Counted from the stretch's first letter, positions 1-64,000 are shown. The stretch is DNA of 64,000 bases from Gammaproteobacteria bacterium (GCA_965240365.1 OZ251218.1:1594765-1658764); one strand, 5' to 3'. A program made the numbers and translations. Notes: generated from the sequence alone by a model not told the origin.

Positions 1-1008
1 CCTGACCAGCACGATGTAATCGTCGATATCCGCCTCGATTTTTTCCCGCGAGCGCTTGACCAGCACGCCCTGTTCTTCAAGCGGGGTGATGAGTTCAAGA
101 ATGCCGCCGATATCATCGGCGCCGGCCCGGCGAATGGTGTCAAATGGTTGGTCGCTCAGCAGTGTGCCGACGCCATCGCGGGTGAACAGTTCCTGCAATA
201 TGCTGCCGTCATGGCTCATATCAATATAATGCGCCCGCTCCACGCCGGCCTCACACGCCTTGACCCCTTCCGCCAGCAGGGCGGCCGTTGTGTCATCGGC
301 ATTCTCAATGTCCGGCCGCTCTTTTGCCTGGGCGCAGGTCAGTTGCCGAATGGTCTCGCCATGTTTGTCCTTGAAGCGCGTCGTGTTGCCGATCATGATC
401 AGCTTGTCGGCCATGAGTTCGGCCGCGATCCGGCCCGCCAGTTCAATAGAACTGAGATTAAAGACCTCGCCCGTGACGGAGTAGCCGAGCGGCGGGATCA
501 ATACAATCTCGCCGACATCAAGTCTGGTATGGATCAGCAGCCGGTCTATCTTGCGCACGCGCCCGGATAACTTGAGGTCAACCCCGTCCACCACCCCGCA
601 AGGCCGCCCTGTGACATAGTTACCCGCCGCCACCTTGATCCCGGCCGCGGCCATGGGGGAGTTGGGCAGGCCCATGGACAGGAGCGCCTCAATGCGGATC
701 TTGATGTCGCCCACGGCCTGCTTGACGCACTGGATGGCGCGCTCATCGGTGACACGTAAGCCGGCATGGTATTGCGGTGTATGATTGCGCTCCCGCAACA
801 GCGCGTCGATCTGCGGTCGCGCGCCAAAGACGATGACCGGCCGGACCGCCAGGCTGTTCAGCAGGGCGATGTCATGTATCAGGGGCGCAAAGTTTGCGGA
901 TGCCACCCCGTCTCCGGCGATCTGCACCACAAAGCGCTTGCCGCGATGGGCGTGGATATAGGGCGCGGCCCGCCGGAACCACCGCACGAAATCATTATCA
1001 TCCCGCAT
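1..1008 (-). CDS. argA: N-acetylglutamate synthase (3' end runs off the window)
   Basis: Manual translation from ATG 1008 gives MRDDNDFVRWFRRAAPYIHAHRGKRFVV..., with later GYSVTGEVFNL and LQELFTRDGVGT motifs typical of ArgA; lies directly downstream of argE. Confidence 0.93.
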   Translation of the reverse strand, partial: MRDDNDFVRWFRRAAPYIHAHRGKRFVVQIAGDGVASANFAPLIHDIALLNSLAVRPVIVFGARPQIDALLRERNHTPQYHAGLRVTDERAIQCVKQAVGDIKIRIEALLSMGLPNSPMAAAGIKVAAGNYVTGRPCGVVDGVDLKLSGRVRKIDRLLIHTRLDVGEIVLIPPLGYSVTGEVFNLSSIELAGRIAAELMADKLIMIGNTTRFKDKHGETIRQLTCAQAKERPDIENADDTTAALLAEGVKACEAGVERAHYIDMSHDGSILQELFTRDGVGTLLSDQPFDTIRRAGADDIGGILELITPLEEQGVLVKRSREKIEADIDDYIVLVR

Positions 1009-2166
1009 TTATTTAGCTCCGCAAAAATGGTGTAGCATCCGCGACAGGATATTGATCATCGGCTCAATCCGGTTGATCGGCAGATATTCATTGGGCCGGT
1101 GCGCGACCTCAATATCACCCGGCCCGAGGATGACCGTCTCCATGCCCATTTGATTAAAAAAGGGGCCTTCCGTGCCATAGGCCACGGCGCAGGCGGCCCG
1201 GCCGCTCAGTTTTTCACTGATTCGGACGATGTCGCTCTCGCGGGCGGTTTGCATGGGCGGCGTGCCGTCGAACACGGAACTGAATTCAAGCTCAAGATTT
1301 TTGCCGGCAATGGCCCGGCGAACGGTGTCATGCAGCTTTTGTTTGCAGTCGGCCAGCGACATACCCGGCAACATCCGCAAGTCCAGCGACAGTTCGCACT
1401 CGGCGCAGATGCGGTTGGCGCTGTCGCCGCCCTGAATACGGCCGAGGTTCAGGGTCGGCGCCGGGACCTTGAAATCATTATTTTGGTATTGCCGTTGTAA
1501 TTCAGCGCGCCACGCCAGCAGGGCGTTGATCACGGCATTCATGCCTTCCAGCGCGTTTTTGCCGAGCGCCGGATTACTGGAATGACCGGAATGCCCCTTG
1601 AGGTAAACGGTTTCGACAATAATGCCCTTGTGCATGTGGCACGGGACCAGGCCGGTGGGTTCGCCGATCAGGCAATAACGGCCCGGCGGCCGGCCCTCTG
1701 CCAGCAGCGCGCGGGCGCCGGCCATGCTGCTTTCTTCATCGGCCGTGGCCACCACCACCAGCGGTTTTTTAAGGTCGCCGGTCAGGCGTTCCAGCGCCTC
1801 CAGTATGATCGGAAAAAAACTCTTCATATCCGCCGTGCCCAGGCCATAGTAACGGCCCGCCTTTTTGGTCAGTACGAAGGGATCGCTGTCCCAGCCTTCT
1901 GCGTCAAAGGGCACGGTGTCGGTATGCCCGGATAACACCAGGGCGGCCGGTTCATCCGCGCTGCCGCGCCTGGCCAGCAGGTTAAATTTGCCGGGCTGAC
2001 CGGCGATCGGCTTGATCCCGGCCGCAAAGCCCAGGCCGGAAAAATAGTCCGCGAGCACCTCCACCACGGCCTGATTACTTTGATCATGGGCGGGGTCGAT
2101 ACTGCTGACCGAGGGAATGGCGATCAACTCGGCAAAGCAGGTCTCAAACTCGGGGGTTTTTCTCAT
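1009..2166 (-). CDS. argE: acetylornithine deacetylase (M20 family)
   Basis: LSGHTDTVP, GTADMK, ADEESSM, GEPT and AHRPNE motifs; start placed at ATG 2166 because the longer ORF overlaps ilvD antisense. Confidence 0.92.
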   Translation of the reverse strand: MRKTPEFETCFAELIAIPSVSSIDPAHDQSNQAVVEVLADYFSGLGFAAGIKPIAGQPGKFNLLARRGSADEPAALVLSGHTDTVPFDAEGWDSDPFVLTKKAGRYYGLGTADMKSFFPIILEALERLTGDLKKPLVVVATADEESSMAGARALLAEGRPPGRYCLIGEPTGLVPCHMHKGIIVETVYLKGHSGHSSNPALGKNALEGMNAVINALLAWRAELQRQYQNNDFKVPAPTLNLGRIQGGDSANRICAECELSLDLRMLPGMSLADCKQKLHDTVRRAIAGKNLELEFSSVFDGTPPMQTARESDIVRISEKLSGRAACAVAYGTEGPFFNQMGMETVILGPGDIEVAHRPNEYLPINRIEPMINILSRMLHHFCGAK

Positions 2167-2266
2167 GGCAGCGGGACTTATGGGTTTCCGTTTGACTTTG
2201 AATGGCGACAGGCGCTGCTGTATTCTAACCCACCTTTTACACCAATAGCGAATCCAGAGAAACAGA

Positions 2267-3946
2267 ATGAATCCCAAACTGAATAAATACAGTTCACGCA
2301 TTACGCAACCCAAGGCCCAGGGCGCCTCACAGGCCATGCTGTACGGGGCCGGCATGAGCGAGACGGATATGGACAAGGCCCAGGTCGGCATCTCCAGCAT
2401 CTGGTATGAGGGCAACACCTGCAATATGCACCTGCTGGACCTGGCGCAGAAGGTCAAGGAAGGCGTCAGCGCGGCCGGACTGATTGGCTTCCGGTTTAAC
2501 AGCATCGGGGTCAGTGACGGCATCTCGATGGGCACCGCGGGCATGAGTTATTCGCTGCAATCCCGTGAATTGATCGCCGATTCGATTGAATCGGTCATGT
2601 GCGCGCAGTGGTATGACGCCAATATCTCGCTGCCCGGCTGTGATAAAAACATGCCCGGCTGTCTGATTGCGATGGGCCGCCTGAACCGCCCCTCTATCAT
2701 GATCTACGGCGGCACGATCAAACCGGGCGACTACGCCGGTCAAAAGCTGGATATCGTGTCCGCGTTTCAGAGTTATGGGGAATTCCTCTCGGGCCGCATT
2801 GATGAGGCGGCCCGCAAGGCGATCGTAAAGCGCGCCTGTCCGGGCGCGGGCGCCTGCGGCGGGATGTACACCGCCAACACGATGGCCTCCGCCATCGAGG
2901 CGATGGGCATGAGCCTGCCCTATAGCTCATCCACGCCCGCGCTTGACCCACAAAAACTGGCAGAATGTTTCAACGCGGGCGCGGCCATCAAAAACCTGCT
3001 GGAAAAAGACCTCAAGCCAGGCGACATAATGACCCGCGAGGCCTTTGAAAACGCGATGGTGCTGATCACCGTGCTGGGCGGCTCGACCAATGCGGTCCTG
3101 CATTTACTGGCCATGGCCCGCGCGGTTGATATTGAATTGACCATTGACGATTTCCAGGCGGTCAGCAACCGCATTCCCTATCTGGCGGACCTGAAACCCA
3201 GCGGTAAATATCTCATGGAAGACCTGCATCTGGTGGGCGGCATCCCGGCGGTCATGAAGTTTCTGCTGGAAAACGACCTTATCAACGGCGACTGTCTGAC
3301 CGTGACCGGACAAACGATCAAGGAGAATCTGGCCGGGCTTGATGGCCTGAAACAGGGGCAGGCGATTATCGCGGGGCTGGACAAGCCCTTAAAGGACAGC
3401 GGCCATATCCGTATCCTCAAGGGCAATCTGGCGCCGGGCGGGGCCGTTGCCAAGATCACGGGCAAGGAGGGCCTGGCCTTTACCGGCCCGGCCAAGGTCT
3501 ATGACTCCGAGGAAGACATGCTGAAGGCGCTGGAGGAGCGGCAGATCGAAAAAGGCGATGTGATCATCATTCGCTACGAGGGCCCGAAGGGCGGGCCGGG
3601 CATGCCGGAGATGTTGACGCCGACATCGGCGATCATCGGGGCGGGTCTCGGCCGGGATGTCGCAATGATCACCGATGGCCGTTTTTCAGGCGGCTCGCAT
3701 GGCTTTATCGTGGGGCATGTCGTGCCCGAGGCCCAGGTCGGCGGCCCTATCGCGCTGGTTGAAAACGGCGATATGATCACGATCAACGCCGAAACCAACG
3801 AACTCAGCGTGGCCGTCTCCGCCCGGCAGATGGCCATGAGAAAGGCCGGCTGGTCAATGCCGCCCTACAAGGCCAGACGCGGCACGCTTTACAAATTCAT
3901 CAAGAATGTCAAGACCGCCTCCGAAGGCTGTGTTACGGATGCCTGA
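2267..3946 (+). CDS. ilvD: dihydroxy-acid dehydratase
   Basis: [32 protein letters not shown] and TDGRFSGG motifs. Confidence 0.97.
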
Positions 3947-3992
3947 GACGGCGATCGCGCCATGACCGGGTAACTGTCAATTCCACCCCATT

Positions 3993-4817
3993 GTCATTCC
4001 TGCCTGCTGTAGGCAGGCAGGAATGTATAGTTTCAAATCACTGGATTCCGGCTTTCGCCGGAATGACGACGGGGTGTTGTTTTGACTTTCCGTCATCCTG
4101 TCTGCCTGTAGCAGACAGGGCTTTAGCAGGAATGCAAAGTCACCTCATCTAAAATAAGGCGTCAGGTATCCTGGCCACGGCATCGTTAGTATCGCTCATA
4201 AATACGTCTATCGCCCCCGTCGTCATTCCAGCGAAAGCTGGAATCCAGTGGTTTATGTCATACATTCCCGCGTAAGCGGGAATGACAATCAGGCAGGACT
4301 GGCGCTCATTTCACATCGCGGCCCGCCCTCCTGGATTCCGGCTTTCGCCGGAATGACGATGAGGTGTTGTTTTGACTTTCCGTCATCCTGTCTGCCTTTA
4401 GCAGACAGGGCTTTAGCAGGAATGCAGGGTCACCTCATCTAAAATAAGGCGTCAGTTATCCTGGCCACGGCATCGTTAGTATCGCTCATAATACGCCTAT
4501 CGCCCCCGCCGTCATTCCAGCGAAAGCTGGAATCCAGTGGTGTATGTCATACATTCCCGCTCAGGCGGGAATGACAATTAGACAGAACTGGCGCTCATTT
4601 CACATCGCGGCCCGCCCTCCTGGATTCCGGCTTTCGCCGGAATGACGATGAGGTGTTGTTTTGACTTTCCGTCATCCTGTCTGCCTGTAGCAGACAGGGC
4701 TTTAGCAGGAGTGCAGGGTGACCTCATCTAAAATAAAGGCGTCAGGTATCCTGGCCACGGTATCGTTAGTATCGCTCATATCGCCCGCTATGTTAGTAAT
4801 TTAGATGAGGTGACCCT
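3993..4817. repeat. tandem array (about 2.6 copies of 290 bp) of composite palindromic repeats
   Basis: Unit restarts with CTGGATTCCGGCTTTCGCCGGAATGAC at 4041, 4331 and 4620; each full unit contains GTCATTCC...GGAATCCAG and ATTCCC-N8-GGGAAT hairpins. Confidence 0.93.
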
Positions 4818-4819
4818 TA

Positions 4820-5428
4820 TCAACTCATCGTCTTGCGGTATTGCCTGTAATAGTCGATGACCTTTCTGACATAATTCTGTGTCTCTTTGTAGGGCGGTAT
4901 CTTGTTGCCGTGCCGTTTAACCGCCGTTTCCCCGGCGTTATAGGCCGCGAGCGCCAGCCTGAGGTCGTTATTGAATAATCGTATGAGATAATGCAGATAG
5001 CGCGAACCGCCCTGGATGTTTTGTTTGGGGTCGCGGCGGTTGCTGACCCCGTATTGCCTGGCCGTCTCGGGCATCAACTGCATCAGGCCCACCGCGCCCG
5101 CGCGCGAGACGGCATTGGGGTCATAGTAGGATTCGGCCGTAATCACGGCGTGCAATAAAGTGTGCGGCAAGCGGTATAGGTTCGCCACGCTGCGGATGGT
5201 CGGGTCGAATTTTTTCTGATTCTTGCGCCAGTTCACATTCCCGGATAACACCCTGGCCTCTTCCCAGCCCTTCCAGGTCTTGACCAGACGCTTGTAACCG
5301 TCGTGCGTGGGCTTGTCGGTCAGAATAACGCGGCCGTGCTTGTCGATATAGCGATAGACATCGGCCTTGAGCGGCAGCGCGCTTGATAATAAAAGCAAAA
5401 ACAGGAGTGTTGTCTGGCTGTTGAACAT
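4820..5428 (-). CDS. lytic transglycosylase (SLT domain, DUF4124-like N-terminus)
   Basis: Signal peptide; AESYYDPNAVSRAGAVGLMQLMP, LAAYNAG and PPYKETQNYV motifs. Confidence 0.92.
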   Translation of the reverse strand: MFNSQTTLLFLLLLSSALPLKADVYRYIDKHGRVILTDKPTHDGYKRLVKTWKGWEEARVLSGNVNWRKNQKKFDPTIRSVANLYRLPHTLLHAVITAESYYDPNAVSRAGAVGLMQLMPETARQYGVSNRRDPKQNIQGGSRYLHYLIRLFNNDLRLALAAYNAGETAVKRHGNKIPPYKETQNYVRKVIDYYRQYRKTMS

Positions 5429-5471
5429 TTGATTCCTGGATCGCGCGGGCAGAGGCGCTTGTTGATGCTCT

Positions 5472-5960
5472 TTATAACAAATACAGGCTGATTTGAATAA
5501 TCAATAATGCAAACAGGGCCGCGATCACATCATCCAGCATGATCCCCAAACCGCCCCCGACATGCCTGTCCACCAGCGAGATCGGCCACGGCTTGGCAAT
5601 ATCGAACAGGCGAAAAAGCAAAAAACCCGCCAGGAGCCACACTGCCCCTTTCGGCAACATGAAAAAGGTAATCAATATGCCGACAATCTCATCCCAGACG
5701 ATGGCCGGGTGATCATGCGCCTTGAGCGCCCTTGCCGTGGCATCGCACAGATAAATGCCCGCGATCAAGGCCAGAACAACGATCAAGAGATAACCCGGCC
5801 AGTCCAGACCGGCCAGCAATAAAAAGAGCAGCACCCCCACAACACTGCCGGCCGTGCCCGGCATCCACGGCGACAGACCGCTGCCAAAGCCCAGCGACAG
5901 AAAATGTACGGGATTCAACAGCAGTCGAACCGGTACCGGTGGAGTATTATTGCTGCTCAT
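5472..5960 (-). CDS. pgpA: phosphatidylglycerophosphatase A
   Basis: GFGSGLSP..PGT, DHPAIVWDE, FRLFDIAKPWPI and GIMLDD motifs. Confidence 0.95.
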   Translation of the reverse strand: MSSNNTPPVPVRLLLNPVHFLSLGFGSGLSPWMPGTAGSVVGVLLFLLLAGLDWPGYLLIVVLALIAGIYLCDATARALKAHDHPAIVWDEIVGILITFFMLPKGAVWLLAGFLLFRLFDIAKPWPISLVDRHVGGGLGIMLDDVIAALFALLIIQISLYLL

Positions 5961-6065
5961 GGGAAGAATCAGGAAATCGTCATTCCAGCCTGCCACATAA
6001 TTGAAGATAGCCATCCGCCGGCCCGGATCGCCGCAGCCAGCTTTCGACAGTCGCCGAAGGGAGTG

Positions 6066-6284
6066 TTAAGGCATGAAAAAAAATTGAACGAAAACGACTA
6101 TAACGCCGGCGAGCGTTGCGCCGACCATCCATTTCAGTGCGGCCATGTCGCGCTCAAGTCTGATAATGTCGTTCTTCGTAGCCAGGTTTTCAGCCGAGAG
6201 GGCCTCGGCCGCCTCCCTTGCGTCTTGCTCCGGCACACCGGCCTTGAGAAAGGCTTTATACACTTCGGAGATCATCGTAGTCAT
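6066..6284 (-). CDS. small CCDC90/DUF1640-like head-stalk-anchor membrane protein
   Basis: AFLKAGVPEQDAREAAE head, LATKND neck, short coiled coil and C-terminal TM helix (LKWMVG...). Confidence 0.7.
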   Translation of the reverse strand: MTTMISEVYKAFLKAGVPEQDAREAAEALSAENLATKNDIIRLERDMAALKWMVGATLAGVIVVFVQFFFMP

Positions 6285-6375
6285 GGTTTTCTCTCGGGGC
6301 TAATAATGGTTAAGGGCAGGGCGCCTTTCTAAAAAGCCCGCAATCGCCCTATATTAGCCCATAATTTATTTTTTT

Positions 6376-6815
6376 GCCTCTTTTAAAATCCGAGTGGGTA
6401 ATGCAATAATTCTGGCTTAATTGATGACCAGTACAGAACGGAGACGGCCTGCGGGCAGCAGGTAGGCCAAAATGACAACAGTTTCGTCATTCCAGCGAAA
6501 GCTCGCCTACAGGACGTAGGTGGTAGAGCGGCGTCTGGAACAAGCCGCCGAGGAATCCACGCCTGCCTCCGGCAGGCAGGTAGCGGGGTGGCAGGTAACT
6601 CAGCGGGGTCGGTTGGAATGAGGTATTCAGATGGTCATTCCCGCTTATGCGGGAATGTATTGTATCAACCACTGGATTCCAGCTTTCGCTGGAATGACGA
6701 TGGGGTGTTGTTCCGGCTTTACATCATTCCGGCCTGCCTGCCGCAGACAGACTCATGCCATTTTCTGCACACTCAATCCACATGCGGCTTAACCCACTCG
6801 GAACTCAAAAGAGCC
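6376..6815. mobile_element. composite MITE-like repeat, copy A
   Basis: Imperfect inverted ends at 6376-6401 and 6789-6815 (CTCTTTT..TCCGAGTGGGT); 6486-6815 recurs inverted at 14373-14758. Confidence 0.75.
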
Positions 6816-6973
6816 ATTTTTTTCTACCTGATCCGCTATTTTGTCGGCCAGACGGTTCTGCAATAAGCCGCCGCAGAATCCAGAAGCGCCTGCCAAAATC
6901 TTCCAGGCCCCGTTGATGTTATGATTCATATCCTTTGCCTTCAGACAAGCAATCAGTCCACTCTTCAGAAATC

Positions 6974-8125
6974 ATGCAGGATCAAATAGTCCACACGGCG
7001 GCGCTCGACACGCCGGCCTATGTTTACGACCGGGCCGCGATAATGGCGGTATTACAACGCCTGCACAAACTCAAACGGGAAACCGGCTGCAAAATCCTGT
7101 ATTCGATAAAGTCGGCCAGTCTGGTCGGGCTGCTGGAACTGGTCAAACCGCATGTGGACGGCTTTAGTTGCAGTTCGCTGTTTGAGTTAAGGCTTGCCCG
7201 GGAACTCCTGGGCGCGAAGCAAACCACCCATATTACGACACCGGGTTATCGCGAGCCGGAGTGGGACGCGCTGATCGGTTTGAGTGACGCCGTGAGCCTG
7301 AATTCAATCCGCCAATGGCGGCGATATGCCGGGCGGATCGCGGCGGGTTCCAGTTGCGGCATTCGTATCAACCCCGAATTATCGTTTGTCGCGGATGAAC
7401 GCTACGATCCATGCCGGCCGGATTCCAAGCTGGGCATGAGCCTTGCGCAAATTGCAACGGCCAACGCGGAACAGGCGCTGGACTGGTCTTTGATACAGGG
7501 CGTTCATATCCATAATAATTGCGAATCCACCGAGTTTGAGCCGCTCCAACAAAGCGCCGAAAAGGTAATGCGGGGGCTGGCCCGTTACCCGCTCGACTTG
7601 CGCTGGATCAATCTGGGTGGCGGTTATCTGTTTCACAATGCGCCTGATTTAAGCCCGCTGACCGAACTGATCAACACCTTAAAAAGAGAATATAAAATGG
7701 AGGTCTATCTGGAACCGGGCAAGGCCATCACCGGTCATGCCGGCTGCCTGGTGGCAAGCGTGATTGATTCAATAGAGACAAAAAACAAGACGATCCTGGT
7801 GCTGGATACCAGCATTAATCACCTGCCGGAGGTATTTGAATATCAATATCAACCGCAAGTGAGGGGCGCGGCGCCGGACGGCGCATATCAATATTGTCTG
7901 GCCGGGGCCAGTTGCCTGAGCGGCGACCTGTTTGGCGATTACGCTTTCAGCGCGCCGCTCAAACCGGGCCGGCGCGTTGTCTTCGAAAACACCGGCGCCT
8001 ACATGCAGGTCAAGGCCAATCTGTTTAATGGCATCAATCTGCCGGCGGCCTACCTGCTGGAAGAAGACCACCGGCTTAAATTATTGACGCAGTCTGATTA
8101 TGCAAGCTACCGCGACCGCTTATAG
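6974..8125 (+). CDS. nspC: carboxynorspermidine decarboxylase-like PLP enzyme (fold III)
   Basis: TPAYVYD, LYSIKS, GIRINP...RYDPC..SKLG, NLGGG, LEPGKA, SCLSGD, and GAYMQVK.N.FNGINLP. Confidence 0.72.
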   Translation: MQDQIVHTAALDTPAYVYDRAAIMAVLQRLHKLKRETGCKILYSIKSASLVGLLELVKPHVDGFSCSSLFELRLARELLGAKQTTHITTPGYREPEWDALIGLSDAVSLNSIRQWRRYAGRIAAGSSCGIRINPELSFVADERYDPCRPDSKLGMSLAQIATANAEQALDWSLIQGVHIHNNCESTEFEPLQQSAEKVMRGLARYPLDLRWINLGGGYLFHNAPDLSPLTELINTLKREYKMEVYLEPGKAITGHAGCLVASVIDSIETKNKTILVLDTSINHLPEVFEYQYQPQVRGAAPDGAYQYCLAGASCLSGDLFGDYAFSAPLKPGRRVVFENTGAYMQVKANLFNGINLPAAYLLEEDHRLKLLTQSDYASYRDRL

Positions 8126-9063
8126 CATTCTGAGCGGCAACTTCAAGCACACGGACGATTCCCGGGGGCGGACCGACTGGAGGAACTACAATCCCGTTTA
8201 CGGCCCCGATATCCTGATCGACCGCTTCGAAACCCTGGATCTCTCGGCGCAGTCACAGTACACGACTCATTTAGCTCTGAGTGTTTTAATCGGTCTTTTT
8301 GGGTCTGTTTGTGTCCAGGCCTGGAGTGCTTTCTGGGGCTGATAGAGTATCCAGTTTCGCAGGGCATCAAGGCCGGTTCGGGACCATGATTTTTCGCGTC
8401 TGGCATGGGTTTTTCTCCGCATAGTCTTGCGTCCCATGGTTTTGGTGGCGCATTGATAGGCCCATGTCACGGCGAGGGCGACGACAACGAGCAAGGTGGC
8501 GAGTTTGTCGGGATGGGTGATGTGGGTATCCTCGATATTGAGGCCACGGGTCCTGGCATCGGCGAACAAGCACTCGACACCCCATCGGCGCTGTCGCCGT
8601 TGAGCCGCACAGGCTGGAAGAACCGTTGTAGACGGCGGTAATTCGAAGCGTGCAGGGCAGGGCCGGGGAACTGGCTGGCAAGATGCCACAGGTTCACCGT
8701 GCGACTGTTCGCCAAACCCAACACTAACACGGCCAGAGTTTCAAGCCGCGTCTTGCTCAGATTAAAATGCGGGCGTAATGTTGCCAATAGAGGGGCGAGG
8801 AGTGAGCCGAACATTGCGAAGACCCTGGTGGTTGAGAATCTTCAAGTCGACTCCTTTTCGCCTCTCAATGCAATAGCGTCGTGTACTATGCGGCGCAGTA
8901 CACCGGCCCAGCGCGTGGCGACCAGATTCGACTGCGTCTCTACGGGGCCGATGTGCTGAAGGACGGCGGGCGTATCGCCCGGCCCTTTGACGCCGGGGCG
9001 TTCGCCTTTACGGATATCGTGGCGTGGCGAACTATCAGTGCGAGGATCGGTTACGAGTTCTAA
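8126..9063 (+). pseudogene. 3' remnant of a TonB-dependent receptor, interrupted by an IS
   Basis: Removing the IS and one TSD rejoins ...FETLDLSAQ-YTGPARGDQIRLRLYGADVL...RTISARIGYEF* in frame; beta-barrel pattern with terminal Phe; no 5' part present. Confidence 0.65.
8254..8890 (-). mobile_element. internally deleted IS4-family insertion sequence
   Basis: TIRs CACAGTACACGAC / GTCGTGTACTATG; 9-bp direct repeat CGGCGCAGT at 8245-8253 and 8891-8899; transposase N-terminus (SNYRRLQRFF) joined out of frame to the C-terminus (RWGVECLFADARTRGLNIEDTH). Confidence 0.88.
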
Positions 9064-9098
9064 TCACCGGTTCAGCGAGCCCCTGACCGGCGCACAAC

Positions 9099-10538
9099 TC
9101 AATACCCAGGAGGTCTGCGGTTCTGCCACTGTTCTATCTGTTCTAACTGGCTTGCGACTTGAAACAAGCTGGCCTCGTCGCCGTGCCGCGCTACCAGTTG
9201 TACGCCGACGGGCAGGCCGTCAGCGCTCATGTGCACGGGCACGGACATGGCCGGCAAGCCGGCGATATTGAAAGGCGCCGTAAACACGCAATCGGGCATC
9301 ATTTTAGCGGTGTTGTAATGATGGATATCGGGATCGTCCATGCTCCACCGGCCCAGCGGTGGCGGCGGGATGTTGAGAACGGGACATACAAATACATCGA
9401 ATTCGCACAATAGCGTCGCAATCTCGATAGCCGCCTTGCGCAGGCCCTCGACGTCGTTGCTGTGCTGTTCCCCGTTAATGGTGTCCGCGTATCGCAACAT
9501 ACTCCATATCGTCGGCGACACATCGGCTTGCGTGACTTCCCGGCCAACTAACGGCGCCATATTGCCGAACAGCGCGGCGGTCTGCACCGCGATAACATCC
9601 GTGTACTGTTGCCAAACCTCGGCAAAATCCAGTTTCAGATCGAATTCCTGTACATCCCGCGAGCTGGATTCGAGCAACTTGAGCGTCTTTTCGATCGCCG
9701 CGCTGACTTCCCCGTGCTGCGAGGCGCCATCCGGGGACGACAACGTGAAGCCAATCTTCAGGTTCTTGGCCTCGATCGCTGTCGAATCGAGAAACGACGT
9801 TTCCGGTTTCGGCAGTACATACGGTTCGCCCGTCAGGCCGCCGCAGGTCACGTCAAGAAACGCCGCGCTGTCACGAACCGTTCGGGAAACGCAGTGCACT
9901 TGCGCGCCGCCGCAAAAAAGATCGACTCCGTTCGGTGACAATGTAATGCGACCGCGAGATGGCTTCAGTCCCACCAGGCCATTGAACGCCGCCGGAACAC
10001 GAATAGAACCCGCCGCATCGCTGGCATCGGCTATCGGCGTCATTCGAGCCGTAACTGCGGCGGCTGAGCCGCCACTCGATCCACCCGCCGACACGCCATG
10101 CTTCCAGGGGTTTTGCGTCACGCCGTACAGGGCCGATTCCGAAGACAGGCTCCAGCCGAGTTCCGGGCAATGGGTGTTGCCCACGGGCAGCAGTCCCGAC
10201 TCCCGGAGTCGGCGGGTCAATACCATGTCGAACGGCAGCACCAGGTCTTTGAAGTACGGGCAACTCCACGTCATCGGGTTGCCTTCCCACGCGGTAACCA
10301 TATCCTTGATCAGAAACGGCACGCCCGCAAAAACCCCGTCTTTGCGGCAGATTTCAGCCTGCTCTCTGGCCCGGTCATAGGCTTTGGACACGACGGCATT
10401 GAGCCTGGGATTGTGCCGCTCAATACGGTCGATGGCCTCATCAAGCAGTTCCAACGGCCTGACCTCACCACGCCTGACCAGAGCCGCCAGACCCAGGGCA
10501 TCGTAGTCTTCGTAACTGGTCCCGAGAATCCCGCTCAT
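9099..10538 (-). CDS. amidase signature family protein
   Basis: GVPFLIKD, GGSSGGSAAAV and SDAAGSIRVPA..GLVGLKPSRG motifs. Confidence 0.93.
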   Translation of the reverse strand: MSGILGTSYEDYDALGLAALVRRGEVRPLELLDEAIDRIERHNPRLNAVVSKAYDRAREQAEICRKDGVFAGVPFLIKDMVTAWEGNPMTWSCPYFKDLVLPFDMVLTRRLRESGLLPVGNTHCPELGWSLSSESALYGVTQNPWKHGVSAGGSSGGSAAAVTARMTPIADASDAAGSIRVPAAFNGLVGLKPSRGRITLSPNGVDLFCGGAQVHCVSRTVRDSAAFLDVTCGGLTGEPYVLPKPETSFLDSTAIEAKNLKIGFTLSSPDGASQHGEVSAAIEKTLKLLESSSRDVQEFDLKLDFAEVWQQYTDVIAVQTAALFGNMAPLVGREVTQADVSPTIWSMLRYADTINGEQHSNDVEGLRKAAIEIATLLCEFDVFVCPVLNIPPPPLGRWSMDDPDIHHYNTAKMMPDCVFTAPFNIAGLPAMSVPVHMSADGLPVGVQLVARHGDEASLFQVASQLEQIEQWQNRRPPGY

Positions 10539-10712
10539 ACGCTACCACCGATAAATGTAGTCATTGACATAGTTGTAATTCATGGCCCATTTTCTACCTT
10601 GTCCGCGAAGCCTTGGAAAAGCTGACCTTCGATCGAGTCTGCGCCAGACCGCCAGCGGTTCTGCATGTATGCTTCTGTCATGGTCTTTTCCTTGTTAATG
10701 AGCGCATAACAT

Positions 10713-11186
10713 TCAGGGATTTTCCAGCAGACTCCGCAACATCCAGGCATTCTTCTCGTGGATCTGCATGCGTTGCGTGAGCAGGTCCGCGCTCGGTTCG
10801 TCATTGGCGCCATCCACCAGCGGGAAGATCGAGCGCGCCGTCCTGACCACGGTTTCCTGACCCTCGACCAGTTGCCTGATCATGCCCTCCGCGTTTGGCG
10901 TACCGGTTTCCTCTTCAATAGAAGAGAGTTCGGCAAATTGCTGGTATGAACCCGGCGCGTTGACGCCCAGGGCGCGGATCCGCTCGGCGATCTCGTCGAC
11001 GGCCGTGGCCAGTTCCATATAATGCGTTTCAAACAGGTTGTGCAGGGTCGAAAACATCGGCCCGGTCACATTCCAGTGGAAATTGTGCGTTTTTAAATAT
11101 AGAGTGTAGCTGTCGGCCAGAAGACGTGACAAACCTTCGCCGATCTTTTCACGATCGGCCTTTTCAATGCTGATATTAATTTCCAT
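10713..11186 (-). CDS. dps: Dps DNA-protection ferritin-like protein
   Basis: [26 protein letters not shown] and HEKNAWML motifs. Confidence 0.96.
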
Positions 11187-11254
11187 TATTGCTCTCCGGT
11201 GTTAATAAAATAATTATAGCCTTAAATTTTAGCGAGCGGATTCATTTAAATAAA

Positions 11255-11291
11255 AGCAATTATTTCTATTTTCTTGATAGTCTCAGACTAT
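11255..11291 (-). promoter_or_regulatory. OxyR-type binding site upstream of dps
   Basis: Minus strand reads ATAG-N7-CTAT-N7-ATAG-N7-TGCT, three of four OxyR tetramers at exact spacing; dps is an established OxyR target. Confidence 0.75.
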
Positions 11292-11339
11292 TAGCCCGCG
11301 CGGGCCGGGGCGCAACCGCACACGACCAACATTGCCATA

Positions 11340-11846
11340 TTGACCATGCTGACTGCCATAAAAATCCTGTTTTTTGCCTTTTTTGATGTATGCCGCCTGC
11401 GCAAGGGCCCGCAAGACATCCCCGCCTCATACCACCTGTTCGGCCTCTGCCTGACCGTTAATATCCTGTTCTCATTCCTGCTGCTGAATCTGTTCCTGTC
11501 GCTGCTCCCGGCCATATCCGCGACGCTCCTCAAAACCGCCGTGTTGCTGACTTATGTCTGGTTCTTTTTATGGGCCTCAAGTATGCCGGGCCGCTGGTTG
11601 CAGACCGTTACGGCCCTGGTCGGCACGGGGATTATCCTGAGCCTGCTGACGCTGTCGCTCTACCTGTTCGACGGCATCAAAACGGAGCCCGGGGAGTGGC
11701 TGTTCCTGCTGCTGATCGGCTGGGACATTCTCATAATGGGCCATATCCTGCGCCATGCCATGCTGGTGCGCCTCTGGCTGGCCATCGTGCTGAGCATCAT
11801 GTACGTCATTATCGTCTTCAATCTCATCCGAATCTTCATCCTGTAG
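11340..11846 (+). CDS. hypothetical integral membrane protein
   Basis: About five hydrophobic segments, GPQDIPAS motif; directly upstream of mpl. Confidence 0.75.
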   Translation: MTMLTAIKILFFAFFDVCRLRKGPQDIPASYHLFGLCLTVNILFSFLLLNLFLSLLPAISATLLKTAVLLTYVWFFLWASSMPGRWLQTVTALVGTGIILSLLTLSLYLFDGIKTEPGEWLFLLLIGWDILIMGHILRHAMLVRLWLAIVLSIMYVIIVFNLIRIFIL

Positions 11847-11856
11847 CAGTGTACTG

Positions 11857-13209
11857 ATGCACATCCATATCCTGGGCATCTGCGGCGTCTTCATGGGCGG
11901 CATCGCGCAGATCGCAAAGCGCCTCGGCCATACGGTGACCGGCTCCGACGAAAATATCTATGCGCCGATGAGCGGGCAACTGGCGGCCGCGGGCATCGAC
12001 ATCATGCCGGGCTATGACGCCGCGCAACTGCGGCCGGCGCCGGACCAGATCCTCATCGGCAACGCCCTCAGCCGGGGCAACCCGGCGCTGGAGCAGGTCT
12101 TGAACGCGGGGCTGAACTATCTGTCCGGGCCGGAATGGCTCTACCGGGAAGTCCTGCGCGACAGGCATGTGCTGGCCGTTGCCGGCACCCACGGCAAGAC
12201 CAGCACGACCGCGATGCTGGCCTGGATCCTGGAATACGCGGGCCGGAGGCCGGGATTTTTGATCGGCGGCGTAGCCGAAAATTTCGATCAGTCGGCCCGC
12301 CACAGCGGCTCGGACTATTTCGTGATCGAGGCGGATGAGTACGATACGGCCTTTTTCGACAAACGCGCGAAATTTATCCATTACCGCCCGCGAACCTTGA
12401 TCATAAACAACATAGAGTTCGATCATGCAGATATATTCGCCGATATTGCCGCTATCAGGCGCGAATTTCATCATTTGGTGCGGACTTTGCCACAACGGGC
12501 GCGGCTTGTCCGGCTGGCCGGGGATGCGCAGATCCGGCAGGTTTTGGCGCAGGGTTGCTGGTCTGAGACGGTCAGCTTTGGGGCGGACGGGGCCGACTGG
12601 TCGATCGCGGAGGCGAACCGCGATTGCAGCCGTTTTTCGGTCAGCCGGGGCGGGGCAAAGCTGGCCGAGGTGCAATGGCCGCTGTTCGGTCGGCACAATG
12701 CGCACAATGCCCTGGCGGCGATCATCGCCGCCGATCACATCGGCATCCCGGCCCGGCAGGCCGCCCTGGCCCTGGCCGGATTCAAATCGGTCAAGCGCCG
12801 GCTGGAATGTATCCTCGCCACGGACGGCATTCGCCTGTATGATGACTTTGCCCATCACCCGACGGCGATTGCAATGACCCTCAAGGCCCTGCGCCAGCGC
12901 GCCGGCGCCGCCCGCGTCATCGCCGTGCTGGAACCGCGCTCCAATACGATGAAGATGGGCGCACACGCCGAGACCCTGGCCGGTTCACTGCGCGAGGCCG
13001 ATCAGGTCTTGATCCTTCAAGCCGAAAATATCAAATGGGATATCGCCGGAAACATGAGTGAAATCGAGACGCGCTGCGCGCTTTTCCATGACATTGACGC
13101 CATCGTCAACCGGATTCGGACAATGAAACAGCATGGCGATCACATCGTCCTGATGAGTAACGGCGGCTTCGGCGGCCTGCGCGAAAAATTGATCGAGGCA
13201 TTACGTTGA
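11857..13209 (+). CDS. mpl: murein peptide ligase
   Basis: HIHILGICGVFMGG, AGTHGKTST, EADEYDTAFFDKRAKF, DDFAHHPTAI and EPRSNTMKMG motifs. Confidence 0.96.
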   Translation: MHIHILGICGVFMGGIAQIAKRLGHTVTGSDENIYAPMSGQLAAAGIDIMPGYDAAQLRPAPDQILIGNALSRGNPALEQVLNAGLNYLSGPEWLYREVLRDRHVLAVAGTHGKTSTTAMLAWILEYAGRRPGFLIGGVAENFDQSARHSGSDYFVIEADEYDTAFFDKRAKFIHYRPRTLIINNIEFDHADIFADIAAIRREFHHLVRTLPQRARLVRLAGDAQIRQVLAQGCWSETVSFGADGADWSIAEANRDCSRFSVSRGGAKLAEVQWPLFGRHNAHNALAAIIAADHIGIPARQAALALAGFKSVKRRLECILATDGIRLYDDFAHHPTAIAMTLKALRQRAGAARVIAVLEPRSNTMKMGAHAETLAGSLREADQVLILQAENIKWDIAGNMSEIETRCALFHDIDAIVNRIRTMKQHGDHIVLMSNGGFGGLREKLIEALR

Positions 13210-13802
13210 GCGAAACTATCCCGCTGTTCCCGCTGGGCACCGTGCTGTTTCCGGGCGGCGACCTCAAACTGCGCCTGTTCGAGCCGCGCTATATCGACAT
13301 GGTCAGTGAATGCCTGCGCGCCGGCAGCGGTTTTGGCGTGTGCCTGATCAGCGCCGGGGCCGAGGCCGGCCGGCCGGCGCAATTTTTCCGGTTCGGCACC
13401 AGCGGCGCCATTACCGATTTTGAAAAAATGCCGGACGGCTTGCTGGGCATCAATGTCCGGGGGGAACGGCGCTTCAGGGTGGATCGCTCCTCGATCAGGG
13501 CGGATGATCTCTGTATCGGCGAAGTCACCTTTCTGGAACAGCAGGACGTGCTGCTGCCGCTCTCCTATCGCGGCTTTTCCGATTTGCTGAAAGAGATCGC
13601 AACCCGCTATCAACTGCCCTACGCCGCCGGGGACGAGCGCTTTGAAAGGGCCGACTGGGTCAGCGAGCGCCTGTCTGAACTGCTGCCGTTTGAAATGCCG
13701 GTCAAGCAGACCCTGCTGGAAATGGACGACGCCCTGCGCCGCTTTGATTACATCCAGAGCCTGCTGGAAAAGATGGGGGTCGGCAAACTGGCCCTGAACT
13801 GA
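13206..13802 (+). CDS. LON peptidase substrate-binding domain protein
   Basis: IPLFPLGTVLFPG..L.LRLFEPRYIDMV motif. Confidence 0.9.
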   Translation: MSETIPLFPLGTVLFPGGDLKLRLFEPRYIDMVSECLRAGSGFGVCLISAGAEAGRPAQFFRFGTSGAITDFEKMPDGLLGINVRGERRFRVDRSSIRADDLCIGEVTFLEQQDVLLPLSYRGFSDLLKEIATRYQLPYAAGDERFERADWVSERLSELLPFEMPVKQTLLEMDDALRRFDYIQSLLEKMGVGKLALN

Positions 13803-13841
13803 GCCGCTGTTGATAAGCACCCTCGCTGCTGTATTGGGCCT

Positions 13842-14249
13842 TCATTTTTTGGTGAACATCGCCTTTAGCTTCTCAAACCAACCCTGCCGCGTCCGTTTCC
13901 TGGCGGCATTGGCGCGCGCCTGATCGGCCTTGCTCAGCCGTTTATTTGCGAAGGTGGCGCGCGCCTGGTCGGCCTTGCCCAACGGCTTCGCATGACTGCC
14001 GCCGTGACTGGCAACGGGCTTGCCGCCAAGCAAGGCCCCAACGCGCGCGCCCGCCTTTGGGCCAAGCTTCTTTTTTACCTTATTGAAGATGTAATTGTCC
14101 GTATATTCCTTTGCCTTTATTTCCTTAAGGACCGTCATAATAACCTCGTCCCCTTTCTCCTTTCTCAGGGCCAGATAAAGGCTTTCAAACAAACTCTCTG
14201 ACCACATGGTCCTGGCCTCGGTGGCGCCATCAGGACTTTTATCACTCAT
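13842..14249 (-). CDS. hypothetical protein, basic C-terminal half with internal duplication
   Basis: ORF with GAGG RBS before ATG 14249; KADQARA occurs twice. Confidence 0.6.
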   Translation of the reverse strand: MSDKSPDGATEARTMWSESLFESLYLALRKEKGDEVIMTVLKEIKAKEYTDNYIFNKVKKKLGPKAGARVGALLGGKPVASHGGSHAKPLGKADQARATFANKRLSKADQARANAARKRTRQGWFEKLKAMFTKK

Positions 14250-14372
14250 AACCTCGCTCCGGGAAAAGTCATTTTCACTCAATCAACAGAATTTAAGGAG
14301 ACTCTGATTAAATCAAAGTCCCTGCCAGCTAAAGTATAACAAACAAGGCCGTGACGAAAACTCTAATTTAAG

Positions 14373-14758
14373 GGCTCTTTTGAGTTCCGAGTGGGTTAAG
14401 CCGCATGTGGATTGAGTGTGCAGAAAATGGCATGAGCCTGTCTGCGGCAGGCAGGCTGGAATGATGTAAAGCCGGAACAACACCCCGTCGTCATTTATGG
14501 ACAGGATGTCCTGTATGCGGCGTGAGGGCAGGATGCCCGTAGCCGCCCAGCGAAAGCTGGAATCCAGTGGTTGATACAATACATTCCCGCATAAGCGGGA
14601 ATGACCATATTCCAACCGACTCCGCTGAGTTACCTGCCACCCCGCTACCTGCCTGTAGCAGGCAGGCCTGCCTCCGGCAGGCGTGGATTCCTCGGCGGCT
14701 TGTTCCAGACGCCGCTCTACCACCTACGTCCTGTAGGCGAGCTTTCGCTGGAATGACG
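14373..14758. mobile_element. composite MITE-like repeat, copy B (inverted relative to 6486-6815)
   Basis: Near-identical reverse complement of copy A with extra internal insertions. Confidence 0.85.
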
Positions 14759-15065
14759 ACAGGAGCGCGGTCAACTCTTCAACAAAACCGTTGTTCCGGC
14801 CCACCCAAACCAAACACCACTGGCAAACCGCAAACAATAAGTATAATATTTCAACCTTACGGCCCAACAAAGCCGGAGGCCACGCGGAAAACAGGCAAAA
14901 ACGAAGACTGCCCCGCGTGCTCCGCCCGGCCCGGCCGCCGGTTTGTTGGTTGCCCTTAGCCCATGAACACCGTTGCCATGCGATGATCAAGCACAAAGAA
15001 ATCGGAGCAAGCGCTCACAAACACCCCATCGCCCCGCGCTCGCGGCCCGGATACTCAAAGCCCGC

Positions 15066-15623
15066 ATGCCCCCGACCCAAACACCCGGAGCCAATCCATT
15101 GAGCCAGGACGAAAGCACGCTCAAGCTCTTCATGGCGCATCGCCCGCTGCTGGTGAAGTATGCCAATGACATCCTCGACAACCCGGCGGACGCCGAAGAT
15201 GTGGTGCAAATGGCCTGGGGGCGCTATGAGGCCACGGCCAGGCAGCGCGATCTCAGCGAACCGGTCGGCTATCTCTACCGCATCGTGCGCAACCTCGCCA
15301 TCAACAGCTACCACCGCCGCCAGCGGCAGGAGCAGATGATGGCGCCCGCCGACATCGAGATCGAGGAAACCATCGCCGACAATGGCCCGACCCCGGAGGA
15401 AGCCACCATCGCCCAACACGAATTACGCCTGCTGGGCAAGGCCCTGGCCGAACTGCCCGAGCGCACCCGCGTTGCCCTGGAAATGCGTCAGTGCGGCGGC
15501 CACAAGTTCAGGGAAATCGCCGCTCATCTCGGCATATCCGTGACTATGGCGCACGATATTGTTACCGAAGGCATTATCCATTGCCGCCACCGCGTGCGCC
15601 CGGAGCAGTGCCCGGATCGGTGA
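15066..15623 (+). CDS. FecI-family ECF sigma factor
   Basis: AEDVVQ, YLYRIVRNLAI and LAELPERTR.ALEM...IAAHLGIS motifs; start codon uncertain. Confidence 0.9.
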   Translation: MPPTQTPGANPLSQDESTLKLFMAHRPLLVKYANDILDNPADAEDVVQMAWGRYEATARQRDLSEPVGYLYRIVRNLAINSYHRRQRQEQMMAPADIEIEETIADNGPTPEEATIAQHELRLLGKALAELPERTRVALEMRQCGGHKFREIAAHLGISVTMAHDIVTEGIIHCRHRVRPEQCPDR

Positions 15624-15690
15624 TGCTCCCGCCCTTATTCATGCCAGCCCGGAAAAACACCGCCGCCACAAGGCCGCTCACGCGCCGGCC

Positions 15691-16746
15691 ATGACCCCCT
15701 CAGACCCCGAAGAAAAGCGCTCTGCCACGGCAGAGGCGGCCCGCTGGCTGATCGCGCTGGAAGAAGACCCGGATGACGCGGCGCTGCGCGCCCGCTTTGA
15801 GGTCTGGCTGGCCGAAAGTCCCGCCAACGCCGAGGCCTGGACCAACACCTCGGAAGTCTATGCCATGATGGCCAAAATACCGCCGGTCCATGCCGATCAA
15901 TGGGCCGATCAACGGGCCGATCAACGGGTCGGCCGCGAAGCCGCCCAGGCCCCCGCCGAGGATGATGGCGATGACGCGGCCGCAAGCGCTAACCATGACG
16001 CGCGCCCGGCCCCGCCGCGCGCCCGCCCGCGCCGCGCCGGGCGCAGATCAATCGGCCGCCGGCTCCTGGGCGCGGCGCTCGCGGCCTGGCTCGTCTTCAA
16101 TCTCGCCCCGCCGCTCTGGGTGCGCCTGCAAGCGGACCACCTCACCGCGGCCGCCGAATCAGAATCCATCCGCCTGGACGATGGCAGCCAGGTCCATCTT
16201 GCCCCGGCCAGCGCCGTCAACATTGAGCCGGGCGGCCGCCGCGTGCGGTTGATTAAGGGCGAAGCCTTCTTCGAGGCAAGCCCCGCCGACCGGCCGTTCA
16301 CGGTGACCGTTGGCAAGCTCAGGGCCACGGCGCTCGGCACCGCCTTCAATGTCCGCCGTGGCAAGCGCTCGGTTACGGTCGCCGTCGGCGAAGGCCGCGT
16401 GCGTGTCGAACAGGCCCCGCTGGCGGCCGAGTTGACCGCGGGCGACTGGCTGCATGTCGGCCCGGATGGCGCCGTCCGGCGCGGCACGGCGCCGGTCGAA
16501 GAAGCCGGGGCCTGGCGCCGGGGCCTGCTGATCGCGCGCGACCGCCCCCTGGCCGGGCTTGTGGACGATCTGCGCCGCTACTACGCCGGGCAGATCGTCC
16601 TCACCAACCACGAATTCGGCCGGCTTAGGGTGTCCGGCGTCTTCCGCCCCGCCGACCCCGCCGCCGCCCTGCAAGCCATCGCCGCCGCCCACGGCGGCGC
16701 GGTGAGCCAACTCTCACCCTGGATACTGCTGGTCTCGCCCCGCTAA
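15691..16746 (+). CDS. FecR-family anti-sigma / transmembrane sensor
   Basis: EAARWL...FEVWLAESPAN, TM segment, LDDGSQVHL, GEAFF, ALGTAFNV and AWRRGLL motifs. Confidence 0.92.
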   Translation: MTPSDPEEKRSATAEAARWLIALEEDPDDAALRARFEVWLAESPANAEAWTNTSEVYAMMAKIPPVHADQWADQRADQRVGREAAQAPAEDDGDDAAASANHDARPAPPRARPRRAGRRSIGRRLLGAALAAWLVFNLAPPLWVRLQADHLTAAAESESIRLDDGSQVHLAPASAVNIEPGGRRVRLIKGEAFFEASPADRPFTVTVGKLRATALGTAFNVRRGKRSVTVAVGEGRVRVEQAPLAAELTAGDWLHVGPDGAVRRGTAPVEEAGAWRRGLLIARDRPLAGLVDDLRRYYAGQIVLTNHEFGRLRVSGVFRPADPAAALQAIAAAHGGAVSQLSPWILLVSPR

Positions 16747-16851
16747 ACCGCCTGGCTCTCGGGTCTGCCTGCTGTAGGCGGGCCAGGTAAGCCCGGGGCA
16801 AGCGGCCGAGGAATCTAAAAAGGCGCTGTCCGAATGCGCCTACCGCCCCCG

Positions 16852-17080
16852 CCGTCATTTATGGGCAGGATGTCCTGTATGCGGCGACCTGCCTGCAACA
16901 GACAGGTCCATAACAAGCGGCTGAAGGATTCTGTAAGGTGATGCCGAGATATACTTACTATTCCCGCCGTCATTCCAGCGAAAGCTCGCCTGCATGGATG
17001 CAGGTGGTAGAGCGGCGTCAGGAACAGGCCGCCGAGGAATCCAGTGGTTTATGTAATACATTCCCGTTTACGGGAATGAC
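16852..17080. repeat. cluster of nested palindromic repeats
   Basis: CGTCATT plus GGA-hairpin insert plus 19-bp palindrome (16852-16906); full REP-like unit with a 49-nt insert (16968-17080). Confidence 0.85.
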
Positions 17081-17282
17081 AATAAAACGGGCATTCGAGA
17101 CGGCAAGGCGCAGACCTTCTTGCAACAGACAAATCCGCGGATAATTCCACTCCCTTCCCACCTCACCACTCATTATTTCCCAATAAGAAATTCATAAATT
17201 CTCAAATTTTTTACAAAAATTCCAACTTCATAACCGAAAAAACCGCATCCCCGATTGTTATACAAGTAAGTGCTTAAAATAT

Positions 17283-17297
17283 TGCGATTGATTCGCA
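17283..17297 (+). promoter_or_regulatory. putative Fur box
   Basis: TGCGATT-G-ATTCGCA, a 7-1-7 inverted repeat in the AT-rich leader of the TonB receptor gene. Confidence 0.5.
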
Positions 17298-17351
17298 CTC
17301 TTTATCCGCCCCGAACAACAACCTGAATTCAAGCGACAAAGGAAAATCAAC

Positions 17352-19835
17352 ATGCCGAACAAACAACAGGAGCGCCATTGCGCCCACACGACCGCCCGTC
17401 ACCAAACGCCAGCCGGCCCGCTATGCTTTTTACTGGCCGCCCTGACCCTCGTCATCGCCTGCCCGCCCGCCCGGGCGCTGGCGGAGGAGCAAGGCGCGGC
17501 GGCGGCAGAGGCCCACTTCAACATCGCGCCCCAACCCCTGACCGATGCCCTGGCTCTGTTCGGCCGTCAGTCCGGCATGCAGGTCTCGGCCGCGGCCGGC
17601 CTTATCCGGGATATCACCTCGCCCGGCGTCAGCGGCGCGCTGCAACATACCGAGGCGCTCAGCCAACTGCTGGCCGGCACGGGCATCGCCTACCGGCTCA
17701 CGGCCGCCAATACCGCCGTGCTCGAATCCGCGCCGGAGGAGGAAGAACCCATACCAATGGCGCCCCTGACGGTAGAGGGGGAGGCGCAATCGGCAGAGCC
17801 GTGGTTGTCCGGCGATGCCGAAAAGGCGTATCGCGTGGAAGACGCCAATGTCGGCGTGCTCGGGAATAAACTACTGCAAGACACCCCTTACAGCGTTGAA
17901 GCCTATTCCAGTGACTTGATAAAAAACAAACAGGCACGCTCGTTAGCTGACATCACCAAAGGCGATGCCTCAGTCAACCTGACGCCAGACACCCTTGCAG
18001 GTGAAAATAATAATATAGGTATAAGGGGTATAAACCTCGACAATGAAACTTCACGAAAAATTGACGGCTTGAATGCGCGTGTGGGTATTAACGATCTACC
18101 TCTGGAGCACGTGGAACGGGTTGAAATTCTCAAGGGCGCCGGTGGCTTCCTGTACGGCTTCGGGCAGCCGGGCGGCATCATCAACTACGTATTGAAACGG
18201 CCCACGGATGCGCCTTTTCGGAGCCTTAACATGCAGGTGATGGACAGCGGTCTGGCGCTGATTCACGGGGATGTGGGCGGACGATTCGGCGCCGATGATC
18301 GCTTTGGTTACCGCGTCAATCTGGTCCATGAATCGGGAGACACCTATATCAATGACGGCGAGTCACGGCGTAATTCAGGCTCCATCGCCCTGGACTGGCA
18401 GATCACACCCGATTTGTTATGGCGGGTCGATGCGCTATTGGGAAAGCATAAGAGGACAGGTGGTTATTTTTTATACCCAAACTCTGATGGCGCTATTAGC
18501 TTTATCCCCGGTAAACCACCCGCGCCCATTGACGGTAGTCGCAGACTTGCCCCCTCCTGGTCTCACTATGAGACGGCTCAAGAAACCTACGGCACAGATC
18601 TGTCCTGGGATTTTGCCGCGGACTGGACTCTGACTCTGGCGCATCGCTACGGGGAAACTGGACGCGCATATAATCAGACAGGCATCCTTGCTGACTCTGC
18701 AGGTAACTACTCGTTGCGATATTTTAACTATGCAAGTCGGACAAAGACCGCGCAATCGCAAGCAATGATCAACGGCATCTTCACAACCGGCCCGATATTG
18801 CATGAGTTGGCAGTAGGTGTTTCTTACGGTAAACACGCCAATATCGCGGCAACAGCAGTAGTAAATGGGGCTATCCGCCCTATCTTCCCCTTTGGGAATA
18901 TCCCCAATGTAGGTAATTTGTCCAATCCAGTTGAAGTTAGTAACCCATTTGACCGTCTTATCTCTTACAGGCAAACAGATACAGAAACGGCTAGCACCCG
19001 TTGGCGGGAAGTATTCCTGTCAGATACACTCCATCTCAGCGGGAATTGGGATATCATCCTTGGCCTGCGGCACAGCAATGTGTATGACGAGCGGTTCTTC
19101 TGGAGCAAAAACAAATACGACAAGAGCGCGATTACCCCCACTCTTGCCGCAGTGTTTCGCCCATTGGAAGGCTTATCCCTGTATGGCAGTTATATAGAAG
19201 CCCTGGAACAAGGGGCGACGGCCCCAGGAACCGCGGTCAACGCCGGTCAAATCTTCCCGCCGCGCGTGAGCAGGCAAGTGGAACTTGGCGCAAAGGCCGA
19301 AGCGGATGACTGGTCGGCCACCGCCGCGCTGTTTCGAACAGAACGCGCGCTGGCCTACACCACCCCGGCCAATGTCTTCACGCAGGACGGCGAAGCACGT
19401 TACCAGGGCCTGGAACTCAACGGCAAATTCCGCCTGGGTTCTCAATACCTTCTGACGGCCAGCGCCATGTGGCTGGACGCCACCAACCAGAAGACCACGG
19501 GCGGCGCCCTTGATGGCAAACGCATCAATGGGGTGGCCCGCGAACGGTTCAGCCTCTATGGCGAGTACCGCGTGCCGAGCTTCCCGCTCACGTTGACGGC
19601 AGGCGCGCGTTATAGGGGTAAGCTCCCGATCCATTCGCTCTACTCTGTTGGCGATGTCACGCTGTTTGACATGGGCGCGCGCTACGAGGCGGAAGTCGCG
19701 GGTCAGAGTCTAACGCTGCGGCTCAATGTGGACAACCTGACCGACGAAGCCTACTGGACTACATTCTCAGGAATCTCCAACTTATACTCGGGCCCGCCGC
19801 GCACTATCAAGCTGGGCGTAGAGCTTGAGTGGTAA
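17352..19835 (+). CDS. TonB-dependent siderophore-type receptor with N-terminal signalling (STN) domain
   Basis: FNIAPQPLTDAL..FGRQSG STN domain, DTPYSV, ERVEILKG..GFLYG..PGGIINYV plug, NVDNLTDEAYW, terminal Trp; follows fecI-fecR. Confidence 0.94.
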   Translation: MPNKQQERHCAHTTARHQTPAGPLCFLLAALTLVIACPPARALAEEQGAAAAEAHFNIAPQPLTDALALFGRQSGMQVSAAAGLIRDITSPGVSGALQHTEALSQLLAGTGIAYRLTAANTAVLESAPEEEEPIPMAPLTVEGEAQSAEPWLSGDAEKAYRVEDANVGVLGNKLLQDTPYSVEAYSSDLIKNKQARSLADITKGDASVNLTPDTLAGENNNIGIRGINLDNETSRKIDGLNARVGINDLPLEHVERVEILKGAGGFLYGFGQPGGIINYVLKRPTDAPFRSLNMQVMDSGLALIHGDVGGRFGADDRFGYRVNLVHESGDTYINDGESRRNSGSIALDWQITPDLLWRVDALLGKHKRTGGYFLYPNSDGAISFIPGKPPAPIDGSRRLAPSWSHYETAQETYGTDLSWDFAADWTLTLAHRYGETGRAYNQTGILADSAGNYSLRYFNYASRTKTAQSQAMINGIFTTGPILHELAVGVSYGKHANIAATAVVNGAIRPIFPFGNIPNVGNLSNPVEVSNPFDRLISYRQTDTETASTRWREVFLSDTLHLSGNWDIILGLRHSNVYDERFFWSKNKYDKSAITPTLAAVFRPLEGLSLYGSYIEALEQGATAPGTAVNAGQIFPPRVSRQVELGAKAEADDWSATAALFRTERALAYTTPANVFTQDGEARYQGLELNGKFRLGSQYLLTASAMWLDATNQKTTGGALDGKRINGVARERFSLYGEYRVPSFPLTLTAGARYRGKLPIHSLYSVGDVTLFDMGARYEAEVAGQSLTLRLNVDNLTDEAYWTTFSGISNLYSGPPRTIKLGVELEW

Positions 19836-19895
19836 GCAAACCGCCGCCCATCCAAACATTCCGCCTGCCTGCCAGGATACACCCACCATCCCCGC

Positions 19896-19964
19896 CGTCA
19901 TTCCGACGCAAGCTCGCCTGCATGGATGCAGGTGGTAGAGCAGCGCCCGCCTGCCGCAGGCAGG
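19896..19964. repeat. truncated REP-like unit with nested inserts
   Basis: CGTCATTCCGACGCAAGCT, then CGCCTGCATGGATGCAGG, then the 19-bp palindrome at 19946-19964. Confidence 0.8.
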
Positions 19965-20042
19965 TCGAGCAATTGCCGCACCCCTTGGCCCTCCATGCGG
20001 ACCGCCTGATTTGTCTCATAGGTATTGAACCCGGACAATGGC

Positions 20043-20071
20043 TTGCAAATAGCCACCCCAACCAGTACCCT
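20043..20071 (+). promoter_or_regulatory. sigma70-like promoter predicting a leaderless mRNA
   Basis: TTGCAA-17-TACCCT ends 7 nt before ATG 20079; no Shine-Dalgarno sequence. Confidence 0.5.
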
Positions 20072-20078
20072 GCCCCTC

Positions 20079-20588
20079 ATGGAAATAACCGCATTCGACA
20101 CCCACGACTTCGTCAAGCGTCTGACCGAGGTCGGCATGCCCGAGGCCCAGGCCGAAATCCTGGCCGAGGAACAGTCTCGCCTGATCAAGGAGCGTCTGGC
20201 CACCAAACAGGATCTTAAGGCAATGGAAGTCGCCATCATGGAACTGAAACGCGATATCAAGGAGCTTGAAGACCGCCTTAAACGCGACATGATGGAACTG
20301 AAACGCGATATCAAGGAACTCGAAGACCGCCTCAAACGCGACCTCGGGGAACTCGAAGACCGCCTTAAACGTGACATGATGGGATTAAAACGCGACCTCA
20401 AGGAGGCCGAAGGCGGCCTCAAACGCGACCTCAAGGAGGCCGAAGGCGGCCTCAAACGCGACCTCAGGGAAGCCGAAGATCGCCTCAGACGCGACCTCAA
20501 GGAAATGGAGCAAAAACTGACCATCAAGCTCGGCGGGATCATGGTTATCGGCGTCAGCGTTTTGGCGTTACTCGTTAAACTCCTCTGA
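20079..20588 (+). CDS. CCDC90/DUF1640-like coiled-coil membrane-anchored protein with tandem repeats
   Basis: AFDTHDFVKRLTEVGMPEAQAE head, LATKQDL neck, repeated KRDxxExExxL stalk, C-terminal TM (LTIKLGGIMV...). Confidence 0.85.
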   Translation: MEITAFDTHDFVKRLTEVGMPEAQAEILAEEQSRLIKERLATKQDLKAMEVAIMELKRDIKELEDRLKRDMMELKRDIKELEDRLKRDLGELEDRLKRDMMGLKRDLKEAEGGLKRDLKEAEGGLKRDLREAEDRLRRDLKEMEQKLTIKLGGIMVIGVSVLALLVKLL

Positions 20589-20645
20589 GCGGTTTTGTTG
20601 GCAGCGCTGCCTCAAGCAGGGCTGCCTTGACGAAGAGTTCAGCCG

Positions 20646-21017
20646 ATGCCTAAAAAACCGATCATGAATCCCGCGACCATCAATACAATCCTGAATACGG
20701 CGCCCATTGTGATCAAGGGCGCGACCCGCCTGATCAAGCTGATCCGCAATCAGGGCGCCGAGGATCAGGCCGGCCAGGAGATCCCGGCCACGCTGGACGG
20801 GCTTAAACAGGAAGTCGAACGCCTGCAACAAAGGCTGGACAGTGGCAACGCCTCGAATATCGAGCAGGTCAAGTTGATCGAAGAACTGGCCAAACAAAAC
20901 GAATCGCTCGCGGCTCAGCTAAAAAATACCATGACGCAGTTGCAACGGCTGAAGCTCCTGTCGCTGGCGACGATCATCGTCTCCGTGGTCTGCGTTATTC
21001 TGGTGCTGACCGCATAG
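20646..21017 (+). CDS. hypothetical coiled-coil protein with C-terminal TM helix
   Basis: Heptad pattern and hydrophobic C-terminus. Confidence 0.7.
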   Translation: MPKKPIMNPATINTILNTAPIVIKGATRLIKLIRNQGAEDQAGQEIPATLDGLKQEVERLQQRLDSGNASNIEQVKLIEELAKQNESLAAQLKNTMTQLQRLKLLSLATIIVSVVCVILVLTA

Positions 21018-21026
21018 GGCTGAATA

Positions 21027-21332
21027 ATGCAGAAGGTGTTCGGGTCCGATGATATCGTCCTCGCGGGCCATATACAAAGCCTGCTGGAGGCGCACGGGAT
21101 CGAGTGTCACGCGCGCAATATGGATCTGGGCGGCGGCCTGGGCGAATTGCCGGTCAATGAATGCTGGCCGGAGGTGTGGGTAAACCATGACGCGGACAGC
21201 CGCCGCGCGCGCGACTTGATCGCGGCCAGTCAGACGGTCGCCGGGGGGTCTGGCTGGCAATGCCGTTGCCATGAAAAAATGGAGGCCCAGTTTGAGTTCT
21301 GCTGGTCATGCGGCGCCGAGCGGGAGGATTGA
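21027..21332 (+). CDS. DUF2007-like protein with C-terminal zinc ribbon
   Basis: LLEAHGIEC..RN..L.GG.GELP..ECWPE and WQCRC.E....QFEFCWSCG motifs. Confidence 0.8.
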   Translation: MQKVFGSDDIVLAGHIQSLLEAHGIECHARNMDLGGGLGELPVNECWPEVWVNHDADSRRARDLIAASQTVAGGSGWQCRCHEKMEAQFEFCWSCGAERED

Positions 21333-21372
21333 GGCCCCGGCGGCCCCGCGGCGGCCCGGCCACAATATCGCC

Positions 21373-22785
21373 ATGAAGCTGTTAAAACGGCTGGCCGTTA
21401 TCCTGCTGTTGTGCGGCAATCAGGCCGTGGCCGGCCCTGATCTGCCGCCCGCGGTCAGCCAGTTGCTCAAGCAATATAAGCTGCCGGCCGATTCGCTCAG
21501 TGTTTATATCCGTGAATATGGCGCGGATGAGGCCCTGCTGTCGGTAAATGCCGCCACGCCCAGAAGCCCCGCCTCGGTCATCAAGCTGCTCACCACCTAT
21601 GCCGGGCTTGCCCTGCTGGGGCCGGATTATCACTGGCAAACCCATGTCCATCTGGACGGCGAACTCAATAACGGCACACTGAACGGCAATCTGGTCATAG
21701 AGGGCGGCGGGGACCCCTTCCTCGTGCGCGAAACCTTCTGGCATCTGTTATTCACCCTGCGCAACCGGGGCCTGAGGCATATCACCGGTGACCTGCTGAT
21801 CGACAATGAAATGTTTGCGGAGGAAACCGGCTCCGTGGCCGATTTTGACAATAAACCCTACCGGGTTTACAACACCTTCCCCGCCGCCACCCTGCTCAAC
21901 TTCCGCGCCCATCAATTTCATTTTATCCCGCTCGGCAGCGGCGTGCATGTCTATGCCGACCCGCCGGCCGCAAACCTGAAGATTCGCAACCGGCTGCGCC
22001 CGGTCGCCGGGGCCTGCCGCGGCAGACACCGGCAGATCGGCTTTAATGTCTCGCGGCAGGGGCCGGATACGGTGGTTGCTTTCAGCGGCGATTACCCGCG
22101 CCGCTGCAAAAACCGGGCCCTGTTCCGCGCCGTCCTGGCCCCGGACGCTTATGTCTATGGCGTATTCAAGGCATTGTGGCAGGATTTGGGCGGCACGCTC
22201 GGCGGCGGGATCGGCCGCGCCTCGCATGAGGCCGGGACGGCCTTTTACAGCCTGCCCTCCAGACCCCTCGGCGACATCATCACTTACATCAATAAACACA
22301 GCAATAATGTCATGGCCAGGCAACTGCTGTTGACCATCGGCAGCGAGATGCAGGCCGCGACCGGCAGCAAAGAGGCCGGCCGCGCGGTTATCGGCGTCTG
22401 GCTGGATCAGATCGGCATCGCGGCGCCGGAATTGTTTATCGACAACGGTTCCGGCCTTTCGCGTGATTCGAGAATCTCGGCTGAAACGCTGGCCTTACTG
22501 CTGCAACATGCCCTGCAAAGCCCCTATCAACCTGAATTCCTCGCCTCCCTGCCGCTGGTCGGCGTGGACGGCACGGTCAGGAAGCGCCTCAAAGGCAGGA
22601 TTCCGCCCGGCAGCGCGCGCATAAAGACCGGGATCATTGATGATGTCAGGACGATGGCCGGCTATGTCAAGGCCAGGTCAAACAGGCATTACATCGTGGT
22701 GGCATTGCAAAACCACAAGGGCATCCACCAGGGCGCCGGCACCCAGGTGCAGGATGCGCTGCTGGAATGGCTGTATCGGCAATAA
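21373..22785 (+). CDS. dacB: D-Ala-D-Ala carboxypeptidase/endopeptidase (PBP4)
   Basis: PASVIKL, GGGDP, HSNN, DNGSGLSR and IKTG motifs. Confidence 0.95.
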   Translation: MKLLKRLAVILLLCGNQAVAGPDLPPAVSQLLKQYKLPADSLSVYIREYGADEALLSVNAATPRSPASVIKLLTTYAGLALLGPDYHWQTHVHLDGELNNGTLNGNLVIEGGGDPFLVRETFWHLLFTLRNRGLRHITGDLLIDNEMFAEETGSVADFDNKPYRVYNTFPAATLLNFRAHQFHFIPLGSGVHVYADPPAANLKIRNRLRPVAGACRGRHRQIGFNVSRQGPDTVVAFSGDYPRRCKNRALFRAVLAPDAYVYGVFKALWQDLGGTLGGGIGRASHEAGTAFYSLPSRPLGDIITYINKHSNNVMARQLLLTIGSEMQAATGSKEAGRAVIGVWLDQIGIAAPELFIDNGSGLSRDSRISAETLALLLQHALQSPYQPEFLASLPLVGVDGTVRKRLKGRIPPGSARIKTGIIDDVRTMAGYVKARSNRHYIVVALQNHKGIHQGAGTQVQDALLEWLYRQ

Positions 22786-23031
22786 TTGAAAAAAAAGAAC
22801 ACGTCCCTGTGTAATGTAAGATTCATTAATGGCTATCCATAGCCTAGAGAGGAGGGGTGTAAAACTCGGTTGCTTTCAATTACTGTTACGGGGCCTTCCA
22901 GGCCGGTTTCAACAGTAATTTGTGCAATGCAATAAATATAGGTAATATAACGCCCGATCACAAGGCCGAGTTGGTATATAAACTGATTCCCGGCAGTATA
23001 TAATGCAACCTTCATACCAGATTTAAATTAA

Positions 23032-23958
23032 ATGGACAGATTAACCACGATGAGAGCATTTGCCGCGGTCGCCAGGCTGGGCAGTTTTGTCGCGGCCGCG
23101 GAAGAACTCAGTATTTCAAACGCGATGTGCTCAAAGTATGTCCGCAACCTGGAAAACAGCCTGGGCGCGCGGCTCATCAATCGCACCACGCGCCAGCTCA
23201 GCCTGACCGAGATCGGCAGCGCCTACCATACAAAGATCATCGGCATACTGGCCGAGGTCGAAGAGGCCGAGCAATCCATCTCCGAACTGCAAAACAAGCC
23301 CATCGGCACGGTGCGCATCATGTCCTCGCCCTCCTTCGGCACCTTTCATATCGCCCGCGCCATCAAGGGCTACAAAAAACAATGCCCCGGCGTCAGGCTT
23401 GAACTGATCCTGTCCGATGATTTTGAAAATCTGGTGGACAAGGGCATGGACCTGGCCTTTCAGGTGGGCCAGTTGCCGGATTCCAGCAATATCGCCCTGA
23501 AACTCTCCTCCAGCCGCCTGATCGTGTGCGCGGCCCCGGCCTATATCAAGGAACACGGCGCGCCGCGGACCCCGGCCGAGCTTAAAGACCATGTCTGCCT
23601 GAGCATGCGCAGCACCCTGTTTTCCCCCTCGCACTGGACCTTCAAGATCGATGGCGAAGAGACCACGGTCAGCGTCAACAATGACTACCTGATCACCAAC
23701 AAGGCCGACGCCCTGAGGGTGGCCGCGATCAACGGCAGCGGCCTGACCCAGCTTCCTTCCTACATGATCGGCCTCGATATCCAGTCCGGCCGTCTGCAAC
23801 CCCTGCTCGAAAACTACGAGCCGAGACCGCTGCCCATCAGCATGATTTACACCCACCGCCAGCATGTGTCCCTCAAGATCCGCAGCTTTGTGGATTACAT
23901 GCAGGGCTATTTCAAGACCCCACCCTACTGGGACAAGTGGATGTTTGAAAAAAAGTGA
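23032..23958 (+). CDS. LysR-family transcriptional regulator (CrgA/DmlR-like)
   Basis: MDRL..M..F, GSF.AAA and LE..LGARLINRTTRQLSLTE motifs. Confidence 0.95.
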   Translation: MDRLTTMRAFAAVARLGSFVAAAEELSISNAMCSKYVRNLENSLGARLINRTTRQLSLTEIGSAYHTKIIGILAEVEEAEQSISELQNKPIGTVRIMSSPSFGTFHIARAIKGYKKQCPGVRLELILSDDFENLVDKGMDLAFQVGQLPDSSNIALKLSSSRLIVCAAPAYIKEHGAPRTPAELKDHVCLSMRSTLFSPSHWTFKIDGEETTVSVNNDYLITNKADALRVAAINGSGLTQLPSYMIGLDIQSGRLQPLLENYEPRPLPISMIYTHRQHVSLKIRSFVDYMQGYFKTPPYWDKWMFEKK

Positions 23959-23998
23959 TGATTTTTTGTTGCAATGCAACAAAAACAGTATATATTTA

Positions 23999-24281
23999 GG
24001 GCCTGTTTACACGATGTTGGCCGTCCTGTTGTGTCCCAAACTGCGCCAATCAAGGCGCGCGGAGCGTAGTTTGGTCATTCCAAATGAGCGACCTGCCTGC
24101 AGCAGGCAGGCAAGCAACGCCGAGTGGCGCAGTTTGGGACACAACCCGAAGGGCTTGGCCTGTTTTGCGCCCCAGCTTCGTTGTCAGTCGCTTGAGTAGC
24201 GCAACTACACTGCGCTTCTTCCGCCTTGCTGGCGCGCAAAACAGACTCAAGCAGGAAGGCCAACATAGTGTAAACAGGCCC
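23999..24281. mobile_element. MITE (283 bp), copy 1
   Basis: TIR GGGCCTGTTTACAC / GTGTAAACAGGCCC flanked by TA on both sides; inverted copy at 38185-38486. Confidence 0.9.
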
Positions 24282-24324
24282 TAGGTGGTAATTCCCGAAT
24301 AATCAATCTTTTGGAGAAAAAACG

Positions 24325-24636
24325 ATGGACAAATCATTTGAAAAATTAGTCGAACCGGTCAAGGAGTTGAACGACCTGACCCTGAAGAGCATTGAGGCCA
24401 TTGCGGCCGTGCAGGTCAAGTCGATTCAGGAAAATGCCAGGGCCAGCATGGAGGCGCTGAAGGCCAGCACGGACATCAAGGACTTTGAAACCCTGCAAAG
24501 CTACCTGGAAGAACAGGCCAAGGTCGCGCAGAACGTCTCAAAAGCGGCTATGGAAGACGCCCAGGAAATCGCCAAATTGAGCGAGACCTATGCCAACGAT
24601 GTCAAGGATCTGATTAGTAAATCCATACTGACCTGA
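24325..24636 (+). CDS. phasin-family protein
   Basis: About 100 aa amphipathic helical protein (PVKELNDL..KSIE.IA..Q; DIKDFETLQ) with GGAG RBS. Confidence 0.75.
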   Translation: MDKSFEKLVEPVKELNDLTLKSIEAIAAVQVKSIQENARASMEALKASTDIKDFETLQSYLEEQAKVAQNVSKAAMEDAQEIAKLSETYANDVKDLISKSILT

Positions 24637-24659
24637 GCCGGCAAGGATAAAACCGGACG

Positions 24660-24688
24660 AAAACCGCCCCCCGAGGGCGGTTTTTTTG
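24660..24688 (+). terminator. intrinsic terminator
   Basis: AAAACCGCCC-CCGA-GGGCGGTTTTTTT after the phasin gene. Confidence 0.85.
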
Positions 24689-24740
24689 CCTTTTTGTCGC
24701 TGACTTTGAAGATTGCCGGGATGTGTCTATTCTTTCTATT

Positions 24741-24805
24741 GTCATTCCAGCGAAAGCTGGAATCCAGTGGTTTATGTAATACATTCCCGCGCCGGCGGGA
24801 ATGAC
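24741..24805. repeat. uninterrupted REP-like double-hairpin unit
   Basis: GTCATTCCAGCGAAAGCTGGAATCCAGTGGTTTATGTAATACATTCCCGCGCCGGCGGGAATGAC; serves as the empty reference copy. Confidence 0.9.
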
Positions 24806-24861
24806 AACAAATAAGCCCGCCCGCCAGGAACAAACACCGAAATCCGCTCAACATCCCGGCA

Positions 24862-25920
24862 TCACCTTCCTGTATTCCCGCGGCGCCGTTTGTTTCCATT
24901 GATGACACGTTCATAAAAGGCGAGCGAATCTCGTATGAAGATGTCTTTGCTAAACTTTTCCATATAGGTTTTCATGCCGCCGGCCACGATTCGCCCGCGC
25001 AGGGCGTCGTCTTTTAGCACGGCATTAATCGCGTGGGCCAGGCCCGCCGTATCGTCGATTGCAACCAGCATACCGTTTTCGCCATTGACCACATAAGCCT
25101 TGGGGCCCGCGCTTGCCGCTGCCACCAGTGGCGTTGCCGATGCCCACGCATCCACGGTTACGGTGCCGAACGGCTCATAGCGCGATGGAAACACGCAAAT
25201 ATCACTCGCCGCCAGGAGGGCGGCGCGGTCATTGCGCCAGCCGAGAAAACGGGTGCGGCCGGCAACGCCCGTGGCCTGCGCCAGTGTTTCCAGTTCATCA
25301 CGTAACGGCCCTTCGCCCGCGATCCACAGATAGGCAGCGGGTATGTCGGCAAGCGCCTTGAGCAGGACATCAAGGCCCTTTTTCTGGTGCAGGCGGGCGA
25401 GGGCAAGCAGCAAGGGCGCATTTTCAGGCGTGTGGAATTCAGCCCGCCGTGCCGCCTGGACTTTGGGGAATTCAGCATAGGTATGAATGAGTTGGGTCTG
25501 CTCCGGGGCGACGCCCTGAGCCACGATATGCCGCACGATGTCGGGCGTGATGCCGATATGATAGTCGCAGTTTTGAAACCGGCGCAGCTTGTAATAGCCG
25601 CCATACCAGCCGACATTTACGGCATCGGACAGGATCGCATAGCTGCCGGCGCGGCCCATCCAGTATTGAATGATATCAGGGTCGAAAGCGCCGGCGACTT
25701 TTTTCAAGCGCTTCCCGGTGGGCCACCGGATAAGATGGTGAAATCCAGCCGTTGTCGCGCCGACGCCTTTTCTGCCGAGTTCAGACAGGCGAAAATCATT
25801 GTTTGGTCGCGTGAGCACATGCTGCCTCACGCCGCCATCGGCGAGCGCCAACACATCTTCCAGAAAAATGTTCTCGGCCCCGCCCGTCGGCGCCCCTGCC
25901 ATGATATGCAAAATTTTCAT
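24862..25920 (-). CDS. glycosyltransferase family 4
   Basis: GGAE, ARLHQKKG and PSRYEPFG motifs. Confidence 0.92.
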   Translation of the reverse strand: MKILHIMAGAPTGGAENIFLEDVLALADGGVRQHVLTRPNNDFRLSELGRKGVGATTAGFHHLIRWPTGKRLKKVAGAFDPDIIQYWMGRAGSYAILSDAVNVGWYGGYYKLRRFQNCDYHIGITPDIVRHIVAQGVAPEQTQLIHTYAEFPKVQAARRAEFHTPENAPLLLALARLHQKKGLDVLLKALADIPAAYLWIAGEGPLRDELETLAQATGVAGRTRFLGWRNDRAALLAASDICVFPSRYEPFGTVTVDAWASATPLVAAASAGPKAYVVNGENGMLVAIDDTAGLAHAINAVLKDDALRGRIVAGGMKTYMEKFSKDIFIRDSLAFYERVINGNKRRRGNTGR

Positions 25921-25932
25921 TGATAATGCCGC

Positions 25933-26904
25933 TCAGCCTTGTTTCAGCATCAGGTCGTTTTCAAGTTTCTCGATGACCCTGGCAGGAGGGATACTCGCAA
26001 CAGGTAACGGGACAAAGGCGGCATCATCGCGGGGCCACTGGTCGCCGGCATAAATCACCCGCCGCGCGTGTCCGAGGGCATGGGTCCGGCGCGGATTGGT
26101 CGGACCGAACAGGCCATAAACCGGCGTATTTGAACAGGACAGGATGTGCATGGGGGCGGAGTCATTGCTTATCGCAAGGCGGGCCCGTTCGCCAAGCGCG
26201 ATCAATTCCTGCACGCTGAATTGACTGGTGGCATCAATGCCGAGCGTTCGGCTCAGTTTTTTATTGAGCGCAAGCTCTTCACCGGCGCCGATCCAGATAA
26301 TATTGACGCCCGCGGCAAAGAGGGCCTCTGCCAATTCGGCAAAATGCGGCCAGCGCTTGTCCGGGTGATTGCGGCTTGATCCCGCGTGCAGCAGGGCATA
26401 GGGCCGCTCAAGCAAGTCCCGGGCCTCAAGCCAGTCGCGAACCTGGTCGCTGACGGCCCGGTTCAGCGGCAGACGGGGCCTGGGGCTTGCCCTTTGCCCG
26501 TCCGCCTTTTCCAGCATTTGATTGAGCCGTTCAAAGCAATGGCACTGACCGGTATAGCGCCGGGCCGGGTGAATATGATAGGGGAACCTGGGGTGATTGC
26601 CGATCCTGAGCGCCGCGCCGGACAGGGCGCACAGCAGGCCGCTGCGGTCGCTGGATTGCAGGTCATAAATCCGGTCAAACGCCATTTTCCTGAGCCATTT
26701 TATCTGCCGGGCGGTCTCGGCAAGGCCCTTGCGTTCGGCCGTTTTTATGTGGAGGTTTTTTTGCCCGGCAAATAAATTTGCATAGGGCGGCGTGGTCATC
26801 AGCCATATCTCGGCCTGTTTGTGTTGTTCCAGCAGCCACAGGATGATCGGGCTGGCGATGATCATATCGCCCAGCGCGCCGAACTTAATGATCAGTATCT
26901 TCAC
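25933..26904 (-). CDS. glycosyltransferase family 9 (heptosyltransferase-like)
   Basis: ILIIKFGALGD, KRWP, SNDSAPMH and LFGPT motifs. Confidence 0.92.
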   Translation of the reverse strand: MKILIIKFGALGDMIIASPIILWLLEQHKQAEIWLMTTPPYANLFAGQKNLHIKTAERKGLAETARQIKWLRKMAFDRIYDLQSSDRSGLLCALSGAALRIGNHPRFPYHIHPARRYTGQCHCFERLNQMLEKADGQRASPRPRLPLNRAVSDQVRDWLEARDLLERPYALLHAGSSRNHPDKRWPHFAELAEALFAAGVNIIWIGAGEELALNKKLSRTLGIDATSQFSVQELIALGERARLAISNDSAPMHILSCSNTPVYGLFGPTNPRRTHALGHARRVIYAGDQWPRDDAAFVPLPVASIPPARVIEKLENDLMLKQG

Positions 26905-28165
26905 GCCGGATAGCGGGCAGGCAGGCGCAATAAAAGGCGATCAGCCACCAGCTCACGCTGGCCCAGATCGAGCCGTAAAATGCCATGTGCGCGTTAAGCG
27001 GAAACAGCGCGACCAGAACCGGGAGCAGGTATGGAAATTCGGCGGCCCGGGCGCCGCGCCGGATAAAGCCCCGGACGAGCAGATATAAGCACAACAGATA
27101 ACCGCCGAGGCCGATCAGCCCGGTCTCTGCCATGATTTCCAGGATCAGCAGATGCGGATGGGTATCGCTGAGGTACTCATCATCCGCCGAGGCATAGTCC
27201 TGATAGACATAGCGGTATCCCCTCGGCCCGATGCCGGTCAGCGGGTTCAGCCTGAAGGCGGTAACGGCGGTTTGCCACAGCGGCAGGCGCTTTGAGGTGG
27301 CGGCATTGACGACGTCATAATCGCCGCTGAAGAGGCCCAGTGTCCGGTTGAAATGCGCGTTGGTCGGTTCATGGAACACGATCGTAAGGCTCAGCGTTGC
27401 GCTGATGAGCAGGGTGGCAAGACCGGCATAAGCCAGGATCGCCTTTTTGTTCTTGTGGATAAAACAGGCATACAAGACAAAGGCGAGGCCGGATAATGCC
27501 AGCATGATCCAGGCCGCGCGGCGGCCGCTCAAAAGCACGATGAAGAATAGGGGTAACAGCGCCAGCCATAGCGCTCTGGTTTTTTCACTGTTTCTCAAAA
27601 TATAAAAAAAACAAAGCCCGGACAGGATCGCGCAGATATGTGAAATAGTATTTCTAGGATAAAACATGCCGGTGATATCGCCATCCCGGTAGGGATAACC
27701 GAGAATATTCTGCCCCAGGAAGAATTGCAGGGAGGCATCCACGCACCAGAACAGCACGATGAAAAAGACACCGGCAAGGATAAAGTCGATCCGCTTTCGG
27801 TTGCCGGATAATTCCTGAATGATAAACAGCCCGGCGAACAGAAAGCGCAGATAGGGGAACACGGTCTGGGCGGCCCTGGCGCTGTTCGCGGCCTCGGGCA
27901 GGGAGCAAAGCAGGGGCAGCCACAGGCACAGGAACAGCCAGATATAGTTTCTCTGGAACGGGTCGGCCCAGAGCCGCGCCGGGGCCTTGATCGCGCGGTA
28001 AAGGCCAAGCAGCGCCATGAGGCTGAACGGGACATTATACAGCGACTTGCTGACGAAACCGATAATCACCAGCAATATCAACAGGCTGCTCCAGTATTCC
28101 CTGATAAAAACAGCGACAGGGGAAAGTATGTCGTTTGGTTTGATCCGTAATCCGGTTTCTGGCAT
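26885..28165 (-). CDS. O-antigen ligase family protein
   Basis: Multi-TM protein with LSGRRAAW, RLPLW, NPLTGIG and HPH...E..AETGLIG motifs; start uncertain. Confidence 0.85.
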   Translation of the reverse strand: MPETGLRIKPNDILSPVAVFIREYWSSLLILLVIIGFVSKSLYNVPFSLMALLGLYRAIKAPARLWADPFQRNYIWLFLCLWLPLLCSLPEAANSARAAQTVFPYLRFLFAGLFIIQELSGNRKRIDFILAGVFFIVLFWCVDASLQFFLGQNILGYPYRDGDITGMFYPRNTISHICAILSGLCFFYILRNSEKTRALWLALLPLFFIVLLSGRRAAWIMLALSGLAFVLYACFIHKNKKAILAYAGLATLLISATLSLTIVFHEPTNAHFNRTLGLFSGDYDVVNAATSKRLPLWQTAVTAFRLNPLTGIGPRGYRYVYQDYASADDEYLSDTHPHLLILEIMAETGLIGLGGYLLCLYLLVRGFIRRGARAAEFPYLLPVLVALFPLNAHMAFYGSIWASVSWWLIAFYCACLPAIRREDTDH

Positions 28166-28173
28166 GGCGGGGT

Positions 28174-29100
28174 TTACCTGTAACGCTCGACAATGATATT
28201 TAACAGGCCGCTGATATAGCCGCTGGCGGCGGCCAGCCTGACAATCCCGTGGCCGGTTTTTTCCTTGTTCAGGAGAAATAATGCCATCGTGAGATGGGCC
28301 AGACCGCCCAGCAGCTTGCCGCCGCTTTTTAGCATAAAATGACACCAGCAACGCAGTCTGCCATGTTCGGCGCGGTATTTTACGACATTGTTGATCGCGC
28401 CCGTGAAATGGCGGTAAAAAAGATACTTCCAGGTCTGCCGCTCGGCCGGGATGGTCTCAAACACAACGGCCTCTTGCACCCACACATGCCGGTTTTTGTT
28501 CCGGGCCGAGCGCTCAAAGAAATCATGATCTTCCCCGCCGATAAAATCATAGCGCCGGTCAAACCGGAGCCCCTGATCTTTTATCAGCAGACGCCTGAAC
28601 AGCACATTGCCGGCCGCCACCCGCCGGGGCGTCTGTCCGGTCGGGCGTTTGCCTTTAACCGTTGTTTCCGCGGTCGCGGCGCCGTCATAGAGCGGGATAA
28701 CCGGACCTGATACGACCTCGGCATGATAGTGCTTGATGGCCGCGAGGTGTTTTAGCAGCCAGTCTGCTTGTGGGAATTCGTCATCGTCTATAAAGCAGAT
28801 GAAATCCGCGTCTGCCGCCAGGGCTTCTTTCAGCAGGCGGTTTCTGGCGCTGGCCAGCCCGCGCTCCGGTTCGCAAAAATAGCGGGTTGCAAGCCGCGCA
28901 CCGGCGCTGAAATCGGTGACGATCCCGCGCGCGCCTTCGTCCTTGTCGTTGTCAACCACGATTAGGATAAAGGCATAGCGCTCGGGCAGCAATAAGCGGT
29001 TAATGGCCGCCAGGCAATTGGCCAGCAGATCGGGCCTGTTATAGGTCGCCACGCAAATTGTAACGACTTCCCGGGCAACGGTTTCACGGGCAATGGGCAT
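28174..29100 (-). CDS. glycosyltransferase family 2
   Basis: ICVATYNRP, VVDND, ARN, FIDDDE and GGED motifs. Confidence 0.92.
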   Translation of the reverse strand: MPIARETVAREVVTICVATYNRPDLLANCLAAINRLLLPERYAFILIVVDNDKDEGARGIVTDFSAGARLATRYFCEPERGLASARNRLLKEALAADADFICFIDDDEFPQADWLLKHLAAIKHYHAEVVSGPVIPLYDGAATAETTVKGKRPTGQTPRRVAAGNVLFRRLLIKDQGLRFDRRYDFIGGEDHDFFERSARNKNRHVWVQEAVVFETIPAERQTWKYLFYRHFTGAINNVVKYRAEHGRLRCWCHFMLKSGGKLLGGLAHLTMALFLLNKEKTGHGIVRLAAASGYISGLLNIIVERYR

Positions 29101-29103
29101 GTT

Positions 29104-30207
29104 TCAAAGCAGGCCGGCATAGACAGCCAGTGTCTTATCCAGCATGTTTTCAAGCGTGAATGGATTTTGCTCTTTTACCCGTGGCCGGGTTTTGTAAAAA
29201 GATTCAATCAGGGCGCCGGCATGACCGGTGTCCAGCGGCCGCGCGCGGCCCTCGGGAAACATCCTGCCGAGGACTTCGGCCGCGCCGCCATGGTCATAGG
29301 CGATAACCGGCACGCCCAGGCCCAGCGCCTCCAGCGCCGTGCGCCCGAACGCCTCCGGTGTCCGGGCCAGGGACAGGACGATATTCGAGACCGACATCAC
29401 CTCTTTTACATCACTGCAATGCCCCAGGAAGCTGATGTGCCGATCCAGTTGTGCGTCCCGGATTTTTGTCTTGAGTTCCCGCAGATAGGTCCTTTTTTTG
29501 CGGTCTGCCGCGCCCGCTATCAGGCCATGCGCATTCAGCCCCGCCTTGATGGCCCCGGCCACGATTTCGATAAAATCCTCATGCCCCTTCCAGCGCGTGA
29601 TCCTGGCCGGCAATGTCAGGATAAACTTGCCGTGAAGCTCGGGATGCGCGCGCGCCCACTGTTCCCGCCAGGCCCTGGCCGGCCGGTAGTTATAGGGATA
29701 TTTCTGCCGGCTGATACCGCGGTGAATGAGCGCGATTTTCTCCGCGCTGACGGCGGGATAGTTTTTCAAGATATAGTCCCTGATGTATTCCGAGATAGCG
29801 ATGACCTTTTCCCCCCGTGTCATTATCCTGCTGTAAGGATTAACGCTGTAGGGGCCATGCACGGTCGTAACAAAGGCCGGCCGGCGGCTGCCGGCCAGCC
29901 CGCGCCGGGCGAGCCAGGCGAGCCAGGCCGGCAGCCGCGAGCGGGCATGAATAATATCGACCCTTTGTTGCCGGAACAGCGCGGTTAATCTCGGGATCAG
30001 CCCGAGACTGCTCAATGATTTTCTGCCGACGGGCAACTCGATATGTTCACTGCCGGCCGCGGTCAGTTCGGGCGTCAGCCGCCCGCCCCCGGAAACCACC
30101 AGTGAGCGGTATTTGCGCCTGACAAGTTCGGCCGCGACCTCCAGCGTGCCGCGCTCGACCCCGCCGGCCTCAAGCGCGGGCAGTATCTGTAAAACGGTGG
30201 CTTGCAA
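29104..30207 (-). CDS. glycosyltransferase family 4
   Basis: GGVERGT, HARSRLPAW, RITRWKG and PEAFGR..LEA motifs. Confidence 0.92.
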   Translation of the reverse strand: MQATVLQILPALEAGGVERGTLEVAAELVRRKYRSLVVSGGGRLTPELTAAGSEHIELPVGRKSLSSLGLIPRLTALFRQQRVDIIHARSRLPAWLAWLARRGLAGSRRPAFVTTVHGPYSVNPYSRIMTRGEKVIAISEYIRDYILKNYPAVSAEKIALIHRGISRQKYPYNYRPARAWREQWARAHPELHGKFILTLPARITRWKGHEDFIEIVAGAIKAGLNAHGLIAGAADRKKRTYLRELKTKIRDAQLDRHISFLGHCSDVKEVMSVSNIVLSLARTPEAFGRTALEALGLGVPVIAYDHGGAAEVLGRMFPEGRARPLDTGHAGALIESFYKTRPRVKEQNPFTLENMLDKTLAVYAGLL

Positions 30208-30242
30208 GGTGGGTCCCGGGCGCTGAAAGAAACAGCAGAGGT

Positions 30243-30446
30243 TTATTTCTCAAGGATAAACTCGGTGCCGCAATAAGGGCATTTTTCCCGGCCGGACGCT
30301 TCAATGGGCAGATAGACGCGCGGATGTTGATTCCAGAGGCTCATTTCAGGCAACGGGCAGTGCAGCGGCAGGCGCGCGGACGTGATCTTGAACAGCGCTT
30401 CATTGCTGGTCCGGACTTCGGCGCGGTCTGGCTCGGTTTTGCGCAT
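30243..30446 (-). CDS. zf-CHCC zinc-finger domain protein
   Basis: LPLHCP....LWNQHPRVYL......CPYCGT motif. Confidence 0.88.
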   Translation of the reverse strand: MRKTEPDRAEVRTSNEALFKITSARLPLHCPLPEMSLWNQHPRVYLPIEASGREKCPYCGTEFILEK

Positions 30447-30457
30447 GGCCAATGCCA

Positions 30458-31378
30458 CTAAACAAGGCTCAGCCAGGCCCGGCAATGATCAAGCCGGCCG
30501 CTCACGCATTCAAAATACTGTTTTTGCAACTGTTCGGTGATCGGGCCGCGCCGGCCGTTGCCGATCCGGCGTCCGTCCAGTTCCCGGATCGGGGTCACTT
30601 CGGCCGCGGTGCCGGTAAAAAAGGCCTCATCGGCAACATACACCTCATCACGGGTCATGCGTTTTTCCTTGACGGCGAGGCCATGTTCAGCGGCGAAGCG
30701 GATGATCGTATCGCGGGTGATGCCTTCCAGCGCGGAACTCAGTTCGGGCGTGTAGAGCGTGTCGCGGCGCACGATAAAAATATTCTCGCCGCTGCCCTCG
30801 GCCACATAACCCTCATGATCCAGCAACAGGGCCTCGTCATAGCCCGCGTTCAATGCCTCCTGCAAGGCCAGCATGGAGTTCATGTAGTTGCCGTTGGCCT
30901 TGGCCTTGCACATGGTGATATTGACATGATGGCGGCTGAAGGAAGAGGTCTTGATGCGGATGCCGTTTTCCAGCCCTTCATGGCCCAGATAAGAACCCCA
31001 GGCCCAGGCGGCCACCATAACATGCGTCTTCAGATTGTCGGCGCGCAGCCCCATGCCCTCCGAGCCATAGAAACACATCGGCCGGATATAGGCGCTGTCC
31101 AGCCCGTTTTCCTTGACGGCCAGCAGGCAGGCCCGGTTTATCGTCTCCCTGTCAAACGGCATTGGCATATTCAGGATATGCGCCGAGCCGAACAGGCGAT
31201 CGGTATGATCCTCAAGCCGGAACAGCGCCGCGCCCTGTTCGGTTTTATAGGCGCGAATCCCCTCAAAAACACCCATGCCGTAGTGCAGGGTATGGGTCAG
31301 CACATGCGTTTTTGCCTCGCGCCAGGGCACGAACTCGCCATCCAGCCAGATAAGCCCGTCTCTGTCTTCCATATTCAT
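30458..31378 (-). CDS. ilvE: branched-chain amino acid aminotransferase
   Basis: LHYGMGVFEGIRAY, KANGNYMNS, EGSGEN, GITR and TGTAAEVTPI motifs. Confidence 0.96.
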   Translation of the reverse strand: MNMEDRDGLIWLDGEFVPWREAKTHVLTHTLHYGMGVFEGIRAYKTEQGAALFRLEDHTDRLFGSAHILNMPMPFDRETINRACLLAVKENGLDSAYIRPMCFYGSEGMGLRADNLKTHVMVAAWAWGSYLGHEGLENGIRIKTSSFSRHHVNITMCKAKANGNYMNSMLALQEALNAGYDEALLLDHEGYVAEGSGENIFIVRRDTLYTPELSSALEGITRDTIIRFAAEHGLAVKEKRMTRDEVYVADEAFFTGTAAEVTPIRELDGRRIGNGRRGPITEQLQKQYFECVSGRLDHCRAWLSLV

Positions 31379-31553
31379 TGTTGTGATTGCTCGTGTTTGA
31401 TTTGCGGTTTTGCAGGCAACGCTTATGGTAATGCGCCCGGCGCTCACAGGCAACGCCTGATTGCCGCGCAGCGCTGTTAAAAAAGCGCGAGATCGATCGG
31501 CCCGTCTCTGTTATTTTACCGCAAACCCGGTTTGAAGAAGGAGGCCCGCAATA

Positions 31554-31970
31554 ATGAAAACCTTAAGCCCGCCCGAGGCCGGCCGCTTGCTGGCAAGCGA
31601 TGAAAACGCCGTGCTGATCGATGTCAGGAGCACGCTGGAATACGAATACGTCGGCCATCCGCCGAACGCGCTGCATGTCCCGCTCAAGGAGCCGCCGGAG
31701 TGGGAGACGGCCCCCGGCTTCGTCGCCAGGGTCAGGGCCGCGCTGGGTCAACGCCCGGCAAACAATGCCGCGCCCAACGAAGCGCGGCCGCTGCTGTTAT
31801 TGTGCCGCAGCGGCCAACGCTCGGCGCTGGGCGCGGAGTTATTGCTTGAGGCCGGTTTCAGCGCGGTTTACAACATCCTGGAAGGCTTTGAGGGCGAGCG
31901 GGATGAAAACGGCCACAGGAGCACGAAAAATGGCTGGCGCTTTCATGGCCTGCCCTGGGAACAATCCTGA
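31554..31970 (+). CDS. rhodanese-like protein
   Basis: IDVRS..EY.YVGHP, LCRSGQRS and GWRFHGLPWEQ motifs. Confidence 0.92.
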   Translation: MKTLSPPEAGRLLASDENAVLIDVRSTLEYEYVGHPPNALHVPLKEPPEWETAPGFVARVRAALGQRPANNAAPNEARPLLLLCRSGQRSALGAELLLEAGFSAVYNILEGFEGERDENGHRSTKNGWRFHGLPWEQS

Positions 31971-32035
31971 AAAACCGGCGAAACTGTCAAGAGAGGCGAC
32001 AAGGTTCTATGTTTTTCCAGTTCCAGGAGCGCATA

Positions 32036-32929
32036 GTGAAACAATTTTTTAAGCGGCTCAAAACAGCGGGTCTCGGCGCGTTCCTGGCCGCGTTTGGCCC
32101 CGGCGGGCTGTTTATCCCGGCGGCGGTGGCCGCGCTGGAGCAGGCCGCGGCAAGCCGGGCGGCGCCGGCCATTGATATCGAGGCGGTGTACGCGGCCCAG
32201 GCCGGGCTGCTGGCGCGCGCGGCCGGGGCCCTGGCGGCGAATGATAAAACCCGCACGGAGCTGTACTTTCTGGGTTTTGCCGGCGACGCTGAAGAGGATG
32301 TGTTTCTGAACGAGGCGCGGGCCGCCAGGATGATCCTGGAAACAGGCTTTAATGTCTCCGGCCGGGCCTTGCTGCTGGTCAATAATGCGAAAACGCTGGA
32401 TCAATATCCGCTGGCGAATTATGCCAATCTGCGCCGGGCGCTCAGGCAAACGGCCCGGAAAATGGATGTCGCCAATGATGTGCTGTTTCTGTTTTTAACC
32501 TCGCACGGCACGGAAGAACACGCGCTCTCTGCCAACTTTCCGGGGTTCGGCTTAAAAGACATCGGCGCCGCGGCGCTCGCGGACGCCATTGCCGAGGCCG
32601 GGATCAAGTGGAAGATCGTGGTGGTGTCGGCCTGTTATTCGGGCGGCTTTATCAAACCGCTGGCCGACCCCTATACGCTGGTGATCACCTCGGCCCGCGC
32701 CGACCGTCCCTCCTTCGGTTGCGGCCATGACGGCCCGTACACCTACTTTGGCCGGGCCTATTTTGAAGACAGCCTAAAACAGGGCTATTTTTTTATCCGC
32801 GCCTTTGAGCATGCCAGGGCGCTGGTGAAGGCGCGTGAAAAGCGGGCCGGATTTATCAATTCCAGGCCGCAACTCAGTCTGGGCGCGAAGATGAAGCGCA
32901 AACTGGCCGAACTGCGGGCCGGGTCGTAG
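32036..32929 (+). CDS. C13 family peptidase
   Basis: LFLTSHG, VSACYSGGF and SFGC motifs; start uncertain. Confidence 0.85.
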   Translation: MKQFFKRLKTAGLGAFLAAFGPGGLFIPAAVAALEQAAASRAAPAIDIEAVYAAQAGLLARAAGALAANDKTRTELYFLGFAGDAEEDVFLNEARAARMILETGFNVSGRALLLVNNAKTLDQYPLANYANLRRALRQTARKMDVANDVLFLFLTSHGTEEHALSANFPGFGLKDIGAAALADAIAEAGIKWKIVVVSACYSGGFIKPLADPYTLVITSARADRPSFGCGHDGPYTYFGRAYFEDSLKQGYFFIRAFEHARALVKAREKRAGFINSRPQLSLGAKMKRKLAELRAGS

Positions 32930-32953
32930 CCGGGCCGCCAACATTGAAGCCGA

Positions 32954-33703
32954 TCAGGCTTGTTCGTCGGTTTCCTCTTCGCCGTCCCCGGCCGGGGCGG
33001 TTGCCAGGTATCTGCTGATCAGCAGGCCGCTTTCAAACAACAGCCAGATGGGAACGGCCAGCAATACCTGCGATATGATGTCGGGCGGGGTCAGCAACAT
33101 CCCGGCCACAAAGGCGGCCAGGATGATATAGGGCCGGTTCCGCGCGAGTTGTTCGGCCCTGACCAGGCCGGAGCGGACCAGCAGAAAGGTCGCGATCGGG
33201 ATCTCGAATGAAATGCCGAAGGCAAAAAACAGTTTAAGGATAAAATTCAGATAATGATTGATGTCGGTCATGATGCGGATGCCCGCCGGCGCCGTGCTCG
33301 TTAAAAAGGCAAACAGCAGCGGAAACACCACAAAATAGGCAAACAGGATGCCGATATAAAACAGCGCGATGCTGCTCAGCAATAGTGGAAAGGCCAGTTT
33401 TTTTTCATTTTCGTAAAGTCCGGGCGCGATAAAGCCCCAGATCTGGTAGAGCACATAAGGCGCGGCCAGAAACACGGCCGCGAACAGGGTCAGCTTGAAG
33501 GGCGCGAAAAAAGGCGAGGCCACCTCGGTGGCGATCATGCTGCTGTTCTCGGGCAGTTTGGCGATCAGGGGGGTGGCGATAAATTCATAGATGGTATTGG
33601 CAAAGGGCAACAGCAGGACAAACAGCAGCAGGACAAACACCAGCGCCTTCAACAACGCGCCGCGCAATTCGACCAGATGATCAATCAGCGGCTGTTCCTT
33701 CAT
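32954..33703 (-). CDS. tatC: Tat translocase subunit C
   Basis: PLIDHLVELR, FIAPGLY, FEIP and LTPPD motifs. Confidence 0.96.
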   Translation of the reverse strand: MKEQPLIDHLVELRGALLKALVFVLLLFVLLLPFANTIYEFIATPLIAKLPENSSMIATEVASPFFAPFKLTLFAAVFLAAPYVLYQIWGFIAPGLYENEKKLAFPLLLSSIALFYIGILFAYFVVFPLLFAFLTSTAPAGIRIMTDINHYLNFILKLFFAFGISFEIPIATFLLVRSGLVRAEQLARNRPYIILAAFVAGMLLTPPDIISQVLLAVPIWLLFESGLLISRYLATAPAGDGEEETDEQA

Positions 33704-34038
33704 TTGCCGCTGGTCTTTGGCTTTGATTCATCCGGTTTTTGGGGCGGGGCGGGCGCTTTGGGCGTATCGGCCTCGGCGCTGGTCCCGGTTTCACGCAGAA
33801 AGCGGTCGGGCGCCTCCTTCATCAGCCGGTCGAGTTGCCGGATATCATCGTTCAGGTGGTCGATTCGATCCAGTTCAAGCTCTTTTTCAAGCTCGCGCTT
33901 GGTGGATTGAACGAAGCTGCGGATTTTCCTGACCAGACGCCCGGCATCGCGCGCAAAGCCGGGCAGTTTTTCCGGACCGATGATCAACAGCGCGATGATG
34001 GCTATGGCAACCAGTTCCCAGAAGCCTATATCAAACAT
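33700..34038 (-). CDS. tatB: Tat translocase subunit B
   Basis: MFDIGFWEL...GPEKLP motif. Confidence 0.95.
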   Translation of the reverse strand: MFDIGFWELVAIAIIALLIIGPEKLPGFARDAGRLVRKIRSFVQSTKRELEKELELDRIDHLNDDIRQLDRLMKEAPDRFLRETGTSAEADTPKAPAPPQKPDESKPKTSGK

Positions 34039-34057
34039 GGCCGGTCTTGCCCCGGCC

Positions 34058-34294
34058 CTAGTCTTTGGGCGGGCTGTCGGGGCTGGATTGAACTTCGCCC
34101 TCGATCACATTGCCCGGTCGCGCGCTCCCGGTTTCATCGTTTAAGGGCTTTTTCCCTTCCGGTTCGCTGACCGCATTTTTGAAACTTTTAACGGCGCTGC
34201 CAAGGTCGCCCCCCATATTACGCAATTTCTTGGTGCCAAACAGCAGGGCGACAATTAACAGCAGAATGAGCAGTTCAGATACGCCAAAACCCAT
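34058..34294 (-). CDS. tatA: Tat translocase subunit A
   Basis: [22 protein letters not shown] motif. Confidence 0.95.
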
Positions 34295-34367
34295 GATTTA
34301 GTCTCCATAGAGTGGATCGGTGTTTAATGATAATCGACCCTAGCCTTTAATGATAGCCGCGATAACC

Positions 34368-34688
34368 TCAATGCCCGCGGCGGGCCTTTTCCTCTAGGCC
34401 GGACAGGCCGAAGCGTCGCGCCAGTTCGGTCAGCACCGGCCCGGCGTCAAGCCCCTGAAATTTGAGCAGCACCAGGGTATGAAACCAGAGGTCGGCGATC
34501 TCACGCACCAGCGCCTCATCGTCGCCGGACTTGGCGGCGATAATCGTCTCGGTCGCCTCTTCTCCAATTTTTTGCAGGATGCTGTCGGGGCCGGAGCGGA
34601 ATAATCCGGCCGTGTAGGACTCGCCCGGGTCGGCCTGTTTGCGCTGTTCCAGGGTCTCGCAGAGTTTATGCAGGATATCGGCCGTCAT
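34368..34688 (-). CDS. hisE: phosphoribosyl-ATP diphosphatase
   Basis: [21 protein letters not shown] and GLSGLEEKA motifs. Confidence 0.95.
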
Positions 34689-34697
34689 GTTTCGGCC

Positions 34698-35360
34698 TTA
34701 GATCCTGAAGCCGCCATGTCGGCGCCGGTTCAGCCAGTCCAGCAGATACGCCCCGGCCAGCATGCCGAGGATCAGCATGATAAAAGCGATTATCGCCAGT
34801 GTTTTCCAGTTCGTCAGACCGGTCTGTCCGTCCCCGGCGCCCGCGGCCGGCCCTTGCCCGGCAATAACGGCCGCGCGTTTTTCGGCCGCGGCGATACGGC
34901 TTTTCAGTTCGGTCATCCGGGCAGTGAGTTCGCCCACCTTCAGGCGCTCCGAGTTCAGCCGTTCGGCCAGTTGCCGGTCGGCGTCCGGGTTGGCGCCGGC
35001 GCCGCCGGTTTTGCCCGCGTTTTCAGAGCGCAGCCTGGCAATCTCCGCCCGCAGTCCCTGTGCTTCAGTTTCCAGTTCGCGCACCCGCGCGCGGCCGGGT
35101 TTTTCCGCAACCAGATACTTGCCGTCAATCCAGCCGCTCGGGCCGCCCGCGGCCTGCACGCGCGCCATTTTGCCGTTGCGCGCCATCACGGTCAGGGCCG
35201 TCCCGCTCGGCGCCAGGCCGATGATCGGGCTGTTAATATCGGCTTCACGGTGCAGCCCGATGTTGACCATGTCGGTAACAAACAGGGTTTCGGCCCGGAC
35301 AAGGCCAGCTAGGGCCAACAGCAGAAGCCCCGCGCACCTCGTTAAAGCCCCTGGCGACAT
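34698..35360 (-). CDS. SH3 domain-containing membrane-anchored protein (YgiM/TIGR04211-like)
   Basis: Signal peptide, SH3b-like region (FVTD...GW...YL), coiled coil and C-terminal TM. Confidence 0.75.
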   Translation of the reverse strand: MSPGALTRCAGLLLLALAGLVRAETLFVTDMVNIGLHREADINSPIIGLAPSGTALTVMARNGKMARVQAAGGPSGWIDGKYLVAEKPGRARVRELETEAQGLRAEIARLRSENAGKTGGAGANPDADRQLAERLNSERLKVGELTARMTELKSRIAAAEKRAAVIAGQGPAAGAGDGQTGLTNWKTLAIIAFIMLILGMLAGAYLLDWLNRRRHGGFRI

Positions 35361-35362
35361 GG

Positions 35363-37402
35363 TCAGGCCGCTATCCCGGAATGACGCAGCAAGGGCTCAA
35401 TGCTGGGTTTTCTGCCGCGGAATTCGACAAAAAGTTCCAGCGGCTCGCGGCTGCCGCCCTGTTCCAGTATGGTTTGCAAAAATGCCCTGCCGCTGGCCGC
35501 GTCAAAGATGCCGTTTTCCTCAAATCTGGAAAAGGCGTCGGCCGATAATACCTCGGCCCATTTATAGCTGTAATACCCGGCCGCGTAACCGCCCGCAAAG
35601 ATATGCGAGAAGCTGTGCTGAAAGCGGTTAAACGGCGGCGGCTTGACCACGGCCACCTCGCGCCTGACCTCATCCAGCAGGTCTTGTATATTCAGGTTTT
35701 CATCATGGGCGAATTCCAGGTGCAGGCGAAAATCGAAGATCGCAAATTCCAGTTGCCTGAGCATCTGCATGCCGGCCTGAAAGCCCCTGGCCCGCGTCAT
35801 TTTTTCATGCAGCGCGGCGCTCAAGGGCTCGCCGCTGTCGATATGCCGGGCAAACAGCGCCAGCGCCTCTTTTTCCCAGCACCAGTTTTCCATGAATTGG
35901 CTGGGCAATTCGACCGCGTCCCAGGGCACGCCATTGATGCCGGCCACGCCGCTGTAGTCCACCCGGGTCAGCATATGATGCAGGCCATGACCGAATTCAT
36001 GGAACAGCGTGGTGACTTCATCGTGGGTCAAGAGCGCCGGTTTGTCTGCCACCGGCGGGGTGAAGTTGCAGGTCAGATAGGCGACTGGATTCTGGATCCC
36101 GCCGCCGGATTTTTTGCGGACGATGCACTCATCCATCCAGGCGCCGCCCCTTTTGTCCGGGCGCGCGTACAGGTCCAGGTAAAAACCGCCCCTGGGCCTG
36201 CCGTCCGGCACCAGGATGTCGAAAAACAGCACATCCTTATGCCAGGTCTCGACCCCCGCGCGCGGCTTGATCCTGACGCCATACAGTTTTTCGGTGATGG
36301 CGAATAATCCCTCGATAACCCGGCCGGCCGCGAAATAGGGCCTGAGCATTTCCTGCGAAACGGCAAATTTTTCCTGGCGCAGTTTTTCGGAATAGTAGGC
36401 AATATCCCATGCCTGAAGCGTTTTGATGTTGGCCGTTCTGGCGGCAAATTCGGCCAGTTCGTCGAATTCCCGTTGCGCCTGTGCGCGGCTCTTTGCGGCC
36501 AGATCGTTCAAAAAGCGCATGACCTCGGCCGGCTCTTTGGCCATCTTTGTCGCCAGCGAATAATGCGCGTAGCTTTCAAAGCCGAGCAAGCTGGCCTTTT
36601 CAGTGCGGAGCTTGAGGAGCGCATACATGCCGGCGCTATTGTCCCAGTGGCCGGCGTGGGGGCCCTGGTCAGAGGCGCGCGTCACATAGGCCTGATACAT
36701 TTCCCGCCTTAACTCCGCGTTGTCGGCATACTGCATGACCGGCAGATAGCACGGAAAGTCCAGGGTCAGCAACCAGCCCGTTTGGCCTTCCCTTGCGGCG
36801 GCCTCGGCCGCGAGCGCCAGCGCGGATTCCGGCAAACCGGCCAGTTCGGCCGCGGCCGGGACGGATTTTTTCCAGGCCCGGGTCGCATCCAGCAGGTTTT
36901 CCTCAAACCGGGTTTGCAGCCTGGACAATTCCTGCTGGATGGCCTTGTAGCGGGCCTGGTCCGCGGCCCCGAGAGCCACGCCCGACAGGCGGAAGTCGCG
37001 CAGGGCATTATTGATGATCTTTTGCTGGGCGGCGCTCAATGAGGCAAAGGCGGCGCTGTCCGCGATCTCGCGGTAGGCGTGAAACAGCGCCTCATTCTGT
37101 CCCATCTCGCTGGCATAGTCGGACAGTTTCGGCAGGCAGGCGCTGTAGGCCTCGCGCAATGCCTCGTTGTCGGCGACCGAATGCAAATGGCGGGCCGGCG
37201 ACCAGGCCCGATCCAGCCGCTCGTCCATATCTTCCAGCGGCTGTATAAAATTATCCCAGTCGCGGGCGCCGGTATTTGCCAGCAGCGCATTCACGCTCGC
37301 GCGGTTCTCGGCCAGACGTTGATCAATGGCGGGCTCGATATGAGCGGCCTGAATGGAGGCGAAGCGGGGCAGGCCCGCGTGGTCCAGGAGTGGATTGTTC
37401 AT
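35363..37402 (-). CDS. prlC: oligopeptidase A (M3 family)
   Basis: NPLL, KRGGAWM, FHEFGHGLHH, VELPSQFMENW and YAAGYYSYKWAE motifs. Confidence 0.96.
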   Translation of the reverse strand: MNNPLLDHAGLPRFASIQAAHIEPAIDQRLAENRASVNALLANTGARDWDNFIQPLEDMDERLDRAWSPARHLHSVADNEALREAYSACLPKLSDYASEMGQNEALFHAYREIADSAAFASLSAAQQKIINNALRDFRLSGVALGAADQARYKAIQQELSRLQTRFEENLLDATRAWKKSVPAAAELAGLPESALALAAEAAAREGQTGWLLTLDFPCYLPVMQYADNAELRREMYQAYVTRASDQGPHAGHWDNSAGMYALLKLRTEKASLLGFESYAHYSLATKMAKEPAEVMRFLNDLAAKSRAQAQREFDELAEFAARTANIKTLQAWDIAYYSEKLRQEKFAVSQEMLRPYFAAGRVIEGLFAITEKLYGVRIKPRAGVETWHKDVLFFDILVPDGRPRGGFYLDLYARPDKRGGAWMDECIVRKKSGGGIQNPVAYLTCNFTPPVADKPALLTHDEVTTLFHEFGHGLHHMLTRVDYSGVAGINGVPWDAVELPSQFMENWCWEKEALALFARHIDSGEPLSAALHEKMTRARGFQAGMQMLRQLEFAIFDFRLHLEFAHDENLNIQDLLDEVRREVAVVKPPPFNRFQHSFSHIFAGGYAAGYYSYKWAEVLSADAFSRFEENGIFDAASGRAFLQTILEQGGSREPLELFVEFRGRKPSIEPLLRHSGIAA

Positions 37403-37642
37403 AAACGGTCTCGATATGGCTTCGGGTTAATATTTAGTCAGAATTTTCCTGATCAGACCGGCCGGGCCGCGACCAGTCGGATACTACGGAATGATATTCG
37501 ATCGCGGCGCAGCTTGCCACCAGCAGATTCAAAGGGCACAGGCCGGGCCTTGTCCTGCTTCTGTCCGCCGGTTTGGATCAGGCCGCAAGGCATCGACAAC
37601 TAAGCTGGCAATCTAACATAAACAATAATAATTTTTATTTAA

Positions 37643-37687
37643 AATCAATAACTTAGCGCTTGACAGGCGGATTTTATGGCCTATTAT
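37643..37687 (+). promoter_or_regulatory. sigma70 promoter with adjacent IHF-consensus site for the bfr genes
   Basis: AATCAATAACTTA (WATCAANNNNTTR) followed by TTGACA-16-TATTAT. Confidence 0.55.
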
Positions 37688-37720
37688 TCCTGTCAGTTTC
37701 GTTTTGGAGCAGGGCGCAAA

Positions 37721-38185
37721 ATGCAGGGCAATAAAAAAGTCATCCGGGGACTGAACGGGGTCCTCAAAAACCAGTTGACGGCAGTCAATCAATATTTTTT
37801 ACATGCGCGGATATATAAAAATTTCGGTTTTGGCGGGCTTGATGAACACGCCTACCGGCAATCTATAAGCCGCATGAAGCAGGCCGACCGGCTCATTGAA
37901 CGTATCCTGCTGCTTGAGGGCCTGCCCAACCTGCAGGATTTGGGCGCGTTAACGGTGGGCGAAGATCTGGAGGAAATGCTGAATGCGGACCTGAAACTGG
38001 AATCGGCGGCGGTCGCCTTTCTAAAGGAGGTGATCGGCCTGTGCGAGGCCGGGCAGGATTATGTGAGCCGGGATCTGCTCGCGGCGGCGCTTGCGGATCA
38101 GGAGGAATATGTTGACTGGCTGGAGACGCAGTTTGCGCTGATCAGCCGGATCGGCATGGACAATTACCTGCAATCCAGGATCTAG
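37721..38185 (+). CDS. bfr: bacterioferritin, heme-binding subunit with degenerate ferroxidase centre
   Basis: NQYFLHAR, IERILLLEGLPNLQ and DYVSRDLL motifs; Met52 present, with Q18/R51/Q54/Q127/Y130 at ligand positions. Confidence 0.9.
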   Translation: MQGNKKVIRGLNGVLKNQLTAVNQYFLHARIYKNFGFGGLDEHAYRQSISRMKQADRLIERILLLEGLPNLQDLGALTVGEDLEEMLNADLKLESAAVAFLKEVIGLCEAGQDYVSRDLLAAALADQEEYVDWLETQFALISRIGMDNYLQSRI

Positions 38186-38486
38186 GGCCTGTTTACACTA
38201 TGTTGGCCGTCCTGCTTGAGTCTGTTTTGCGCGCCAGCAAGGCGGAAGAAGCGCAGTGTAGTTGCGCTACTCAAGCGACTGACCTGCCTGCAGCAGGCAG
38301 GCAACGAAGCTGGGGCGCAAAACAGGCCAAGCCCTTCGGGTTGTGCCCCAAACTGCGCCACTCGGCGTTGCTTGCCTGCCTGCTGCAGGCAGGTCGCTCA
38401 TTTGGAATGACCAAATTTCGCTCCGCGCGCCTTGATTGGCGCAGTTTGGGGCACAACGGGACGGCCAACATAGTGTAAACAGGCCC
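38185..38486. mobile_element. MITE (302 bp), copy 2
   Basis: Reverse complement of 23999-24281 plus one extra 19-bp insert; begins in the TAG stop of the first bfr. Confidence 0.9.
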
Positions 38487-38553
38487 TGGTCCCGGCCCCG
38501 CGCCGGGCTTGACGAAGCAGACATTACCAACCCTTAAAACACAGGAAAATACG

Positions 38554-39021
38554 ATGAAAGGTCATAAAGAAGTTATTGAACATCTCAACAGGAATCTCGC
38601 CAATGAACTGACGGCGATGGATCAGTATTTTATTCACTCAAGGATGTATGAAGACTGGGGTCTGACTCAACTCTATGAGCGCATTGCTCATGAGATGGAG
38701 GATGAAACCGGGCACGCGGACAAGATCATAAAGCGGATCCTGTTTCTGGAAGGCATGCCCGATCTGGTGACGCGCTCGGAACTCAGGATCGGGCGCAATG
38801 TGCCTGATATGCTCAGAAATGATCTGGAGCTTGAAATAAAGGTGATCGATGATCTAAAGGCGGCGATGAAATGCTGCGAGTCGGTACAGGATTATCAAAC
38901 CCGGGAGATCCTGCAGGCGTTGCTGACCGAGACAGAGGAAGATCACGCCCACTGGCTGGAACAGCAGCTTGGCCTCATAGAAAAAACGGGCTTGCAGAAT
39001 TATTTACAGGCCCGGATGTAG
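38554..39021 (+). CDS. bfr: bacterioferritin/FtnA-like ferroxidase subunit lacking the heme Met
   Basis: E18, E51, H54 and EEDH intact; Thr at position 52 and Met48. Confidence 0.9.
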   Translation: MKGHKEVIEHLNRNLANELTAMDQYFIHSRMYEDWGLTQLYERIAHEMEDETGHADKIIKRILFLEGMPDLVTRSELRIGRNVPDMLRNDLELEIKVIDDLKAAMKCCESVQDYQTREILQALLTETEEDHAHWLEQQLGLIEKTGLQNYLQARM

Positions 39022-39206
39022 GCCATTAAACGGCCCTGGAAAGCGGGCGGCAAGGCCGGGGCCGCTTGCTGCGGCCAGGGGAACGTTGAACAAGTCCAGC
39101 CTGAATGCTCGGCCTTCCACAGGCGGGCGTAGCAGGCGGTAATAAGGGCGGCATACCGGCCAACCCGGAAAAGATCGGAATTCATTAATTCCTCTCTTGC
39201 CCCGTT

Positions 39207-39285
39207 GTCATTCCGGCGAAAGCCGGAATCCAGTGGTTTATACAATACATTTCCGTCTGCCTGTCCACAGGCAGACGGAAATGAC
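39207..39285. repeat. REP-like double-hairpin unit with palindromic insert
   Basis: GTCATTCCGGCGAAAGCCGGAATCCAG ... CATTTCCG-TCTGCCTGTCCACAGGCAGA-CGGAAATGAC. Confidence 0.85.
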
Positions 39286-39440
39286 CACTAAGTGTGTTGT
39301 CCCCGCGTAAACAGGCAGAAAACTCCAGCCTCAATCCAAATTTCCCAAAGATAAAAAGCCGGATTTGTGGATTTATCCACGGTTAATTATCCATTTCCAA
39401 AAAAAAATCAAAAAAAGTCGGGTTTTTTTCAAATTTATGC

Positions 39441-39469
39441 TTGTTAATAATTCTCATTATGTCTATAAT
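39441..39469 (+). promoter_or_regulatory. sigma70 promoter overlapped by a Fur box (bfd)
   Basis: TTGTTA-17-TATAAT; TGTTAAT-A-ATTCTCA at 39442-39456. Confidence 0.7.
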
Positions 39470-39509
39470 TTGTGTCAGTTCAGTAATTAAATACCAACAA
39501 CCTGTTTCC

Positions 39510-39707
39510 ATGTATATCTGTATTTGCAGCGCCGTCACCGATTCTGACATCGATCAGGCCGTTAAAAACGGCGCGGATTGTGTGCAACATCTGGAAACCC
39601 GGCTCGGGGCCGGCATGAACTGCGGCACCTGCGCCTGTGAACTGGAACGCTGTCTTGACGAGGCCCTGGCCGGTCGGCCGGGCAAGCTGGATTTGAGGGC
39701 CTGTTAG
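39510..39707 (+). CDS. bfd: bacterioferritin-associated [2Fe-2S] ferredoxin
   Basis: MYICICSAVTD...CGTC motif next to the bfr genes. Confidence 0.92.
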   Translation: MYICICSAVTDSDIDQAVKNGADCVQHLETRLGAGMNCGTCACELERCLDEALAGRPGKLDLRAC

Positions 39708-39776
39708 TTTGTAATACCGGCTTTCTTAAAGAATTATCGTGCAGACGATAATCATCTCTCTGGTGGTGATATTATG

Positions 39777-39803
39777 GGGCGCCGCAAGGCGCCCTCTTTT
39801 TTT
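39777..39803 (+). terminator. intrinsic terminator
   Basis: GGGCGCC-GCAA-GGCGCCC followed by TCTTTTTTT. Confidence 0.85.
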
Positions 39804-39939
39804 ATTCAGGATACCCCATTCCATTAAACATCTCATCTTTAATTACTCTCCCCCGCCGCTTTTGCATACGGGCTTCCCTTAAACAAAATTTGGAATTACT
39901 ATTGTTTGTACTTTCAGGCTATAAACCACAGGTAATATT

Positions 39940-40944
39940 ATGAAAATCAAATTTCTTGTACTGCTCTTGTTATTGCAGGCCCCGGCCTTTGCCGCTGAAG
40001 TCAATGTCTATTCGGCGCGCAAGGAGGCGTTGATCAAGCCCCTGCTGGAACGTTTCACCGGGCAAACCGGGGTCACGGTCAATCTGGTCACGGGCAAGGC
40101 CGACACCCTGCTGAAGCGGCTTGAGGCGGAGGGCAGGAACAGCCCGGCCGATGTGTTGATCACGATCGATGCGGCCCGCCTGATCCGCGGCAAGCGGCTG
40201 GGCTTATTCCAGTCCACGGACTCAAACACACTGCAAGCCGCCATCCCGGCGCGGTATCGTGACGCCGATAAGCAATGGTTTGGCCTGTCCCTGCGCTCGC
40301 GCGTGCTGGTCTATGCGCCGGAGCGGGTCAATGAGTCTGAACTGGACGGCTATTTTGACCTGGCCGAGCCGAAATGGCGGGGGCGTATCTGCATTCGTTC
40401 ATCGTCCAATGTCTATAATCAATCCCTGGTTGCCGCCCTGATCGCCCATTATGGCCCGGCGCGAACCGAGCGCTGGGCCAGGGCGCTGGTGGAAAACCTG
40501 GGCCGCCCGCCCAAGGGCGGGGATCGGGATCAGATCAAGGCGGTTGCGGCCGGCGTGTGCGATGTCGCCGTGGTCAATAATTACTATCTGGCCGGTATGC
40601 TGGCCTCGACCCGCGAGGATCAGGTTCAGGCGGCGCAAAAGGTCGCGCTGTTCTGGCCGGATCAGGCCGCGCGCGGCGCCCACATGAACGTCAGCGGCGC
40701 GGCGATACTCAAGGCGGGCCGCAATAAGCCGCAGGCGTTGCAGTTGCTGGAATTTCTGGTCAGCGATGAAGCGCAACGCTGGTATGCCGAAAAAAACCAT
40801 GAATATCCGGTCAAACCCGGCATTAACAGCGGCGCCACGCTGCAAGGCTGGGGCAGTTTCAAGGCCGACAACCTGAACCTGAACCTGCTCGGCGAGCACA
40901 ACGCCGCCGCCGTAAAACTCATGGATCGGGCCGGCTGGAAATAA
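39940..40944 (+). CDS. Fe(3+) ABC transporter substrate-binding protein (FutA/FbpA-like)
   Basis: EVNVYSAR, SPADV, RSSSNVYNQSL, GGDRDQI and VNNYY motifs. Confidence 0.93.
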   Translation: MKIKFLVLLLLLQAPAFAAEVNVYSARKEALIKPLLERFTGQTGVTVNLVTGKADTLLKRLEAEGRNSPADVLITIDAARLIRGKRLGLFQSTDSNTLQAAIPARYRDADKQWFGLSLRSRVLVYAPERVNESELDGYFDLAEPKWRGRICIRSSSNVYNQSLVAALIAHYGPARTERWARALVENLGRPPKGGDRDQIKAVAAGVCDVAVVNNYYLAGMLASTREDQVQAAQKVALFWPDQAARGAHMNVSGAAILKAGRNKPQALQLLEFLVSDEAQRWYAEKNHEYPVKPGINSGATLQGWGSFKADNLNLNLLGEHNAAAVKLMDRAGWK

Positions 40945-41028
40945 CAGGCCCGGCATGCTGGTTGCCGCCCGTATCAAGCAAATCAGCAAGCCATCCTGCC
41001 GGATTCCAAGCCACGATCAGGCCGCGCC

Positions 41029-42657
41029 TTGTCTTTAAAGTGGAATCTGGCGCTGGCCATCGTGTCGCTGCTGTTCAGCGTTCCGCTGTTGGTGGTGTTT
41101 GGCTCCTTGCTGTTCCCGTCAACGGAGGTCTGGGCCCATCTGATCGATACGGTTCTCTTCGATTATATTAACAACTCCCTGCTCCTGCTCCTGGGCGTGG
41201 CCTTGCTCAGTCTGGCGCTGGGCGTGGCGCCGGCCTGGCTGGTCACCATGTACCGCTTCCCGTTGAGCCGCTGGCTGGAATGGGCCCTGCTGCTGCCGCT
41301 GGCGATACCGGCCTATATCATCGCCTACACCTACACCGGCGTGCTGGACGCGGCCGGGCCGCTGCAAAGCGGATTGCGCGAACTGGCCGGCTGGCAATAC
41401 CGCGATTACTGGTTCCCGGAGGTGCGCTCGCTGGGCGGCGCCATCGTCATGTTGTCACTGGTGCTCTACCCTTATATCTATCTGCTGGCGCGCGCGGCCT
41501 TTATCGAACAATCCGTCTGCGTGCTGGAGGTGGCGCGCACCCTGGGCTGCGCCGGCCCGCGCGCCTTCGGCCGGGTCGCGCTGCCGCTGGCGCGCCCGGC
41601 GATTATGGTCGGGCTCTCGCTGGTGATCATGGAGACCCTGGCGGATTACGGCACGGTGCAGTATTTTGGTGTCCCGGCCCTCACCACCGGCATCTTCCGC
41701 ACCTGGTTCGGCCTCGGCGACAGCCTGGCCGCGGCCCAGTTGTCGGCCCTGTTGCTGCTGTTTGTGGCGGTATTTTTATACCTCGAAAAGCGCTCGCGCC
41801 GGCAGGCGCGCTTTTATCACACCAGCAGCCGCTACGGCCGCCTGTCGCCACAGCGTTTGCGCGGGGCCAAGGCCGCCTTTGCCTCTGGCTATTGCCTCGC
41901 GCCCCTGTTATTCGGTTTTCTGATACCGGCCGGTTTCCTGCTCGGCTGGGCCCTGGACGCCCCCGCAGCGCTGGACCGGAGCTTCTACCGGCTTCTGTTT
42001 AACAGCCTGTCGCTGGCCTTGATTACCGCGCTTTGCGCCGCGGCGATCGCCCTGTTCATGGCCTATGGCGGCCGCGCTGACCCGCATTCCGCGGGCAACC
42101 GGTTTATCGTACGTTTTGTAAGCCTGGGCTATGCCATACCCGGCACGGTCATCGCGGTCGGGGTGCTGATCCCGTTCGCCTGGTTCGATAACACGCTCGA
42201 TGCCTTTTTATCGGCCCGGTTCGGCATTGACAGCGGCCTCGTCATCAGCGGCACCCTGTTTATGCTGGTGTTTGCCTACCTGATCCGGTTTCTGGCGATT
42301 TCAATCAATACCGTCGAGGCCGGCCTGATCAAGATCAAGCCGGTCATGGACGAGGTCGCAAAAACGGCCGGCCTGGGGCCGGCCGCCATTATCAGGCGCA
42401 TCCATATCCCGATGATGCGGGGCAGTCTGTTAACGGCGCTGTTGCTGGTGTTTGTCGATGTGTTGAAGGAATTGCCGGCCACGCTGATACTGCGCCCCTT
42501 TAATTACAACACGCTGGCGGTCAGGACCTATGAACTGGCCAATGAGGAAAGGCTGGCCGATGCAGCGGCGCCCGCGCTTGCGATCGTGCTGGCGGGTATC
42601 CTGCCCGTTATCCTGATCAGCAAATCCATCTCCGCCGCCCGCCCCGGCCATGAGTAA
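41029..42657 (+). CDS. Fe(3+) ABC transporter permease (FbpB-like)
   Basis: Duplicated permease with LPLARPA, ETLADYG and KELPATL.LRP motifs. Confidence 0.93.
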   Translation: MSLKWNLALAIVSLLFSVPLLVVFGSLLFPSTEVWAHLIDTVLFDYINNSLLLLLGVALLSLALGVAPAWLVTMYRFPLSRWLEWALLLPLAIPAYIIAYTYTGVLDAAGPLQSGLRELAGWQYRDYWFPEVRSLGGAIVMLSLVLYPYIYLLARAAFIEQSVCVLEVARTLGCAGPRAFGRVALPLARPAIMVGLSLVIMETLADYGTVQYFGVPALTTGIFRTWFGLGDSLAAAQLSALLLLFVAVFLYLEKRSRRQARFYHTSSRYGRLSPQRLRGAKAAFASGYCLAPLLFGFLIPAGFLLGWALDAPAALDRSFYRLLFNSLSLALITALCAAAIALFMAYGGRADPHSAGNRFIVRFVSLGYAIPGTVIAVGVLIPFAWFDNTLDAFLSARFGIDSGLVISGTLFMLVFAYLIRFLAISINTVEAGLIKIKPVMDEVAKTAGLGPAAIIRRIHIPMMRGSLLTALLLVFVDVLKELPATLILRPFNYNTLAVRTYELANEERLADAAAPALAIVLAGILPVILISKSISAARPGHE

Positions 42658-43696
42658 CGCGCTTGAGATAAAGGCGCTGTCTGCCGCGCTGGAAGGCCGG
42701 CCCGTGCTGACAGAAATCGCGTTCAGCCTGTCCGGAGCCGGGATCGCCTGTCTGCTCGGGCCGAGCGGTTGCGGCAAGACCACCTTGTTGCGCTGTATCG
42801 CCGGTTTTGAACAGCCGCGGCGGGGCGAAATCTGGATCAACGGGCGCAAGGTCAGCGGCCCGGACGGCCATGTGCCCGTGGAACACAGGCAGGTTGGCAT
42901 GGTGTTTCAGGATTACGCCCTGTTCCCGCACCTGAGCGTGGCCGACAATATTACTTTCGGCCTCAAAAAGACGACCTCGGCCAGGGTCAAGCGGCGCCTG
43001 GATGAACTGATCGCGCTGTTCTCGCTCGACGATTACGCCGAGCGGTTTCCGCACAGCCTGTCCGGCGGCCAACAACAGCGCGTCGCGCTGGCGCGGGCGA
43101 TGGCGCCGCGGCCAGGCGTGTTATTGCTGGATGAACCCTTTGCCGGGCTTGACGTGGAACTGCGCGAACAACTGGCGCGTGAACTGCGCCGGATCCTCAA
43201 GCAGGACGGCATAACCACCATCCTGGTCAGCCATAACCAGTTGGAGGCGTTTGCGATGGCGGACGTGATCGGCGTGATGGCGGCCGGCAGACTGTTGCAG
43301 TGGGACGGCGCGCTCGAACTTTACCATGAACCGAATTGCCCCGGCGTGGCCGATTTTGTCGGCGAGGGCGTGTTTATCCCGGGCCGGGTCGTGAACGACC
43401 GGGAAGTCAGCACGGAAATCGGCAACATCAAGGGCCGGCTGCCGGCGGGCCTCGCGCCGGGAGAGCCGGTTAACGTGTTGATCCGGCCGGATGATATTCT
43501 GCACGACGATAACAGCGCAATGACGGCCCGCGTGAAAGACAAGGCCTTCAGGGGTGCGACATTTCTCTACACGCTGGAGACAGAGCGCGGTTTAAAGCTG
43601 CTAAGCCTCGTGCCCAGCCATCACGACCACTCGCTCAATGAACCGCTCGGCATCCGCCCCGAGGTTGAACACCTGGTCGTGTTTCCAAAGAAATAA
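42650..43696 (+). CDS. Fe(3+) ABC transporter ATP-binding protein (FbpC-like)
   Basis: GPSGCGKT, LSGGQQQRVALAR and LLLDEPF motifs. Confidence 0.94.
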   Translation: MSNALEIKALSAALEGRPVLTEIAFSLSGAGIACLLGPSGCGKTTLLRCIAGFEQPRRGEIWINGRKVSGPDGHVPVEHRQVGMVFQDYALFPHLSVADNITFGLKKTTSARVKRRLDELIALFSLDDYAERFPHSLSGGQQQRVALARAMAPRPGVLLLDEPFAGLDVELREQLARELRRILKQDGITTILVSHNQLEAFAMADVIGVMAAGRLLQWDGALELYHEPNCPGVADFVGEGVFIPGRVVNDREVSTEIGNIKGRLPAGLAPGEPVNVLIRPDDILHDDNSAMTARVKDKAFRGATFLYTLETERGLKLLSLVPSHHDHSLNEPLGIRPEVEHLVVFPKK

Positions 43697-43751
43697 GGGG
43701 CGATTGTACAGGTTCAGGCAGAAGTGAGACTTTTCCAGGAAAAGAAACCGG

Positions 43752-43830
43752 GTTGCCTGCGGCAGGCAGGCGAAAGCCGGAATCCAGTGGTTTATGAAAT
43801 ACATTCCCGCTGGGCCTGCTACAGGCAACA
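43752..43830. repeat. truncated REP-like unit with palindromic inserts
   Basis: ..GCCTGCGGCAGGCAGG-CGAAAGCCGGAATCCAGTGGTTTATGAAATACATTCCCGC. Confidence 0.8.
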
Positions 43831-43875
43831 GACAGCCCCGATTTATCTCATAAGAGATTAAATCCGGATAAGCAC

Positions 43876-43904
43876 TTGCGAAGCCATCTGTTTTTTGCTA
43901 ATCT
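43876..43904 (+). promoter_or_regulatory. sigma70-like promoter (extended -10)
   Basis: TTGCGA-17-TAATCT with TG at the extended position. Confidence 0.55.
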
Positions 43905-43958
43905 TCAAACATTATCCCGTTGCATCCTTAATGAAAGAACAGAAAAAAGGCTAATAAA

Positions 43959-44990
43959 GTGAACAATATCAATTACTTACCCCCCCCCCCCCCCCCCACC
44001 CCCTCATATAATAATCTGACTCGCGCTTCCTCCCGCGAGCCCTTCCCCGCGCCTCAACTCCCCGGATGCGCAAGAAAACAAACATTCTTTTCATCCCTTA
44101 TCTATCTCATTCCTCTGACCCTGCTTCTGGTCGCCTGCGGTGGCGACAGCCCGGAGCAAACAGAGAAAACCCATAACCTCGAAGACCATCCTTTAGCAAA
44201 GTACAGCGAAGCCGCTGATGCGGACATCATGCGGTTTATTGTTCCGACCAGTTCCTGGGGGTTTGGCAGAACCACTTTCCCCCGGATCTGCACCGCGGCC
44301 GCGCTTCCTCCTCAATGTCAGCAATCAAGACGTGAATTTATCAAGGAAGCCGAACAGGAAGGCGCGCCGGAAGCCTGGATAGCAACGCTGGTTGTTGAGT
44401 ATGAAGAAAAGTGCAGCAAAAAAGCGCTTGAGCAAAGATGTCAAGCCGGCGTCGATCAGGTTCTCTCGGCCCTGCGAGAAATCGGCCGGGAAGATATCAG
44501 CGGGGCGCACCTCAGAAACCCGGCCTTTTGGCAGTTGCAGGAAGAGGTCGTAGCCGCTTACAAGGAAAAACAGCAGGCCCAGGAGGCGGCATGGCAAGAA
44601 AAGAGGCGTGACATCGAGGCGGAACACCAGCAAAAAGAGCAGGATATTTTGGCGCTGTACGAAAAAAAAGAGCAGGCGCTTGAGGCGCGCATTGCAGAGG
44701 CCAATAAGGCCGATGTGCCGCTTGAGATAGACGGCAGCCTCGCCGCTTTCGAGAAAGCGAAAAGCGAAGGGTTGAAGACCGGCATATATGGGTCGTTCAC
44801 GTCAAACGAAACAATAAATCTGTCCATTGCAATGGGCGCCCGGATGGCGCTCGCCGACGACCGGTATAAGGAATTGAACGCGGCCCGCGCTGTCAGGGGC
44901 GACGCCTTGAATGCCGCACAAGAGACCCGGAATGCGATTCAGAAAGAAGCCGGCGCCCGGTTGCAAAGATTCAAGCAAGGCGCCTACTGA
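43959..44990 (+). CDS. hypothetical lipoprotein with 5' poly-C tract and coiled-coil C-terminus
   Basis: GTG start, C18 tract encoding P6, lipobox LLVAC preceded by a hydrophobic stretch, helical C-terminal half. Confidence 0.7.
   Translation: MNNINYLPPPPPPTPSYNNLTRASSREPFPAPQLPGCARKQTFFSSLIYLIPLTLLLVACGGDSPEQTEKTHNLEDHPLAKYSEAADADIMRFIVPTSSWGFGRTTFPRICTAAALPPQCQQSRREFIKEAEQEGAPEAWIATLVVEYEEKCSKKALEQRCQAGVDQVLSALREIGREDISGAHLRNPAFWQLQEEVVAAYKEKQQAQEAAWQEKRRDIEAEHQQKEQDILALYEKKEQALEARIAEANKADVPLEIDGSLAAFEKAKSEGLKTGIYGSFTSNETINLSIAMGARMALADDRYKELNAARAVRGDALNAAQETRNAIQKEAGARLQRFKQGAY
43980..43997 (+). repeat. C18 homopolymer (simple sequence repeat)
   Basis: 18 consecutive C followed by A and C5, 21 nt after the start codon. 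Confidence 0.95.
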
Positions 44991-45033
44991 ACGCTAGCTT
45001 GATGTTCCACAAAAATAAATTAGGAGATAAAAA

Positions 45034-45561
45034 ATGCTTTATGGTATAGCAATGACCCCGGGCCAATGGGTAGTAGTGCTTTTTTTGGCGTTGCTTTTGG
45101 TATTTGCGCCCTTTGTGGTCATACAGTGGTTCGCTGAATTATTACCTAAACCTTTGGATACTATAGTCCTTATTGTGTTTGTATTTATCCTTTTTCCGGT
45201 TTTGGTATGTTATGTATATCGTAAAAAAATGTTTAAAAGCGGTAAAGCAGGGGTGCTATTTTTTGTGTATGTCCTGTTTTATGCTTTCTTTTTTATAATG
45301 GCTTTTCTACAATTACTTATAAGTGGGCCATCTTTAGATGCCATAGCCGGCGTTATAGTAAGCGGGAGTGTTACTTTTTACATGCTTTATACAGCCTTCA
45401 AAACGAAGCGTGAATTTGAAAAGCTCTTGCAAGCGCAACAAGAAGCAAAACGTCAACATGACATTAAACGGCAGGCGGCAGAACGTGAAGATGATGTTAA
45501 ACGACAGGCGGAGGCCATATTGCTTGCCGAAAAAATGAAAGAGCAAAATAAAGATACGTAG
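45034..45561 (+). CDS. AT-rich hypothetical four-TM membrane protein
   Basis: AGGAG RBS; four hydrophobic helices and a charged tail; visibly lower GC than its neighbours. Confidence 0.8.
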   Translation: MLYGIAMTPGQWVVVLFLALLLVFAPFVVIQWFAELLPKPLDTIVLIVFVFILFPVLVCYVYRKKMFKSGKAGVLFFVYVLFYAFFFIMAFLQLLISGPSLDAIAGVIVSGSVTFYMLYTAFKTKREFEKLLQAQQEAKRQHDIKRQAAEREDDVKRQAEAILLAEKMKEQNKDT

Positions 45562-45661
45562 CGAATCGTTCAACCGGACGCCTTCGCTAACGCCCGGCGC
45601 TCCTTGATTCATCGGCTGTTCACTGAGAGTATCGAAGCGCTTTAAGTAGGCAACAAAGACC

Positions 45662-45868
45662 ATGAAACCGGACACACAAACAGACCCCCCATACATGCCA
45701 GACTCCAGCCGCTGGCCGCGCTCGGTCATTCTGGCCAGGGACAGCGTGCGCGCCTCCGGCGGCGATGTGGACGATGGGGCTATGGATATTATTGCCGGCG
45801 CCGCCAATGGCGCGTATTCACATGACGAGGCGGTAAGCATACTTATTGAACGTCACAAAAAACCTTAA
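45662..45868 (+). CDS. putative VbhA/FicA-like antitoxin
   Basis: 68 aa ORF directly upstream of fic; ARDSVRASGG and ANGAYSHDEAV resemble the VbhA layout. Confidence 0.55.
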   Translation: MKPDTQTDPPYMPDSSRWPRSVILARDSVRASGGDVDDGAMDIIAGAANGAYSHDEAVSILIERHKKP

Positions 45869-45916
45869 CCGCTAAACGGTTATGCACGGCCCCCAGGGGC
45901 TTGAGGACATTCAATC

Positions 45917-46771
45917 ATGGCGCAGACGGACTCTTACCTTGTTCCGGGGACCCGCGTATTAAAAAACAAGGTCGGCGCAAGCACGGCGGCCGATCTCGCG
46001 GCGCTGGAGCACAAGATAAGCGCCGTCCGCATAGCACAACTCAAACAGCGGCCGCTGAGCGGGGATTTTGATTATCAACACCTGCAAGCCCTGCACGCTC
46101 ATATCTTTGGAGATATCTATGAATGGGCGGGCAAGCCGCGTACCATCGGTATCGTCAAGCGGGAACCCCTGCTCAATAATCAAACGGTGGAATACCCGCA
46201 TCCGCGCGATCCCTTTCCGCCCCACAATCTCGAAAACCGCGCCCGCTATGCCTTTGATCAATTACAGCAGGAAAATTACCTGAAGGGCCTGGACCGGGAC
46301 GCCTTTATTGATAAATGCGCCCAACATTTCACGGAAATCTGGCAGACGCATCCGTTCCGGGACGGCAACACCCGCGCGAGCCTGGAACTGTTCCGGCAGT
46401 TGGCAGAGGAAGCCGGCCACCCCATGCGCCAGACCCTGTCCGACACGCCGGGGGCGCTGCGCGATGCGCTGGTGCTGTCCGCCGCCGCGGGCCGGGCGCA
46501 ACCGCTGAAACAGCGGATCGGGAAGGCCATCACGCCGCTCAGGCATCTGTATGAGGAAATGGCGTCGCTCAGGGCCGCCGACCCGGCCGCTTATGACCAG
46601 ATTACCGCCCTGAAAACGGCCGCCGCGAAACTGGCCGGTGAGAACAAAGCGGCCGAGAGAGATAAAACCGCCTTTACCGATAAAATCATCAACCGGGCGC
46701 TCGCCCATTACCGGCAAAAACGGGAAATCCCCACGCTCGGGCGACTCAGCAAGGCGGATTTTAACGGGTAA
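45917..46771 (+). CDS. Fic-domain protein (FicT-like)
   Basis: Y..PGTRVLKNK, LHAHIFGDIYEWAGKPR and HPFRDGNTR motifs. Confidence 0.92.
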   Translation: MAQTDSYLVPGTRVLKNKVGASTAADLAALEHKISAVRIAQLKQRPLSGDFDYQHLQALHAHIFGDIYEWAGKPRTIGIVKREPLLNNQTVEYPHPRDPFPPHNLENRARYAFDQLQQENYLKGLDRDAFIDKCAQHFTEIWQTHPFRDGNTRASLELFRQLAEEAGHPMRQTLSDTPGALRDALVLSAAAGRAQPLKQRIGKAITPLRHLYEEMASLRAADPAAYDQITALKTAAAKLAGENKAAERDKTAFTDKIINRALAHYRQKREIPTLGRLSKADFNG

Positions 46772-46818
46772 AGCAGCTTACAGGCGTTTGCATGCTCAGC
46801 CAAAGGCAAAAACGGCCA

Positions 46819-47166
46819 TCATGTTTCTGCATCCGGCGCTTTCCCCGCTGGTTCTGTAGTTTGCCGCTTCGGTAACCGCGATAGTTTGCGGCCTTTGGCG
46901 AGTTCCTTGAAACTGCCCGCCTGTTGCAGGCAGGCGACCCAGGACTTGACGACATCGTGGTCCCGGGTCTCGCCGGTGATTTCAAATTTCTCCCATCTGG
47001 CCAGGACCAACTGCCGCTCAGCCTCCAGAGCTTCTTCAATATCGAGAAACCGCTCTATCGCGGTTTTCATCAGATAGTGCGGTGTTGTATTCCTGGCCTT
47101 ACTCAAGGCTGCCAGACGGGCCTCAATGTCTCCGCTCAATTGCACCTTTGCCATAGCTTTGCTCAT
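46819..47166 (-). CDS. CopG/ribbon-helix-helix antitoxin-like protein
   Basis: VQLSGDIEARLAALS..R..TPHYLMKTAIERFLD.EE ... W..F..TGE..DHD.V..W pattern. Confidence 0.75.
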   Translation of the reverse strand: MSKAMAKVQLSGDIEARLAALSKARNTTPHYLMKTAIERFLDIEEALEAERQLVLARWEKFEITGETRDHDVVKSWVACLQQAGSFKELAKGRKLSRLPKRQTTEPAGKAPDAET

Positions 47167-47201
47167 GTTGTGGTTCAATGTAACACAAGGTAGTACAAAT
47201 T

Positions 47202-47335
47202 GTCATTCCCGCCCAGGCCCTGCCTGCTGCAGGCAGGGGGAATGTATTACATAAAACACTGGATTCCTCGGCGGCCTGTTCCTGACGCCGCTCTACCACC
47301 TGCATCCATGCAGGCGAGCTTTCGCTGGAATGACG
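47202..47335. repeat. REP-like unit (minus orientation) carrying both insert types
   Basis: 19-bp palindrome at 47219-47237 and GGA double hairpin at about 47267-47316. Confidence 0.88.
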
Positions 47336-47544
47336 ACGGAGACAGAATCAGCTTTTCGACAGGCCCGTCATTTCCGGCCTGTGCATCAGGCAGGCGCCAA
47401 ACCAACCAGAATAAATACGTAATCTGTGGATTTCCTACTTGCCTGCCTGCGGCAGGTTCTGTGAAATAGGGCAGACCACTGAGCAATGTTATATTTTCCT
47501 ATATCTGTTGCATAGCTATGTGATATCGAATATGGTGTCACATC

Positions 47545-47973
47545 ATGTTTGGGTTTGTTTTGGATACCGATGTTATTGTCGCGGCGATGCGCAGTCCTGC
47601 CGGGGCCTCTGCCGCGTTACTTGATGCCGCCCTTAACAAGCAATTGATTATTCTCGCCAGCGTGCCACTATTTATTGAATATGAGGCCAAGTGTACCGAC
47701 CCGAGGCACTGGACAGAGGCGGGGCTGACCGGTGATCAGGCGCTTGGTTTCATTAATGGTATTGCGGCGCTGATCAGGCCGGTAAAGCCCCACTTTCTTT
47801 GGCGGCCGGTGTTGCGCGACCCAAATGACGAAATGGTGCTGGAAGTAGCAATAAACGGTCAGGCTGACGCCATTGTTACTTTTAACCTTCGCGACTACGG
47901 CACGGTATCGGAACAATTTAATGTAGAGATTCTATTGCCCTCCGAGGCAATAAGGAGAGTAAGAAATGGCTGA
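47545..47973 (+). CDS. PIN-domain toxin of a putative TA pair
   Basis: VLDTDVIVAAMRS, EYE, LRDPNDEMVLEVAING and VTFNLRDY motifs. Confidence 0.9.
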   Translation: MFGFVLDTDVIVAAMRSPAGASAALLDAALNKQLIILASVPLFIEYEAKCTDPRHWTEAGLTGDQALGFINGIAALIRPVKPHFLWRPVLRDPNDEMVLEVAINGQADAIVTFNLRDYGTVSEQFNVEILLPSEAIRRVRNG

Positions 47974-48217
47974 AACATCAACGTATCCGCTTAGATTGCC
48001 CACATCCTTAAAAAAGGAAGTCGCCAGACTTGCCAGACGTGACGGCGCCAGCGTGAACCAGTTTATTGCCCTGGCGGTGGCGGAAAAAGTATCCGCCCTG
48101 GAAACTGAAACATTTTTTAAGGAACGTGGAAGACTCGCCGATATGGATGAATTCAAGAAGATTCTGCGCCGGGAAAACGGCGTTGCCCCGTCTAAATCCG
48201 ATCAAATGCCAAAATAG
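47966..48217 (+). CDS. HicB-like/RHH antitoxin
   Basis: YPLRLPTSLK......A..DG.SVNQFIALAVAEK motif; overlaps the PIN gene stop. Confidence 0.85.
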   Translation: MAETSTYPLRLPTSLKKEVARLARRDGASVNQFIALAVAEKVSALETETFFKERGRLADMDEFKKILRRENGVAPSKSDQMPK

Positions 48218-48484
48218 CGGGTTTCGGCGAGTTAAGCCCGATGCCAGGCGTCCTGGTTTGGCGTTCTATTGCGCCCGGATTCTTTCGTCGTCATTCCCAC
48301 CCGCCTGCTTCAGTCTCATAAGTATTGAACCCGGACAGGTTATGTCATTTACTGCCTCACCCGTGTTACCATACGCCTTGATGCAATCCGGGCGCCGGGC
48401 ACTTTGAAAACCGGTGTCTGTCCGCGCGGCGGGCATCCATGTTAGACTACATTTTGAATCAACCGAACAGGAGTAACTATTACA

Positions 48485-48985
48485 ATGGCAAGCATTACAT
48501 TTCAAGGCAATGGCATTCATACCAACGGTGAACTGCCGCGGGTGGGCGAGACGGCGCCGGATTTTTCACTGGTTACGCGCGAGCTGGCCGATGTTTCGCT
48601 GGCTTCCTATGCCGGCAAGAAAAAATTGCTGAGCATCTTTGCCAGCCTGGATACGCCGGTCTGCGCGGCATCAATAAAGAGATTCAACGAGGTCGCCAAA
48701 GAAAAATCCGATAGCGTCTTTCTGATGATCGCGGCTGACCTGCCGTTTGCAATGTCGCGTTTTTGCGGCGCGGAGGGCACGGATAACGTCATTCCGCTGT
48801 CCATGATGCGCTCCAAAGATTTTGCCAGAGATTACGGGGTGTTAATCGAAGACGGCGTGCTGGCCGGCATTTCGGCCCGCGCGATCGTGGTGCTGGATCA
48901 GGATAACAAGGTTTTATATACCGAACTGGTGCCGGAAATCGCGCAGGAACCGGATTACGAGGCCGCCATCGCCGCCTTGTCATAA
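48485..48985 (+). CDS. tpx: thiol peroxidase
   Basis: SLDTPVCA, ADLPFAMSRFCG and EIAQEPDY motifs. Confidence 0.95.
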   Translation: MASITFQGNGIHTNGELPRVGETAPDFSLVTRELADVSLASYAGKKKLLSIFASLDTPVCAASIKRFNEVAKEKSDSVFLMIAADLPFAMSRFCGAEGTDNVIPLSMMRSKDFARDYGVLIEDGVLAGISARAIVVLDQDNKVLYTELVPEIAQEPDYEAAIAALS

Positions 48986-49047
48986 GCTATTCATTGCCCA
49001 GGCCACGCAGGCGGGCGGCGGCCCGCCTGCCGGGCAATTTGAAACGG

Positions 49048-49797
49048 TTAGCCGGCCGCGTTACAAACCGGACACAGCCGATCCTTCTTCAAGGCCGCGA
49101 GCTTCCATTCCATGCGCAAGGCGTCCAGCAACAGGAGCCTGCCCTGCAAGGTGCGGCCGATCCCCATTAACAGCTTGAGGGCCTCATTGGCCTGGATGCT
49201 GCCGATGACGCCGAGCAGCGGCGCAATGACGCCATTGGCCGCGCAGCTTTGATCGGTGGCGGCCTCCGGGCCGTATAAACAGCGGTAACAGGGCGAGTCT
49301 TGATCGCGCGGATTAAATACGCTGACCTGGCCTTCAAAGCGTATCGCGGCGCCCGAGACCAGCGGCGTTTTTGTCTTGACCGAGGCCGCGTTCAGGGCGA
49401 AGCGGGTTTTGAAGTTGTCCGAGGCGTCCACGATGATGTCCGCGAGTTGGGCCTCGTTTATTAATTCATCTTCGCGCAGGACATGATCAATGCCGGTTAT
49501 TTCTATCTCGGGGTTGATTGCCTTGAGGTGTTCTGCCGCCGATTCGACTTTCAGACGCCCGATATCGGCCGTGGCATGGACAATCTGGCGTTGCAGATTG
49601 CTGAGCTCAACCCGGTCAAAATCAACCAGCGCCAGATGACCCACGCCGGCGCCGGCAAGGTAGATGGAAACGGGCGAACCCAGGCCGCCGAGGCCCACGA
49701 TCAGGGCCCTGGATTCGGCCAGTTTTTGCTGCCCGGCGGCGTCAATCTCCGGCAACATCATCTGCCGGCTGTAGCGCAGTAATTGCCTGTCGTCCAT
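49048..49797 (-). CDS. moeB: MoeB/ThiF family adenylyltransferase
   Basis: RYSRQ, GLGGLG, SNLQRQ, CYRC and CPVC motifs; follows prmC. Confidence 0.85.
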   Translation of the reverse strand: MDDRQLLRYSRQMMLPEIDAAGQQKLAESRALIVGLGGLGSPVSIYLAGAGVGHLALVDFDRVELSNLQRQIVHATADIGRLKVESAAEHLKAINPEIEITGIDHVLREDELINEAQLADIIVDASDNFKTRFALNAASVKTKTPLVSGAAIRFEGQVSVFNPRDQDSPCYRCLYGPEAATDQSCAANGVIAPLLGVIGSIQANEALKLLMGIGRTLQGRLLLLDALRMEWKLAALKKDRLCPVCNAAG

Positions 49798-49993
49798 TAT
49801 GAGGGCGGGCGTAATAGCATCATTCCGGCGACCCCGCTTGTCATTGTTGCCCCCCGTCAATCATCCTGTTCTCCATGCAGGCTCAGATACAGGTTTTGTA
49901 TGTGGATTTCCCAGCCGCCCGGCCGCGCTAAATGTTCGCTTTTGTTCGCGGCGCGGAATAACCGCAAGGCAAGCCGCCATTTTCTGACATCAA

Positions 49994-50845
49994 TCACGGC
50001 CATTGCCCGCGCGTGACCCGTTCCAGCCGGTTGTAATCGCATAATGTGCTGATCCGCCTAAACCGCGCCGCCTCGAATAAGGCCCGGACCGCTCCGCCCT
50101 GCCGGCAGCCATGTTCAAGCAATAACCAGCCGCCCGGCCTGAGATGGTTCACGGCGGCCCTGACGAGTTGCCGTGTTGCCGCGAGGCCGTCCCTGCCGGA
50201 AACCAGCGCGGCGCGCGGTTCGAAGCGAATATCGCCCTGTTTGAGATGCGGGTCATTTTCCGCGATATAGGGCGGGTTGCCCACGATCAACCCGTAGGGT
50301 TGCGCATGTTTGAATTCAAGCCAGTCCGCCTTGATGAGTGTGATCTGCCGCGCTCCGTGGGTCGTGATATTTTTTTCGGCGATGGCCAGCGCGGCCGCGC
50401 TGTTATCGACCGCGGTGATCCTGCTTTTGGGCCGTTCCTTTGCAATAGCGATGGCGATGGCCCCGCTGCCGGTCCCGGCTTCGAGAATGTGGCAGGCGCT
50501 CTCTTTGGGTATCAGCCCCAGGGCAGTTTCGACCAGCAATTCGGTCTCGGGCCTGGGTATCAGGGTGTCTTTGGAGACGCATAATTCAAGCGACCAGAAC
50601 TCTTTTTTCCGTAACAGGTAGGCCATCGGCCGACCTTCGGCGCGCAATTCAAGCCGTTCATTAAACAAGGCCGCCTGGGGCCGGGTCAGGCCCTGTTCCG
50701 GGTGCGCGTAGAGCCGGCCGCGATCACAGCCCAATACCGAGCACAGCAGCAGTTCCGCGTCCAGCCCGGCGCTTTCCGAATGGCGGAGCCGGGTTCGGGC
50801 CAGCCTCAGCCTCTCGCTGATCTGTATTTCAGGGCTAATCCGCAT
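49994..50845 (-). CDS. prmC: release factor glutamine methyltransferase
   Basis: LIPRPETE, GTGSGAIA, NPPY and EHG motifs. Confidence 0.95.
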   Translation of the reverse strand: MRISPEIQISERLRLARTRLRHSESAGLDAELLLCSVLGCDRGRLYAHPEQGLTRPQAALFNERLELRAEGRPMAYLLRKKEFWSLELCVSKDTLIPRPETELLVETALGLIPKESACHILEAGTGSGAIAIAIAKERPKSRITAVDNSAAALAIAEKNITTHGARQITLIKADWLEFKHAQPYGLIVGNPPYIAENDPHLKQGDIRFEPRAALVSGRDGLAATRQLVRAAVNHLRPGGWLLLEHGCRQGGAVRALFEAARFRRISTLCDYNRLERVTRGQWP

Positions 50846-50846
50846 C

Positions 50847-51932
50847 TCAGGCGGCGCCGATTGAGGCCAGTTGATCGGCCTGATGCTCGCTGATCAGCGG
50901 GCCGATAACCGGCTCCAGATCGCCGGCCAGAAATTCATCCAGCCGGTACAGGGTCAGATTGATACGATGGTCGGTGACGCGGCCCTGCGGGAAGTTATAG
51001 GTTCGGATCCGTTCTGATCGATCGCCGCTGCCGACCAGATTACGGCGATTTTCGGCCTGCTCGGTCTGTTGTTTTTCGTGCGCGCGGCTTAACAATTTCG
51101 CTTGCAGCAATGCCAGCGCCCGGGCCTTGTTTTTATGTTGTGAGCGTTCGTCCTGGCATTCAACCACGGTATTGCTCGGCAGATGGGTGACGCGGATCGC
51201 CGAATCGGTCTTGTTGACATGCTGGCCGCCGGCGCCGGAGGCGCGATAGGTGTCAATCCGCAACTCGGCCGGGTTGATCTCGATTTCGTTGATCGGATCG
51301 ACCTCGGGCAGGACCGCGACCGTGCAGGCGGAGGTGTGAATACGGCCCTGTGATTCGGTCGCGGGCACGCGCTGCACGCGATGCGCGCCGGATTCAAACT
51401 TGAGCCGGGAATAGGCGCCCTTGCCGATAACCCGCAGGATCACTTCCCTGTAGCCCTGCAGGCTGCTCTCGGCCGTGCTGACAGGCTCAATCCGCCAGCC
51501 CCGTGTCTCGGCATAGCCGCTGTACATGCGCAGCAGGTCGGCCGCGAACAGGGCGGCTTCCTCGCCGCCCGTGCCGGCCCGTATTTCAAGAAAGATATTG
51601 CTGTTGTCGGCCGGGTCGGCGGGCAGCAGCAGCGCCTGCAATTCGGTCTCAAGCCGCTCATGCCGGGCCTCGGCGGCCCGCAGTTCCGCCGCCGCCAGCG
51701 CGTGGATCTCCTTATCCTCATCGTGCAGCATTTCCCGCGCCGACTCAATCTCCCGCCCGGCCCTCTGATAAGCCTCATAACAGGCCAGCAGCGGCCGCAT
51801 CCCGGCGTGCTCCCCGGCCAGTTCGCGGAATTTGTTTTGATTATTGATGGTTTCCGGCTGACACAGCAGGCCATCCAGTTCCTGCCGGCGTTCCAGTAAT
51901 TTTTCCAGTTTTAGCTGTAGTGAAGGCTGCAT
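50847..51932 (-). CDS. prfA: peptide chain release factor 1
   Basis: PAT tripeptide, GGQ and [16 protein letters not shown] motifs. Confidence 0.97.
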
Positions 51933-51978
51933 CGCGGTCTTGCCCGGGCGGGCAGGGGCTGATCGGGCCGCAACCCGC

Positions 51979-53259
51979 TCAGGGCTTGTTGTCTTTGCGC
52001 TTCAGGAATTGATCCAGCGCAAACAGTTCTTCCGTGGCCTGCAACAGGTCCGGTCGGTTTTCCGCGCTCATGTTTCTGAGCCTGACACTGGGTGAGTGCA
52101 GCAGTTTGTTGGTTAAGGTGCGCGCGCACTCCAACAGGACCTGCTCGGGATCGGCGCCGTTATTGAGTTTCCTGACCGCGCCCCGGATGACTTCCGCCTG
52201 AATTTGCCCGGCCTTGCCGCGCAGGGCGCGGATGGTCGAGACGGCGTCAAGCGAACTGAGCCAGCCCATAAATTCCTGGGCCTGGGTGTCAATGATCTTT
52301 TCGGCCTGTTTGGCCGCATTTTGCCGGTTGCGCAGATTTTCCCGGATCATGTCCTTGAGATCATCGACACTGTAGAGATAGACATCATCCATATCGCCCA
52401 CGGCGGCCTCGATATCGCGCGGGACGGCGATATCGACCATAAACATGGGTTTGTGTTTGCGCAGCCTGATGGCGTCCTGCGCCATCGCCCGGTCCAGCAC
52501 GGGCAATGAACTCGCGGTCGCCGAGATCACGATGTCGGCCTCGGCCAGGTGTTTGGGTATATCCGCGATCTGTATCGCGTAAGCGGAATATTGACGGGCC
52601 AGGTGTTGCGAGCGCTGCAAGCCGCGGTTGGCGATGATCATCCGGGTCAGGCCATTTTCATGCAGGTGTTTGGCCGCCAGTTCAATGGTTTCGCCGGCGC
52701 CCACCAGCAACGCGGTTTGATCCTTGAGCTCGCCGAAGATCTGTTGCGCCAGCCTGACCGCGGCATAGGCCACGGAGACCGGGTGATTGCCGATGGCCGT
52801 GTTGTTGCGCACCTCTTTGGCGACCCGGAACGAGTGCTGAAACAGACGGTTGAGCTGATGGCCGATGCTGCCCGCCGCCAGCGCCTTTTTATAGGCGTCT
52901 TTGAGTTGGCCGAGCACCTGCGGTTCGCCCAGGATCATGGAATCAAGGCCGCTGGCAACGCGCAGCACGTGCCGCACGGCATTTTCATCCGGGTGCTGGT
53001 ATAAAAACGGGCGCAGCAGGCCGGGCGCCACGCCATGAAAATGATGCAGCCAGTCAACCGGCTTGCCGTCGATGGCATGATCAAGGCTGCAATAGATCTC
53101 GGTGCGGTTGCAGGTCGAGAGTATGGCCGCCTCATGGACGCCGGTCTGCTGTTTAAGCTCAAACAGCGCGCCGGCGACCGTATCCTGGTTAAAACTCACC
53201 CGTTCGCGCACCGCGATCGGCGCGGTCGAATGATTAATGCCGTATGCAATAAGTCCCAT
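51979..53259 (-). CDS. hemA: glutamyl-tRNA reductase
   Basis: [19 protein letters not shown] and DIAVPRD motifs. Confidence 0.97.
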
Positions 53260-53436
53260 GGTATTGGTGATTTAAGTAGTATCTTTATAAAAATTTTGTG
53301 CCATGATCCTATAGAATACAAGCGCTAAAATGAACAAAAAATAACGGGCCGAATCAAGATAGTAGTAAATCGTGCCGTCGGCCTTGTCAATCATTGTACT
53401 GTCCATGATCTTTACTCTATTAAAGCAGGTTAGAAG

Positions 53437-55221
53437 ATGATTAAATGCAAACTATTCCGCAATTTACCGTTGATCTTGCCGGCCCTGTTTATGGCGGCCT
53501 GTGTCACCCTGCCCGCGCCGTCCGGCCTTAATAAAGACAGCGAAACGGCGGCCGCGGTTCAAACCGCGCCGGACAAGGCCAAGGCAACGGCCGTGGCGCC
53601 TGAGCAGCCCGAGCGGCCCGCGCCGGCCAGACCCAATATTGCGCTGAGCGAGGATGTCCTGTTCAGGGTGCTGGTGGCCGAACTGGCCGGCCAGCGCGGC
53701 CGGGTCAATATCGCGGTCGATCACTATCTGGCGCTGGCGCGCGAGACCCGGGATCCGCTGGTCATTGAGCGGGCCACGCGCATCGCCGTCTATGCGCGCG
53801 ATGACGAGGCGGCCGCGGCCGCGGCCGGACTCTGGGCCGAAGTCGATCCGCATAACGCGGACGCCCATCAGGTGTTGACGGTGATGAGCCTGCGCCGGGG
53901 TGATATTGACCGGGCCCTGTCCTATCTTGAAGTCATCCTGGCCGCGCCCGCCGGTGAATTTGAGCAAAAGCTGTGGATGATCGCCAATTTTCTCGCGCGC
54001 GAAGAAGACCGGCCCGCCGTCATGCGCTTGATGGAGCGCCTGCTGGAAGATCATATGCAGGATACCGGGGCGCTCTATGCCTTTGCCCATTTGTCGGCGC
54101 GCATGGGCGATCTGAGCCGGGCGGAGGGCCTGCTGTTGCGCGTGCTGGCAGAGAAACCGGCCAATGAGCCGGCCGCGATGAGCTATATCTCCCTGTTGCA
54201 CAGAAAAGGCCAGACCGGCAAGGCGCTGCGCTTTCTGGAACAGACGCTTGAAGATCAGGCCGTCGGTTTTGACCTGCGCATGGCCTATGCGCGTCTTCTG
54301 ACCGATGCCAAACGGTTTGAGGATGCCAGGCGCGAGTTTGAACGGCTGGCCACGGAAGATCCGCAGCATGTCGATGTGTTGTACGCGCTGGGCCTAATAC
54401 ATTTGCAGGCCGGCCGTCTGGATGAGGCCGAGCCCTATTTTCTGCGCCTCGGCCGGCTTAAAATGCGGGTCTTTGACAGCAATTATTATCTGGCCCGCAT
54501 CGCCGAAGAAAAGGGCGAACTGGACAAGGCCAGCGACCTGTATCAGGGCGTGCACGGGGGCGAGGGTTATTTTGACGCGCGTATCCGCCTGAGCCTGATC
54601 CTGGCCAAACAGGGCAATGTTGAAAAGGCGCTCGCTCATATACGCTCAATTGAAAGCGCCAAAGGCGACGAGCGGCTGTTGCTGATCCAGGCCGAGGCCG
54701 AAATCCTGACCGAGCGGCGGCGCTATGCCGAGGCCATGGCCGTGTATGACCGCGCGCTGGCCGCGGAAACCGACCATGACCTGCTCTATGCGCGCGCCAT
54801 GCTGGCCGAGAAGATAGGGCGGCTGGATATCCTGGAGGCCGACCTGAAGGTGATCCTGGCCGAAGACCGGGATAATGCCACGGTATTAAACGCGCTCGGC
54901 TACACCCTGGCCGATCGCACCGACCGCTATGAAGAGGCGTATGACTACATCAAGCGGGCCCATGAATTAAGCCCGGATGACTTCTATATCCTCGACAGCA
55001 TGGGCTGGGTCTTGTACCGTCTCGGCCGGCTGGACGAAGCCGTCAAATATCTGCGTCAAGCGCTGGCCCTGCAAAATGACCCGGAGATTGCCGCCCACCT
55101 GGGCGAGGTGTTATGGGTAATGGGCGATAAAAAAACCGCCAGGGAAGTCTGGGAAACGGCGCTCAAGGCCACCCCGGCGGATGACAAATTATTAAAAGTC
55201 ATCGAACGCTTTAAGCCGTGA
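53437..55221 (+). CDS. tetratricopeptide-repeat lipoprotein
   Basis: Lipobox MAAC, TPR helices, LNALGYTLAD and DSMGWV motifs; conserved position between hemA and lolB. Confidence 0.9.
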   Translation: MIKCKLFRNLPLILPALFMAACVTLPAPSGLNKDSETAAAVQTAPDKAKATAVAPEQPERPAPARPNIALSEDVLFRVLVAELAGQRGRVNIAVDHYLALARETRDPLVIERATRIAVYARDDEAAAAAAGLWAEVDPHNADAHQVLTVMSLRRGDIDRALSYLEVILAAPAGEFEQKLWMIANFLAREEDRPAVMRLMERLLEDHMQDTGALYAFAHLSARMGDLSRAEGLLLRVLAEKPANEPAAMSYISLLHRKGQTGKALRFLEQTLEDQAVGFDLRMAYARLLTDAKRFEDARREFERLATEDPQHVDVLYALGLIHLQAGRLDEAEPYFLRLGRLKMRVFDSNYYLARIAEEKGELDKASDLYQGVHGGEGYFDARIRLSLILAKQGNVEKALAHIRSIESAKGDERLLLIQAEAEILTERRRYAEAMAVYDRALAAETDHDLLYARAMLAEKIGRLDILEADLKVILAEDRDNATVLNALGYTLADRTDRYEEAYDYIKRAHELSPDDFYILDSMGWVLYRLGRLDEAVKYLRQALALQNDPEIAAHLGEVLWVMGDKKTAREVWETALKATPADDKLLKVIERFKP

Positions 55222-55823
55222 TCCGAACCGCCGGCGTTGTCCTGGCAGCGCTGCTGATCAATGCCTGCGCGCCGCCTCTGCTGCCGGAAAAAGCGGGCCC
55301 GGCCAACAGCGCCCTCTGGCAGCGCCACAGGCTGGCCATGAGCGCCCTTGATTCCTGGCATGTCAAGGGCCGCATTGCGCTGGAAAACGAGCGCGACAGC
55401 GGCACATTAAGCCTCTACTGGCGGCAACAGGGCCCGGCTTATGAACTGCGCTTCATTGCGCCGCTCGGCCAGGGCGCCTACCTGCTCAAGGGCGCGCCCG
55501 GCGCGGTGTCCATGCGCGGGCCAAAGGACCTTTACCTGACCGCGACCACGGCCCGGCAGTTAATGGCCCGGGGCCTCGGCTGGGATGTGAATCTGGACGG
55601 ACTCAACTACTGGCTGCGCGGCATACCCGCGCCGGGCCTGTCTTATAGGCAGCTTCGGCTTGACCACAAGGGGCGGCTCCGGCGCCTGCAACAAGCCGGC
55701 TTTGAGCTCCGTATTGACCGCTATACCGAGGTTCAGGGTCTGTCATTGCCGCAAAAATTATCGATCAGGCATGCGGCCCTGCGGCTGAAACTCGTTATCC
55801 GCGACTGGGAAATTCCGCGCTGA
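55218..55823 (+). CDS. lolB: outer membrane lipoprotein receptor LolB
   Basis: Lipobox INAC, W...GRI, PLGQG, YWLRGIP and LKLVIRDW motifs. Confidence 0.92.
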   Translation: MIRTAGVVLAALLINACAPPLLPEKAGPANSALWQRHRLAMSALDSWHVKGRIALENERDSGTLSLYWRQQGPAYELRFIAPLGQGAYLLKGAPGAVSMRGPKDLYLTATTARQLMARGLGWDVNLDGLNYWLRGIPAPGLSYRQLRLDHKGRLRRLQQAGFELRIDRYTEVQGLSLPQKLSIRHAALRLKLVIRDWEIPR

Positions 55824-56707
55824 TGTTAAGCACGGCATGGCCCGCGCCGGCCAAGCTCAATCTCTTTCTGCATATTACCGGCCGCCGTGATGATGGCTAT
55901 CATCTGCTGCAAACCGCGTTTCAGTTTATTGACTGGCAGGATTCGCTGGATTTCAAAATCCACGCGCGGGCAGGGATCACACGCGCTTCCGCGCTAAAGG
56001 ATGTCGCGCCGGAGCAGGATCTGGTAGTGCGCGCCGCGCGCAGGCTGAAACAGCACACCGGCTGCGGCCAGGGCGCGGATATCTTCGTGCGCAAACGGAT
56101 CCCGCTCGGCGGCGGGCTGGGCGGCGGCAGCTCGGACGCGGCCACCACGCTGGTGGCGCTGAATCATCTGTGGGGCACGGGTTGCGGCACGGATGAACTG
56201 GCGCGCCTGGGGCTGGAACTGGGGGCCGATGTGCCGGTTTTCGTGCGCGCCCGTTCGGCCTGGGCCGAGGGCATTGGAGAAAAAATGACCCGACTGGAAC
56301 CGCGGGAAGCGGTTTATCTGGTTATCCATCCGGGTTGCAGCGTGGCCACCGCCGCGGTTTTCAAGGCCGCTGATTTGACACGCAATACGCCTGCAATCAC
56401 AATACGCGACTTTCTCGAAAGCGGCGGCGTAAATGACTGTGAAGCCGTGGTCAGGAGGCTTTATGGCGAGGTTGCGAAGGCGCTCGACTGGCTCCGCGGC
56501 TTTGCCCCGGCCCGGCTGACCGGCGCCGGCGCCTGTCTGTTTGCGGCGTTTGCAAACCGGCGGGCCGCCGCCGCCGTAAAAGCGCGGGCGCCGGCCCGGT
56601 GGCAGGCCCGTATCGTCCAGGGCATGAACCGCTCGCCATTGCTGGATCGGCTGTCGGATGAAGCCCGGCGCGGCCGGCCTTATGACGCGCGGAACGGCAA
56701 ACATTGA
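55823..56707 (+). CDS. ispE: 4-diphosphocytidyl-2-C-methyl-D-erythritol kinase
   Basis: PAPAKLNLFL, GGGLGGGSSDAA and LGADVPVF motifs. Confidence 0.96.
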   Translation: MLSTAWPAPAKLNLFLHITGRRDDGYHLLQTAFQFIDWQDSLDFKIHARAGITRASALKDVAPEQDLVVRAARRLKQHTGCGQGADIFVRKRIPLGGGLGGGSSDAATTLVALNHLWGTGCGTDELARLGLELGADVPVFVRARSAWAEGIGEKMTRLEPREAVYLVIHPGCSVATAAVFKAADLTRNTPAITIRDFLESGGVNDCEAVVRRLYGEVAKALDWLRGFAPARLTGAGACLFAAFANRRAAAAVKARAPARWQARIVQGMNRSPLLDRLSDEARRGRPYDARNGKH

Positions 56708-56715
56708 GCATAAAT

Positions 56716-56791
56716 TGGGGCATAGCCAAGTTGGTAAGGCACAGGGTTTTGATCCCTGCATTCCCAGGTTCGAGTCCTGGTGCCCCAGCCA
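56716..56791 (+). tRNA. tRNA-Gln (TTG)
   Basis: Cloverleaf with TGGGGCA/TGCCCCA acceptor stem, CAGGG-TTTTGAT-CCCTG anticodon arm, GGTTCGAGTCC T-arm and CCA end; usual ispE-prs position. Confidence 0.97.
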
Positions 56792-56821
56792 TTTTTGAAT
56801 AGTCCGGAGCAAGCTACCATC

Positions 56822-57775
56822 ATGTCCGTTGCCAATATGGTGATATTCAGCGGCAATGCCAACCCCAAACTGGCATTGCAGGCGGCCGACTACCTCAATA
56901 TGCCGCTCGGCAAGATTTCTGTCGGGCGCTTCAGCGATGGCGAGGTCATGGTCGAGGTCAACGAAAACGTGCGCGGCCGTGATTGTTATATCATGCAGAC
57001 AGTCTCCGCGCCGACCAACGATAACCTGATGGAAATGCTGGTTATCGCGGACGCGCTGCGGCGCGCCTCGGCCACCCGCATCACCGCCGTTATCCCTTAT
57101 CTCGGCTATGCCCGCCAGGATCGGCGTTCACGCTCGGCGCGGGTGCCGATCAGCGCCAAGGTGGTGGCCAATATGATCACGGCGGCCGGCATAGACCGCG
57201 TGCTTACCGTTGATCTGCATGCCGATCAGATCCAGGGCTTTTTTGATATTCCGCTGGACAATGTCTATGCCTCGCCGGTGCTGCTGGGGGATTTATGGAA
57301 GCACAAATACCCGGATTTAATGGTGGTCTCGCCCGACGTGGGCGGCGTGGTGCGCGCCCGGGCGCTGGCCAAACGCCTGGACGACACCGATCTGGCCATC
57401 ATCGACAAACGCCGCCCGAACCCGAATCAGTCCGAGGTGATGAATATCATCGGCGATGTGGCCGGGCGCACCTGTGTCATTATTGACGATCTGGTCGATA
57501 CGGCCGGCACCCTGGGCAACGCCGCCGACGTGTTGAAAGATGTGGGCGCGACAAAAGTCGTCGCCTATTGCACCCACGCCGTGCTGTCCGGCAACGCGCT
57601 CAAAAATATAGAGGATTCAAGGCTTGATGAATTGGTGGTAACGGATACAATCCCGCTGCGTTCCAATGTCGCCGCCTGCGGGCGTATCCGGCAACTCAGC
57701 GTGGCCGCGCTGCTGGCCGAGAGTATGCGCCGGATCGCCGAGGCCGAATCCCTGAGCTCGATGTTTCTGGATTGA
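56822..57775 (+). CDS. prs: ribose-phosphate pyrophosphokinase
   Basis: [23 protein letters not shown] and DDLVDTAGT motifs. Confidence 0.97.
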
Positions 57776-57823
57776 GCTTGCCCCGGCCGTGTATATTCCA
57801 ATCAGTGAAGGAGCTTTGCAAAA

Positions 57824-58486
57824 ATGAACCAGTTTGAACTCGTTGCCGAGGCGCGGACAGAGGCGGGCAAGGGCGCGAGCCGCCGCCTGCGCCGCCAGGG
57901 CAAATTGCCCGGCATTGTCTATGGCGCCGCCGGGGCGGAAACCCCGATCAGCCTGAATCATAACGATGTCATGCACCACCTTGAGCATGAGGCCTTTTAT
58001 TCGCATATTCTGACCCTGAAACTGGACGATGCGGCTGAAAAAGTGGTGCTCAAAGACCTGCAACGCCATCCCTACAAGCGTTCGGTGTTGCATATCGACT
58101 TGCAGCGTATCAATGAGGATGAGACATTGACCATGCGCGTGCCGCTGCACTTTCTCAACGAAGACAAGTGCGCCGGCGTCAAACAGGGCGGCGGGGTGAT
58201 CAGTCATCTGGTGACCGAACTGGACGTGGTCTGTCTGCCCAAAGACCTGCCGGAATATCTGGAAGTCGATATGCTGGACGTGAATCTGGGCGACGCCGTA
58301 CATTTAAGCGATCTTGAGTTTCCCGCGGGCGTGCAGTCTTACGCGCTGTTACATGGCGGTGACGAGCGGCTTTCCATCGCCTCCGTACATGCGCCCAAAG
58401 GCGCTTTGAGCGATGATGAAGCCGCGCCCGAAGCCGATGAAGACGCCGCTGCCGCCGCCGAGCCTGAAAAATCCGGCAAGGCCTGA
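57824..58486 (+). CDS. rplY: 50S ribosomal protein L25/Ctc
   Basis: GKGASRRLRR..PGIVYG and QRHPYK..LHID motifs. Confidence 0.96.
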   Translation: MNQFELVAEARTEAGKGASRRLRRQGKLPGIVYGAAGAETPISLNHNDVMHHLEHEAFYSHILTLKLDDAAEKVVLKDLQRHPYKRSVLHIDLQRINEDETLTMRVPLHFLNEDKCAGVKQGGGVISHLVTELDVVCLPKDLPEYLEVDMLDVNLGDAVHLSDLEFPAGVQSYALLHGGDERLSIASVHAPKGALSDDEAAPEADEDAAAAAEPEKSGKA

Positions 58487-58532
58487 TATGGAAACGCGGA
58501 TCAATCCAGAGTTGCCGCGTTAAAACAGCCGC

Positions 58533-59222
58533 ATGCCGGCCCCCCTCAAACTGATTGTCGGCCTCGGCAATCCCGGCGCGCGCTATGCCATGACCCGGCA
58601 TAACGCCGGTTTCTGGTTTATTGATGCGCTGGCCGCCAGATTTTCCGTGGACTTTTCCGCCGACCGGAAATTTCACTCCGAACTCGGCCGTTATCGGAGC
58701 GGCCCCGTGGATTGCCGCCTGTGCAAGCCGCAGACCTTTATGAACGAGAGCGGCACGGCCGTCTCCGCCCTGCTCGGTTATTACAAGCTCCCGCTGGAGC
58801 AAGTGTTGATCGTGCATGACGAGATCGACCTTGCGCCGGGCAATGTCCGTTTCAAGATCGGCGGTGGTCATGGCGGCAATAACGGCCTGCGGGATATTAT
58901 CGGCAAAACGGGCCATAAAGGGTTTAATCGCCTGCGAATCGGCGTGGGTCATCCCGGCAGCGCCGACCGGGTCCTGGCTTATGTGCTGGCAAGACCGGCC
59001 CCGGAGCATGAACAGGCCATAAACAACGGCATCCGCCGGGTGCTTGATGAGCACGAAAAGCTGTTCGCCGGCCAAATCCAGGATTTGATGAACCTGTTGA
59101 ATGAACGCAACAAACCGGCCGCCGGGCAGGCAAACGGGAATGGCCCCCCCTCCCGTCATTCCGGCCTGCCTGCTACAGGCAGGCGAAAGCCGGAATCCAC
59201 GAAGGGAGTGCCGGGGTGTTGA
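58533..59222 (+). CDS. pth: peptidyl-tRNA hydrolase with repeat-derived C-terminal extension
   Basis: LIVGLGNPG, TRHNAG, KPQTFMNESG, HDEID and RLRIGVGHP motifs. Confidence 0.95.
   Translation: MPAPLKLIVGLGNPGARYAMTRHNAGFWFIDALAARFSVDFSADRKFHSELGRYRSGPVDCRLCKPQTFMNESGTAVSALLGYYKLPLEQVLIVHDEIDLAPGNVRFKIGGGHGGNNGLRDIIGKTGHKGFNRLRIGVGHPGSADRVLAYVLARPAPEHEQAINNGIRRVLDEHEKLFAGQIQDLMNLLNERNKPAAGQANGNGPPSRHSGLPATGRRKPESTKGVPGC
59154..59199. repeat. REP-like hairpin with 19-bp insert inside the pth reading frame
   Basis: CGTCATTCCGG-CCTGCCTGCTACAGGCAGG-CGAAAGCCGGAATCCA. Confidence 0.9.
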
Positions 59223-59273
59223 ATGGACTCCGGTCTTTACCTGCCCGCAAGAAGCCAGCCGGAATTAAGCCCT

Positions 59274-60365
59274 ATGGGTTTTAAATGCGGTATCGTAGGT
59301 TTGCCCAATGTCGGCAAGTCCACACTCTTCAACGCCTTGACCCGCGCGGCCATTGCCGCCGAAAATTATCCCTTTTGCACGATTGACCCGCATATCGGCG
59401 TGGTGGCGGTGCCCGATCCGCGCCTCGGGCAACTGGCTGATCTGGTCAGGCCGGAAAAACAGACGCCGGCCCACATGGAGTTTGTCGATATTGCCGGCCT
59501 GGTTGAAGGCGCCTCGAAAGGCGAGGGTCTGGGCAATCAGTTCCTGGCCAATATCCGCGAGACACAGGCCGTTTTGCAGGTCGTGCGCTGTTTCGATGAC
59601 GATAATATCGGCCATGTCGCGGGCCGGGTCGATCCCGTCTCCGACATCGGCGTGATCAATACCGAATTGTGTCTGGCCGATCAGGAAACCGTCGGCAAGG
59701 CCCTGCAAAAGACCGGCAAGTTGAGCCTGAGCGGCGACAAGACGGCCAGACGCAGGCAGGAGAAACTTGAATCGATCATGGCGCACCTTGACCAGGGTCT
59801 GGCGGTCAGGTCGATGGGCCTCTCCGCGGAGGAGGCCGCCCTCGTCAGGGATTTGCAGTTATTGACTGCAAAGCCGGCGCTGTATATTGCCAATGTTGAA
59901 GAAGACGGTCTCTATACCAACCCGTGGCTCGGCAAGATACAGGCATTGATCGAGGCGGAAGGCGCGCCGCTGATCCCGATCTCGGCCGCCATTGAAGCGG
60001 AGATCGCGCAACTGGACCCGCCTGAAAAACAGGAATTTCTGGCGGCAATGGGCATGGAAGCGCCGGGCCTGAATCGTATTATCCGCGCCGGCTATCAAAG
60101 GCTGGGCCTGCATACCTATTTTACAGCCGGGCCGAAGGAAGCGCGGGCCTGGACGATCCCGGTCGGGGCAACGGCCCCGGAGGCGGCGGGTGTCATCCAC
60201 TCTGATTTTGAGCGTGGTTTTATCCGGGCCGAAGTGACCGCCTTTGCCGATTATATGGCCTGCCGAGGGGAGCAGGGCGCAAAAGAGGCGGGCAAGTGGC
60301 GCTCCGAAGGCAAGGATTATATCGTCAATGACGGCGATGTGATTCTGTTCCGGTTTAATGTTTAG
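59274..60365 (+). CDS. ychF: redox-regulated ATPase YchF
   Basis: [33 protein letters not shown] and FRFNV motifs. Confidence 0.97.
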
Positions 60366-60387
60366 GGAAAGTCCTGAAAAAAAAGTC

Positions 60388-61077
60388 ATGGACTCGCTGA
60401 AGCTCGGCCGGGAGATTATAAAAACAGCCCGTGATTTTAACCTCAGCGGTTTGAGCGCGGGCACATCGGGCAATCTGAGCGCCCGGCACGCGCGCGGCTT
60501 TTGTATCACGCCGAGCGCCGTGGCCTACCGTGAACTGTCGCCCGAAGATATTGTGTTGTGTGGCCCGGACGGCCGCATCATCTCGGGTCATCTCCCCCCT
60601 TCCAGCGAATGGCCGTTACATGCCTCGATTTATGCGGCCAGAGCGGAGGTCAACGCCATCGCGCATGTGCATTCCGCCTATGCCACCGCGCTGGCCTGCC
60701 TGCGAAAACCCATCCCGCCGTTTCATTACATGGTGGCCACAGCGGGCGGTAGTGAAATTCCCTGCGCCGAATATGCCACCTTCGGCTCCGAGGCCCTGGC
60801 AAAAAATGTCGTGGCGGCATTAAAGGGCCAGCGGGCCTGTTTAATGGCCAATCATGGCCTGATCGCCATCGGCGCCGACATCGCCGCAGCCTATAAACTG
60901 GCCGGGGAGGTGGAATCACTCGCACAGCAATATTGTCTCTGCCTGCAAGCCGGCCAACCCATATTGCTGGACGATGCCGAAATGCGGGTCAATATCGAAA
61001 AGTTCAAGACCTATGGAAAAACACCCGGCCCGCAAGGGCCGGAGCAGGGCGGTAAAGGTTCTGATTGGAAGCCCTGA
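60388..61077 (+). CDS. class II aldolase/adducin family protein (FucA/Ald2-like)
   Basis: GTSGNLSAR, PSSEW.LH, HVHS and LMANHG motifs. Confidence 0.9.
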   Translation: MDSLKLGREIIKTARDFNLSGLSAGTSGNLSARHARGFCITPSAVAYRELSPEDIVLCGPDGRIISGHLPPSSEWPLHASIYAARAEVNAIAHVHSAYATALACLRKPIPPFHYMVATAGGSEIPCAEYATFGSEALAKNVVAALKGQRACLMANHGLIAIGADIAAAYKLAGEVESLAQQYCLCLQAGQPILLDDAEMRVNIEKFKTYGKTPGPQGPEQGGKGSDWKP

Positions 61078-61211
61078 ATAAATCCATCCTGGATTTCCCT
61101 GCCTGCTGCAGGCAGGGCTTCAAAATCAATGACTTACGTCATTGCCAAGTTATTGATTCTGGGGCGGCACGTCCCTGTACCGCAGGAAACTCTGATTCAA
61201 TCAGAGTTTCC
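61067..61211. mobile_element. short MITE-like element
   Basis: Imperfect inverted ends GGAAGCCCTGAATAAAT / ATTCAATCAGAGTTTCC; two inverted IHF-consensus sites; 19-bp palindrome at 61098-61116. Confidence 0.6.
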
Positions 61212-61223
61212 GATTAAACAAGA

Positions 61224-62106
61224 TCATTCCGGCCGGATTTTATAGCCAAGCAGTCTGTTTTCCAGCATCAACGGGATCAATAGCAGGTCTTTTCCCATTA
61301 TCAATTCAAGATCGGCGCTGCCCTGGTTAAAATCGAGCAATTTGGCGGCCTCGCCGCGGGCTGTGATATGGAACAGGCCGCCGTTTACCCAGTCGGTGAC
61401 GTAAAAACCGAGCTCATCGCTGCCTTCAACCCCGTCCAGATTGCCGACCGGCGTGCCGGCGCCGATGGATTCGATATTGCCGCTGGCCAGCGAGATGCGT
61501 TTTAAGTGGCCGGCCGTTTCCGTTCTGAAGCCATCGGTCATTTTGCCCCAACTGGCGACAATGAGGTCGCCGCCGCCGCACAGCAGGCCGTTCGGATTTT
61601 CGAGCGCTTCGGTCTCCAGCCAGATACTGAAGTCCCCGTCGCGCAGGATATGAATCCTGTTTAACACCATGTCGGAGACATAAATCTCTCCGCCCGCGCA
61701 GGCCGCGGCGTCATTCAAAAAGCGCGCATCGTTGACCTTGTATTTTTTGACCCGGCCGTTATCAATTTTAATCTCGACCAGTTCATCAATGTCCGTCACA
61801 TACAAGGTCCGCTCATGCAGCGCGAGGCCCTTTGGCGCATTAAGCCCGCTAATCCACTTTTTACGGAGCAGGCGGCCATCCGGCGAGACGATGGAGATAT
61901 AACCGTTGCCGTCTTTGTCGGTCGGGCCGCCGTTGACATTGGAGACATACAGGTGATTGAGCCAGGGGTTGTAAACCACGGACTCCGGGTTTTCAAAACC
62001 TTCGAGTTGCCAGAGTTGTTCCGGCGCTCCGCCGCCGGCATGGAGCCTGCCGCTGAATAACAGGAACAGGCAAACGAAATAGCAGGGTATATTTTTTGTG
62101 ATCATT
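61224..62106 (-). CDS. secreted SMP-30/gluconolactonase-like beta-propeller protein
   Basis: Signal peptide; PESV, LYVSNVNG....DGNGYIS, LNAPKG, FLND, PNGL and LDG motifs. Confidence 0.8.
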
Positions 62107-62161
62107 GCAGAGCGCTCTCCTGAAATTTGATCCGGTTGATGTGGCCTTGCGCGGGTCTCGG

Positions 62162-62965
62162 TCATTCGTTAGAAAAAAATAAACGTTTAAGTTCCGCGCC
62201 GGGGTCTTTGGCCTTCATAAACGCCTCGCCAATCAAAAAGGCGTTAACGTTATTTTTACGCATCAGTTTAACGTCTGCCCGGCTTTGTATGCCGCTTTCA
62301 GTCACGACCGTGCGGTCCCGAAACACATCGCTCAACAGGCCGAGCGTGGTGTCCAGGCGGGTTTCAAAGGTATGCAGGTTGCGGTTGTTGATGCCGATCA
62401 GCGGCGTGCGCAGCATCATGCCGCGTTCCAGTTCTTCACGGTCATGGACTTCGACCAGCACATCCAGCCCGGTCTCGGCGGCCGCGCCGACCAGATCCTG
62501 CATCTGCATGTCCGAGCCGGCCGCGGCGATGATCAGAATACAGTCGGCGCCAATGACTTTGGCCTCATAGACCTGGTAGGGGTCGATCATGAAATCCTTG
62601 CGCAGCACCGGCAGTTCACAGGCCGCGCGGGCCTGTTGCAAATGTTCATCGGAACCCTTGAAAAACGCAATGTCGGTCAATACCGACAGACAACTGGCGC
62701 CGGCCTCGGCGTAGCTCGCGGCGATGGCGGCGGCCTCGAAATCTTCCCGGATGACGCCGCGGCTGGGCGAGGCCCGCTTTAGCTCGGCGATAACAGCCGG
62801 CCGGCCGGTTGCAATGCTGGCCAGCAGATGCGAGGTAAAACCGCGCGCCTCGGGACAATCGGCGGCGCGCTGCCTGATCTCGGCCAGCGGCGTTTTACGC
62901 CTGGTTTCGGCAACATATTCCGCTTTATACTCAAGTATCGTCCTTAATATATCGGGCATCGGCAT
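62162..62965 (-). CDS. trpC: indole-3-glycerol phosphate synthase
   Basis: [30 protein letters not shown] and ESGI motifs. Confidence 0.97.
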
Positions 62966-62969
62966 GGGG

Positions 62970-63992
62970 CTAATGTTTGAAAGAGCGGCTGTGCGCTATC
63001 AATTGTTGCAGTTTTTGTCTGGCCGCCCCACTTTTGATGAGCTCTGCCGCGCGCATAACGCCGTCCTGGATGGAATCGGCCTGTCCGGCCGCATAAATGG
63101 CCGCGCCGGCATTGAGGCTGACAATATCCCTGGCCGCGCCCGCGCGGTTGTCCAGCACGGCCCGCATCATCGCCAGGCTTTCCTGTGCGTCCTTAACCAC
63201 AAGCTGGCCGGCGTCTTGCGCTTTCAGGCCGAAGTCATCCGGCCTGACGCTATAATGTTCAAGCCGGCCCTGCTTTAATTCGCTGATCCGGGTGGGGGCG
63301 GCAATGCTGATCTCATCCATGCCGTCGTCGGCGTGCACGATCAGCACATGGTTGCTGCCAAGCTGCCTGAGCGTTTCCGCGAGCGGTTCCAGCCAGGCGC
63401 GGTTATAGACGCCGATGACCTGATTCGGCGCGCCGGCCGGGTTGGTCAATGGCCCGAGCACATTAAACAGGGTGCGAATACCCAATTCGCGCCGCGGCCC
63501 GAGCGCATGTTTTGTCGCGGCATGATGCAGCGGCGCAAACATAAAGCCGATGTTCACGGTTTCGATACAGCTTGCTATCTCTGCGGGCTTGAGTTCAAGG
63601 TTGACGCCGGCCGCCTCCAGCACGTCCGCGCTGCCGGATTTGCCCGAGACCGAGCGATTGCCGTGTTTGGCGACCCGGGCCCCGCTGGCCGCCACCACAA
63701 AGGCCGCGGCCGTGGAAATATTGAAGGTGTTGGTCCCGTCGCCGCCGGTGCCGCAGGTATCGACCAGACCGGTTTTATCGACCTCCACCCGGCTGGCCAG
63801 TTCGCGCATGACCCGGGCCGCAGCCGTGATCTCGGCCACGCTCTCACCCTTCAGGCGCAGGGCCACGAGCAGGCCGCCGATCTGGGCCGGGGTCGCCTCG
63901 CCTTGCATCATGGCCCGCATCACGGCGTGCATATCGGCCTCGCTTAAATCATGCCCGCCGATGATTTCATTGAGCGCGGTTTGTATGTTCAT
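62970..63992 (-). CDS. trpD: anthranilate phosphoribosyltransferase
   Basis: [26 protein letters not shown] and DGMDE motifs. Confidence 0.97.
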
Positions 63993-64000
63993 TTTTGTCG

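Follow-up and report, generated by a model that had tools for sequence, protein, structure and literature searches.

A 19-bp palindrome as a probable ultra-small insertion element in a gammaproteobacterial genome

Introduction

The window analysed here is a stretch of 64,000 nucleotides from the genome of a gammaproteobacterium (GCA_965240365.1, OZ251218.1:1594765-1658764). Near its middle, a MITE copy carries a 19-bp palindrome at a point where another copy of the same MITE reads straight through, and similar palindromes are found in other repeats of the window. The locus thereby raises the question of whether so short a sequence can be an insertion element in its own right, and if so, which enzyme would move it. 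A preliminary description of the window had proposed a non-autonomous hairpin that enters unrelated repeats, targets structured DNA and is possibly moved by an HUH enzyme of the RAYT/TnpA kind or by another enzyme acting on single-stranded DNA hairpins. Our analysis indicates that the palindrome, CCTGCCTGC-N-GCAGGCAGG, is very probably a real ultra-small insertion element that has been copied into hundreds of places in the genome, while for its enzyme and chemistry we can name candidates only.

Results

Sequence and copy number of the palindrome

We searched the window and the whole host genome (3,663,640 bp in one contig, 56.8% G+C, 96.6% complete) with the pattern CCTGCCTG-N3-CAGGCAGG, allowing up to two mismatches. 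The window contains 17 copies against 0.05 expected, a count that was reached by none of 100 dinucleotide shuffles. All 15 positions listed in the preliminary description match the pattern at no more than two mismatches, and two further copies, at 4101 and 4680, complete the set. The genome holds 1028 copies in total. Both 8-base arms are exact in 573 of them, one mismatch is present in 237, and two are present in 218.

The loop variants were found as described before. CAG/CTG is present in 544 genome copies and CGG/CCG in 184, followed by TAG/CTA (100 copies) and CAA/TTG (73 copies), which are transition derivatives of the first two. The loops CAG/CTG and CGG/CCG leave a 9-bp stem and a single centre base, and their predominance indicates that the true consensus is perfectly palindromic over 19 bp, with two 9-bp arms around one centre base that is free to vary. 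Exact 9-bp arms occur in 497 copies, always with a one-base centre and never with one of 0, 2 or 3 bases. The predicted single-stranded DNA fold of the 19-mer has an energy of -9.1 kcal/mol (z = -3.1). Transitions account for 464 of the 673 mismatches in degenerate copies, an excess that fits decay of older copies. Solo half-sites were counted at 220 and 248, compared with about 89 expected from composition; they have no common interior, and a parent IS with the palindrome as its termini was rejected on this ground.

Copies in the window

The copies in the window, together with their hosts and the matching empty sites, are collected in Table 1. Both pairs of filled and empty sites pointed out in the preliminary description were recovered. 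MITE copy 1 (283 bp) reads GACTGA^CAACG and has exactly 19 gap letters when aligned to the 302-bp copy 2, and the hairpin site that is empty at 39207 is filled at 59165. The MITE has about 40 copies in the genome, in classes of 302, 283-285 and 264 bp (0, 19-23 and 38-41 gap letters), and the insert-less 264-bp class is the largest. Genome-wide, the MITE site of the 38283 insert (site group 9; site groups are defined below) is filled in 9 copies and empty in 26, and that of the 38375 insert (site group 6) is filled in 11 and empty in 24. The hairpin site GTCATTCCGG^CGAAAGCCGGAATCC, which can also be written GTCATTCCGG^CGAAAGCCGGAAT, is the commonest hairpin target, with 36 filled cases genome-wide. 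The copy at 4680 is the copy at 4101 in another unit of a tandem repeat, and this indicates passive spread.

Table 1. Palindrome copies, hosts and empty sites in the 64-kb window (^ marks the junction)
Feature	Position	Strand	Context
Palindrome, 1 mismatch	3999..4017		at TTGTCATT^CAGGAATG
Degenerate copy TCTGCCTGTAGCAGACAGG	4101..4119		within a 289-bp tandem repeat
Degenerate copy TCTGCCTGTAGCAGACAGG	4680..4698		another unit of the 289-bp tandem repeat
Palindrome, 1 mismatch	6562..6580		same repeat family as 14648, opposite orientation
Degenerate copy, 2 mismatches	6733..6751		
Palindrome, 1 mismatch	14437..14455		context is the reverse complement of that at 6733
Palindrome, exact, loop TAG	14648..14666		adjoins 15-bp short variant CCTGCCTCCGGCAGG
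Palindrome, 1 mismatch, loop CAA	16888..16906		at ..TATGCGGCGA^
Palindrome, 1 mismatch	19946..19964		at ..GGTAGAGCAGCG^TCGAG
Host MITE copy 1	23998..24280	-	283 bp, one insert; 19 gap letters relative to copy 2
Palindrome, exact, 19 bp	24092..24110		sole insert of MITE copy 1; site equivalent to that at 38375
Empty site GACTGA^CAACG in MITE copy 1	24179..24189	-	equivalent of the 38283 site
Host MITE copy 2	38186..38487	+	302 bp, a 264-bp element plus two 19-mers
Palindrome, exact, 19 bp, centre A	38283..38301		first insert in MITE copy 2, at GCGACTGA^CAACGAAG
Palindrome, exact, 19 bp, centre T	38375..38393		second insert in MITE copy 2, at GTTGCTTG^TCGCTCAT
Empty Ssn/NTS-type hairpin GTCATTCCGG^CGAAAGCCGGAATCC	39207..39233	+	
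Palindrome, 2 mismatches	43752..43770		in GG^CGAAAGCCGGAATCC hairpin
Palindrome, 1 mismatch	46916..46934		context single within the window
Palindrome, exact	47219..47237		inside GTCATTCCCGCCCAGGC^GGGAAT; site group 336 (1 filled, 5 empty)
Palindrome, 19 bp, loop CTA	59165..59183		fills the GTCATTCCGG^CGAAAGCCGGAATCC hairpin site that is empty at 39207
Palindrome, exact	61098..61116		between two small hairpin modules (..GGATTTC^GCTTCAAAATCAATGA..)

The palindrome copies are no assembly artefact. Independent contigs from public runs of two studies bridge copies in the window (run X4 at 43752, run X1 at 46916, the latter with no gap). The X4 contig covers 39217-43791 and hence passes through the 43752 copy, and contigs of runs X1 and X3 stop at 43783. 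The region of MITE copy 2 (38185-38488) is skipped by one contig each of runs X1 and X7. Over 46784-47286, an X4 contig from a diverged strain has exactly 19 gap letters, which indicates that the copy at 46916 or the one at 47219 is absent from a sister strain. Presence/absence variation among metagenome contigs, which had been suggested as a check on mobility, is thus seen in one contig.

Insertion of exactly 19 bp without target duplication

To determine the size of the insert, we took the 45 bases to the left and right of each of the 1028 copies, compared them with the genome by BLAST and measured the distance between left and right flank matches that reach the junction. This distance was 0 in 2818 paralogous pairs and 19 in 3409 pairs, and it was negative in none. 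Other small modules account for the next classes, 36 (334 pairs), 55 (124 pairs) and 4 (89 pairs), together with 4-bp arm slippage and tandem doubles. Since flank pairs are 0 or 19 apart and never overlap, the insert is exactly 19 bp and enters without target duplication; the ambiguous duplication of 1-3 nt that had been allowed for before does not exist. Differences between paralogs are exact 19-bp indels, unlike those of DNA uptake sequence motifs, which originate in place through point changes and recombination.

Copies linked by both flanks in common were placed in one site group. The genome copies form 686 site groups. Singletons account for 604, and filled and empty paralogs occur together in 69 of the 686. 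These contexts bear out the proposal of a discrete insertion, far below MITE size, that enters unrelated hosts independently. The palindrome also multiplies passively with its mobile host. Most of the 82 multi-copy site groups have a centre base that is constant relative to the host, and 14 contain both CAG and CTG.

The empty sites could alternatively be precise deletions, by hairpin excision in replication, of a feature that the host repeats once possessed universally. Perfect palindromes are unstable in bacteria, which counts for this explanation, and the relatives compared include no same-genus genome that could serve as an outgroup to polarise individual sites. On the other side, 41 of the 69 mixed groups contain a single filled copy against 1-33 empties, the hosts are unrelated families that include transposase frames intact only without the 19 bp, the empty class of the MITE is the largest, and there are no flanking direct repeats to guide an exact loss. 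We consider deletion extremely improbable. Three outcomes had been named that would speak against insertion, namely descent of all occurrences from one or two ancestral events, empty alleles that an outgroup reveals as deletions, and no enrichment in repeats; none of these was found in the genomes compared.

At the junctions of the 573 exact copies, position -1 is A (.43) or G (.37) and position +1 is T (.43) or C (.35), so that a purine stands at -1 in 80% and a pyrimidine at +1 in 78%, while the flanks farther out are heterogeneous. The target is a purine^pyrimidine step, and sequence preference is otherwise weak. Of the purine^C junction proposed earlier, the purine was therefore retained and the C was replaced by either pyrimidine. 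Either orientation is used, with a bias that is set by the target bases (5'-A[..A..]C-3'). Sites with A..C flanks have centre A in 56 cases and T in 14, sites with G..T flanks have T in 49 and A in 16, and G^C steps have an excess of G/C centres. No difference in orientation between the replichores was detected (Fisher p = 0.23 for all copies and 1.0 for singletons), with replichore limits that are themselves doubtful (skew extremes at 2.34 and 3.27 Mb).

Hosts of the palindrome

Hosts include hairpins of the Ssn/NTS type, other small hairpin modules, the 264-bp MITE and transposase genes, the latter frameshifted. Stop-to-stop frames of at least 150 aa make up 85% of the genome and hold 336 of the 1028 copies, a clear depletion, and the remaining 692 lie in about 545 kb of non-ORF DNA, approximately one per 790 bp. 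At 77-85% of these non-ORF sites at least one flank is repeated three or more times, compared with 38% of 1000 random non-ORF points. The expected enrichment in repeats was thus recovered and is approximately two-fold; such a preference can equally be tolerance.

The second part of the earlier proposal, targeting of structured DNA, is not supported. For 60 nt, sites gave a folding energy of -7.4, compared with -7.7 after a shift of 12 bases and -6.6 for random points in non-ORF DNA, and the predicted pairing state at the junction was alike at all three. Sites are thus undistinguished by energy and by pairing state from 12-base-shifted points in the same hosts. Only 72 of the 1028 copies lie inside GTCATTCC..GGAAT hairpins.

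Transposase genes are conspicuous hosts. The region at 360-362 kb contains two IS elements riddled with palindrome copies. Removal of 19 bp restored a spanning ORF at 89 sites, with at least 80 aa to either side, whereas the controls (removal of 17, 18, 20 or 21 bp, or none) did so at 37-40. The 25 site groups that pass only with 19-bp removal comprise rve-, IS5-, IS1595- and IS4-type transposases, types that were named by eye without a family search, and unrecognised, probably spurious frames. No housekeeping gene was recognised among these 25 groups. One IS gave nine BLAST matches, eight of them near-full length, and each near-full copy carries four to seven inserts and shows 0, 19, 38 or 57 gap letters when aligned to the query copy. 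Three dispersed copies, 99.4-99.7% identical, have five frameshifting inserts in common, and among the remaining near-full copies the differences amount to one to three inserts. The same five inserts in three copies require trans-mobilisation, gene conversion or hot spots and thus argue against a simple insertion-only history.

Among the 54 matches to PF00665 or PF01609, 39 have a palindrome copy within 500 bp. The density round transposase domains is one copy per 991 bp, compared with one per 3564 bp genome-wide. Because this density is about that of non-ORF DNA, IS targeting and mere tolerance are undistinguishable. The palindrome survives only in dispensable DNA. Uninterrupted transposase frames are also present in the genome, of 454 aa, 371 aa and 328-356 aa.

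A cellular function, for instance as a protein-binding site, as an NTS-like uptake or restriction-type ssDNA signal or as a terminator, would ascribe the abundance of the palindrome to selection and not to selfish spread. Its predicted hairpin is stable and lies 30-70 bp beyond several gene ends, and Ssn/NTS repeats modulate transformation in Neisseria (PMC11893778). Function accounts neither for exact 19-bp units at new sites nor for broken transposase frames, and many copies are decaying (455 of 1028 carry mismatches). As the reason for the abundance we regard it as quite unlikely; it concerns maintenance only and can be compatible with mobility.

Distribution among other genomes

We compared 40 relatives, none from the same genus, and found copies only in one genome, G011, which has three. 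The palindrome is missing from 23 of the 24 same-family relatives. In G011, a duplicated leader of Sel1-repeat genes accounts for two copies and the third is at a gene end, with no nuclease nearby. In a collection of species-representative genomes, the exact 19-mer occurs in at least 113 stretches from many phyla, against a chance expectation of about 9 (18 fixed bases, 596 Gb, uniform composition assumed). Acidobacteriota, Bacteroidota, Ignavibacteriota, Desulfobacterota, Brocadiaceae, candidate phyla and others are among the matches listed. Five genomes of different phyla have 102, 33, 112, 11 and 44 exact copies, and in the group of G045 (Ignavibacteriota) 24 of 61 relatives carry the palindrome, nine of them in 12-80 copies.

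Pairs of filled and empty sites were also found in other phyla, in a small sample of loci (L065 vs L077; L205:1762 vs L205:1416). For 107 copies from other phyla, removal of 19 bp restored 13 interrupted ORFs, compared with 9-13 in the controls. An all-against-all ORF comparison of the 113 loci revealed no dominant neighbour family, and the small GIY-YIG family appeared in three loci. Palindrome matches in other genomes often lie at contig ends.

Y1 HUH transposases and reverse transcriptase

The preliminary description had suggested an enzyme of the HUH class, RAYT or IS200 TnpA, by which the palindrome would be a REP-type element. Such an enzyme would agree with a short GC-rich hairpin in hundreds of copies, with either orientation and with the lack of target duplication, and a GTAGA or GCAGA pentamer does precede the 20-bp form of the palindrome described below, beside several GIY-YIG genes in metagenome loci only. 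Yet PF01797 (Y1 HUH, RAYT/IS200) has no match in the genome, where three first-look candidates were scored and none passed, while the same search was positive in 6 of 14 control genomes. No GTAG-type tetranucleotide stands beside the dispersed copies, as judged from flank logos of the 573 exact copies, in which bias is confined to -1 and +1. There is likewise no REPIN-like doublet spacing, as the commonest spacing (55 bp) accounts for only 10 of 1027 intervals, and the genes that adjoin the palindrome elsewhere are GIY-YIG, not Y1. A Y1 HUH driver is thus very unlikely. The other option of the preliminary description, a different enzyme acting on single-stranded DNA hairpins, fares better, and a small GIY-YIG nuclease is its leading candidate.

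Reverse transcription of a template was considered and rejected as well: no copy was found less than 3.5 kb from the sole clear reverse transcriptase gene of the genome (1590 kb), not even with three mismatches allowed.

Small GIY-YIG nucleases as candidate partners

PF01541 (GIY-YIG) has five matches in the genome. At 737 kb lies an SsnA-like gene of 97 aa with 14 NTS-like hairpins within 3 kb, and at 2533 kb a YhbQ-like gene of 96 aa with one (CCTG)6-expanded palindrome copy about 200 bp downstream. A 628-aa frame with a match is taken to be UvrC, and another domain is part of a 505-aa exonuclease-like frame. The fifth, at 1707 kb, is a truncated match of a third type inside an hsdM remnant; it aligns with positions 4-59 of the 83 in the profile, beyond which come an A9 run and a change of frame, and no 19-mer is found within about 2 kb. 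An intact gene of the palindrome-flanked type is absent from this genome. PF01541 is the sole significant Pfam domain of the seven GIY-YIG proteins tested, and two proteins of this genome reached no curated cut-off in NCBIfam.

The motif-flanked enzyme gene that the preliminary description had anticipated was found elsewhere, although not in this genome. The 19-mer lies 30-170 bp from small GIY-YIG genes in loci L120 (on both sides), L133, L099, L029 and L091. An alignment (A1) of four GIY-YIG proteins of the approximately 83-aa type led to 80 metagenome loci, and a palindrome with the same arms is present in 25 of them, mostly in a 20-bp form with centre CG, compared with 3 and 1 of the 80 for control patterns. 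Most of these copies are within about 230 bp of the GIY-YIG gene, with two at 605 and 1385 bp. Copies beside the gene lie mostly within about 60 bp upstream of the match, typically at 11-57 bp, and occur on both sides in six loci. In 6 of the 10 palindrome-bearing loci examined, the GIY-YIG gene is just downstream of tRNA-Leu. In L205 the gene is located between its tRNA and a duplicate of the 3' half of this tRNA, and the 19-mer is in the T stem of that half. This locus shows the palindrome as a later insertion in the duplicated tRNA piece next to the nuclease gene.

Co-occurrence across genomes, which had been proposed as a check, says little about the link. Relatives of the nuclease are encoded in 58 of the 61 relatives of G045, and 37 of the 61 lack the palindrome; thus the palindrome cannot be predicted from the family. 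Three genomes (G053, G059 and G062) have nuclease matches of 99-122 bits and no palindrome. In two draft MAGs that are rich in the palindrome, the only GIY-YIG match is a 665-aa frame (G041, 102 copies) or YhbQ-like (G042, 33 copies). Adjacency to GIY-YIG genes could reflect palindromes that land in multi-copy cassettes, as they do in IS elements, and L205 with its later insertion is an example.

As an alternative, a general host process may be at work and no dedicated enzyme exist. A favoured sequence would then be pasted by ligation of hairpin oligonucleotides at nicks, by template switching or as a DNA hairpin made by reverse transcriptase, and the GIY-YIG link would be co-location in dispensable DNA. 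For this speak the failure of nuclease presence to predict the palindrome, the lack of an intact matching gene here, the entry of the palindrome into any tolerated DNA (IS, MITEs, hairpin repeats) and the secondary insertion in L205. However, several phyla have amplified an identical set of 18 fixed bases that is nevertheless absent from nearly all same-family relatives and from most relatives of G045, a patchy distribution that a transferable factor fits better than a universal process. The stereotyped position by the GIY-YIG gene and the distance between the one clear reverse transcriptase and any palindrome also stand against it. We regard a process free of a dedicated enzyme as rather unlikely.

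The palindrome probably moves as a single-stranded DNA hairpin and probably depends on an enzyme supplied in trans. The foremost candidates for this enzyme are small single-domain GIY-YIG (Ssn-like) nucleases of one subclade. Candidate genes of this kind elsewhere carry the palindrome, mostly in its 20-bp form, just upstream and downstream, which corresponds to the repeat-nuclease-repeat layout of Ssn. The layout matches that system, but the Ssn report by Chenal and colleagues does not describe insertion, and the link to the nuclease meets the counter-evidence above; we therefore hold that a small GIY-YIG nuclease drives the palindrome as a possibility somewhat short of an even chance. The fuller scheme, in which the 19- or 20-bp palindrome is the cargo-less partner of a subclade of miniature GIY-YIG ssDNA nucleases, and its hairpin is released or opened and pasted without duplication into exposed single-stranded DNA, is more tentative and on balance doubtful. 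One idea for the pasting step is that a released hairpin might be ligated into a nick or gap. As the matching nuclease gene is degenerate here, the copies in this genome may be what earlier bursts left behind.

Discussion

Comparison with known hairpin repeats

The closest likeness is to the Ssn system, in which Ssn nucleases act with NTS/SRM hairpin repeats; cleavage of ssDNA and an effect on transformation were demonstrated, and insertion is no part of what the available text reports (Chenal et al., 2025; PMC11893778). As described in the same text, Ssn resembles the 19-mer in its hairpin repeat, present in hundreds of copies, in its wide phyletic spread and, as regards loci of other organisms, in a small single-domain GIY-YIG gene bordered by the repeat (PMC11893778). 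The Ssn system is present in this genome too, as the 97-aa gene at 737 kb and the NTS-like hairpins. In contrast to NTS, which in that text is about 28-30 nt long and has a conserved directional upstream flank, our repeat is a perfect palindrome of 19 nt with heterogeneous flanks. Exact filled and empty sites, including sites inside genes, are documented for the 19-mer, and the palindrome-flanked nucleases form a sequence group that is visibly different from the SsnA-like proteins.

REP and REPIN elements with their RAYT (Y1 HUH) transposases (Bertels and Rainey, 2011; PMC3116915) are likewise miniature non-autonomous palindromes without target duplication, and they are thought to move as ssDNA hairpins by a single-copy, repeat-flanked enzyme. 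Unlike them, the 19-mer has no Y1 gene, its dispersed copies have no GTAG tag, it forms singlets and not doublets, and it lies within transposase genes. MITEs such as Correia/NEMIS, ERIC and RPE are also non-autonomous, multi-copy and sometimes inside genes; they are 100-300 bp long, with IS-derived terminal inverted repeats and target duplications, whereas the 19-mer has neither duplication nor parent IS. REP-targeting IS (IS1397, ISKpn1, IS110 family) show an equally intimate association of hairpin repeats and IS, with the roles exchanged: the 19-mer hairpin is a guest in an IS host.

The SDR elements of heterocystous cyanobacteria, which Elhai and colleagues are said to have described in 2008, are reportedly 21-27 nt long, fall into eight sequence families and enter other repeats as well as their own copies, and an enzyme for them is not known. 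They were reportedly proposed as the smallest mobile elements, with an RNA intermediate. Their likeness to the 19-mer is one of behaviour only. The 19-mer differs from them in its sequence, in its non-cyanobacterial host, in being a perfect palindrome, in its occurrence across phyla and in its candidate nuclease partner. At 19 bp it is, to our knowledge, below any mobile DNA with a described mechanism and among the smallest mobile elements seen.

The sequence of the 19-mer was not found in the literature searched, a search that lies outside the SRM-variant supplementary tables of Chenal et al. (2025), which might include it. For a GIY-YIG-linked mobile palindrome, the same search, again over texts without those supplements, returned nothing relevant beyond Chenal et al. 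(2025), and the available part of the Minerva preprint does not treat the element. The 19-mer is a real, very small mobile palindrome of the hairpin-repeat kind, and it lacks the defining features of REP/RAYT elements and of MITEs.

Significance

The 19-mer offers a tractable, sequence-defined system for the question of how hairpin repeats such as REP and NTS/SRM multiply, and it bears on the role of thousands of uncharacterised small GIY-YIG genes. If the partnership with a GIY-YIG nuclease were true, the chemistry of transposition would be unrelated to that of DDE, HUH, serine and tyrosine enzymes. Because the palindrome accumulates in IS and other repeats and disables them, it might in that case be, in effect, an IS-inactivating agent across several bacterial phyla, and it raises the question of whether micro-insertions restrain insertion sequences. 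For annotation, the 19-bp inserts matter because they leave real genes in pieces and interrupt short-read assemblies. In the present genome the copies together amount to about 20 kb of 3.66 Mb, and many transposase genes are broken.

Copies of an IS with palindrome insertions

Three dispersed copies of one IS in the source genome (G000), with identities of 99.4–99.7%, had the same set of five 19-bp inserts, which shift the reading frame. The remaining near-full copies differed in one to three inserts, and no insert-free copy was found among the copies compared. Insert-carrying IS copies may have multiplied by trans-mobilisation, gene conversion or hot spots, which are the candidate routes.

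Other modules and variant palindromes

The entire 302-bp MITE, which includes two copies of the palindrome (the 19-mer), is polymorphic. In one contig from each of two sequencing runs (X1 and X7), window position 38184 was joined to 38489 and the intervening 304 bp were skipped. Genome-wide, other tiny modules in the same mosaics as the 19-mer, e.g. around window position 61098, behaved as exact present/absent units. These modules were visible as gap classes of 36, 42 and 55 in the distances between paralogous flank matches of 19-mer copies. The palindrome itself varies: the left arm of one copy is expanded to (CCTG)6, and variants of 11, 15 and 23 bp occur elsewhere, indicating that its arms slip in 4-bp steps. 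Degenerate 19-mers were also present, together with hairpin repeats, in every unit of one tandem array in the window.

Positions of the features described (G000, source genome; L-numbers, individual loci)
Feature	Position	Description
IS with inserts	G000:C1:360424-361664	one near-full copy
Absent segment	window 38185-38488	contains the 302-bp MITE
36-bp module		AAGGTGAAAAT..ATTTTCACCTT hairpin; example of a present/absent unit
42-bp module		AATCAATGA..TCATTGATT hairpin; example of a present/absent unit
Expanded 19-mer	L004:1943-1978 (G000 about 2,534,060)	left arm
Tandem array	window 4041-4780	three units of ~289 bp
GIY-YIG domain	L005 (G000:C1:1705696-1708863)	minus strand
GIY-YIG cassette	L205:1354-1800	downstream of tRNA-Leu
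Reverse transcriptase island	L221 (G000:C1:1589204-1592707)	immediately upstream of the window
Coding tandem repeat	window 20190-20535	periods 33 and 54 nt

GIY-YIG domains and neighbouring loci

The GIY-YIG domain at L005, which is of the type associated with the palindrome, lies within what is left of a type I methylase (hsdM-like) frame and ends abruptly at an A9 run. The same domain was found in frame inside an hsdM-like C-terminus at L123, from a Brocadiaceae genome with 112 palindromes. Small GIY-YIG genes also form cassettes of ~300 bp directly downstream of tRNA-Leu at L205, L120, L137, L146, L156 and L164. The 3′ half of the tRNA-Leu is duplicated on the far side of the L205 cassette, a hallmark of integrating elements.

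At L221, a reverse transcriptase of 298 aa adjoins an XRE-type regulator and a DNA methyltransferase. This neighbourhood is a defence-like island, and no link between it and the palindrome was found. The coding tandem repeat in the window specifies heptad-like units of the LKRD(I/L)KE(L/A)E type. Finally, over the whole source genome the cumulative GC skew is lowest at 2.34 Mb and peaks at 3.27 Mb, so that the apparent replichores are very unequal.
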